Shown: positions 1 to 64,000 of the stretch, one piece after another
How the letters are laid out: each line of letters opens with the position of its first letter
How positions within the stretch are numbered: position 1 is the stretch's first letter
Source: Octopus vulgaris
Lineage: Eukaryota
DNA: 64,000 nucleotides
Reading direction: 5' to 3'
NCBI GenBank assembly: GCA_951406725.2
Contig: OX597820.1
Span: 108,004,001 to 108,068,000 of the forward strand
Position numbers and translations under genes: made by a program
Notes under the pieces: model-generated
What the model was told of the DNA's origin: nothing
Seen by the model: only the letters and a program-made list of their open reading frames with translations
Database searches by the model: none

Positions 1-99
1 TATTAGTAATCTATTAAAGCTAGCAGATGGAATAGTTTGTACTTTATTATTGAATGAAATTTAGAAATTACAAAAGACGAGTTTTACATTCATTTTAAA

Positions 100-228
100 T
101 TTCTTTTATTCTTTTATTTCAGTCATTTGACAGTGGCCATGCTGCAGCACCACCTTAAGTCAAACGAATTAACCCCAGGATTTATTCTTTGTAAGCCTAG
201 TACTTATTCTATCAGCTTCTTTTGCTGA
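100..228 (-). mobile_element. 3' part of tRNA-derived SINE, interrupted by an RTE LINE
   Basis: Reverse complement of the SINE tail seen intact at 22600-22744 (cagtcatttgac...ccatgctg.agcacc; gtacttattctatc). Confidence 0.75.
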
Positions 229-3200
229 TATCATCATCATCATTTAACGTCCGTTTTCCGTGCTAGCATGGGTTGGATGGTTCAACCGGGGTCTGTTAAG
301 CCATGGTGGCTGCACCAGGCTCGTCTGATTTGGCAGTGTTTCTACAGCTGGATGCCCTTCCTAACGCCAACCACTCCATGAGTGTAGTGGGTGTTTTTAC
401 GTGCCACCAGCACAGGAGCCAGCATAGGCTGGCAAAATCCACGATCAGTTGGTGCTTTTACATGTCACCGATATAGACGCCAGTCAGGCGACGCTAGTAA
501 CTGCTACGCTCGAACGGTGCTTTTACGTGTCACCAGCACTGGTGTCTTAACTACAATTACCATTCGAATTTTTAATGTTGATGAACTTGACTCAACAGGC
601 CTCCTCAAGAACAGCGGGTCACTCTATGATCCAAGGTTGGCACAGCAGGCCGTCCTGCGAGCCATGAACTCACTTCATTTGTCGGGTCTTCGAAGTCACA
701 GCATATCTCCAGAGGTCTCGGTCTTTCATCATAGCCTCTGTGAGGCTCAAAGTACGAAGGTCATGCTTGACCACCTGGTCCCAAGTTTTCCTGGGTCTAC
801 CTCTACCCTGGGTTCCTTCAACATTTGGGAGTGGCACTTCTTCACACATCTCTCCTTGTCCATCTTTAGTACATGACCGTACCAACGCAATCGTCTCTTC
901 TGCACACTGCATCCCATGTTTCTTATGCCCAACATTTCTCTCAGGACGCTTACACTCTGTCGTGCACGGAGACTGACATTGCACATCCAGCAGATAATGC
1001 TAGCTTCATTTCTTTCAAGTCTACACATGTCCTCCGCAGTCACAGGCCCATGTTTCACTGCCATGAAGCATTGCAGTTCGCACACATGCATCGTACAATC
1101 TACCTTTCACTCTGAGTGAGAGACACTTTGTCGCCAGTAGGGGGAGAAGCTTTCTAAACTCTGCCCAGATTATTCTTATTTTAGCGGTAACGCTCTCTGA
1201 GCATCCACCCCCACTACTAACTTCGTCACCTAGGTAGCGGAAACTATCAACTACTTCTAGTTCCTCCCCAATGGAATCTGTTTTCTGAGTATCAATGGTG
1301 CCAATTGCCCCTGTGTATCTGCCGCACATGAAAGCTATCTTCTCGGTTAATTTTCCTTTGATATTGCTGCACCTCTTATGTGTCCATAGCTTACACTGGG
1401 TACATCTTATGGAGTTTCTACCTACACCTTTTCTACAGATCGAGCAGGGCCACCTACCTGAAGGGGTGTGTGGTGAGTTTGCCTTCCTACTTACTAGAAC
1501 TTTGGTCTTTGCTACATTGACTCTAAGGCCTTTTGATTCTAAACCTAGCTGCCACACACGAAATTTCTTCTCTAGTTCCAGTAGCAATTCTGCTACAAGG
1601 CCTAGGTCATCGGCATAGAGGAGCTCCCAGGGACAACCCGTCTTAAATTCCTCTGTTATTGCCTGGAGGACTATCATGAATAAAAGGGGGCTGAGGGCTG
1701 AGCCTTGGTGGACGCCAACTTCTACTCTGAATTCTTCACTGTACTCATTGCCAATCCTAACCTTACTACTAGCCTCTCTGTAGAGAGCTTGTACAGCCCT
1801 TATTAACCATTCGTCAATCTCCAGTTTCCACATCGCCCACCAGATAAGGGATCGTGGGACCCTATCAAAGGCTTTCTCCAAGTCCACAAAAGCTAAGTAT
1901 AGGGGCTTATCTTTGGCTAGGTATTTCTCCTGCAGTTCTCGAACCATAAATATAGCATCAGTTGTGCTTCTACCCGGCATCTCATCAAGGCTAACTCTCT
2001 CCCTAATTAGTTGGGCTATGACCCTCTCTGTGACCATCATTACCTGATCCAGCAGTTTAATACCCCTGTAGTTATTTCTATCTAGAGCATCACCTTTACC
2101 CTTGTAGCAGTTCACTATGGTGCTGCTACGCCAGTCATTGGGTATGACTCCATCTTGAACTACTTGGTTTACAATGCAGGTGACTAGGCCGTAGCCCACA
2201 CCACCAGATGTTTTAAGCATCTCAGTGGTGATTCCTGATGGGCCGGGGGCTTTACCTGGTTTCATACCCTTAATTGCCTTAACTACAAGGGAGCTCTCTA
2301 TTTGGATAGCTGGTCCCTCTACTGGGTCAACATTTGGCAGGCTCTCCTCCTCCCATTCATTCTCCACATTCAGCAGTCTTTCATAATGGCTTCTCCAAGC
2401 CTCTTTCTTTTCACCAACATTAAAAGCAAGTGTCCCATCATCCATGCGGACACATTTCTCTCCTGTAACATCACTATTTTCTCTCAAACACTGTCTAGCA
2501 GTACGAAATACCTCGGTTCTTTGGTCCTCACGTCGCTGGACATTGGAAAACTTCTTCTTTTCTGCTATATCTTTGGCTATGTATACCTGCCGCCCGGCCT
2601 CCCTTTTGGCTACTTGGTACGGTTCCCTGCTACCTCCAGGCTCTCCAGGCCTGTTTCTTTGCCCTGATGGCCTTGTCTACTGTACTATTCCACCACCACG
2701 TAACTCTGGGTCTGGAAGGGACTTTGCACCAGCCACAGACCTGGTCTGTGGCACTCAGCAAGCTGTCCTATAGGAATTGCCAGCTACCTTCTATGTCCGT
2801 TGTCTGTAGCTCCTCCTCCCTCTCCTCAAATTTCTTGATGAGGATGTCCCTCAATCTCTGACCATGTGAAGGGTTCTTTAGCTTCCAAATCCTTCTTTTT
2901 TGGATTGGTTTGCTTCTTGGTATCCTTCTGGCCTCAAGTCTAAAGTCACTAATGACTAGCCTATGCTCGGGGGGTACATTCTTCACCCGGGAGGGTCTTT
3001 GCATTTGAGAGCAACCCTGCGTCCCGCTGTCTGGTGTGGATGAAATCAATCTGGCTAGCAGAGTCCCCTGATTGATAGGTTATAAGGCGACTGTCTGGCT
3101 ACCTGAAGTTAGTGTTGCAGATTAAAATGTTACATGCATTACAGAACTGCAGTAGCCTAGTCCCCTCATCATTTCGGGTGCCAATACCATGGCCACTGTT

Positions 3201-4047
3201 TACCCCAGTGATGATACCCGATTCCCGCCCAACATGCCCATTAAAGTCTCCAGCCACAAAGATGAGGTCATTGCCACTCGTCTTTGAGGTAGCCTGTAGA
3301 AGGGTGTCATAAAAGTGGTCCTTCTGATCATTTGGTAGCCCCGCATGTGGGGCGTAGACGGAGATGATAGTAACTGTGCTATTCTGCATTAATAGCCTGA
3401 GCTTAAGTACTCTATCACATACCCTAACAACCTCTATAAACTTATCCACCCATTTCTCTGAGATGAGAATGCCTACACTTCCTATACCATCCATGTTACC
3501 TTGCCAGAAGAATTTGTACCTATGTGCCTTGCCTGTGAGGACCCTAGCTGAAGCTCCTCTCCATCTTACCTCTTGTATGCAGCATACATCAACCCGTCTC
3601 CTTTCAAGCATCTCTACAATCTCACTAGACGTACCTTTCATTGTGCCAACATTAACAGTGCCAACTCTGAAAACTGGGAAGGAAATGTGGGGTGAGGTTT
3701 GGAGTAGAGGGATACTATTCAACGCCTGAAATGAAGAGGGTTGTTGTGGTGGTGTTTGTTTATTTGGCATACTTAATCCTTTCTCTTTTTTCTTTCTACC
3801 TCTCTTCCAATCTGACAACATTCAAGCATGTTAAGGATGTTGCCCCCACCGGAGGTAGGAGCTGGTGTTAGTGTCATGAGCGATGCAGATACATGCAGCG
3901 TAGCAGATTGGCAAATTGATACTCCAATGTCAGGTTACAAGGGTGTCGGCTGAAAATGTTGCAATGCGTGGGTAGAGGGGGATTGCATGGATAAAGGCAG
4001 GTACCACCAACGAAGAGGGTTCAGAGGAGAAGAAGGCTCATTCCTAT
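229..4047 (-). mobile_element. Near full-length RTE-clade LINE (APE endonuclease plus RT), frameshifted
   Basis: ORFs 3099-3821 (GTVNVG, IQEVRW, VYAP, GDFNGHVG), 2768-3049, 1021-2487 (FVDLEKAFDRVP, GVHQGS, YADD), 747-1091 and 670-984 (RLRWYGHV, RGRGRPRKTW). 3' UTR ends catgctagca...gacgttaaa(tga)n. The 5' boundary is approximate. Confidence 0.93.
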
Positions 4048-4102
4048 ATATACACAGGCACAATCACACTCAGATATAGGTATATATGTATAAATATATA
4101 TG

Positions 4103-4193
4103 TATTCTCTTTTACTCTTTTACTTGTTTCAGTCATTTGACTGCGGCCATGCTGGAGCACCACCTTTAAACGAGCAACTTGACCCCGGGACTT
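4103..4193 (-). mobile_element. SINE 3' tail fragment
   Basis: ttttactcttttacttgtttcagtcatttgactgcggccatgctggagcacc is the reverse complement of the SINE tail at 22687-22744. Confidence 0.8.
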
Positions 4194-4236
4194 ATATGTA
4201 TAAATATATATGTATATGTATAAATATATATACATG

Positions 4237-4283
<47 letters not shown>

Positions 4284-4294
4284 CATTATATATA

Positions 4295-4493
4295 AGGGCT
4301 TAGTAAAATAAATTACTTTGCCACATACTGAACTCATTAGAGATAGCAGCTAAAGAAATTTCTTCAGCTATCTCTAATACTTAAAGATCTCTCTCAGATA
4401 GTGCTTGCCTAAACCAACTCACAAAAGTATGGGGGAAAAAACATTAAAAAATCAAGTGCAAAGGTTATTTGAGAACGTACGTTTCTAGATTAA
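4295..4493 (-). mobile_element. Penelope-like pseudo-LTR fragment related to 16552-17140; retains the 3' half of an HHR
   Basis: agggcttagtaaaataaattactttgccacatactgaact is identical to 16571-16610. The minus strand reads GAAAC-GTAC-GTT-ctcaaa at ~4468-4485. Confidence 0.6.
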
Positions 4494-4930
4494 TATATAT
4501 ATATATATGTGTATATATATATGTATATGTATATATATATATATGTGTATATATATATATATGTATATGTATATATATGTATATGTACATATATATATTT
4601 TTTTTACATGTATATATATATATATATACGTATGTATATGTATATATATAAAATATGTACATATATATGTATGTATATATATACATATATATATATATAT
4701 ACATATATATATACATATATATATATACATATATATATATATACATATATATATACATATATATATACATATATATATACATATATATAAACATATATAT
4801 ATATACATATATATATATACATACATATATATACAAACATATATATATGTAAATATATATATATATATATATATATCGTCATCGTCATTTAACGTCCGCT
4901 TTCCATGCTAGCATATATATATATACATAT

Positions 4931-5337
4931 CAGTAGAATTTATAGCTGCGATACCAGTGCCGGTGGCGCATAGGAGAACCATCCGAACGTGGTCGTAGCC
5001 AGCGCCACCCTGACTGGCTACCGTGTCGGTGGCATGTAAAAAGCACCATCTGACCGTGGCCGTTGCCAGATTTGTCTGGTTTCCGTGCCAGTGGCACAGA
5101 AGAAGCACCATCCGATCGTGGCCATATGCCAGCCTCGTCTGGCGCCTGTGCCGGTGGCACATAAAAAGTACCCACTACACTCACGGAGTGTTGGCGATAG
5201 GAAGGGCATCCAGCTGCAGAAACACTGCCAGATCAGACTGGAGCCTGGTGCAGCCTTCTGGCTTCCCAGACCCTGGTCGAACCATCCAACCCATGCTAGC
5301 ATGGAAAGCGAACGTTAAACGATGATGATGATGATGA
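4931..5337 (+). mobile_element. 5'-truncated RTE 3' UTR
   Basis: ggaagggcatccagctg...ccatgctagcatggaaagcgaacgttaaac(gat)n tail. A short inverted piece of the same tail is at 4877-4913. Confidence 0.85.
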
Positions 5338-5344
5338 TACATAT

Positions 5345-5378
<34 letters not shown>

Positions 5379-5570
5379 ATATACATATATATATATACAT
5401 ATACATATATATATATACATATATATATATACATATACATATATATATATACATATATATACATATACATATATATATATACATATATATGTATATATAT
5501 ATATATATACATATATACGTATATATACATATACATATATATACTTATACATATATATACTTATATATAC

Positions 5571-5623
<53 letters not shown>

Positions 5624-8085
5624 CATCATCATCATCATCGCTTAACGTCCGTTTTCAGCGCTAGCACGGGTTGGACGGTTCGACCGGGGTCTGGGAAGCC
5701 AGGGGCTGCACCAGGCTCCAGTCTTATCTGGCAGTGTTTCTACAGCTGGATGCCCTTCCTAACGCCAACCACTCTGCGAGTGTAGTGGGTGCTTTTTACA
5801 TGCCACCTGCACAGGTGCCAGGGGGGTCTGGCATAGGCCACGATGGGTTGGTGCTTTTAATGTGCCACCGGCACGGAAGCCATCCAAGGCAGCGCTGGCA
5901 TCGGCCACGTTCGGATGGTGCTTTTTATGTGCCACCGGCACAGGTATCACAACTACTATTTCCATTGATTTTTGTTTCGATGTTCATGTACATGCACTTG
6001 ACTCAACAGGTCTCCTCAAGCACAACGAGATGTTCCAGGATCCAAGGTACTTTGAATGGGCAGGGGCTATGCGGAACTGCTGCCGGAAGCATCCCGGGTC
6101 TTTGTAGTCACAGCACATCTCCAGAGATCTCGGTCCTTCGCCATTGCCTCAGTGAGGCCCAACGTTCTGAGGTCATGCTTGACTACCTCATCTCATGTCT
6201 TCCTGGGTCTACCTCTCCCCCTGATTCCTTCAACTGTTCGGGAGTGGCACTTCTTCACACATCTCTCCTCATCCATCTGCAGTACATGACCATACCATCG
6301 CAAGTGTCGCTCTTGCACACTGCATCTGATGCTTCTTATGTCTAGCATTTCTCTCAGGGTGCTTATACTCTGTCATGCATTCACACTGACATTACACATC
6401 CAGCAGATCATGCTAGCTTCATTTCTTTCAAGTCTACGCATGTCCTCTGCAGTCACAGGCCCATGTTTCACTGCCGTGAAGCATGGTAGTTCGCACACAT
6501 GCATCATACAATCTACCTTTCACTCTGAGTGAGAGACCCTTTGTCGCCAGTAGGGGTAGGAGCTTTCTAAACTTTGCCCAGGCTATTCGTATTCTAGTGG
6601 TGACACTCTCTGAGCATCCACTTCCACTAGTAACTTGGTCACCCAGGTAGCGGAAACTATCAACTACTTCTAGTTTCTCACCCTGGAGTGTGATGGAATC
6701 TGTTTTCTGAGTATTTGTGGTGTCTATTGTCCCTGTGCATCTGCCACACATGAAAGCTATCTTATCAGTTAATTTCCCTTTGATGTTGCTGCACCTCTTA
6801 TGTGTCCATAGCTTACACTGGGTGCATCTTATAGAGTTTCTACCTACACCTTTCCTACAGCTCGAGCAGGGCCACCTGCCCGATGGGGTGTGTGCTGAGT
6901 TCGCCTTTCTGCTTACTATAACTTTGGTCTTCGCTACATTTACTCTAAGGCCCTTTAATTCTAACCCTTGTTTCCAACCCGAAATTTCTTTTCTAGTTCC
7001 GGTAGTGATTCTGCTATGAGAGCCAGGTCATCAGCATAGAGGAGCTCCCAGGGGCAACCTGTTTTGAATTCCTCTGTTATTGCCTGGAGGACTATGATGA
7101 ATAAAAGGGTACTGAGGGCTGAGCCTTGGTGTACACCTACTTCTACCCGGAATTCTTCACTATTTTCGTTGCCAATCCTAACCTTGCTGACAGCTTCTCT
7201 GTACAGCCCTTATTAGCCATTCGTCAATCTCCAGTTTCCGCATCGACCACCAGATAAGGGATCAGGGAACCCTGTCAAAGGCTTTCTCCAAGTTCACAAA
7301 AGCTATGTAGAGGGGTTTATCTTTAGCTAGGTACTTCTCCTGCAGTTGTCGGACCAGGAATATAGCATCAGTGGTGCTTCTACCCGGCACAAAACCGAAC
7401 TGCATCTCATCTACGCAAATTCTCTCCCTAATGAGATGGGTTATGACCCTCTCTGTGACCTTCATCACCTGATCCAACAGTTTAATACCCCTGTAGTTAT
7501 TTCTATCTAGAGCATCACCCTTACCCTTGTAGCAGTTCACTATGGTGCTGCTACGCCAGTCATTGGGTATGACTCCATTATGAACTACATGGTTAACAAT
7601 ACAGGTGACTAGGCCATAGCCCACATAACCAGCTGTTTTAAGCATCTCAGCAGTGATACCTGATGGGACGGGGACTTTACCTGGTTTCATACCCTTAATT
7701 GCCTTAACTACAAGGGAGCCCTCTATTTGGATAGCTGGTCCCTCTACTGGGTCAACATTTGGCAGGCTCTCCTCCTCCCATTCATTCTCCACATTCAGCA
7801 GTCTTTCATAATGGCTTCTCCAAGCCTCTTTCTTTTAACCAACATTAAAAGCAAGTGTCCCATTATCCATGCGGACACATTTCTCTCCTGTAACATCACT
7901 ATTTTCTCTCAAACACTGTCTAGCAGTACGAAATACCTCGGTTCTTTGGTCCTCACGTCGCTGGACATTGGCAAACTTCTTCTTTTCTGCTATATCTTTG
8001 GCTATGTATACCTGCCGCCCGGCCTCCCTTTTGGCTACTTGGTACGGTTCCCTGCTACCTCCAGGCTCACCAGGCCTGTTTCTTT
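5624..8085 (-). mobile_element. 5'-truncated RTE LINE (RT and 3' UTR), disrupted
   Basis: ORFs 7262-7792 and 6434-6751 are homologous to 1021-2487. (cat)n tail at 5624. Confidence 0.92.
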
Positions 8086-8230
8086 GAACTAATGACTTTG
8101 TTTACTGCACTACATATACATATATATATAAATGTATATATGTATATATGTATATGTGTATATGTGTATATATGTATGTATATATATATATATATAAATG
8201 TACATATATATATGTATATATATGTATGTA

Positions 8231-8281
<51 letters not shown>

Positions 8282-8337
8282 ATGTATATATATGTGTATA
8301 TACTTGACTCAACAGGTCTCCTCAAGAACAGCGGCAC

Positions 8338-8370
<33 letters not shown>

Positions 8371-8378
8371 GATACATA

Positions 8379-11067
8379 ATGTCCCAAATCACTCAGGCAT
8401 GTTTGAAGACTGCCTAACAAAAATAGGAGAAGTCCTCACAAACCTTGAACAACACAAGTGTATTCTTCATGGGTGACTTTAACTTCCCCAATGTGGAATG
8501 GCCTGGGGGGCAGATGCGCTCAGGGATGACACACCATCAGCAGGCACAGGCAGAGTCCCTGCTCCATCTCACAAATGCCTCTTTCATGGAGCAAATAGTT
8601 CTGCAACCAACAAGGGCAGATAATATACTGGATCTCTGCTTCACAAACAATATGGATATTATCCATAATGTTAATGTGATGCCGACAATGATCTCGGATC
8701 ACAACATAATAGAGCTGTCTATGTATGGAACAAAAGCCCCTGTAGACACACAGCCTATACGAAGCATCCACCATCTCTCCAACTTAAACTTTCATAAAGC
8801 AAACTGGAAGTTGATTGAGAAAGAGATCCTCAAACAGGATTGGCCTAAATGTCTCTCCACACTGGACATGAACATGAAACACAAACACTTCATGTCCATA
8901 ATACAAGCCATATGTGACAAATATATCCCAGTGTGAAGGGCCAGCACACACAGAAACAAAAACAGGATCCCAAGAGAAAGGAAGATTGTTATAAGACGAC
9001 GGACAAGGATTGCGAACCGCCTGAGCAAGCACACCAAAAGTGGTGAGAAGTCTCGGCTCGAGAGAATGCTAATGGAAATTGAGAAAAGTCTGCATCAGTC
9101 CCATGAAAACGAGAGAGCAGATAAAGAAGCTTGGGTAATAGAAAATATAAAATCAAACCCTAAAGCTTTCTTTAAGTTTGCCAAAGAGACAGCCACAGTG
9201 CACCAGAGAATAGGACCTCTCTTCCAAAAGATGGCTCTCTCACAGGAAATCCCACGAGGATAAGTGAAATACTGAACGAACAATTCCAAAGTGTGTTCAC
9301 TACACCTCTAGGACACAGGCAAGTAAACAACCCAGAAGAATTCTTTGCCACTTTAACTGCGGCCAAAGAGGCAAAAAGTGAGTACATCAACATCGAAGAT
9401 AAATGAGATTGACACAAACTCAGCTGCTGGACCTGATGGATTCCCAGCGATCCTTCTCAAATCGTGAAAATGAGCCCTTGCAAAACCGCTACAGCTTCTT
9501 TTTCAGAGCTTTCTTGCAAGTGGTAAGCTCCCAGTCAAATTGAAAGTGGGGGTAATATGCCCTATCCATAAGGGAGGTAGCAGAGCAGATGCTAAAAATT
9601 ATTGGCCTATCTCTCTGACCTCACACATCAGCAAAGTCATGGAACGAATAGTCCGTAAGAAACTAATCATGTTCCTTGAAGAAAATGACTTGCTGTCTGA
9701 CACCCAGCATGGATTTCGACAAGGTAGAAGCTGCTTAACACAGCTCCTGCAACACTATGACTGGGTGTTGAAACAGCTACTAGATGGCTCAAATGTGGAT
9801 GTAATATATCTCGACTTTGCAAAAGCCTTTGATAAAGTCGACCATGGTATGATCTGTCACAAACTGCGTGGTCTCGGCATAGGCGGGAAACTTGGAGAGT
9901 GACTGCACAACTTCCTAAAAGACAGAAAACAGGCAGTTGTGAGCAATGGAGCCTCCTCCACGGAAACACAAATAACAAGCGGTGTCCCACAGGGCACTGT
10001 CTTGGGGCCACTGATGTTCATAGTGGCCCTTTCAGACATGCCTTCAGTTGCTACGATGACCACACTTGCTAGCTATGCAGATGACATAAAAGTCTCCCAC
10101 ACAATACAAAACCCTGAAAATATAGCGCATCTGCAACAGGAGTTCGACACAATATACAGGTGGGCTGAGGACAACAACATGCAGTTTAATGAAGGTAAGT
10201 TCCAGGCCCTGCGCTACTGGCACACAAAGGTAAACGACGTGAAGACTGGATACACTGGCCCAGGAAGAATTGCAATCCCTGAGTCAAAATCAGTGCATGA
10301 CCTGGGCATTGACATAAGCAATGATGCATCTTTCCAAGTGCATATTACTAATCTGGTGATAAAATGCAGACGGCTAGCTGGATGGATTCTCCGAACTTTC
10401 AGAACAAGAGAGAAGGAGACACTGATGGTCCTATGGAAAACATTCGTCCTCAGCCGCTTGGACTACTGCTCCCAACTATGGTCACCACACAATATAAAAC
10501 TAACAGCAGAACTCGAAGCAATTCAGAGAAGCTACACAAAGAAAATCGTCTCAATGCAAAATATCAGCTACTGGGAAAGACTGAAGGTATTAAACCTTTC
10601 TCCCTAGAGCGGAGGCGGGAGAGATATGCGGTGATATACATCTGGAAAGTCCTGGAGGGTCTTGTCCCAAACTTTGGCATTCAAAGTTACCCCAACAGCA
10701 GAACGGGGCGCCACTGCATGGTGCCAAGGATTCCAACATCACCATCAAAATACAGGTCCAGATACTGCATCAGCTTGGGTTTCAGAGGACCACAGCTCTT
10801 TAACGTCCTCCCTAAATGCCTGAGAGACTTACATGGTGTGGATGTGGGTTTCTTTAAAACTAAACTGGATCTCTTCTTGTCGGGAGTCCCAGATGAACCT
10901 ACCTTACGACAGGAGACGCAGATGCGGGCAGCAACATCGAACTCCCTTGTTGATCAAGTGCCACGTATCAGAGGTGGATTCACATATTAGTGTAGCACAT
11001 TCAGCAGTGGTGCCCCAGCATGGCCGCAGCCATCGGGCTAAAACATTTTTAAGGATTTTAAGGATTT
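8379..11067 (+). mobile_element. 5'-truncated CR1/L2-group LINE, copy 1 (EN C-terminal part plus RT), with stops and frameshifts
   Basis: GDFNFP, LDLCFTN, SDHN; QHGFR, YLDFAKAFDKVDH, SGVPQGTVLGP, YADD, SLERRRERY. 3' end ggtgccccagcatggccgcagccatcgggctaaaac plus (ttttaagga)2. Confidence 0.92.
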
Positions 11068-11082
11068 TTATATATATATATA

Positions 11083-14000
11083 TGGCCGTGGAGATGGAGA
11101 ACCCAGGGAAGAAGTAGAGGGAGGAAGAACTAAAAGAAGGACTGAAAGAGCTAAAGGAAAAGCTCAAGCAGGACCAAAGGGTGAAACAACCAGGAATAGA
11201 AGTGGAACCGCAAAGGATGGAACCAAACAGCGCACACGGGTGTGTAGGTTCTACCTGAGAGGTACCTGCTGGCATGGAAAGGAAGGTGCAGGCTGCCGCT
11301 TTGCACATCGGGGACCCTGCCGCAGAGAACGAAACAGATAAACAAACCATCAACACAAGGAAAAGGGATGGACCACGCACCACCTGCCCCAAAACGGAGG
11401 TACGCAGATGTGGTGCGTGCCACAAACCGCCAACATGATGTTGTTGAAAGGGCAGCTGCTGAGCAGCAATCTTTTTGTGCATGGCACAAAAGATTGTACA
11501 GCAGCTGACCTGGCTTCATCAAACCCAAGCTCGCAGGTGGGACTACCCACTATATACAAGACCACCACAGCAAACAGACCCAGGATGGACACTGCCGGCA
11601 ACAACATACACCTCACCTCGATGCTCCTACTGAACATCAGAGGACTGCAACCACTCAGTAACAGGACAAAAATCCCGTTCTTGAGAGACTTTGTTGCATG
11701 CAATCAAGCCTTATGCATAGCACTTACGGAAACGCACCTGAAACCGGACATAGCAGATGCGGAGTTACACATACCACAGTATGTTGTACTACGGACCGAC
11801 AGAAAAGAAAGGAGTCATGGAGGAGTTGCTATGTACATCCGTGAGGACCTCACACCCCAGGTCCTCTTGTCATACTCAAACTCGGTGTGTGACACACTAA
11901 TTGTACATATAAGGCAACTTGATGTAGTTGTGTGTGCTACATATCGCCCTCCAGATGCCCCAAGCCATGTGGGCAAGTTTTGAAGACTGCCTTATAAAAA
12001 TAGAAGAAGTTCTAATCACATTAGAACAACACATAAGTGTACTTCTTATGGGAGACTTCAATCTACCCAATGTCAGATGGCCCGAGGGCCTTTCTCTCCC
12101 AGGAATGACAAGATGTGAACGAGGACAGGCGAGGTCCCTCCTGAACTTCATCAACACCCTGTACATGGAGCAAGTAATACTCCAACCAACCAGGGCAGGT
12201 AACACACTGGATCTCTGCTTCACAAATGACATGGATCTCATCCATAATGTGAAAGTGACACCGACACTACTCTCGGATCACAACGTGGTAGAGCTGACCA
12301 TGTACGGGCCAAAAGAGAGCACGGACATGCAGCCTACAAGAAACCCTCAGAATCTTTCCAGCCTGAACTACCATAAGGCAAACTGGAAACAAATTGAGAA
12401 AGAGATCCTCAAAAAAAACTGGCCTAAATGTCTCTCCTCGCCAGACATCGACGTGAAACTTCAACAATTCATGTCTGTAATGCAAGCCATATGCTACAAA
12501 TGTGTCCCAGAGAGAAAGGCCACTGTACACAAGAACAAAATCCCCAGAGAGACGAAAATTTTAATGAGACGGCGCACAAAAATTTCAAATCGCCTAAACA
12601 AACAGATTGAAAGGAGTGAAAAGTCCCGTCTAAAAATAAAACTGTTGGAAATTGAAAAATGTCTGCAACTCTCCCATGAAAAGGAAAGAGCAGACAAAGA
12701 AGCCTGGGCTATAGACAACATAAAATCTAACCCCAGAGCTTTCTACAGGTATGCCAAAGAAACAGCTACGGTGCACTGTAGAATAGGATGGCACACTCAC
12801 AGGAAAACCAATGAGGGTAAGTGAAATACTGAATGAGCAATTCAAGAGTGTTTTCACTCCACCCCTTGGGCATTTCCAAATCACCAATCCAACTGACTTC
12901 TTTACCACTGCAGATATAAAATCAGAGGCGGCGACGATAGATTACATCAATATAAAGGAAGACGATGTAATAAAGGCTATAGATGAAATGAAAACAGACT
13001 CAGCTACTGGCCCCGATGGATTCCCGGCAATCCTCCTAAAAGCATGTAAGAGAGTCCTAGCAAGACCACTGCAGTTCCTCTTTCAGAGCTTCCTTGCAGC
13101 TGGCAAACTCCCAAGAAAACTGAAGGAAGGTAAAATATGCCCCATTCATAAAGGTGGTAGCAGAGCGGAGGCCAAGAACTACAGACCTATCTCTCTGACC
13201 TCACACATCAGCAAGGTCATGGAACGAATAGTCAGAAGGAAACTGATCACCTTCCTTGAAGAAAATGACTTGCTGTCCGACACCCAACATGGTTTCCGAC
13301 CAGGGAGAAGCTGTTTAACTCAGCTCCTACAACACTATGACTGGGTGCTGAAACGGCTGCTCAACCACTCAAATGTGGAAGTGATATATCTCGACTTTGC
13401 AAAGGCCTTTGATAAAGTCGATCATGGAATGATATGTCACAAACTGCGTGATCTTAGCATAGTTGGAAAACTGGGATAATGGCTTCATGACTTTCTGAAA
13501 GATAGAAGTCAGGTGGTAGTAGCCAATGGGGCCACTTCCATTAACACGCAAATAGTGAGCGGTGTTCCGCAGGGCACTGTTCTGGGACCACTACTGTTCA
13601 TAATGGCCCTCTCAGACATGCCCTCAGCCACGCAGAGAGCCACGATCACAAGTTATGCAGATGATACAAAAGTTTCACAGGCAATACAGAACCCTGAGGA
13701 CACTAAACGCCTGCAATGTGAGCTAGACAAAATATACAAGTGGGCCGAAAAGAATAGCATGCAGTTCAATGCTGAAAAGTTTCAAGCTTTATACTATCAG
13801 CATGCAAAACTAAATGCAATACCCAATGAATACACTGGACCCGGAGGAATAGCAATCCCAGAGGCACAATCAGTGCGTGACCTGGGTATTTACATGAGTG
13901 ATGACGCAACCTTTCGTGTACATATAGCTAAATTGGCAATGAAATGTAGACGACTGGCTGGATGGATTCTCAGAACCTTTAGAACAAGAGAACAAGAAAC

Positions 14001-14650
14001 CATGATGGTTCTCTGGAGGACACTTGTCCTAAGCCACTTTGACTATTGCACTCAGTTATGGTCACCATCCAGTGTCAAGTTGATCACAGAGCTCGAGGCA
14101 ATCCAGCGTAGCTACACAAAGAAGATAGCCTCTATGCAGAATGTAAGCTACTGGGAAAGACTCAAGAGATTAAAACTATATTCCTTGGAACGTAGGCGGG
14201 AAAAGATATGCCATATTATACATCTGGAAGATCCTGGAGGGACGTGTACCAAACTTTGGCATCGAGAGTTACACAAATGCCAGAACTGGGCGCCACTGCG
14301 TGGTGCCTAGGACTCCAAATTTGCCATCAAGATGTAGGACAAGATACTGTGATAGCCTGGGCTTCCGAGGCCCACAGCTCTTCAATATCCTCCTGAAGAA
14401 CCTGAGAGACCTGCATGGGGTGGATGCAGATGTCTTTAAAATGGAACTGGATCTCTTCCTGCCAGGTGTCCCAGATGAACCAACTTCACGGCAGGAGGTG
14501 CAGATGAGGGCAGCTGCATCGAACTCTCTCATGCACCAAATGGCAGTTGCTACAAAGCTTTCGTGAAGTAAAACCAAGTAGCAACACCACATGGCGGTGC
14601 CCCAGCATGGCCACAGCTCATGAGCTGAAACTAGAATCAATCAATCAATC
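11083..14650 (+). mobile_element. Near full-length CR1/L2-group LINE, copy 2 (ORF1 remnant plus EN-RT ORF2), decayed
   Basis: LNIRGL, LTETHL, HGGVAMY, YRPP, GDFNLP, SDHN, YLDFAKAFDKVDH, GVPQG, YADD across ORFs 11408-14566. (aatc)n tail at 14635-14650. Confidence 0.93.
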
Positions 14651-15645
<995 letters not shown>

Positions 15646-15797
15646 TAAATAAATAAATATAAGAGAGTGGTCATTATATGGCTCACTCTAGCACCAGTTA
15701 ATCCAAAAGGTTTCAACCACAAAAATACATGTTTCCCATGAAAGTCAGTACGATTGTTAGCTCACACGGACAGGGCAAATAAAAAATAACAAAAATA

Positions 15798-15893
15798 CAG
15801 ATTATTTTGGGACAATTGTTTCGCTATTAATGAATTAAATGTAATTTTACTTACAAAAAAATCCACTTGTAGCTCGTCAGCCAAAACTATCTG
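15798..15893 (-). ncRNA. Type-I hammerhead ribozyme in a probable PLE-derived fragment (~15646-16020)
   Basis: Minus strand: cagatagttttgg CTGACGA gcta...tagc GAAAC AATT GTC^ ccaaaataatctg. Intact core, long stem I, GUC cleavage triplet, palindromic ACAATTGT stem III. Confidence 0.85.
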
Positions 15894-16255
15894 GATGAAA
15901 TCCACTCAATCACACGCCAGATTTTACCATAACGATAAATACGCGTGTGGTTCAATTGATTACATCCGACGTTATAATTCAAATGCCCCAACTAACAGCG
16001 CGCCAAACTTTTGGCGCGCATATATACATATATATATATACATATACATATATATATATACATATACATATATATATATACATATATATATACATATATA
16101 CATATATATACATATATATATATACGTATACATATATATATATACATATATATATACATATATATATATACATATATATATACATATATATACATATATA
16201 TATACATATATATATATACATATATATATATATACATATATATATATAAATACAC

Positions 16256-16286
<31 letters not shown>

Positions 16287-16289
16287 AAT

Positions 16290-16539
<250 letters not shown>

Positions 16540-16551
16540 ATACATATATAT

Positions 16552-17140
16552 AATATTACAATATATAATTAGGGCTTAGTAAAATAAATTACTTTGCCAC
16601 ATACTGAACTTAGTAGAAATAGCAGCCAAAAAAAAATTTTCTTAGCATTTCCACTACTTAAAGAAAATTTCTCTCAGATAATGTTTACTCCAGACATCTC
16701 ACGAAGGTTTGGGGGTAAATACAGAAAAATATCACAAGTACATAGATCGTTTCAGTACGTCAACGTTTCAAGATTAGCCAAATAAAATCAGCATTTCTTT
16801 CGTCAGCTCAAAATTTCTTAATTTGGATCTGTGGCTAATCTTGAAACGTTCACGTACTCAAACGATCTATGTACTTGTGATATTTTTCTGTATTTACCCC
16901 CAAACCTTCGTGAGATGTCTGGAGTAAACATTATCTGAAAGAAATTTTCTTTAAGTAGTGGAAATGCTAAGAAAATTTTTTTTGGCTGCTATTTCTACTA
17001 AGTTCAGTATGTGGCAAAGTAATTTATTTTACTAAGCCCTAATTATATATTGTAATATTTTGAATTCGCCTTAAATGGTCCTTTTACATACTGAACACTT
17101 GGTGAAATTGATTAATTAATTAATTTTACCCTCAATTGTT
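16552..17140. mobile_element. Fold-back PLE pseudo-LTR insertion (~229-bp inverted arms 16552-16780 / 16832-17059)
   Basis: The arms are near-perfect reverse complements with a 51-bp spacer, flanked by (TA)n. The terminal segment 17062-17131 resembles the reverse complement of 56671-56735. Confidence 0.8.
16751..16813 (-). ncRNA. Type-I hammerhead ribozyme
   Basis: Minus strand: tttgag CTGACGA aaga...tctt GAAACGT TG ACGTA^ ctgaaa. The opposite arm has ctcaaa at this place, which restores stem I. Confidence 0.75.
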
Positions 17141-17190
17141 AATACATATATAATACATATATATATATATATATATATATAATACATATA

Positions 17191-17230
<40 letters not shown>

Positions 17231-17350
17231 TAATACATATAATACATATATATATATATATATAATACATATAATACATATATATATATATATATATACA
17301 TATAATACATATATATATATATATAATACATATATATATATATATAATAC

Positions 17351-18480
<1,130 letters not shown>

Positions 18481-18492
18481 ATATATATATAT

Positions 18493-18578
<86 letters not shown>

Positions 18579-18581
<3 letters not shown>

Positions 18582-19092
18582 TCATCATCATCATCATCAT
18601 CATCATTTAACGTCCGCTTTCCATGCTAGCATGGGTTGGACGGTTCAACTGGGGTCTGGGGAGCCCGAAAGCTGCACCAGTCCAGTCAGATCTGGCAGTG
18701 TTTCTACAGCTGGATGCCCTTCCTAACGCCAACGACTCCGAGAGTGTAGTGGGTGATTTTATGTGCCACCGACACAGGTGCCAGACGAGGCTGGCAAACG
18801 GCCACGCTCGGATGGTGTTTTCTTATGTGCCACCGACACAGTTGCCAGACGAGGCTGGCAGACGGCCACGCTCGGATGGTGTTTTTATGTGCCACCGACA
18901 CAGGTGCCAGATGAGGCTGGCAAACGGCCACGATCGGATGGTGTTTGTTACGTGCCCACAGCACGGAGGCCAGTCGATGCGGTTCTGGCTACGGCCACAT
19001 TCGGATGGTTTTCTTGTGTGCCACGTGCCACCGGCACTGGTACCACAAAGATACAAATTCCATTGATGTTCATCTATTTTGATTTGTTTTGA
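18579..19092 (-). mobile_element. RTE 3' UTR copy, tail-to-tail with 17453-18480
   Basis: Reverse complement of ~17915-18480. Confidence 0.9.
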
Positions 19093-19130
19093 TTATATAT
19101 ATATATACAAATATATATATATATATATAT

Positions 19131-19571
19131 ATATTATTAGTGAATTGAAGAAATGGAGTTGAACGAAGATTGAACAGAAATCGTTTTATTGCATTCTACA
19201 CGTGTTTCGAAAGGTACAATTTACCAAATTCCGATTGAATAATGAGACCATATTGTGTCTTTCTCTTCGTTTGATTTGTTTTGCTCCGCCTCTGTTCTGT
19301 TTTTGTTTATTCCAACGGATTTCCTATTTCTTCCTGAAGAGAAAGACACAATATGGTCTCATTATTCAATCGGAATTTGGTAAATTGTGCCTTTCGAAAC
19401 ACGTGTAGAATGCAATAAAACGATTTCTGTTCAATCTTCGTTCAACTCCATTTCTTCAATTCACTAATAATATTAAAATTCAATTATCCGCACCAACGCA
19501 CGGTTGCAACACCAAGGTATCGGTTAAACTTTTGATCAATCTGCAACAAGATTATTCATCTTTCTATTTCA

Positions 19572-19575
<4 letters not shown>
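19131..19575. mobile_element. Fold-back PLE pseudo-LTR insertion (138-bp inverted arms 19131-19268 / 19336-19473)
   Basis: Near-perfect inverted repeat with a 67-bp spacer, set in (TA)n. Homologous to 56831-57035. Confidence 0.8.
19331..19410 (+). ncRNA. Type-I hammerhead ribozyme with extended stem II
   Basis: ttc CTGAAGA gaaagacacaat...attgtgcctttc GAAAC ACGT GTA^ gaa; palindromic ACACGTGT. Confidence 0.8.
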
Positions 19576-19634
<59 letters not shown>

Positions 19635-19647
19635 CATATATATATAC

Positions 19648-19812
<165 letters not shown>

Positions 19813-19871
19813 TATACATACATATATATACATATACATATAATGAATTATAGATACATATATATGCATAT

Positions 19872-19906
<35 letters not shown>

Positions 19907-19954
19907 CATATATATATGCATACACATATATATACATACATATATATATATGCA

Positions 19955-19985
<31 letters not shown>

Positions 19986-20082
19986 GCATATACATATATA
20001 CATGCATATGCATATATATATGCATATACATATATACATGCATATGCATATATATATACATACATATATGCATATATATATA

Positions 20083-20128
<46 letters not shown>

Positions 20129-20160
20129 CATATATATATATGTGCATATACATATATATA

Positions 20161-22070
20161 TTGAAAGCAGTGAAAAGTCCAGCCTGAAAATAAAACTGTT
20201 GCAAATTGAAAAATGTCTGCAACTCTCCCATGAAAAGGAAAGAGCAGACAAAGAAGCCTGGGCTATAGACAACATAAAATCTAACCCCAGAGCTTTCTAC
20301 AGGTATGCCAAAGAAACAGCTACGGTGCACTGTAGGATAGGGCCACTCCTTGAAAAGGATGGCACACTCACAGGAAATCCAATGAGGGTAAGTGAAATAC
20401 TGAATGAGCAATTCAAGAGTGTTTTCACTCCACCCCTTGGGCATTTCCAAATCACCAATACAACTGACTTCTTTACCACTGCAGATATAAAATCAGAGGC
20501 AGCGATGATAGATTACATCAATATAAAGGAAGACGATGTAACCAAGGCTATAGATGAAATGAAAACAGACTCAGCTACTGGCCCCGATAGTATGTAAGAG
20601 AGTCCTAGCTAGACCACTGCAGTTCCTCTTTCGGAGCTTCCTTGCAACTGGCAAACTTCCAAGAAAACTGAAAGAAGGTAAAATATGCCCCATTCATAAA
20701 GGAGGTAGCAGAGCGGAGGCCAAGAACTACAGACCTATCTCTCTGACCTCACACATCAGCAAGGTCATGGAACGAATAGTCAGAAGGAAACTGATCACCT
20801 TCCTTGAAGAAAATGACTTGCTGCCTGACACCCAACATGGTTTCCGACCAGGAAGAAGCTGCTTAACTCAGCTCCTACAACACTATGACTGGGTGCTGAA
20901 ATGACTGCTCAACCACTCAAATGTGGAAGTGATATATCTCGACTTTGCAAAGGCCTTTGTTAAAGTCGATCATGGAATGATATGTCACAAACAGCGTGAT
21001 CTTAGCATAGTTGGAAAACTGGGATAATGGCTTCATGACTTTCTGAAGGATAGAAGTCACTTCCATCAACACGCAAATAGTGAGTGGTGTTCCGCTGGGT
21101 ACTGTTTTGGGACCACTACTGTTCATAATGGCCCTCTCAGACATGCCCTCAGCCACGCAGAGAGCCACGATCACAAGTTATGCAGATGATACAAAAGTTT
21201 CACAGGCAATACAGAACCCTGAGGACACTAAACGCCTGCAATGTGAGCTAGACAAAATATACAAGTGGGCCGAAAAGAATAGCATGCAGTTCAATGCTGA
21301 AAAGTTTCAAGCTTTATGCTATCAGCATGCAAAACTAAATGTAATACCCAATGAATACACTGGACCCGGAGGAATTGCAATCCCAGAGGCACAATCAGTG
21401 CGTGACCTGAGTATTTACATGAGTGATGACACAACCTTTCGTGTACATATTGCTAAATTGGCAATGAAATGTAGACGACTGGCCGGATGGATTCTTAGAA
21501 CCTTTAGAACAAGAGAACAAGAAACCATGATGGTCCTCTGGAGGACACTTGTCCTAAGCCACTTTGACTATTGCTCTCAGCTATGGTCACCATCCAGTGT
21601 CAAGTTGATCACAGAACTTGAGGCAATCCAATGTAGCTACACGAAGAAGATAGCCTCTGTGCAGTATATAAGCTTCTCCCAAACTTTGGCATCAAGAGTT
21701 ACACAAATGCCAGAACTGGGCGTCACTGCGTGGTGCCAAGGACTCCAAATTTGCCATCAAAATGTAGGACAAGATACTGTGATAGCCTGGGCCTACAGCT
21801 CTTCAATATCCTCCCGAAGAACCTAAGAGACCTGCATGGGGTGGATGCAGATGTCTTTAAAATAAAACTGGATCTCTATTTGTCGGGTATCCCAGATGAA
21901 GCAACTTCATGGCAGGAGGTGCAGATGAGGGCAGATGCATCGAACTCTCTCATGCACCAAATGGCAGTTGCTAAAAAGCATTCGTGAAGTAAAACCATGT
22001 AGCAACACCAAATGGCGGTGCACCAGCATGGCCACAGCTCGTGAGCTGAAACTAGATAAAATAAATTAAA
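20161..22070 (+). mobile_element. 5'-truncated CR1/L2-group LINE, copy 3 (close relative of copy 2, with deletions)
   Basis: Near-identical to 12608-14640. ORF 21080-21826 has YADD. Same 3' tail. Confidence 0.92.
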
Positions 22071-22200
22071 ATATATACATACACATACATATATATGCAT
22101 ATACATATATATACATATATATATGCATATACATATATATATATAAATACATATATATATGCATATACATGTATATATATATACATACATATATATATTC

Positions 22201-22243
<43 letters not shown>

Positions 22244-22302
22244 TGCATATACATATATATATATCTATACATACATATATATGCATATACATATATATAT
22301 AT

Positions 22303-22744
22303 GCAGGAGTGGCTGTGTGGTAAGTAGCTTGCTAACCAACCACATGGTTCCGGGTTCAGTGCCACTGCGTGGCATCTATATATATATATGCATATACATA
22401 TATATATATGCACATACATATATATATATATGCAGGAGTGTCTTCTGCTATAATCCCGGGCCGACCAATGCCTTGTGAGTGGATTTGGTAGACGGAAACT
22501 GAAAGAAGCCCGTCGTATATATGTATATATATATATATGTGTGTGTTTGTCCCCCTAGCATTGCTTGACAACCGATGCTGGTGTGTTTATATTCCCGTCA
22601 CTTAGCGGTTCGACAAAAGAGACCGATAGAATAAGTACTGGGCTTACAAAGAATAAGTCCCGGGGTCGATTTGCTCGACTAAAGACGGTGCTCCACCATG
22701 GCCGCAGTCAAATGACTGAAACAAGTAAAAGAGTAAAAGAGTAA
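22303..22744 (+). mobile_element. tRNA-derived SINE with an internal (TA)n tract and a LINE-like 3' tail
   Basis: A-box tggctgtgtgg, B-box ggttcagtgcc, body gtgagtggatttggtagacggaaactgaaagaagcccgtcg, tail ...cagtcaaatgactgaaac(aagagta)n. Confidence 0.85.
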
Positions 22745-22865
22745 ATATATATGCATATACATATATACATATATATACATATATATATATATGCATATAC
22801 ATATATATATGCATATACATATATATATATGCATATACACATATATATATGCATATACACATATA

Positions 22866-22902
<37 letters not shown>

Positions 22903-23025
22903 GTACATATATACATATTATGTATATACATATACATATATATACCTATATATATATATACATATACATATATATATATGTATACGTAATACATGTCTAT
23001 GGTGTCTTTGGTGTGGTAACTCTGC

Positions 23026-23112
23026 GCGGCTGAAGATGGCTATTGACATACATGTTACAGCAATTACGCATTGATATAAACTGTCCAATAAAGACAGAAA
23101 CATATATACCGC
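23026..23112 (+). ncRNA. Type-I hammerhead ribozyme (decayed copy of the 28976 family)
   Basis: gcgg CTGAAGA ... GAAAC ATAT ATA ccgc; flanks homologous to 28945-29100. Confidence 0.65.
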
Positions 23113-23320
23113 TAAATCCTTTGCATCCTGTTTTTCTTTTGATAAATATACACGTATAAATACACACACATATATATATATATACATATACACATAGATA
23201 TACAAACACACACATATATATATACATATATACATATACATATATATACACACACACGCATATATATATATATACATACATATATATATATTATACATAT
23301 ATATATACATACATATACAT

Positions 23321-24163
23321 ACATCGTGACGCATATTTGCCATTTGAATATGGCTAACCCCAAAGGGTGGATGCTACTGTAGTTTGTAGCCCCAGGAAGA
23401 TACCTCCTCCAGCTGGCTGTAGACACACTTTCTGTGCCCTAACAGTATTTGTGAAGGGAAGTCATCCTTCCCGTCTTCAACTTATGATACACACGGACTC
23501 GAGTTTCAAAGTATTTACCTATCATCGGTGTATGACAATCATAGTTGTCGACAAGAATTCACTTTCCCTCACAAATACATATACTTGACACTGATATTGA
23601 AAAAGTGAAATCAAACAATGATAAATCTCAGAGCAAGTTATAAACAGTAGTGGTAACACATCGTGACGCATATTTGCCATTTAAATATGGATAACCCCAA
23701 AGGGTGGATGCTACTGTAGTTTGTAGCCCCAGGAAGATACCTCCTCCAGCTGGCAAATATGTGTCACGATGTGTTACCGGTACTGTTTATAACTCACTCT
23801 GAGATTTATCATTGTCTGATTTCACTTTTTCAATATCAGTGTCAATCGACACTGGAAAAAGTATATGTATTTGTGAGGGAAACTGAATTCTTGTCAACAA
23901 CTATGATTGTCACACGCCGATGATAGGTAAATACCTTGAAACTCGAGTCCATGTGTATCATAAGTTGAAGACGGGAAGGATGACTTCCCTTCACAAATAC
24001 TGATAGGTCACAGAAAGTGTGTCTATAGCCAGCTGGAGGAGGTATCTTCCTGGGGCTACAAACTACAGTAGCATCCATCCTTAGGGGTTAGCCATATTCA
24101 AATGGCAAATAAGCGTCACGATGTGTTACCGCTACTGTTTATAACTCGCTCTGAGATTTATCA
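23321..24163. mobile_element. Non-coding retrozyme-like element: ~1.3 tandem 337-bp units followed by ~1.2 inverted 352-bp units, one HHR per unit
   Basis: acatcgtgacgcatatttgcc recurs at 23321 and 23658. The inverted array runs 23751-24163. HHRs at 23490-23534 (-) and 23911-23955 (+): cacacg CCGATGA t aggta aa tacct t GAAAC TCGA GTC^ c(a/g)tgtg. Confidence 0.75.
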
Positions 24164-24178
24164 TCATACATATACATA

Positions 24179-24215
<37 letters not shown>

Positions 24216-24244
24216 TCATCATCATCATTTATATATACATATAC

Positions 24245-24284
<40 letters not shown>

Positions 24285-24444
24285 ATATATACATATATGT
24301 ATATATATATATACATATATATACATATATATACATATATATACATATATATACATATATATATATACATATACATATATATACATATACATATATATAC
24401 ATATATATACATATATATATATATACATATATATATATACATAT

Positions 24445-24653
24445 TAGAAAAATTGAGGTAATCAGATCAGATGGTTCATATTTGTAGATATTTATTTATA
24501 TATTACATTTTTTACATATATATCATATCATTCGGATTAGCGCTTGCTCCCATTCTAGTGGGTTTTCAAATCAAATCAGTTGTGGGTAGTTTGAACCTTT
24601 TTATAGTTTCGTAGTAGTGGGTGAGGAGGAAGTGAGACAGAGAGAAAATATGT

Positions 24654-24709
<56 letters not shown>

Positions 24710-27412
24710 GTGTGTGTGTGTGCGCATTTATATCTGAGAGTGAAGAAGTGTTATTTCCTGGTCTGCTGGACCCCCTGTGGTTTTATAAGAACTTTGGCTG
24801 TCCATTTCAATGTCACTGAGTGTGTGTTGTGCATAGGTTGGCCTGGCAAATGTCATTTGGGGTCACACTTTCTATGATCATTCTGTGGAGGTGTGTGTGT
24901 GTGTGTGTCTCTGTGTGTCTGTGTGTGTTTGTGTGTATGTGTGTGTGTGTGTGTATGTGTGTGTGTGTGTCTGTGTGTTTGGAGAAGGGGAGAGAGACAA
25001 AAAGAGAAAAGGGAAAATAAAAATAATAATAAAAATTAAAAATTAAAAAAATTAAAAAAATAAAATAAAATAAAAACAAAAAATAAAAAATAAAATAAAA
25101 AAATATAAAGAATAAATAAAAATATAAAGAATAAAAAATAAAAAAATAAAAATAAAAATAAAAATAAAAATAAGGGAGGAAGTGGAGAAGAAAAAATATT
25201 TTTGTGTGTTGATATTTATACCAACACATATATACACACACACAGACTTATACATAAAATATTTGAAAAAACCTTTTTATCGGTTCAAAATGAACAACCA
25301 AATTATACCATCTTGAAAGTTGTATGTCATAGGAAAGTTAAAATTAAAGTGACAATTAAAGGGTAAAGATGGAAGTGAATTATAAAGATAATAATATAAT
25401 ATGATGTATATAACAGGCAATACACACATCTACACACACACAGATTTTTCCTTCAATGTATGTTGAGTAAAGTTTCAGCCATTTAATTTGGGGGAGAACT
25501 TAGCTATGAAATGTTTTTCCATATTCCTCCTGAAGGGGGTGTCATTCTTCGGACACTTGTAGAAGGGAAATATCTTAAATTTTCCTTCTCCACATGTAGC
25601 TAGGTGTGTGCTTAGTGGTATTTTGCGTAGTTCTTCCTGCCGAATATGTTGTCGGTGGATCCTGGCTCGCTGGCACAAAGAATTACCAGTTTCTCCTACG
25701 TAATTCTCCTTGCATGTGGGGCAGGTTATGCAGTATATGACGTTCTGCGTCTTGCAGTTCATATCTGCATTTACTTTGAATATGACACCATTTTTAAATC
25801 TTATCTCTCTGTTGCTCTCTATGTATTTGTAGGTGGGGTTGCTGCAGGTCCCACATCTACCATCTCCGCACTCTTTTGCAAAGAATTCCGTTTTAGTTTC
25901 TGAAGAGAATTTCGCTCTTGTTAGGTGTTTTTTTAGGTTTTTGTCCTGTCGTCTACTGTTTTTTATGCTATATTTGTTTAATATGTTTTTCATTTTGGGG
26001 CTCTGTAAGGCTATTGGTAGGTTTGAATGTATGGTTTGGAAGATGTTGGTAACTCCAGGGTTGTGTGTGTTTATAAAAGGGATAGTGTTTTCTTTGTTTT
26101 TTGTTTTGGGTGTCCTGAGTTGTGTGATGTCTAGTTTTAATGCTCTTGTGATTCCATTTTCTATTAGTTTAAGGGGGTATTTTTGCTCTAGGAGGAAGCT
26201 TTTGAGTTCATCTAGTCTTATTAATCGTATTTGTGAATCAGTTACTATGCTACATATTCGTCGTGCCATACTATATGGGATGTTTCTTTTTGTGTGGGAT
26301 GGGTGGCAGGAGTGGAAATTTAAGTATTGATGTGTGTCAGTTTTTTTGTAGTGGATGTCTGTTGTGACGATGGAGTTGTGTATTTTGATGTTGATGTCTA
26401 GGAAGGGAAGTTCGTTGTGGCTGGTATCTATTGTGAAATTGATAGATGGGTGCAGCGTATTGAGGATGTTGTGGAATGTTTGTAGGTCCTCTTCTGATCT
26501 GTTCCAAAAGATGAAACAGTCATCGAGGTAGCGTTTCCACTTTTTCTTGATGTCTTCTCTGAAGTCGTGTTCGAAGACTTTCCCTATTTCGTCATATAGT
26601 TTTTTCTCCAGGAAGCCCATCACTAGGTTGGCATATGAAGGTGCGAATTTTGTACCCATAGCCGTGCCTTTTATCTGTCGGTATGTCTTGTTGTTGAATG
26701 AGAATGTGTTTTCTTCTAGTATTAGTTGGGTGGCTTGGGTGATAAAGTTTGTCTTGAAGCGTTCATCTATAAGTTCTCTGTATTTTTCTATTGATTGTTT
26801 TATAGCTTCTAGACCTAGGGTGTGTGGTATGTTTGTGTATAGATTTGTGACATCAAAGCTTGCAAGTATGGTGTTTTTCGGGACTGTATTTGGAATGTGT
26901 GTGAGGAAGTCTATGTCATCCCTTATGTAGCTTGGAATCTGTGGGCATAGAGGTTTGAGGAGTATATCTATGAAGTGGCTTAGTTGTTGTGTTGGTGCCT
27001 GGGGTCCTGCCACTATTGGTCTCATCGTGAGGTCTGCAGGTCTTTGTACTCTTATGTAGTGGTTCCTCTGTTCCTTTATGGCTCTCTGTATTTCCGAGCT
27101 TTTATGAATTTTAGGTAATCCATAAAAGTTGCTTTCTTTGGTTTGTGAGTTGCATAGATAATCTTCCTCCTTATCTGTAAAGGAGTCCTGATATTCATTG
27201 ACTAAAGTTCTAATTTTTCTTATTGTTGTTTTCTCCGGTGGTGTTGGTTCCTCTTTGTAATATGTCTGGTTGTTCAGTAACTCTAGTATCTCTTTTCTTT
27301 GTAGTAATCTGTGTCCATAATTACTATTGCTCCACCTTTGTCAGCTTCTTTTATAACGATTGATTTGTCATTTTTCAGTTTTTGTAGGGCTTGCTTTTCT
27401 TCTCTGCGGAAG
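24445..27412 (-). mobile_element. Penelope-like retroelement 1 (5'-truncated, long 3' UTR)
   Basis: RT plus GIY-YIG ORF. Upstream in-frame and frameshifted parts include [15 protein letters not shown]. Both ends abut (TA)n. Confidence 0.92.
25475..27025 (-). CDS. Penelope RT plus GIY-YIG endonuclease (partial, 516 aa open)
   Basis: RPIV, SFDVTNLYTNIP, GTAMGTKFAP, RYLDD, LPFLD, YLNFHSCHP, CGDGRCGTC, VIYCITCPTCKENYVGETG, R..QH. Confidence 0.9.
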   Translation of the reverse strand: MRPIVAGPQAPTQQLSHFIDILLKPLCPQIPSYIRDDIDFLTHIPNTVPKNTILASFDVTNLYTNIPHTLGLEAIKQSIEKYRELIDERFKTNFITQATQLILEENTFSFNNKTYRQIKGTAMGTKFAPSYANLVMGFLEKKLYDEIGKVFEHDFREDIKKKWKRYLDDCFIFWNRSEEDLQTFHNILNTLHPSINFTIDTSHNELPFLDINIKIHNSIVTTDIHYKKTDTHQYLNFHSCHPSHTKRNIPYSMARRICSIVTDSQIRLIRLDELKSFLLEQKYPLKLIENGITRALKLDITQLRTPKTKNKENTIPFINTHNPGVTNIFQTIHSNLPIALQSPKMKNILNKYSIKNSRRQDKNLKKHLTRAKFSSETKTEFFAKECGDGRCGTCSNPTYKYIESNREIRFKNGVIFKVNADMNCKTQNVIYCITCPTCKENYVGETGNSLCQRARIHRQHIRQEELRKIPLSTHLATCGEGKFKIFPFYKCPKNDTPFRRNMEKHFIAKFSPKLNG

Positions 27413-27457
27413 TATATATACACATATATATACATATATATATACATATATATATAC

Positions 27458-27557
<100 letters not shown>

Positions 27558-27608
27558 CATATATATATACATATATATAAATACATATATATATACATAT
27601 ATATATAC

Positions 27609-27737
<129 letters not shown>

Positions 27738-27992
27738 TATACATATATATACATATATATACATATATATATATATACATATATACATATATATACATAT
27801 ATACATATATATACATATATATATATATATACACATATATATATATTCACATATATATATATATATATACACATATATGTATATACACACACATATATAT
27901 ACATACACACATATATATATAAACGTATACATACACACATATATACATATATATATATATATACATATACACATACAGTATATATATATATT

Positions 27993-28331
27993 GCTTTGAC
28001 TTGACTGGCTTCTGTGTCAGTGGTACTTAAAAAGCACCATCCGAATGTGGCCGATGCCAGCGCCATCTTGACTGGCTTCCGTGCTGGTGGAACATAAAAA
28101 GCACCAACCGATCATGGCCGCTGCCAGATTCCCCAGGCACCTGTGACGGTGGCACGTAAAAAGTACCCACTACACTCACGGAGTGGTTGGCGTTAGGAAG
28201 GGCATCTACCTGTAGAAACACTGCCAGATCAGATTGGAGCCTGGTGCAGCCTCCTGGATTCACAGACCCCAGTCGAACCGTCCAACCCATGCTACCACGG
28301 AAAACAGACGTTAAACGATGATGATGATGAT
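27993..28331 (+). mobile_element. RTE 3' UTR fragment
   Basis: gagtggttggcgttaggaagggcatc...gacgttaaac(gat)n. Confidence 0.85.
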
Positions 28332-28369
28332 ATACATACATATATATGTACACATATATATATATACAC

Positions 28370-28400
<31 letters not shown>

Positions 28401-28975
28401 TATATACATATTTATATACATATATATATATACATATATATATACATATACATATATATATGTTTTTGTCTTTATTTTTCGCTTTTTATCTCTTTTTTTT
28501 TTCAGTTTTTATTTTTTTATTTTATTTTATCTTTTACCCTTTATTTCTTGTACCTTTTACACTTTCACAATACATTTCTAGAATTTATGACCCTACATGT
28601 GACGTCCTTTGTATCTTTATATACTTATTTCTTTACATCTTTACTTTTTTTATTATATTTTTTTTATTATATTTTATATTTATTATTACCCTTTACGATT
28701 GTGTTTAAATTTATATATATATATTTTTATCCCAACTTCATTAAAGCTTCACCCCCTCCCCTCCTCTCCTCTTTCACTCAACATCCAATTCCTTCCCCTA
28801 TATGAAGTAATCTACCCAGTATTCTCTCTTTACCGAGTGAAGAAAAGGTATGGACGATTTGTTTTGGAGTCTCGCAATACCATGTATGCCTATGAGGATT
28901 TACTTTCCCAATGAAACTCTGTTTTTTCTCAAACCTGTTATAATGTAATACATGTCTTTGGCGAGGCAATTGTAC

Positions 28976-29068
28976 GCGGCTGAAGAAGGCTTTTGATCTA
29001 TCTGTTGTATCAACTATGCATTGATATAAGAATTAGTTGTTCAATAAAGCCCGAAACATATGTACCAC
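28976..29068 (+). ncRNA. Type-I hammerhead ribozyme at the end of a probable PLE 3' UTR fragment (~28461-29100)
   Basis: gcgg CTGAAGA aggcttttga...tcaataaagccc GAAAC ATAT GTA^ ccac; palindromic ACATATGT. Confidence 0.75.
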
Positions 29069-29125
29069 AAAATCCTTTGCGTCCTGTTTTTCTTTTGATA
29101 CATATATATATATATATATATATAC

Positions 29126-29232
<107 letters not shown>

Positions 29233-29247
29233 CATATATATACACAC

Positions 29248-29300
<53 letters not shown>

Positions 29301-29425
29301 CATATATATATATATATACATACATATATATATATACATATATATATATATACATACATATATATATATACATATATACATATATACATAATTAGTACAT
29401 GGGTAATTATTTTATTTCGTATATT

Positions 29426-29620
29426 TTACGTGCAGGTGGCACGTAAAAAACACCCACTACACTCGCGGAGTGGTTGGCGTTAGGAAGGGCATCCAGCCGT
29501 AGAAACACTGCCAGATCTGACTGGGCCTGATGAAGCCTTCCAGCTTCACAGACCCCAGTTGACCCGTCCAACCCATGCTAGCATGGAAAGCGGACGCTAA
29601 ATGAAATGATGATGATGATG
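29426..29620 (+). mobile_element. RTE 3' end fragment
   Basis: Same conserved tail plus (gat)n. Confidence 0.85.
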
Positions 29621-29675
29621 ATATATATATACATACATATATATATATACATACATATATATATATACATACATA

Positions 29676-29716
<41 letters not shown>

Positions 29717-29840
29717 ATATACATATATACATATATATATATATATACATATATATACATATATATATATATACATATATATACATATATATACATATAT
29801 ATACATATATATACATATATATATATATACATATATATAC

Positions 29841-29873
<33 letters not shown>

Positions 29874-29926
29874 CATATATATACATATATATACATATAC
29901 ATATATATACATATATATACATACAT

Positions 29927-29960
<34 letters not shown>

Positions 29961-29978
29961 ACATATATATACATATAC

Positions 29979-30011
<33 letters not shown>

Positions 30012-30038
30012 CATATATATATACATATATATATATAC

Positions 30039-30087
<49 letters not shown>

Positions 30088-30183
30088 CATATATATACAT
30101 ATATATATATACATATATATACATATATATACATATATATACACATATATATATATATACATATATATATACATATATATATA

Positions 30184-30567
30184 TCTCTCTCTATATAAAC
30201 GGCAGTTTGTCTGTGCGTGTTTCTGTGTGTCTGTTTGGTTGTACCCTCACTCTGACCACGGCTTTCAACCGATTCTGATGAAACTTGACACACACATAGC
30301 CCAATGTCATAATTCAAAACTAACACAGCGAAAATTTTGAAAAGTTCCCCCAGTTCTGAAAAAAATCGATAAATTCGACATGGGGTCGAGAATCAGAAAC
30401 CCAAACCACAGACCGTCTAGGGGACGCAACTCCACCTTTTTTAACTCTCAAAAAAAATTTACCATCATTTTTTTCCTTTTTTTTGCTATTTTTTGGCTAT
30501 AACTCTCTAAAAATGCTTTATAGTTATTTCCCTTACAAACCTGAGCAACGCCGGGCGATACTGCTAG
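30184..30567 (+). mobile_element. Non-autonomous Helitron
   Basis: 5' TC...tatataaa, 3' hairpin (cctgagcaacgccggg) then CTAG. Inserted between A and T in (TA)n. Confidence 0.8.
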
Positions 30568-30598
30568 TACATATATATATATACATATATATATATAC

Positions 30599-30657
<59 letters not shown>

Positions 30658-30849
30658 TATATACATATATATATACATATATATATACATATATATATAT
30701 ATACATATATATATACATACATATATACATATACATACATACATACATACATATATACATATATATATATACATACATATATACATACATATATATATAC
30801 ATACATATATATATATACATATATATACATACATATATATATACATACA

Positions 30850-30903
<54 letters not shown>

Positions 30904-30920
30904 CATACATATATATATAT

Positions 30921-33297
30921 AGTACGTTTAAATATTTGTTGTGCAAGATTTCTTATGTGAAGTCGTGTGTTGAAACAGATATTGTTATATTTCGGAATGG
31001 TCATATTGCCAGTTTAGCCAATAAAAACACACGCACTATATATTTGGTGTTATTTTGCTTCAGTAATATTTATTTTTTACATTAATCTTAATCTTATTTC
31101 GGCCAGAGTTCTTTCGTCACACTCCTGTGACTGCATCAGTGGTCCTTTGTTTTCTTCTCACTTATTTGTGTCTCTCCTTACTAACCGTCAGCCATTTTGT
31201 ATTTCTATTGTATGTCTTCATTTGCGCATGCTTATATTTTTATGTGCGTCTATGTTTATTTAGTTTGTGTGTGGGGGGGATGCCTGTAATATTTGTATCT
31301 TCTGTTTATATACATTCATGTAATTTGTATTTTGTTTTCGTTGTTGTTGCTTTTGTTCTAATTTTGTTCATGTGTTTACATCCACCCATTATTATCATTA
31401 CATATGCTTGTATGTATGTATGTATAACAACAATATTAGTAATAATAATAATAAATCTAATCGAAAAAAAAAATATATATATATATATATACATATACAC
31501 ATCTATATACACATATACATATACACATATATATATATATATATACATACATATACATACATAGATATATATACATATATATAGTTATTCATTTCTATTT
31601 GTTTATTGATCTGTGTATTTATTATGTTTTCAGGATCCTCTATCGTCATATGTTGTGGTGTGTGCTATTGCTCCATTCTAGTTTTCTATTCAGGCTAGGT
31701 TTATTTTCTATTATATGTGTAGCTTCTGTAATTTGTCTAATTGTTGCATCTGTTCTATGTGTGGACAATATCTTAATCTCTATGTTATTGATTGATCCCC
31801 CGTGTTCCTGTTCGGCGTGTTGGTACAGAATCGATGAGCTTTTACCTTCCTTGAGTTGTCTCCAATGTTCATTCACCCGCTCTCCTATGCTTCTTGCCGT
31901 TTCCCCTACGTATGTTATTGTCTTGTTACTGCATCGTCCCTCTATACACCTTATACTATAGACTATATTTCTGGCTTTACAGTTTGTTTGTGGGCTAAAT
32001 CTACATACAGTGCAATAGTTATCCGTACAGAGGGTTCTACTAAAAGGATAGGTTCTACCAATTATAGATTTGATAGGGTTGCCTGGCTTTTCAACAACCT
32101 TAATTCTTAGTTTAAGTTTATCTAGGGTCCTTCTAAAGTGGTACGCCAGTTCACCTCCAGGGGTGGTGTCAACGAACATGACACTCTGGTATTTATGGCT
32201 ATCATACCAAGAGTTGGCCTTCCCTATTTTCTTTTTTGTCCTTTCTATAGTGTTCCATGACTTGTTCCTATAGAGTGGGCAAATCCCATTCCTATCATTA
32301 CATAATATATTATCAAATTTCTTCATGGCTCCTTTGTATACTCTGATCCTTTCTTTATGGCTGTAACCTGAGAACTGCATGCGGTGAATGAAATATTGTA
32401 TGTGTCTCTTTAATTCCGTAGGCTCGCTCATGTGTGACACATTTCTCATTATTCTGACGAGGTCTGCCATCAAAATATTGAATTTGGCATTGCCCGCAAT
32501 GGCTGAGTTCCGGTGGATCAGGTATTTTGAGGCCATAGGTTTTGCATAGTATGAATGAAGGATTTGGGTTTTATTTTTCACAATTTCTAGCCAGAGTTCA
32601 GTGTCTAGTACTGGTAGTCTATGGTTGGGGTGTTTAGTGGGGTAGTCTATTGTGACCTTAATACTCTGGTGGATGGAGTTAGCTATTTGCTGGATGCTCT
32701 CCATAGTATTAGTTTCTATTACTATATCAACATTACTCTCTTGTGGGGGTGCCTTTACCACTATGTTGATATCATCAACATAGCGAGAGTACATGTTTAC
32801 GAGTATGGATTTCTGCAGTAGGCGTTCTTTAAGCCTTCTGTCCCACCATACCATGAAAGGTTGGCCACATCACCAGCGATACTAACACCGATGGCTGCCC
32901 CCTCGTCCTGGGCATATATTTTATTATTAAATTTAAATGTGTGGCCTTTTAGGGTAACTCTTACACTAGCTCCTAGTGCATGTGCGATCATTTTCTTTAC
33001 CTGATGGACACACTAAATAAACATAGACGCACATAGAGATATAAGCATGCGCAAATGAAGACATATAATAGAAATACAAAATGGCTGACGGTTAGTAAGG
33101 AGAGACACAAATAAGTGAGAAGAAAACAAAGGACCACTGATGCAGTCACAGGAGTGTGACGAAAGAACTCTGGCCGAAATAAGATTAAGATTAATGTAAA
33201 AAATAAATATCACTGAAGCAAAATAACACCAAATATATAGTGCGCGTGTTTTTATTGGCTAAACTGGCAATATGACCATTCCGAAATATAACAACAT
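30921..33297 (-). mobile_element. Penelope-like retroelement 2 with an inverted 5' pseudo-LTR (~30983-31263 vs 33013-33294)
   Basis: ORFs 32797-32991 (GAAIG) and 31646-32854 (YSRYVDD, LPVLD, IVYSIRC...YVGETARS, R..EH). A ~280-bp terminal segment is present in inverted orientation at both ends. Confidence 0.9.
33131..33175 (+). ncRNA. Hammerhead-like motif with a variant core (second copy at 31101-31145, minus)
   Basis: cca CTGATG-C-A gtcac aggagt gtgac GAAA gaac TC^ tgg; identical in both pseudo-LTRs. Confidence 0.5.
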
Positions 33298-33386
33298 ATA
33301 TATATATATACATACATATATATATATATACATACATATATATATATACATACTTCAGTTTAAAACTTGCAAAGAAGGTCTTGAAA

Positions 33387-33432
33387 CCACCTGATGAATG
33401 TCAATAGAAGTGACAAGAAACGATCGTAGTGG
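33387..33432 (+). ncRNA. Minimal type-I hammerhead ribozyme in a probable PLE end fragment (~33353-33620)
   Basis: ccac CTGATGA a tgtca atagaag tgaca a GAAAC GATC GTA^ gtgg; palindromic ACGATCGT. Confidence 0.85.
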
Positions 33433-33655
33433 ATATCTTAATTATATTTAATTTATATAAAATTTTTTATGTATTGGATTAAGTCTTTCTTTGTTTGATT
33501 TGCATAATAGTGGTTTTGTCTCTAATTAATATTATACTATATTTTACTATAAAATTGGATTCAATCCTAAATCTGATTTTTCCCTGTAAATTTGGATTTA
33601 TTCCCTAATATTTATTATTATACATACATATATATATATATATACATATATATAC

Positions 33656-33688
<33 letters not shown>

Positions 33689-33721
33689 CATATATATATA
33701 TACACATATATATATATACAC

Positions 33722-33776
<55 letters not shown>

Positions 33777-33781
33777 TATAC

Positions 33782-33819
<38 letters not shown>

Positions 33820-34206
33820 CGTCTGGCACCTGTGTCGGTGGCACATAAAAACACCATCCGAGCGTGGCCGTCTGCCAGCCTCGTCTGGCACCTGTGTCGG
33901 TGGCACATAAAAACACCATCCGAGCGTGGCCGTCTGCCAGCCTCGTCTGGCACATGTGTCGGTGGCACATAAAAACACCATCCGAGCGTGGCCGTTCGCC
34001 AGCCTCGTCTGGCACCTGTGTCGGTGGCACATAAAATCACCCACTACACTCTCGGAGTGGTTGGCGTTAGGAAGGGCATCCAGCTGTAGAAACACTGCCA
34101 GATCTGACTGGCCTGGTGCAGCCTTCGGGCTCCCCAGACCCCAGTTGAACCGTCCAACCCATGCTAGCATGGAAAGCGGACGTTAAACGATGATGATGAT
34201 GATGAT
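33820..34206 (+). mobile_element. RTE 3' UTR with ~3.5 copies of the 62-bp repeat
   Basis: Unit cgtctggcacctgtgtcggtggcacataaaaacaccatccgagcgtggccgtctgccagcct; (gat)n tail. Confidence 0.9.
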
Positions 34207-34408
34207 ACATATATATATACATATATATATACATATATACATATATATACACATATACATATATATACACATATACATATATATATACATATATACATAT
34301 ATATACATATATATATACATATATATATATACATATATATATACATATATATATACATATATATATATACATATATATATACATATATATATATACATAT
34401 ATATATAC

Positions 34409-34441
<33 letters not shown>

Positions 34442-34466
34442 CATATATATACGTATATATATATAC

Positions 34467-34497
<31 letters not shown>

Positions 34498-34575
34498 CAT
34501 ATATACATATATATATATATATACATATATATACTTATATACATATATACCCATATATATATACTTATATATATA

Positions 34576-34682
34576 CGTCGGGCTTCTTTCAGTTTCTGTC
34601 TACCAAATCCACTCACAAGGCTTCGGTCATCCGAGTAGAAGACACATACCCAAGGTGCCACGCAGTGGGACTGAACTGGGAA
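34576..34682 (-). mobile_element. 5' part of a tRNA-SINE, ending at its internal (TA)n
   Basis: Reverse complement of 22350-22515. Confidence 0.75.
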
Positions 34683-36239
34683 GGGAAGCATTATACAGTT
34701 TGACTAATGTTGTTGATTTGGAATAAGTAAATTTATTTAGTTTCAACATAGAAATTATGGACAGAAACATCATAAAATTTTTTCATTTCCCAAGATGCAT
34801 TGTAGTTGAGTTAGAGGATAATGTATTTATGTACTTGATGAAAAAAATTTTAAATGCTGAAAAGGGTGGCCTGACTGCAAACAATGTTGTATAAAGGACA
34901 TTTGACCAGTAAAAAATGTTGTATAAAGGACATTTGAGCTGCAATAAAAATATGGCAGAAATGGAAATTGATGTAAGTTTGTTTTGTTATTTCACATCTG
35001 AGTAATTATTATAACAGTACCACTGAACTCAATGTTTTCTTCCTCCGAATAGTTTTGTGAGGTATGGAAGTTATTTTTCCAAAATATAGGTTTTCTTTGT
35101 ACATAATAAGAAATGTTAAATTTTTTGTTGCAGAGCAAGTATTTAAGTCAGATGGGATATTTCCTATATGCAAAAATACTCTTTTGAATTAAAAGTGATT
35201 GCTTCATTCAATAGGCAGATGAAATATGTGTGACATCAATATTGTCTGATTTCTTAAACATCATTTGTGAATTATTGAAATTTAAGTTTATGAAAACTAG
35301 TGGATACAAAAATTTATTTGTTGCAGCTTTTGGGGTTCCTTTAAACATTGTTTCTTTTGGCTCCAGATTTTCTCAGTGGATGTATTTGAGTGCATTTGTC
35401 ATTGATTAAGTATGCTAGTTCAACATTGGTTGAATCAATTATATTTTTTTTATATATATAAAATGCAAACTCCAGTTTTTCAAAATTATGAAGTCCTCTA
35501 GTTGCAAGCTAAATTTTCTCACACTTTGTACCTTTAAAACTGGAAGAGATCCAAAACTAAAACTTGTGTTTTTCTGAAAGCTTTTACTGTGAGCTTACAG
35601 AATAATATATGGTGTTGTACTGAGGTTCGCTATATTTCCAAATTATTTTTACTCTTGTGTTTAAATAATATTCCTAAAGATGCATAATTTTCTTGATTTC
35701 TCAACAGATTTCTGCAACAAGAGCCTCACAAGCTAAAAAAGCTAACAAAACTATTAAAATTGACCTGTTTTAGGCTGTAAGTAGGAAATTACTAGCAGTT
35801 ATGGAGTTTAAAATAAATTTTTGTCATTAAAAATTAGTAATACATATTTTTTCTCAAATTGTCAATAAATATTTAGCTTGTTATTTTCAAACGAAATTTG
35901 CCTGCTTTTAATTAAATTTGAATGCTCATGAAAAATTATTGGATAAAGATATAAGCATAAGTTTTTTTTTGTTGTTGCTGAACCGCATATTGTTTTTGGA
36001 AAATCTCTATATTTTGAAGGCTTGTCTACCCAGTAACCCACTGTGTCCAGGTTTCTCATGCTTTTTATACAATTCTCCATATTCCACTCGTTCATTACAG
36101 TTCTCCAGGTCCCTCCTTTGTATTTCAGTTTTCCAGATCCCTCCTGTACATTAGGTCCCATGCAAGTATTCTTGCCTGTCACTTCCAACTAACAAGGTCA
36201 CCAATCCTGACAACATCCATCAATGGATATCAGTGCTAA

Positions 36240-37500
36240 CCTGTACTCAAACCAAATTCTCTCTGTCTCTTTCACCACCGCTCTCTAGGTATATATCCTT
36301 GATCTTTAAAAATGTGCTGGAGTTGAGAAAGTCTATTTCTCTGGCCCTACCAACTTCCAATGCTTCAAAGTTGATAGACACCAGATGTTAACATTTCCCA
36401 ATACCATGAAACTATTAACTTCCTTAATGACCACCTCTATATAGCTTTCATAAAGCCAGATCTACTGGAGACTTACTCTCCTTCCTCAATCACCAGCAGG
36501 CTCTTGTGCTCACAAAATTTGGTAAAAACTGTTGTTATCCTTGTTGCCAGTGAAGCTTTTGTCTGGCAAGCAAATCTTTAAAAAATGTCTATGAACCCCA
36601 TCCATTTCTTATCTTGTAGAGAGAGCTGTGACTCCTTGTCAGATTATACCATTGCAGTGTGTTGATTGAGCTCTCTACAAATGTCACTGTATCTACTCTG
36701 GTGTTCCCCAAGGTTCACTCCTGTCCTCTGCATTCTTTCCTCCATCAAAAACCTTCTTACAGTCAATTTCACCAACTCATTCTTACAAATATGATTTTAC
36801 TCTTCATTCCTCCCCAACTTCCAGCATCTATATGCAACCCAGGCACCTCATACCAAATCAGCCCAGATGCTATACAGAGAGTCCGCAAAACATCTGCTAA
36901 TGGAGTCATACCAGTCTTGTTTTCCAACCATTACACATATTAATAAAACATTACTACAACCCAAACATAACTAGTTTTCAAATGACTAGTTTTCTCAAAT
37001 GTTAGGTCATCCCATCACTGAGGATCTCTCCTGAAGAGTATATCTCTTCAAGATAACTAAAACAGTATCAGAAAAACTTATCTTCCTCTTCAAAACCAGA
37101 AAAAATTTCAGCCCTTAACTAGTAACTTTTTCAAAAGTCAAGTAAGACCCACAATGGTACTGTTTCCACAACTGCAACACAGAGGGATATACTAGCCTGT
37201 ATTCAAGTGATTGACACAACACCACTTATAAACTCCAAACTCTCTGCCACAGACATACTGTGGTTTTCCTACCACTACTAGTGTCTTGTTTCTTTGGAGC
37301 CAGCTACTCTCATACCATCTCCACTCAGTCACTCTCAATGCATTCCATTCATCTCTCCTTCCTTCATCATTTATGTAGTGTCCATTCAACTGCCATCTCA
37401 CACTAAACACTACAGCCAGTTCTTCCTAACTCTGGAATTTCCTCCCTGCAGCTATATATTTGCAAATCTTTAAGAGTAACCTTAACAGTGCCCTCCTCAT
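36240..37500 (+). mobile_element. Old, highly decayed LINE RT fragment
   Basis: tctggtgttccccaaggttca (SGVPQGS) at ~36697. Similar decayed C-terminal sequence at ~44650-45270. Confidence 0.45.
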
Positions 37501-39049
37501 AGATTTGGAGAGCCTACAAAGGCCATGAGTACAGCTACTTCCAAACCAGTAAAAATAACAGAGGACTTTAAGACCAGTGTCTGAGTGAACTTTTGTATGT
37601 TCATGGCCTAGTTTTCATAGCTGAATAGTTTGAAAAATTAGATTTCTAAATTGGAAGCCAAGTCTAGAATTGAGATACTAGCATCTCAATTACCTAACAA
37701 AAGTTTTAGCAAGAGAGGATCCTACTTAATATTCAGATAAGGAGTCAAGATCTGTATTCTGTATAAACACTGTCAGCAATGGGTAATAAGATCTTGATAC
37801 TGTGCAATCAATGTAAACCATTCTATGTAAACTATGGGTGCACAAGAGGTGCACTAGTTGATAGAGGACTCCATTAACAGCAGGTACACAGAAACAGTTA
37901 ACAGTAAGGGCACTATCATCATCATTTAATGTCAGGCTTCCATGATGGCATGGGCTGAACAGTTCAACAGGATCTGATAAGTCAGAGGACTGGATTGAGC
38001 TCTAATGTCTGCCAAAGCAGACATTAGTTTCTGCAGCTGGATGTCTTTCCTGATGCCAGTACTGAGTACTTTTGTCATAACACCAGCACTAATGAAGTTA
38101 CTATTAAATTCCAAGATGAAGAAAAGCCCTTCAACAGAGTGAGACAAAAGTATTGAGGGAGATGACTTTGTGCCAGATGTAGAGAAAGTAAGGTATGATG
38201 GGGGTGGGGGGCAGGTGTCTTCCTGTAGAGGAGATACCTGGCTTTCCCAACTTGAAAGGGAGAAAAAACAATTGTACTCTCAAGGTACAAGAACATGGAT
38301 ATAAGAAAGAATATGGAAAGAGGATTGAGAAAGATGGGTAAGTTCATGAAAATGTGAAGGGAAAGTGATAGATGGTTAGAGATGGGGATAAAAGTGAATG
38401 GTGAATATGGATGAAGATGTGGTCAGTGGTGAATCTCAGTTTGGAGATAGGGAAGATGAAGGAAATTGGAGTATGTTAGGGAGAAGGCGATTGATAGTAG
38501 TACAAAAAAAGGGAGTGTAGATGAGAAACCTCTTAAATGCCCAAAAAGCTGGCTAAAAATAATTAACAGTTTCTTTTACCTTGATAACCTAATCAGCTTT
38601 GGAGGTAAGTGCTGCAAAAGCATAGAAGCCAGAGTAAAGTTAAGGAGAGTAAGAAGTTTAAGAAGCTGAGTTCGTGAGCGAAGAGCATGGTTGTGGAGGA
38701 TATGTGAAGAGTGAATTGAAACAAGGCAAGTATGCTCTGCTAGATGAGTAACCTTAATGTGTATGAATGAAAAGCACAAATGAAGTGAAGATAAAAACTG
38801 TGGAAAACAGAAGACTGAACAACTTTTAACATGTGTTGCATATGAAGGATGACATCATGAAGGGGATGACATGATGCAGTATTAGAGAAGACTTGTCCAT
38901 ATAAATCAAATATAGAAAAAGGGGCAAATAATGATAATGACAATGATGATTATTGTACCAGTAATATACTGAGTAAGTTGAGTTAACTATATTTCTTCAC
39001 ACACACACAAATATAGTCTTGATTTTAGTATTGTCAAGATAAATTCTGT

Positions 39050-39600
39050 AATATCACTCTGCTGGATGTGCAATGTAAGTGTACATGTGCAACAGAGTGC
39101 TAGTGTGTTAAGAGAAAAGTTAGGCATAAGAGGAATTGGATGCAGTGTACAAGAGAGAAGACTGCACTAGTTTGGTCATGTGATGCAGATGGATGTCAAC
39201 AGCTTCACTAAGTGGATGGAACTCATGGAAGAGGGAGACCCAGGAAGACATGGTATGAAGTACTGAAGGATAATCTCATAATCTCAGGACACTGAACCTT
39301 ATGGAGGAGATGACAAAGAGACCAAGATATGTGGCACCTTGCTGTACTCAAGATGACCCTTCCTCCACAACAGATGTATTAATGCTGCTCCCACTGCTGA
39401 AAATGATTGGCCTGCAAGAGCCCTATACCAATACTACATAAAAAGCACTCATGCTGGCACACATAAAAACACCAATGCCAGTGCCACATTAAAAGCACTC
39501 AGCACACACTGTAAAGTGGTTGGCATTAGAAAGGGCATCAAGCCATAGAAACCAAGCCAAGTCAGACTGGAACCTGATGCAGCTCTCTGGCTGTTGAACC
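39050..39600 (+). mobile_element. Decayed RTE 3' portion
   Basis: Similar to 17480-17800 and the RTE tail (gtggttggcattagaaagggcatc). Confidence 0.7.
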
Positions 39601-40339
39601 ATGAACTCAATGAAGTGTTGGTGGTAGACTTCTTCCAGTACCAACAATATCAAAATTACTAAACTGCTGTAACTTGTCTTTGATACCCTCCTCAGAAATA
39701 TTATTACTTACAGATGCATTGAATAAAATCATTATTATGTTCATGACAAATTTTGAAAATTTAACCCTTTTCAGTCAGTAATTATGCACCTTGGATCACT
39801 CAACACAAATTGGAATACCATCATCATAGCTTTAACATGTGTTGTCTTTTTCCACAAAGGTAAGAGATGAATGGCCTATAAGCACAACTCCTTTCCTTTG
39901 ACTGTCATCTTATGTAATTCTGTCTGTAAATTATTATGTTATCATAACTGACCTTGGGAAAATGTAATTTTCTATAGTCTTAGGTCAATCCATTCTTTGT
40001 GAGAGAAATTGGGTATACAAATATTGCATAGGAGCCTATTAGAAAGATTTACCAGTAATTCAAAAGCTACAGCCATTCTATACACTATGTCACACTGATT
40101 GTACTTCAAAATTATATTACAGGCTCATGTGTCTATGGAATGCTCAGCCACTTACAAGTTAGTTCAATAGCAGGTAATTCAGTTAATTGAATAACTAAAT
40201 CCACATACTCAAATGACGACGTTCCATCAATTGCTATATATCCTCTACATATACAGTATGTTTCATTGACAATATGAAAGAAATTACTAAACAAAAAAAC
40301 TCACAACAACTGAAGTAAAAGAAAAGCTGCAATACTTAC

Positions 40340-41190
40340 AATAATATCACTTCAGATATTTCTTCTTTCCCAGATATATCTAAAGAGGTTAAATTTGGTA
40401 GACAGGTTTTACGCACAAGTAGTTCTTGTATTCTAAATCGTGTCTGTGTGCTGACAAACGTCTGTGCATCACTATCAGATACATCGAGGTGGGTCAGTTT
40501 GGATAATTCACATAATATCGACACCAACTCATCATTATGTGATGCCCGCAAATTGTACATAGACAAGCAACGTAACCGATCTTTGCATTTTCTTAAGGGA
40601 GAAATGTCATTGATAGGAGTACCTGATATGTCAAGACTTTCAAGAGTAGGTAACTCATCTACTATTATTTCAAGTCCGTGTTTATTAAATTCTGTGTTAC
40701 TAACATTGAGGCTTTGTAAGTTTTGAAGTTTTGCCAATGATATGACCACACAATACTTGTTGCTACTAATAAAAGTACTATTACTTACATTCAACATTCG
40801 CAAGTTAGAAAGTGTCCACTCTCCAAGACAGCCAATAACATCATTTACAGCTACTGATTTCAAACCGGTTATTTCCAGTTCAGATATTTTATGTGACTTT
40901 AATATCCGTAGGCCTTTTGTTGTGAGCTGAGCATCGCGAATTGACACTCGTTTCAAGATAGAAACACTTGGGTCAAATAAACTTAATGTTTCATCATTTA
41001 GCTTACCCTTTTCACACAAACTCTGCAGAATTTGTTCTGATAATTTTCCATGAAAACAAACATCAGGGTCTTTGAATACAAGCTTCCGGTTGCTTTTTTC
41101 CACTCCAGGTTGTACCTGACACAAGTTTCCAATGTTGTCACAAATAAAATCAACACAACAGTCTTGGAGGCTGTTTGGAGTATCATACAT
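40340..41190 (-). CDS. zyg11: First coding exon of a protein zyg-11 homolog (ZYG11B-like CUL2-ElonginBC substrate receptor; VHL/BC-box plus LRRs)
   Basis: Translation MYDTPNSLQDCCVDFI...LPTLESLDISGTPINDISPLRKCKDRLRCLSM...LTHLDVSD...LPNLTSLDISGK resembles the ZYG11B N-terminus (SLLDIC; LPRLESLDISNT..ITALLACKDRLKSL; LPNLVSLDVSG). The ATG has a gcaccATG Kozak context behind a polypyrimidine/AG acceptor (exon start 41195 or 41205). A phase-2 donor TT|gtaagt follows at 40339. No downstream exon was recognised in the window. Confidence 0.9.
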
Positions 41191-42951
41191 GGTGCCTAGT
41201 AAAAACTGAAAAATTAGAAGCAAGAAACAAACAAAAATTAGAAAGAAACAATGAAAACTACCAAAGTGAAGACTGATATCATTAGAATATACAAATATTT
41301 GTAAATTTATCTCCAAGTTAAACTGGTATTATTGCCAACAATTAATAACCATTACATAATAACCAACACAACTGTGTAATTGTCTTTACATTAAGTTTCT
41401 ATTTATTTGTGCTTTATATTTTGGTTTTCTACATTTTACTGAACAAACTTCAAAAATTACTCAAAACATTTTTTAAATTATAAAAGTAACTTCATTATCA
41501 TCAGTACTTGCCTTCTATGAACATTTTTGGTTTGACAAGAGCTGGCAAGTCAGAAGAATGCACTAAGTTCTACTGTCTGCTTTGACATGGTTTTTACAGC
41601 AAGATACCATTCCTAATGCCAACCACTTCACAATGTAGACTGGGTGCTTTTTACACGACACCAGCAACAATGAGGTCACCAAACAACTTACAAAATCCTT
41701 CAACAAAGGGAGTAGTATTCAGGAAGGTGGCTTTATGCCACTTAAGAGGAGTATAAGTAGAGGGAAAGAAATAGATATCTTGAAGTTAAGAAGATAAACA
41801 GCTACCTCAGTAGGAGAGAAAGAGAAGAAAAAGAGACGAAAGAAAGGAGAGAGAAGATAGGGAAGATGTGATGGGGCAGGAAGTACAAATCCTTAATATT
41901 AGTAATTTGAAATTCAATTGATTCATATATGCACTTACATATGATATGTGTGTGTGTGTAATATATATGCATGTGTGTTTTTAAAAATCTAAGCTTGGAT
42001 TATATTGTGCATACTCTTCTATTGCAGCAAATGTTTGGATATTTCAGGAATTTGGGGTTATGATTGCAGTAAATAAGAGTAACCTGGATTGGATTAGGAA
42101 AAAGATAGCCACTACTCAGACACTCCCTTGTTGTGTCCAATCTCCCAGGTTCTGCACTATACCCAGTCCCACTTTCCAAGAATGTCAGTCGTCTGGAACC
42201 CCCTCCCTGACCATATCTTTCTTGTAAGTGTTGAATTAATAAAGTTTCCATAAGAACCTTAATGGCATCAATCTCTTGGTTTCAGAGCCCGTGATGGCCT
42301 TGGACACTTTCTGTTCCTCCAGACACTACCGGTGAAAAAGTAAAAAAGTACTCCAGATCAAATCAACTACAAACATTAAATTATATTTAAGCAATCTACA
42401 TAATTTACATGCTATTTTACCAACTGGAAATAAAAATATATCAGGAGTACATTGAGGAGTTCTCAGATGAAGTGAAGAAAAATATTTCAAGGTAAAAGTC
42501 TTACATCAAAAATGAAATGGTGATGATAGGTCTCTGTCTGAAACATTTGTCTCCACTTCTCATGTACACCCCTCTTATTTAACTATCCTATTAAGTGAGA
42601 AGTTAATCTTTAACATAATCCTATGCAACCAGAGCCAAACCCTGACATGGTAATGAAAACCAGTTTGAGGACTCACATGAAACATTAGAATTTTGGCAGT
42701 GAGTACCTGATTTTTGAAAGAAAAAGCAAAAATCTAAGTGTTCACATGTAGGTTACATGGACTTGTCTTTACCTCATTTACCATTACTATCAAGATGGTT
42801 CAGAGTTTATAATAAACAAAACCAGACACACTAGAGTAAAACCAACCACTTAAATGAGAAAACTTAGACAATGGAGGATGTGCACCACTCACAATGAGTA
42901 TAGAACCTCCAAAACTGGTGGTTGGGGGGAACCACAACTCAATGGAGTATT

Positions 42952-43828
42952 AGAAAATTACTGTTTTTAAATCTCACAACAAGAGATATTCAGTAACAGT
43001 ACTTTGTAGTAAAGGTTTTTTGCCAACATAACATGGCAGTCTTGGTTTAAGACAAATATTTCTGTAATTTAGCCCCAGGAGACATCATCTCCAGCTGGCT
43101 ATATGACATGATCTGTGTCCTTATATTTTCGAACAAGGGAATCTAGCACCCCCACTCAGCTCAAAACAATATCTGTGTATCGCGATTTCCAGGTTATTTC
43201 CCTTCATCAGCATAGAATAATTGTTTGGCTAGAGGTGGCGCTGCCAAATTTCTGTTTGAAATATATAATTTTCAAAGTAACAACTAGTCACTGATCTATA
43301 AACTAGAAAATTACTATTTCTAAATCTCACAATGTAATACGTAGATATTGTTTTGAGCTGAGTGGGGGTGCTAGATTCCCTTGTTCGAAAATATAAGGAC
43401 ACAGATCGTGTTGTACAGCCAACTGGAGACAATGTCTCCTGGGGCTAAATTACAGCAACATTCGTCCTAAACCAGGACTGCCATGTTATGTGGGCAAACA
43501 ATCTTTACTACAAAATACTGTTGCTGAATATCTCTTGTTGTGAGATTTAAAAATAGTATGTGAGCTGTCACTTTGAAAACTATATATTTCAAACAGGAAT
43601 TTGGCAGCCGAACAATTATTCTGTGCTGATGAAGAGAAATAACCCAGAAATCACGATACACAGATATTGTTTCAAGCTGAGTGGGGGTGCTAGATTTCCT
43701 TGTTCGAAAATATAAGGACACAGATCGCGATGTATAGCCAGATGGAGATGATGTCTCCTGGGGCTAAATTACAGCAAAATTTGTCCTAAACCAGGAATTC
43801 CATGTTATGTTGGCAAACAATCTTTACT
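42952..43828. mobile_element. Non-coding retrozyme-like element: ~1.1 units (353 bp) plus ~1.5 inverted units (319 bp), one HHR per unit, 13-bp TSD
   Basis: tcaatggagtatt at 42939-42951 and 43829-43841. tagaaaattact recurs at 42951/43304 and agatattgttt at 43343/43662. HHRs at 43173-43215 (-) and 43621-43663 (+): ct(a/g)tg CTGATGA ... GAAAT C(G/A)CG ATA^ cacag. Confidence 0.8.
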
Positions 43829-44217
43829 TCAATGGAGTATTTTTGATCATTTTTTCAATCCTAGTAAGTGGCCCAGCTAGAAGTCAGTCGATGGGCATAG
43901 GCTTACCAATAGGTTCAGCAATTTCCTGAACTGTTACCTGGGCTAGGTGTTTGTTGTATCTGACAGCAGGCTTCCACTAAAAAATCATTTCCACTTGTAC
44001 CTTCTAATAAACATAAAATGTGGCACTCTGCAAAGGAAGGTGCAGTAGGAAGCATTTTATCAAGATACTGTGTCACTCCCAGGCTAAAAACCTGGTCGAA
44101 ATTCTCACAAGTGCACATCACTGTGGCACTAAAGGCCAGCTAGTGGTGTTAAAGTGACAATGAAGATCTACTACATACAGAATTGTTTGAATCAATATCA
44201 GTAGAAATATACTTGTG

Positions 44218-44495
44218 AAGGTACATGGTTCAGTGGTTAGACTGTCAGGTTCACTATCATGAGGTAGTGAGTTCGATTCCCAGACTAGGTTGTGTGTTGT
44301 GCTCTTGAGTAAGACACTTTATTTCACATTGCTCCAGTTCACTCAGCAGTAGAAATGAGTTGTGATGTCACTGGTGGCAAGCTGTATTGGCCTTTACCTT
44401 TCCCTTGGATAACATTGGTGGTGTGGGGAGGAGAGGAGGCTGGTATGCATGGGCAACTGCTGGTCTTCAATAAACAATCTTACCTGGACTTGTTC
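44218..44495 (+). mobile_element. Second-family tRNA-derived SINE
   Basis: A-box tggttcagtgg, B-box gagttcgattccc, followed by cttgagtaagacacttt...ctccagttcactcagc. Confidence 0.65.
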
Positions 44496-45339
44496 CCAAT
44501 CGTGATCAAACAGGGTGGGGTCTTTACTTTACAATTGTATCACACTACTTCTATTTGGGGACAACAACACACAACTAAAACCTTCAAAGGCCACACAATC
44601 ATAGATTAACTTTCCTGGTGATTTCATACACAGCAAAAACTGCATCCCTAAGACAGGTCTTCCCCTTCAAGACCAGAAAATATTTCAGCCTACAACTGCT
44701 AACTCTCTACAAAGTTCACCAAGTGAAGATGTAACATATCTTGATTGCTTCAATGTATTCCATGAGCTAAACCACTGCATGACACAGTGTACCATACAGT
44801 AGCTACAAGACCAGATTAAAGTATGACACTTCTAAATGAATGCCCATTCTCAACATCACAAACACTGGCCTTCTTTAGAAAATACTTCAGCTCCCAACAG
44901 CTGCTAACTGTCTATAGGGATCAAGTAAAACCAATAATGGAATGTTGCTTCTGTACCTGGGTTAATGCTACTGCAAATACAGACATCCAAGACTACATCT
45001 TGAAATGGTCACATGACTATCATGGAGTTACTCTCCAGTACACTCTGTTATTTGGCCCTTGCATTTTCTCATTTACTGTTACTAAAGTGAGCTCAAATCC
45101 TTGGAGCAGGCTGATATCCAATTCACTTGCCTTTCCTTCTTTCATCACCCATATTATGTTCTCCTTGTCATTATAACCAATCCTTCTTTATTAGAATATC
45201 AACCCTCTGGAAATTCCCTTCCAGCTCATGCTTTGCCTACAATTTTCAGTAGTTTAAGAGGAACATCAACTACATCAATGCCCACCCCTCTCAGAGGACA
45301 AACACCATGGGCACAGCACTTGGAGAAGTGCACATATTC

Positions 45340-45470
45340 ATTTATTCTTTTACTTGTTTCAGTCATTTGACTGCAGCCATGCTGGAGTACCACTTGAAAG
45401 GTTTTTAGTCAAACAACTCGACCACAGGACTTATTTTTTCAACCTGGTACTTATTCTATCAGTTTTTTTT
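45340..45470 (-). mobile_element. SINE 3' tail fragment
   Basis: tacttgtttcagtcatttgactgcagccatgctggagtacc. Confidence 0.75.
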
Positions 45471-45516
45471 TGTAATTGCGAAGCATGCTTCCTACCTCAT
45501 AGTCACGCCGGCCCCT

Positions 45517-45865
45517 ACGTGTATGTGTAAGTACCAACAAAGAAATGAGTGTAAGCACCAACAGAGAAATGCGTGTGTGTGTGTGCGTGTGTTACTAACA
45601 GTAGAGGAGAGTGTATCTCAACAGACGTATGCGTGTGTTTGCATTGACAAAAGATGTGCGTGTATGTATGTGACTGCGTTACAAGCAGGGTGTGTAACTG
45701 CACCAGTAAAGAAGCGTGTATGAGTGTGTGCCTGTGTCAATACAGGTGTGTGCACGTGTAAATAGAGAATTTGTGCCTGTCAATAGAGACTGCGCGCGAG
45801 AGTGAGAGTATCGTTAGAGAATGTGCGTGTATTTCAGTGTCAATAGACACGCGTGTTTGTGACTG
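45517..45865. repeat. Degenerate minisatellite (caa(c/t)agagaa..tgcgtgtg units)
   Basis: Repeated gtcaatagag/a...tgcgtgtg motifs. Confidence 0.55.
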
Positions 45866-46917
45866 CATCAAAGGTGTAGTATACAGCGATGTAATGAATG
45901 GAAACAACTAACCAATGATTTTTTAGTGATAGTCATACACCTAAATGAATTATTATAATCATCGCTTATTTTCAAATTATACAACATATAATATAAATAA
46001 TATAAAATATTGCTGCAATAAAATTTTTTTATCCTGTCATAAATGGAACAATTTGAAAAGCCAAATTTTAGTGAAACTTCGAAGTCATTGTCAACCATAT
46101 TAAGATAATTTTTGGCTATGTTTGTATTGAGTCGCTTGTTTTTAGCATATAATGTCTTCAAGAACGCTTTATACACGTGTGTATGTGTGTGAATATGTGT
46201 TTGATGAACATCGATAGGAATCGAACTGTCGTTTACGATGTCTCTTACGTCTTAGCGATAATAATAAAGAGAAAATTTTCAATTGCTTAAAACAGACATT
46301 AGGGCTTTATTGAAGTGAAGTTTGCATGTCGATTAAATCCACCTCAGTATCACACACATTTTGTCACAGGAAATAAGCAGAATATGTAAAAGTCAATATC
46401 CGACATCGTTCGAATATATTTACATCTTGAATGCAAGAACAGGGTTTAGACGATATGATCGAACCTAGTATAGTTGATGACACTTATTTTATCGACCCTA
46501 GATTGCCTAAAAGACAATGTCAGTCGACGGCTGTGCAATTTGAAACCAAAACATCAAGTTACGAATTACAAGATACCTGAAAGCCTTAAGTCAATCGTCT
46601 TTATAATGAGACCTTACATAATAATTAAGATATTCTAATAGAACATAAAGCCAAACATTGAATATTGGTTGGAGGAGGAGGGATATAATCGATGCCAGCA
46701 CTTGACTGGTTATAATAACGGGAATTGTTTTTACTTATGCATGAATCTTGTGATTAATTAGGAGATATGTGAAGATAAGGTTTTCAGAAAAATTAGACGA
46801 TAAATCAAAAAAAAAAAATCAAGAAGTGGGATCATGTCTTGTTTGAAGTCAGTATTTATTGTACAGGATGAAAATGCACGAGAGAAAAACAGCCTGCGCA
46901 TTTAATAAATTCAGTTA

Positions 46918-46978
<61 letters not shown>

Positions 46979-47828
46979 CTACTCCTCAACTTAGAAGCAA
47001 TCACAGCAGCCTCTTAACAGAATATCAAAATATCAACATTTGGTTTTGTCTTTATTACATATTATACGACTCCATTCCATAACAATCTAGCCTGTCCTTG
47101 CTTCGATTACAGTTAATATAACAAGAATTTTGGAGTGGGATGTTTTACCGGACCCGAATAAAAAAAATCTGCTAAAGCGTATCGCATCAAAGCACACACC
47201 TATATATATAAATACACACACACACGCATATATATATTTGTCATTTACAATTGCTACGACATGCTATAATTACAGAGAGGGAAAGTGAGAGAGAGAGAAT
47301 GGCTGAAATCGTGTGGTTGGTTGATTTATTCTTGTTATTTTACATAAGACTATTTGTATCTTTAACGCCATACACAAAGAGATTCTTTTGAAGTTTTTCA
47401 ATCGCTTTCTTCGCAGCTGATGATGCATTTAGTCAATTAAGCATGTCTCTGTCTTCTTTCTCTTTTTAAAGTCTCGCCGGGGTCGCCTTTGCCTTACCAA
47501 CCCACCTCAGTCATCAATGACATATGTATCAGTCAAGTATTAGGTTAGCATCGATTAAATATCATATACTCCCTCCTCCCAAAATCGTGGCCGTGTGCCA
47601 ATGTAAGAAATCATTGCCAAATTTCAGGCCTTGTAACTATGTTAGAAATTATTATTATTATTATTATTATTAAAGCGACGTTACATAACAGCTGATTGGA
47701 AGATTTGTTCACACAGCAAACTGTTTTTAAAAGAAAATCAACAATAGTAAATAATAATAATAAAATTACAACTTGGGGGGAAAATTCTCAAAATAATTTA
47801 AATGTCTCATTTTCCCCACTTCACTTAC

Positions 47829-48000
47829 CAGCTCATTTTCCGACTGGGTTTGGTTTAGAATATTATTTATAAAATTATTATTGTTTTACAAAATGAATCC
47901 AATCCTGTTGAGTCGTCATTGAGTGCCACTATAAATTGTTCAGTGATGGCTTCTTACAGCGGTGTTGAGCGAAAAATGTCCCGCCAACATTACTTCCTCC
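47829..48000 (-). promoter_or_regulatory. Candidate non-coding first exon and promoter of the zyg11 gene
   Basis: Strong donor CTG|GTAAGTG at 47829/47828 on the minus strand. GC-box (cccgcc) and ETS-like acttcc motifs at ~47980-47998. Lies in a visibly CpG-retaining zone (~45.5-48.4 kb), whereas 34.7-45.4 kb is CpG-poor. Confidence 0.45.
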
Positions 48001-49437
48001 TTAACAACCACTACGCAATAAGCAGCTATTATGCAGCACACATATGCAATCTCACTCACCTATATGTACGCATGTATATACATATATAACAAAAACATTA
48101 TAGACAATACACACACACACATAAATATATGTAATAAAAGCAGCAAAAAGATATATTAGATACACAGATATAGATGTATCCAGCTATATATGTATACGAT
48201 GTTTTATTAATTTTTTTTTTGTTTTACTATTTTTCAACATAATTAGAAACCGAATTTAACAAACAAAACATACGTAAAAAATTATTATTCTTTCACATTA
48301 TATATTGCGAATTCTGATAGTATAATATCGGAAATTATGGGACAGGATATAATCGTTTTAACAATTTTAGAACGTTGTTCGTACTTCACTTTATCGACCT
48401 TGAATGAATGCAAAGTAGAATTTTAATTCATTCCATATAATGAATTCGCGAATTCTATACAAATGCCAGCTTGATGCCTGACACGAATAAAACCACCACA
48501 AGCAATGTGAAAAGGGTTTGGGGATTAATATAATAATAATAATGAAATTATTGTATACAGTGCTCAGGTGCACCACAACAAGGGACATGTTTGGATCTTG
48601 AAGGATCCAGCTGAAAAATATATTGCACTCTCTATCCAATGCCAGAACAACCAGCAATAAGCCAGTAAGTTTGTCCTGGGAGACATGAGGTGGGAGTAAT
48701 AAGAATGCATGCCCCAAGACCACAAATTGAGTCCAGAAGGAAATAACCATAAGTGATTGGAAATTGGAATGTCGCAACGCTTATGGGTAAGGAGCGAAAA
48801 GCTAGTGGAGAAGGCCAAATACTACCAGCTACATATAACTGGTGTTTCCTCTAGAAGGTTCTGTGGCTCTAGCACCATAGATTTGGATGGAGAGTGGAAA
48901 TTCTACTATTCAGATGTGGTGCCAACTATATTTGCACTGGCAAGAGCGTTTACCACCAGAAGCTTAGGTTGAAAGAAGGTCCCGTGCAGCTATTGCAAGT
49001 ACATGTACCAAGCAGTAAGGCCTGCAGCTAAGACTGAGTCATTTGTCCTATGCGATAAAGCACATTTTGGCACTGATTACCAGTCAAGAAAAGGAGTGAT
49101 TGGGCAGAATGACCACCCTGAACTCAATGTGTAATAATTTATATATAGCAAATGAATGAAAGAAACAGATACTCTTTGGCTTGGTACCAAGTGACTGGCT
49201 GTTAGATGTAGATGTCACTTGTACTTGAGCTGATAGGCTAACTGTTGTTTCTAGCATTGGAGGTCAACCATTGTACACAGAAGAAAAATGACAAAATCTA
49301 TTAAGTTTTGTACAAAGAAACTTTATTCATGTGGAAAGTGTTTGGATGTTATTGTGTTCAGTGTAAATGAAATAGTGTAGCAGAGCTTAGTGAAATTCAT
49401 TCTCTCTCTCTGACATATATAACACAAATACAGATGT

Positions 49438-50527
49438 TGTAGACAACAGTTAACCATTGGCTGCTTTGGTACAATTGTATCCACTACTCTGATTGGTTGG
49501 TTTTGGTGCAGTTTGTCTCTTACTTTATTTCGCGCCATTGTGCAACCCAACCAATAGCAACCTTTTGATAAGGTCCCGTGACACTGTTTTTCTAAAGCTC
49601 TGTTTGAGCCAATAATTTGCTATAAAACACAGCGATTCATTGAATCGCGTGTCTTTGGTTCTAGTCCTTCTACGGACTAACCTCTGACCACAGAGCATCC
49701 AGAGACACACAGCCAGGTTCCAACAACTCAGCCATGCTCCAGCAACAAACAACACTAGCAGCATTTCAGGACCTTCTCCACCGTCACCTTCATCTTAACG
49801 TTGCCTTCACCTTAACGTCGCCTCCACCACCACCACCTTCAGTTTATTGACACCACCAACATCAATACATACATGGCAACTTACTCAGGTCTAACTTCAC
49901 GCTGTTTTGTAAATATTTCACCATGGTTATCAGCAAGTCTACCTGTGAGAACCTTCTGTACCAAGTAACCTGGCACAGCATAGAAGCCACAACCTCTACA
50001 CATGTAGTAACCGGTTCTGCCTTGTGACCTCAACCTCTTGTACAGAATTCCAACTATTGTGTAATTTACTATGAACTGGTATCTTTCTTCATTGTGTCTG
50101 AACTTCTAACGTCCTGTTATAGACTTTCTATTGCTCTGTATTTTATCTCACACACATACACCTTGTTTGTACACGCACACACATTATTGCATGCTTGACG
50201 GCCTGTCTTATTGTTCTTATTATATATGTACTTATGTCGAATACACAGACACACTCTGCTAGCACACACACACATTATTGTATGCATGACGGCCTGTCTA
50301 TTATTATTATCATTATGTACGTACTTATGTTGCACTCACAGACATACACTCTGCTAACATCTAAATAAAACTTTTCTCTTAAACATACTACGGTTGTGTT
50401 ATCTCCTTATTCCTTCTTGGCACTTGTATTCATTTATCCATATTTTGGCTTTTATTGTAAGGCGACCATGCAGTGCTTAAAAGAGTCATTCATTTGTCAC
50501 ATCTCCTTTTCGCACAGTCGTTCTACA
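49438..50527 (+). mobile_element. Candidate solo LTR
   Basis: TGTAGA...TCTACA termini, tataaaa at 49621, aataaa at ~50364, internal tandem duplication. No exact TSD. Confidence 0.4.
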
Positions 50528-51048
50528 ATAGTATTACAATAAATGTTGAGAGAGTTTGGATGTTATTGAAATAGTATTAGAAAAATTACTGCTAGTCATT
50601 GTGTTTCTGCTGGTAGTTTGTTATAATATTTGCTTGATTAATCACTGCCTGTGTTCTGTTTGCCTTGTCATTCATACTCTTTCTGTTACATCCCAAAGGT
50701 CTCTTGGCCTTGGTTGCATATGTGTGTCATTTTATACCTATTGATGGACTCAGAAAGGAGCATGCCAAAAGTTGGGATTAGTCACTGGAGCCTATTCCCC
50801 ATGAAGTTATGACTAGCCAGATTTTATTGATTACGTGGGTAATATTCTTTCCAAGCAAAATCATGATTGGTCAGATTCATTGATTATGTGGGCAACATTC
50901 CAGTGAATCACGACATTGATGATTGATGAATATTCTGCTACATGACCAAAGAAATAGAACTGAATTTGGGTACTGTATTTGTACTTGTTGCAAAGGATGG
51001 AGGTTGGAGAACAATGGAAAATAATGTGTTTATCTCTCTCAAACTGTA

Positions 51049-51262
51049 CAAGGGGGTGCTGAAAAGTTCCTGGCTTTGGATAAACAAATTCACCGGAGAA
51101 GCAGTTAATTATGATTTTATTCAACATTCCCTTCTCAGATTCAACATTTACTGCAGCAGTCCTTCAGTTTTTCTAAGCCCTGTAAAAGAACTTGGAAGGT
51201 TGCGCCTCCAACCAGGCCTTTTGTGATACTTTTAAAGCCAGGAACTTTTCAACACCCCTTCA
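51049..51262. mobile_element. Tc1/mariner-type MITE
   Basis: ~29-bp TIRs (caagggggtgctgaaaagttcctggcttt / aaagccaggaacttttcaacaccccttca) flanked by TA on both sides. Confidence 0.85.
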
Positions 51263-51848
51263 TATTTAACCCGAGAATGTTAACTTAAACAAAAGAGTTT
51301 AACTAAGTGTCATAGTTGATTCTCATGAATTTCAAAGTGCAAAAGCTGAGATCAATAGCAAAGGAACTAAAATAAAAGTGTAGATTCAGTTTCAAATCCT
51401 GGCTTAGAATCTAGGAAGCTATTCATTACAGATGAAAATGAAAAGGCTTCACTAGACTTCTGTGTTGGAAATGGGCTCTCTATGGTGGTCACGGTCTTTC
51501 AATACAAGGATACCCAAAAGTTTACTGGATATAGGGATACTTTAGGACAGAGGTCACAGACAAATTTTGATATCATCTCTTTGATGTGTGCTGGACATTC
51601 AGGTAAAGAGAAGGCTGGAGCTGTCAATTGATCACCACCTAACTGTCTGCAACCAGAGACAATCTACAGCAGGGAGAATTCACTAAACTGGAAAGTACAA
51701 TTTACAGGATAAAATGGTGGATAACGGTGGATCAGAAACAAATATGCAGACATTATTGAATCAAAATTTAGAGACTTTCCAAAACAAACTGAGGATGTCA
51801 AAACAGAATGGAGATTGTTTTATTTGGCTGTTTTCTTAAGCTGTGCAA

Positions 51849-54800
51849 TTCATCAGCATCGTTTAATGTCCGCTTTCCATGCTAGCATGGGTTGGACAAT
51901 TTGACTGAGGTCTAGCGAAGTAGATGGCTGCACCAGACTCCAATCTGATTTGGCAGAGTTTCTACAGCTGGATGCCCTTCCTAACGCCAACCACTCCGAG
52001 AATGTAGTGGGTGCTTTTATGTGCCGGTCATGTGGTGCTTTTTTGTACCACCTGCACAGGAGCCACTCTTGTGGCACTGGCAACGACCTCACTCGAATGT
52101 TTTTTCACATGCCACCAGCACAAGTGCCAGTAAGGCAATGCAGGTAACGATCACACTCGAATGGTGCTTTTTACGTGCTACAAGCACTGCTCTGCCAGTG
52201 ATCACGCTCGTATGGTACTCTTAGTGCTCCGCTAGCACGGATACTGGTCATCAAATTTGATTTCGATTTCGATTTCACTTGCCTCAACAAGTCTTCGCAA
52301 GAAGAGTTTAGTGTTCAATGAAGGAAAGGTACACATAAGTGGGCTTGTTACACCCCTGGCATAGGCCATGAGGTTATGGTCTCATTTGGGCTTGCCGAAT
52401 CTTCTCAAGCACAGCATATTTCCAAAGGTCCCGGTCACTAGTCATTGCCTTGGTGAGGCCCAATGTTCGAAGGTCATGCTTCACCACCTCATCTTAGGTC
52501 TTCCTGGGTCTACCTCTTCCACAGGGTGTGACACTTTTTTACACAGCTATCCACATCCATTCTCGCCACATGGCCATACCAGCGCAGTCGTCTCTCTTGC
52601 ACACCACATCTGATGCTTCTTAGGTCCAACCTTTCTCTCAGGGCACTAACACCCTGTCGAGTATGCACACTGACATTACACATCCATCGGAGCATACTGG
52701 CTTCATTCCTTGCGAGCTTACACATGTCCTCATCAGTCACAGCCCATGTTTCACTGCCATGTAGCATGGTTGTTCTTACACATGCGTCATACAGTCTACC
52801 TTCTACTCTGAGCGAGAGGCCCTTTGTCACCAGCAGAGGTAGAGCTCTCTGAACTTTGCCCAAGCTATTCTTATTCTAGCAGCTACACTTTCAGCGCACC
52901 ATCCCCTGCTACTGACTTGGTCACCTAGGTAATGGAAGCTATCAACTACTTCTAGTTTTTCTCCCTGGAATGTAACAGAAGCTGTTCTCTGCACATTTTC
53001 AGTGTTTATAGCACCTGAGCATTTGCCACATAGAAAAACTATCTTCCCAGTTAGCCTTCCTTTGATATTGCTGCACCTCTTATGTGTCCATAACTTACAC
53101 TGGGTACATCTTATGGAGTTTCTACCCATGCCTTTTCTACAGATCAAGCAGAGCCATCTACCTGAGAGGATTTGTAGTTTGTCTGCCTTCTTACTAATTA
53201 AGACTTTGGTTTTAGCTAGGTTGATTCTAAGGCCCTTTGATTCTAATCCTTGCTTCCACACCTGAAACTTCTCCTCTAGTTCTGATAGTGACTAAGCAAT
53301 TAGAGCAAGGTCATCAGCATAAAGGAGCTCCCATGGGCATCCTGTCTTTAATTCCTCTGTTATTGCCTGGAGGACTATGATGAATAAGAGGGGGCTGAGG
53401 ACGGATCCTTGGTGGACTCCTACCCCTACACAAAGTTCTTCACTGTACTCGTTGCCAACCCTCACCTTACTGACAGCATCCCTGTACATGGCTTGCACAG
53501 CTCTCACTAACCATTCATCTATCCCTAGTTTCCTCATTGACCACCAGATAAGGGATTGGGAAACTGTGTCAAAGGCTTTCTCCATGTCAACGAAAGCCAG
53601 GTTCAGAGGTTTATCTTTGGCTTGGTATTTCTCTTGCAGCTGTCTTACCCGAAATATGGCATCAGTGGTACTTTTCTCTGGCACGAACCCAAACTGCATC
53701 TCATCTAGACTGACTCTCTCCCTAATTAGTTGGGCTATGACCCTCTCTGTAACCTTCATTACTTGATCCAACAACTTGATACCTCTGTAATTCATTTGTA
53801 TCTAAAGTGACACCTTTACCTTTGTAGCAGTTGACTATGGTGCTCCTACACCAGTCATTGGGTATGACTCCTTCCTGTATCACCTGTTTAACTTATACGG
53901 GTGACTAGACTATAGCCGACACTGCCAGATATTTTGAGCATCTCTGCAGTGATTCCTGATGGGTGGGCTTCCCCTGTCTTCATACCTTTTATTGCTTTAT
54001 CTACCAAGGTACTGTCAATTCAGATACCTGATCCCTCTGTTGGGATGACATTTGGCAAACTTTCTTTCTCCCATTCATTTTCTTTATTTATTTTCATAGT
54101 GGCATCTCCAAACCTCTCTCTTTGTAGCCTCGTTTAATGCAAGTGAACCATCATCCATGCGGACACATTTCTTTCCTACAACATCACGATTCTCTCTCAC
54201 ACACTGTCTTGCAGCATGAAATACCTCAAGTCTTTGGTCCTCACGGTGCAGAACATTGGCAAATTTTTCCTTATCTGCTTCCTCTCTGGCTAAATAAACC
54301 TGTCTCCTAGCTTCCCTTTTGGCAGTCTGATACACTTTCTTGCTACCACTATTCTTCCAGTCCTTCCAAGCCCGTTTCTTTTCTCTAATAGACCTGTCAA
54401 CAACATTGTTCCACCACCACCACATTACCTTGGTCGAGAGGGGGCTTTGCACTATCCACAGATCTGGTCAGTGGCTCTCAGCAGGTTGTCCGGAAGAAAC
54501 CTCCAGTTGCCTTTTACATTGTGTGATGCTATATCCTTTCTACTTCGTCAAAGGTTTTGAGTAATACGTCTCTAAATCTCTGTCCAATCGCAGGATCTTT
54601 AAACTTCCAGACCCTTCTCTTCCATGCGGGTCGTCTTCTGGGCGTCCATTTAGCCCTGATCCTGAAGTCGCTAACTACTAGTCTATATTGTGGGGTACAT
54701 TCTTTGCCTGGGAAGCTTTTGGCATTTATAATCAGCCCTCTTTCCCTTTTTCTGGCGAGGATGTAGTCAATTTGGCTAGTATGTCTGCCAGAACGGTAGG

Positions 54801-55445
54801 TGGCTAGGTGACTGGCAGGTTTCCTGAAGTTAGTATTGCAAACCATAAGATCATTTGCATTGCAGAACTCCAACAGCCTGGTTCCCTCCTCATTGCGGGA
54901 ACCAAAACCATAGCCTCCATGTATGCCATGGAAGCCCCCAGCATGTTGTCCAACATGTCCATTGAAGTCACCAGCCACAAAGAGAAGGTCCCTGTCATTT
55001 GTCAACGAGGTAGTCTGCAAGAGGGTGTCATAAAATCAGTCTTTCTGTCCATCAGGTAGCACCGGCTGAGGGATATAGGTTGAGATAATGGTTGTTAACC
55101 TGTGATGTAGCACTAATCTAATCTTAAGTATTCTACTGCATACTCTGACTACCTCAATTACCTTATCAACCCATTTCTCTGCAAGAAGTATACCCACGCC
55201 CCCGACGCCATCAGTGTTCCCTGCCCAGAAAATCTTGTACCTGTGTGCTTTGCCTATGAGGAACCTTGTGGAACCTGCTCTCCACCTTACTTCTTGGAGG
55301 CAGCACAAATTTACACGTCTCTATTCAAGCATCTCAACAATCTCACCAGACCTACCTTTCAGTTGTGCCCACATTGAGTGTGCCAACTCTGAGGGTGTGG
55401 GCCCATGAGACCCTGGGATGAGAGACAGCAGCATCATGTACCTGC
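51849..55445 (-). mobile_element. Near full-length RTE LINE, fragmented ORF
   Basis: ORFs 55036-55308, 54529-55020 (GDFNGHVG, QIDYIL), 54084-54452, 53292-53795 (YADD), 52827-53261, 52510-52863; RTE tail at 51849. Confidence 0.92.
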
Positions 55446-55723
55446 AAAGAACGCTCACATTTAGCAGAATTCATAAACAAACAATCACCTTCAACCTGCA
55501 TACACTACACCATCATATTTATGCACTATATGATCACTACCTTACATAGGAGATATACCCTAAGTAGGGGTGGGAATGGCATAAAGAAGTGTTTAGAAGT
55601 GTTCATGGGAGACAACCAAAGGATGACAGAGGATAGGGTCATTCGGCACAGGTGGATAGGGACTTCCGGAACAAGTGGAGTGGGGGGAGGGCGGGCGTAC
55701 CATGAGAGAGCAAAATTATATGA

Positions 55724-55883
55724 GAGCATCTTCTGGATTTGTATTCTTTTGGGGGGAGTTATTAAAATGGAGTAGGGAAATTTGAGTGCATGCACTAGTT
55801 TATTTAGGGTGGTGTGGTGGAGGAGGAAGAAGTGTTGGCGAAGCAAGTGGTAATTGAAACAGAGAGAGAGAGACAGACAGAGT

Positions 55884-55972
<89 letters not shown>

Positions 55973-56520
55973 CCAGAGTTAGGGTGGTCAGGAATAGAAC
56001 ACGAGGGAGAAAAATATTCTTTTGGGATTTTGAGTAACATAATTTAATGAAACAGCAAATGCTGATAATAGTGAAATAGAATTGAAAAATCTTAGAATTT
56101 TTGGTCAGCCAATCTGTGACAAAATTAGAGAAATAAGTGACGATGAGACAAACTTGAATAAATGAATAGGTGACGAATAGCAAGTAGGTATGGAGGAACT
56201 TAATTTTGTTTTAAGACAGCAGCGAGGAAGACGAAACTATGTTTACATGGTAATGAAATAGATAGAATAAGGAAAAGAACTAATAAGGGGTTTATGATCT
56301 GCACAGAAATAGAGTAGATGTATGAGGTTGAAAAGACAAAACTTCTTATCTGAGCATCTTCTGGGTTCGTATTCTTTTGGTAGAGTTATTAAAATTGAGT
56401 AGGGGAATTCGAGTGCATGTGTTAGTTTATGTAGGGTGGGGTGGTGGTGAAGGAGGGGGAAGTGTTGGTAAAGCAAGTGGTAATCGAAACAGGGAGAGAG
56501 TGAGGCAGAGAGAGAGGGAG
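55724..56520. repeat. Diverged ~165-bp direct repeat (55724-55890, 56352-56520), each copy followed by a microsatellite
   Basis: gagcatcttctgg.tt.gtattcttttgg...aagcaagtggtaat.gaaacag in both copies. Confidence 0.7.
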
Positions 56521-56631
56521 CCATACATACATGCATGCATGCATGCATGCATGCATGCATGCATGCATACATACGTACGTACGTACGTACGTACATACAT
56601 ACATACATACATACATACATACATACATACA

Positions 56632-56667
<36 letters not shown>

Positions 56668-56786
56668 TATAGGGTAAAAAATTATTAATTTATAATTAAT
56701 AAATTTCACCAAATAGTTTTGGTATGGAAAGGAACCGTATTCGGTAAAAACTTATACAAGAAATTTTATGTATAATTATATATTAT

Positions 56787-56829
<43 letters not shown>

Positions 56830-56882
56830 TAGTGAAGGGAAGAAATGGAGCTGAACGAAGATTCTACAGAATTCCTTTTATT

Positions 56883-56968
56883 ATTTTCTACACATGTTTC
56901 AAAGGCCGCAAATTTCTAAATTCGGATTGAATAAGGAGACCATTTTGCAGCTTTCTCTTCAGGAAAAT
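56883..56968 (-). ncRNA. Type-I hammerhead ribozyme (19331 family) in pseudo-LTR fragment 56831-57035
   Basis: Minus strand: attttc CTGAAGA gaaagctgcaaa...tttgcggccttt GAAAC ATGT GTA^ gaaaat. Confidence 0.75.
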
Positions 56969-57287
56969 CCAGGAATTTAAATCTCCAAACAAATGCGCAG
57001 CAAGCAATTCGAACAAAACGCTCCCTAGGAGCCCATGTATATATATATATATATATATATAAAAATGATTCATTTTCTTTTGTCACACATTTTTTGCATA
57101 TATATATATGCACATGTGTGTGTTTATAGACACATATAGATATGTATGTGAATGTATACATACATATATATATATATATATATGTGCACAAATATGTGCG
57201 TATATACACACATATAGATATGTATATGAATGTATATGTACATACCCAAACACATACGTACATACGTATATATATATATATACATAC

Positions 57288-57320
<33 letters not shown>

Positions 57321-57346
57321 AAGACACATGTGAGTGTATATATATT

Positions 57347-59646
57347 GCAGGCGTGGTTGTGTGGTAAGAAGTTTGCTTCCCAATCACTTGGTCCCAGATT
57401 CAGTCCCACTTTGTACCATTTTGGGCAAGTGTCTTCTGCTATAGCCTCGGGCCAACCAAAGCCTTGTAAGTGGATTTGGTAGACAGAAACTGAAAGAAGC
57501 CTGTTGTTTACATATGTATACTAGCAGAGATGCTCAGCATAGCTCAGGGTTAATAATGACATAGTTTGTATAATATATTGCAGTTATGTTGAAACAGGTG
57601 ATACAGTACAAGTATATATATACTGCATTGACGACAACATTTGTGGAGTAAATTTTTAAAACTTTGCATAAACAACAATTTGAGATTACCACACCAATTT
57701 GGACAAAATTATCATTTTTATAAGGATGGGATGGATCATATCTGAAAGCGGCTCCAAGCGTTGTGTAGAACTGGCGAGACCTTATTCAAAATAGTGCTGG
57801 CTTCTTGTACCTCACAACAAGCTATTCTATTGGACCTCTGTGTAATCTGGCGTGCTAGACGTTGTTTTAATGATTCAGCATAAAATGCTGCAGCATGCCT
57901 TTGCTGATCTTGAGAAAGTCTCCTCTCTCTCTTTTCTCTTGAGACTCCATCAGATGAGCTGCAGCATGCCTTTGCCGATGTTGAGAAAGTCTCCTCTCCC
58001 TTTTCTCTTGAGACTGTACTTGACGTGCTGCAGCATACATTTGGTGATCTTTGGAAAGTGTCCCTTCTGTATTGAGACTCCATCTAACATGCTGCAGCAT
58101 GCCATTGCTGATATTAAGAAAGTCTCATGTCCCTTATCTCTTGAGACTCTTGCCTTTGGTTTTGTGCACTTCCCCTTGCTTTATAGATGTATCTGGAGAG
58201 ATAAACCAAAAATTATGAACATAGTAAAAAATATACATTAATCTCTATTTTTGTAAACAGTTGTATGTAGTATGTCTGTATTTTTGTATGCAGTGTAAAT
58301 TAACCAAATATAAGCAAATTGTAACTACCTTGCAACTTTGAAATTGCTGTAATAATTATGAACTGTTAATTGAATGGCAGATGTGTATTTTGATATACCT
58401 TGGGCCTGCCACCTAATTGTTTTTTGTCAAGAGTTTCATCTCCAGATGTTCTCGTCACATATGTATATGTATGTGTAGATGTATGTGTATTTTTACGTAA
58501 CAAATACACAGACACACACACATACAAAATGTGACAACGCACACATACACCCTCACATACAGTCACATACATATAGTAAGAGAGACACAAAAAGACATAC
58601 ATTCATGCGTGTCAGTCGTCACATGTTTATACGTATGTGTAGACGTGTGTTTAATAACATACCTAATATGGAAACACATAGTCAGAGTGACATACACACT
58701 CATACACCCACACGCATACACACTCCTATACAAATGGCACTTTCAAGAGAAATTCATTTTAGTGGTAATGACTAAACCCCTTGTTTCATTATCACAATTA
58801 CAAAGCATTTATCTTTACTTTAAAAAAAAAGTGTTTGCTTCTATCAGAATTGTTTACCTTTAAAGCGAAAAAACAAAATCGACGAATTCTTTCTCTGTTC
58901 ATTCGCATAAGCTGTAGAAGTCATTGCGGACGCACGCACACAAACACAGAAATTTTCCAGACATTTAGCTTTTATTTTTAGCAGTTCATTTTCAGTTTTA
59001 GATAATGGGATGAGGTGATGAGGGGTGTATGGATCAATTTTGGAGTTCTTCATTGAAAATTTGGAATTAAAAATTGTTTTTTTTTTTCATATTCTTAATC
59101 TCCATATTTTTCCATGTAGATTGGAAAAAAAAAATTGGAAAAAGTTAGAAATTTAGAATTTGGTGGGTGAATTTAAAATTTTAAAAACATGGTTTTTTGC
59201 ATATTTGGAATTTCTGTCATTGAAAACAGGAACCTACTGAAAAAATTAAAATCAAAAGGGTCGGGAGGGTGCACAGCCCTCCCTATATGAGCAAGGGCAA
59301 AAATTTGACATCCCTAAAACTTTTGCCAAGTAATGGAAAACCATCACGTCAAATTTGGTACAGATTGATCCAGCAGTTTGGCTGTGCATAGAGAAAACAC
59401 ACAGTGAATTTTATAGATATAGATATGTATGTATGTATTTGTGTGTCTGTATTTGTCCACCACTGTCGCTTGACAACTGATGTTGGCATGTTTATATCCC
59501 TGTAACTTAAGGGTTCAGCAAAAGAGACTGATAGAATAAGTACTAGGCTCACAAAGAATAAGTCCTGGGGTTGATTTTTTTCAACTAAAGGTACTCCAGT
59601 ATGGCCACAATCAAATGCCTGAAACAAGTAAAAGAATAAAAGAATA
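57347..59646 (+). mobile_element. tRNA-SINE split by a Helitron (5' half 57347-57520, 3' half 59424-59646)
   Basis: Both halves match 22303-22744 in order and orientation. Confidence 0.8.
57521..59423 (-). mobile_element. Internally deleted Helitron
   Basis: The minus strand starts TCtatatctataaa and ends in a hairpin plus CTAG at an A|T site. Four ~64-71-bp repeats at 57885-58150 encode ESQEKRERRL-type repeats like RepHel N-termini. Confidence 0.75.
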
Positions 59647-59988
59647 CATATCATCATTATTATCATCTTCATCGTCATCATCATCATCCTTTAATGTTGG
59701 CATGGGTTGAATGGTTTGACTGGAACTGGCAAGCTGGTGAGCTGTACCAAGTTCCAGTCTGATTTTGGCTCAGTTTCTACGGCTGGATGCCCTTCCTAAT
59801 GTCAACTACCTTACAGTGTGTGTTAGATACTTTTAATGTAGCACTCCATAAGTACTTTTATGTGGCACCAGCACAGGACTCTTGCAGGCCAATCATCCTC
59901 ACCTGGGGGGAGCAGGCTTAACACTTCTGCTGTGTAGGACAGGTCTTCTAGAGTACAGCAAGGCACCAGATATCTCAGTTCTTCATCA

Positions 59989-61828
59989 TCTATATATATA
60001 TATAAATGGCAAAATGTCTGTGTGTGTGTGTGTCCTTTATACAAATCAACACTTTTTCAGTTAGAGGGCTCGCACTTTCTATAGTCATTCAAAATCATCC
60101 AAGGGTGATCGTTCACATCTTTACATTTCCCCAGTCACCCCGCAAAGCCATTAAAAAATCAATAAAAGTGACTTTTTTGTGAATTTTCTATCCAAAACCT
60201 AATAAAAATGCCTGAAACTTGATACGCCAATTGAATGCCAGCTAGCTGTATGTGATTAGTCGGAGATTTGGACAGTACTCTTGTGTATGTGTGTATGCAC
60301 GCAGCTGCATATGCATGCATGACTCAATGCACAAACAAAGAGGCCAGTTTATGAACACGTGAGAAATAATTAACGAATACGGCTAAGTAAATGCCAAGAA
60401 AAAGCGGGATTTTCTTGAAAGGCCAAAATATGCTTGCTATGCCATCATTCTTGAAGTATGCCATAAGGGAGTTGGAGCCTATTTAATAACTCTTCTTAAG
60501 AAGCGCTTTCAATTGATTAAAATTATCCAGCGAGTTGAACCCTTAAGGGATTTTTTGAAACGTTTCTTTGCTTGCATAAATCTAGCGGCTTCATTTAGCT
60601 ACAGATCGAATCATTTGATATCTACATAGCTGATACTTAGGATTATCAGGTTGATCTTTTCGGTGAAGAATTCCTAAGCTGGTTCGAATTGACTAAAATT
60701 GTCAATCAATCAGTAGCACAACAATTAATCTAACGAGGTGATGGAAAAAGTCTCAACATTTATGCTCCCATCTAATAACCTGTGCATTAAACGCCTCACA
60801 AAGCTTTTTCCCGCGTATTCTCGTGTAGGCACTTAGTCATCACGTGTATGTATGCACGTGCATGCTCCTGAGGATGACCTTGGATGTGTGCATGCGTGCA
60901 TGCATGCTTGTATGTGTGCGTACATGCGTGTACTGGCCATGACAATGCAACGCTGCTGAGGCCATGTATAACCGTTCAACTTTGAATGCGTGGCCTAGAA
61001 CATTACCCAATCAGATTCAATGCACTGATTAAAAGTGAGGATTTATGTTTTGGTGCCCAGACTCCAACGCTTTTCACAATCACGCTTTGAGGTTCGGTTA
61101 TCGTTACTGACCACAAGTTCTCTGTTCATTCATAACGCTACACTATACTTATCAGTTTTATTTGGGTTGCCCGGTCATATTTTTGCCAGGCAACTCATTA
61201 ATTAACACTGCTGCATTTTGTTTCCCCTTTTGCGTAAAATAACCATTTTGTGTTTGAAATCAGTACATGCTTTGAGTATTGCTTAAATCGGTTTTCATTA
61301 TTGTTTTGAGTATTTTTTAACATATTTTTTTTAAGATAAAACATTTTTTTGTTTGATACCACTTTTTGATTACTGTGTTTTGACAGCCAATTTTTCTCCT
61401 GTTTTTAACTACCCTTTGTTTGCCAGTCGGTTCTCATTTTTGCCATTATCATTTTGTTGTGTAATTCAGTAAACCTAAAAAAGTGTGGTAACGTTTGTTG
61501 GGAATTAGTTACCTCAGTTCACATAACCAAACCCATTTCCGGTTCACCTACATTTTGTTGATTAACCAAAATGCTCCCAAAGAAGAGACCTTGCATTGGG
61601 AGAAGGACAGCTGATTCAGAGGCTAAGAGGGCCAGAAGTGCCAATGAAGAGCCCCAAGACAGATTTATTCGATTAGCTTGGAATGCTGCTGCCACGGCCA
61701 CCGCAAGGGCTGCTGAAACTCCAGAACAAACACTGGCCCGCCATTCTCAGAATGCTGCTGCCACTGCGACCTGGCACTGAACAACAAGCCCTAGCACTAG
61801 ACCTGGCAATGCCAGGTCATAGTGCCAG
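59989..61828 (+). mobile_element. Internally deleted Helitron inserted in an old RTE fragment
   Basis: 5' TCtatatatatataaa; 3' hairpin gacctggca-a-tgccaggtc (61800-61818) then CCAG. ORF 61571-61780 (MLPKKRPCIGRRT...AAETPEQ) resembles a RepHel N-terminus. The empty site is preserved at 61920-62020. Confidence 0.85.
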
Positions 61829-62624
61829 TCTCATCTAAAATGCTCAGCATCCTTCAGTACTTCATCCCATCTACGTATATATATATGCATTATGTGCATA
61901 TACATACATATATATATATGTAGGTGGGATGAAGTACTGAAAGATGCTGAGCATTTTAGATGAGATGATGAAGAACTGAGATATCTGGTGCCTTGCTGTA
62001 CTCTAGAAGACCTGTCCTACCTGTCATTCAATATGTGACTGCTTGTGTGTCATTGGCGATTTTTTCCTCTGTCTTCCCTTCCTTGGATTTTCCTTTTTCT
62101 ATGTTTCTGACCTCCGCTCAAAACGTTAAATCCTCCTTCTTTCTTTCCTTTCCTAAGTATCCAATAACACTATACTTGTTCCACATCCTTGCGTTGTGTT
62201 TTCTCTTTGTGTTTTCATGTTTGGATTACCTATTTATATATATATATATATATACATCTGTCCTGTTCTTATTAACACTTTCACCCTCTGCAAAAAATCC
62301 CAAATTTTATTTAATTTGCTATGCGGGAAGGACTTTTTTCAGTGAAGTCGCGTATTGTCCTTGCCTTCGAGACGTGGAGTAGATGAAACAGGGACAACTA
62401 ACTGATGAAGGGGAATATTCTTTATGTTGCATATCTCATTTCTCTGTTTGTTTTTTTGTTGTTTGGCAAAAAGTTCGTTTTGCATGTTTTTGTTTTTATG
62501 TTTTCATTTCTCATTGTGTTCAACAATTTTTCATGTCCTGTACCCATATATGCATGTATATATACATATATATGTAGGTATGTACATATATGTATGTAAA
62601 TATGCATACATATATATTATTTAT

Positions 62625-62962
62625 ATTGCTTGGAATCTCGTTGAGAGAGCACATCAGTAGCAACGTCATCAGAGAAAAGTCCAGCATGAGGTATGTCATC
62701 GTAGAATATACACGCAGCAAGTTTAGATGGGCTGGACACGTCACCTGGCTCACCAATAATCGGTGGACCCGTGCAGTGTCAAGTGGTACCTGCGTGAGCA
62801 GAAACGACCACTCGGAAGACCTCCACCATGGTGGAGTTACAATTTCAGGAGGTCGATTGGGATCACGTGGATGAGGAAGGTGCACTCCAGAGAGGAGTGG
62901 ACAGCATGTTGTGACAAGCAGTGTCAAATAGACGCCCGATGGACTGGTCAGTCGAGGTGATC
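62625..62962 (+). mobile_element. 3' fragment of a different RTE-type LINE
   Basis: KFRWAGHV...NNRWT, then KRPLGRPP..W in an adjacent frame. Confidence 0.7.
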
Positions 62963-62974
62963 ATATATATATTT

Positions 62975-63746
62975 ATCATCATCGTCATCATTTAACGTCC
63001 ACTTTCCATGCTGGCATGGATTGGACGATTTGACTGAGGTCTGGCGAACCAGATGGCTGCACCAGGCTCCAATCTGATCTGGCAGAATTTCTACAACTGG
63101 ATGCCCTTCCTAATACCAACCACTCCGAGAGTGTATTGGCTGCTTTTATGTACCACTGGCACGAGGGCCAGTCAGGCGGTACTGGCAGCAACCATGCTCA
63201 AATGGTGTTTTTATGTGCCACCTACACATGAGCCAGTCTAGCAGCACTGGCAACGACCTCGCTCGAATGTTTTTTCATGTGCCACCAGCACAAGTGCCAG
63301 TAAGGCAACATTGGTAATGATCACACTCGAATGGTGATTTTTACGTGCCACTGGCATAGAAGCCAGTCAGCTGCTCTGGCATCGATCATGCTCAGATGGT
63401 GCTCTTAGCGCTCCACTAGCACGAGATGCCAGTCATCGAATTTGATTTCGATTTCACTTGCCTCAACAGGTCTTCACAAGCAGAGTTTAGTGTCCAAGAA
63501 GGAAAGGTACACATAAGTGGGCTGGTTACACCCCTGGCATAGGCCACGGGTTATGGTCTCACTTGGCTTGCCGGGTCTTCTCACGCACAGCATATTTCCA
63601 AAGGTCTCAGTCACTAGTCATTGCCTTGGTGAGGCCCAATATTCGAAGGTCATGCTTCACCACCTCATCCCAGGTCTTCCCGGGTCTACTTCTTCCACAG
63701 GTTCTCTCAACTGCTAGGGTGTGGCACTTTTTTACACAGCTATCCT
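62975..63746 (-). mobile_element. 5'-truncated RTE (3' UTR), same subfamily as 51849-55445
   Basis: Near-collinear with 51849-52550. Confidence 0.9.
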
Positions 63747-64000
63747 CATATAAATATATGTGTGTGTGTGTTGTTTATAATTGCATATATATAGAAATAT
63801 ATGTATAAAAACAGCTATATGCTAATGAAGTTCATGATGTAATTTCTTATTCCTTATATATATACATATATATTTATATATACATGTTCGTATGTTTAAT
63901 AAAATTTTCAGGATCCAATAGAATCATGGTACGCTTTTGTCCTTCCAGTTATACATGTATTCACAAGTATCGATGAAATTCACAATATATACATAAAGTT

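Follow-up and report, generated by a model that had tools for sequence, protein, structure and literature searches.

A decayed head-to-head insertion of a 353-bp hammerhead repeat in the Octopus vulgaris genome, with the marks of likely Penelope-type mobilisation

Hammerhead-bearing repeats of the non-LTR retrozyme type have been described in several animals by Cervera and de la Pena (2020; PMC7229834), with units of 350-390 bp in mussel and 331/353 bp in axolotl, further examples in coral, and circular RNAs demonstrated. Dependence of retrozymes on Penelope elements was proposed both there and in a preprint (bioRxiv 10.64898/2026.07.22.740005), which argues from co-occurrence and pseudo-LTR (pLTR) similarity that vertebrate retrozymes are non-autonomous Penelope derivatives. 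Hammerheads of Penelope elements themselves have been published (PMC4209133), and the insertions of these elements leave a recognizable footprint: a shortened inverted arm placed head to head, a tail of 30-40 nt on one end, and target-site duplications (TSDs) of 8-10 bp (bioRxiv 10.1101/2021.04.23.441226; PMC3846280). In the anole, the Poseidon protein cuts each of the two target strands and extends it; the tail is bounded by two internal reverse-transcription starts, and the process does not depend on ribozyme cleavage (PMC11167929). An older parallel is newt satellite 2 (Coats et al. 1994, cited in PMC2220036), a hammerhead repeat with an internal snRNA-type polymerase II promoter. Among cephalopods, the giant squid genome paper counted 235 hammerhead loci. 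What follows bears on two questions: by what route retrozymes re-enter the genome, and what gives Penelope insertions their inverted arm and tail. A literature search returned neither a cephalopod retrozyme family nor an end analysis of retrozymes; the supplement of PMC7229834 shows further invertebrate retrozymes, which may include a cephalopod one. The initial annotation of the octopus locus described here, which presented it as a cephalopod family not known to be described, overstated its novelty, since retrozymes of this size were already published from molluscs (PMC7229834) and their dependence on Penelope elements had been proposed; a cephalopod family did not appear in the literature found.

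The locus lies in a window of 64,000 nt from Octopus vulgaris (contig OX597820.1, forward strand, 108,004,001 to 108,068,000), whose own numbering is used throughout. Positions 42939-43841 comprise two divergent arms of one 353-bp non-coding repeat unit (GC 36-41%), enclosed by identical 13-mers at 42939-42951 and 43829-43841 that sequence comparison identifies as a 13-bp TSD. With unit position 1 set at the first base 3' of the predicted cleavage triplet, arm A (42952-43332, minus strand, read from 43332 to 42952) covers unit 199-353 and then 1-226 with a period of 353, and its 3' end is the long fixed end of the family (~227). Its outer end alone bears the 53-nt 'tail' (unit 175-227; 42952-43003, minus strand). 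Four nucleotides belonging to neither arm mark the inversion junction (43333-43336), beyond which arm B (43337-43828, plus strand) covers unit 351-353, one unit minus 34 nt and then 1-170, finishing at the short fixed end of the family (~174). The duplication, the head-to-head layout, a unit of about 350 bp that wraps past its own start and the lack of a meaningful ORF had all been recognized correctly in the initial annotation; the longest stop-to-stop frame in the element is 98 aa. The reported period of 319 can be measured in arm B but is not a unit size, since it arises from private deletions of 19, 3 and 12 nt in the 353 unit, the largest of them absent from every other locus compared. 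ARAGORN found no tRNA-like head, as in tRNA-derived SINEs, in the repeat; the closed unit has no rolling ORF, and the RT and GIY-YIG ORF between pseudo-LTRs that typifies an autonomous Penelope-like element is absent from the repeat element. The copy is situated 1.7 kb upstream of an expressed exon of a Zer-1/ZYG11-like leucine-rich-repeat gene (40340-41206, minus strand), and probably sits in an intron, because the transcript of this exon runs past both of its ends.

The element has only two complete hammerhead cores: arm A holds one on the minus strand (43210-43186) and arm B the other on the plus strand (43626-43650). The type I hammerhead of arm A (43164-43226, minus strand) combines core segments 43210-43204 and 43189-43178, with predicted cleavage after 43178, while that of arm B (43610-43672, plus strand) combines 43626-43632 and 43647-43658, with predicted cleavage after 43658. 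Alignment shows decay in both: stem I of arm A contains an A.C mismatch, as does stem II of arm B, where the stem III palindrome is also broken. The earlier assignment of a type I hammerhead with palindromic stem III to each unit thus stands as to type, but neither as to number nor, in arm B, as to the palindrome. An Rfam scan of the element gave no hammerhead match at E<=5, so the ribozyme call is based on core letters and covariation. Nine hammerhead regions, representing the retrozyme family, its sister and a third subfamily, were compared on a structure that we drew from the core; double-sided changes occurred in 13 of 19 pairs and 93.6% of cells were paired, against at most 51% in slid controls, in sequences that fall into two or three groups and hence represent few independent events. 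Across family copies the core letters are conserved at 94-100%, and all stem pairs are intact in 29 of 94 cores. The unit is accordingly predicted to adopt a type I hammerhead fold and to cleave itself. With one ribozyme per strand the copy at this locus lacks two tandem ribozymes and is therefore unable to release a monomer: it is decayed and a dead end and, taken as a single locus, ordinary. Tandem units with at least two ribozymes on one strand do occur elsewhere in the family.

That the unit belongs to a dispersed family, as the initial annotation had supposed, is borne out by an exact 20-mer of the unit, of which the 2.8-Gb genome contains 1,560 occurrences (none for the control). The family thus numbers at least 1,560 pieces; a core 19-mer occurs 469 times and the whole unit drew 3,420 candidates. 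Judged by divergence the family is old and star-like, because its copies differ by ~4% from the majority sequence outside CpG sites. Tandem dimers are rare, with 14 exact dimer matches at 12 places, of which one belongs to a related subfamily, and at most three cores in a row, and the genome search for dimers found no long arrays. One pair of loci (L047 and L048, 16 kb apart on G000:C8) represents a single insertion whose flanks are 99% identical, a recent segmental duplication. A sister retrozyme-type family is represented in the window at 23327-24165, with a 352-bp unit in the same two-arm layout and mostly inserted in (TA)n repeats. It shares 222 identical positions (63% identity) with the retrozyme family and is younger, its copies being 96-97% identical among 2,352 candidates. 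Of 43 copies, 31 have CCGATGA as the core and the other 12 have T; since the T copies fit CpG decay, the variant core appears to be ancestral. A third subfamily (L383; G000:C6:123484790-123488159, minus strand) is ~80% identical and has two tandem cores; here the hammerhead core is a C-type variant, stem III is longer and the cleavage triplet is UC.

The ends of family copies were read at 88 loci from the first 100 listed 20-mer matches on contig C1, which gave 68 distinct insertions once repeats of counted insertions were dropped. Divergent two-arm inserts make up 55 of the 68 (13 are not divergent), and outer ends cluster at two places, with 114 of 123 in unit 160-189 or 210-241 and peaks at 173-175 and 227; one end of each type (~174 and ~227) is present in 46 of the 55 two-arm inserts. 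TSDs of at least 8 bp flank 32 of the 68 inserts, compared with 57 of 2000 for mismatched flanks, and TSDs of 8-18 bp in 64 inserts are 73% AT. As expected of animal non-LTR retrozymes, the family has TSDs above 4 bp and no LTRs, and its unit lies within 150-450 bp and below 50% GC. Ends are fixed in the sister family too, at 173 and 216, with a tail of 42-43 nt. The initial annotation had claimed permuted ends and named fixed ones as a finding that would speak against it; the ends are fixed, and this points instead to Penelope internal initiation. Because two internal reverse-transcription starts delimit the Poseidon tail, the two fixed octopus ends can be read as internal starts.

The other extremity of the arms behaves differently. 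Templates continuous over the cleavage site had been anticipated, and 41 of 127 arms cross it, with exact spacing at 154 of 157 junctions (control 227 of 227). After realignment, 11 of 154 arm starts fall in the 12-nt bin at the cleavage site, against 3-15 in neighbouring bins, and three of these 11 are fold-back artefacts of stem I. An apparent enrichment of 5' ends at the site, 13 of 127 at position 1, was discarded as a query-boundary artefact that disappeared on realignment. Arm B does start close to the predicted cleavage point, 3 nt ahead of it, as had been pointed out, but starts are not enriched there and this one is probably due to chance.

Penelope insertion marks are all present, namely a 5'-truncated inverted arm, a one-sided tail (53 nt) and a TSD, and with fixed ends, divergent arms and TSDs matching the Penelope footprint, the proposal of target-primed insertion by Penelope-type machinery has held up. 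Mobilisation of this type is, in our judgement, likely. With similar assurance we regard the locus as a decayed two-armed insertion of a 353-bp hammerhead repeat with fixed ends, probably made by a Penelope-type reverse transcriptase/endonuclease that would have nicked and primed both strands. An inversion would also result from LINE-driven twin priming or from a DNA-transposon-like element bounded by terminal inverted repeats, either of which could accommodate a 13-bp TSD, and LINE ORFs are common in the window. Yet twin priming does not give arms that span the same region outward from two different fixed ends, which is what both arms do here; transposon ends would be symmetrical, there is no poly(A) or repeat tail, and 13 of the 68 inserts are not divergent. 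Such origins strike us as extremely improbable.

How the two arms relate to one another can be gauged from their shared variants. Comparison of polymorphic non-CpG sites shows the same letter in opposite arms in 134 of 171 cases, where the control gave 63% and at most 71%, and in tandem pieces in 108 of 127, a same-arm figure inflated by two tandem pairs (L004, L009) that look like later local duplications. In the sister family, agreement reaches 196 of 202 for opposite arms (control 67%) and 70 of 71 for tandem pieces. A previous same-template test confined to outer pieces gave a small effect, and the polymorphic-site test is clearer. At the locus itself the arms share no derived letter and differ by 15 mismatches in 164 sites. 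On these comparisons, both arms of an insertion come from the same source variant, whether the template was a single RNA or several transcribed from one locus. Common variant letters would also be expected if the inverted arm had been copied from the first one, by fold-back or as a second strand, through self-priming rather than second priming on RNA, as has been proposed for rotifer Penelope (PMC3846280). Against this, the 5' extents of the two arms are independent, either arm may be the longer or contain sequence missing from its partner, and palindromic junctions are few, so that we think a fold-back origin unlikely. Microhomology at the junctions shows a slight excess over the control for 2 nt or more, 54 of 97 against 37%, and none for 8 nt or more. 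Joining of the arms by long hairpin annealing was rejected, as long overlaps are not in excess.

A coding partner sharing an end with the unit was sought among Penelope elements. Penelope ORFs are abundant in the genome, and 148 GIY-YIG loci were listed from 6,136 candidates; among the 30 of these examined, no coding Penelope element has the end of the unit. Nor is the unit contiguous with a Penelope ORF in any of 258 repeat loci. A hairpin common to the retrozyme family and its sister (43070-43101, minus strand; further copies at 43416-43447 and 43735-43766, both plus) is a candidate protein-binding element; its pattern has 3,464 exact matches in the genome (control 0), and following it brought up no coding element with the end of the unit. 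The window contains two Penelope-like elements, whose ORFs have no end in common with the unit. One, at 25475-27340 (minus strand), has a 621-aa frame with Penelope-like RT and GIY-YIG; this frame matches, at 44% identity, a young family spread through the genome in which open frames of 781 aa are numerous. The other, at 30925-33300, has a 407-aa frame (31646-32869, minus strand), an inverted end, a hammerhead-like motif with a long stem II and a tail of ~55 nt by eye. Elsewhere, a GIY-YIG fragment is preceded by a minimal hammerhead-like motif whose core is a C-type variant (L183, ~position 199, plus strand).

These searches bear on whether the repeat is itself the truncated end, or pseudo-LTR, of a coding Penelope element. 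Such an origin would leave an identical insertion footprint, Xenopus retrozymes look like pLTRs (bioRxiv 10.64898/2026.07.22.740005), and Penelope fragments lie near a few loci, 130-1,250 nt away from L097, L140, L257, L267 and L209. However, the fragments near L097 and L140 are not contiguous with the unit, and the frequency of such neighbours is about that estimated from Penelope density. The arms, moreover, go on around the unit and not into an ORF, 34 of 104 core-bearing arms exceeding one unit, and no stop-free frame on the closed unit exceeds 73 aa. A pseudo-LTR origin is thus very unlikely, and mobilisation of a separate, non-coding unit by Penelope-type machinery remains our preferred reading.

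Candidate promoter elements within the unit offer a clue to its RNA. The motif ATCAGT (43290-43295, minus strand, in arm A) is common to the upstream regions of U1 and U2 snRNA genes, where it stands at -57 to -61 in 17 of 20 U2 and 15 of 15 U1 loci (32 of 35, with four distinct upstream types), and may act as a proximal promoter element; it is missing from all 15 U6 loci, on which ground a U6-type promoter was rejected. It occurs once on the sense strand in both the retrozyme and sister families (positions 236 and 238), with a TATA-like stretch (43258-43267, minus strand) 28 nt after its start, the spacing seen in U1/U2 upstream regions. From this spacing, and from where two-ribozyme arms start, transcription is predicted to begin at unit 293-297 (43234-43238, minus strand). 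Arm B has lost both the motif and the predicted start to deletion. In shuffled units the 6-mer arises in 11% and the pair of 6-mer and TATA-like stretch in 0.6%, by a TATA-spacing criterion set post hoc, and a full promoter matrix (4 promoter types) was not significant on the unit, 100 of 500 shuffles scoring as high. Among 11 clean two-core arms, four start at 295-298 (L343, L347, L349, L392), one at 315 and six further upstream, a clustering with p about 0.003-0.005. This count excludes L389, L090, L387, L390 and L383, on account of an aberrant end, poor alignment, likely duplications or membership of another subfamily, along with two arms that lack the core at their second crossing. As a separate observation, two U2 genes on different contigs (L274 and L281) have identical upstream sequence devoid of the promoter motif, which looks like insertion of one and the same element at the U2 start.

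The same arms speak to the form of the template. For arms ending at the predicted start, an uncleaved primary transcript was the probable template. Because four of the 11 two-ribozyme arms begin at that point and six run past it, the templates were therefore in part uncleaved linear transcripts. That they were nothing else, with any circles formed but not copied by the same enzyme, is an alternative whose chances we put somewhat below even. It would account for the roughly twofold rise in truncation per base at 293-311 (0.016, against 0.007 upstream), the anole protein works on unprocessed RNA (PMC11167929), and the ~4% divergence of the family means that source arrays may simply have been lost. 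What sits poorly with it is that 72 of 104 core-bearing arms extend past the predicted start and that six of 11 two-core arms pass it twice, when long arrays are not found. Linear copying from an internal promoter would also, by logic, shorten an array by one unit each round, a loss that a circle avoids by restoring the promoter. The initial annotation had suggested folding the circular monomer, which we did: the majority unit gave z -7.25 relative to shuffles and the locus copy -3.35, with a main stem that would form in a multimer too.

RNA reads are in keeping with linear-only templates insofar as unit-length RNA is not seen. Three raw runs from one study of organism B, with RNA selection not on record, gave 1,628-2,090 reads matching the unit out of 11.5-12.9 million, only 3-11 per run at 99% identity or better, and neither a sign of unit-length RNA nor a pile-up at the cleavage site; RNA 5' ends marking the predicted start were not seen either, and strandedness was mixed, one run being one-sided on the host exon and another not. 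Between 67 and 75% of matching reads run on into other sequence and look like read-through, and depth follows the shortened genomic copies, being lowest over unit 228-353. An excess of A>G/T>C changes was rejected as evidence of editing, as it also fits decay of the locus copy. A short, very abundant repeat piece at 45341-45393 attracts far more reads than the retrozyme. All in all, circles among the templates seem to us about as likely as not.

A possible course of events can nevertheless be sketched around Penelope-type mobilisation. A U1/U2-type promoter within the unit would start transcripts near 295, and rare loci with two ribozymes would supply uncleaved multimers as well as, through double cleavage and ligation, 353-nt circles. 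As the sequences show, synthesis, presumably by a Penelope-type enzyme, begins at ~227 for one nick and ~174 for the other, crosses the cleavage site unbroken and stops at random, with both arms drawn from the same variant. Joining of the two new strands at their ends would then leave the arms head to head within a duplication of 8-18 bp. The full version, in which the copies record an entire retrozyme life cycle of U1/U2-type transcription, ribozyme release, ligation to a promoter-restoring 353-nt circle, and a dimeric Penelope enzyme copying from two starts into both strands at once, is tentative, and we lean against it as a whole. Were it true, the head-to-head Penelope inversion would be tied to simultaneous two-strand priming, and the copies would offer the first footprint evidence for circles reverse-transcribed into animal genomes. 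Because the substrate is short and free of protein, has two fixed starts and comes with thousands of natural insertions and a younger sister family, both questions raised at the outset could be tested in one in vitro system.

Set against described systems, the octopus repeat is an animal non-LTR retrozyme in a new host. It resembles those of PMC7229834 in size, low GC, lack of an ORF, long TSDs and a self-paired predicted circle, as well as in its canonical type I hammerhead with a 2-bp stem III and palindromic tetraloop. It departs from them in that tandem dimers are rare and head-to-head shortened inserts dominate, with cleavage and circles here predicted only; fixed ends and two-arm inserts do not appear to be reported in PMC7229834 on animal non-LTR retrozymes. 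With vertebrate retrozymes (bioRxiv 10.64898/2026.07.22.740005, which has no mollusc among the classes it names) it shares a proposed Penelope dependence, but the octopus evidence is an insertion footprint, with no pLTR partner found, and the locus copy lacks the two consecutive ribozyme units by which that preprint defines an 'active' copy. Newt satellite 2 is a similar-sized hammerhead repeat that also has an internal snRNA-type promoter, here predicted only, although it forms satellite arrays whereas the octopus inserts are dispersed and inverted. Penelope-like elements (Poseidon, PMC11167929; Adineta Pen2a, PMC3846280; bioRxiv 10.1101/2021.04.23.441226) share with it 5' truncation, an inverted head-to-head arm, a one-end tail, two starts, AT-rich targets and a TSD, of 8-18 bp here. 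Unlike the endonuclease-bearing members of that group, the octopus repeat has no ORF, its hammerhead is canonical rather than minimal, its tail measures 53 nt against the published 30-40, and its arms continue around the closed unit.
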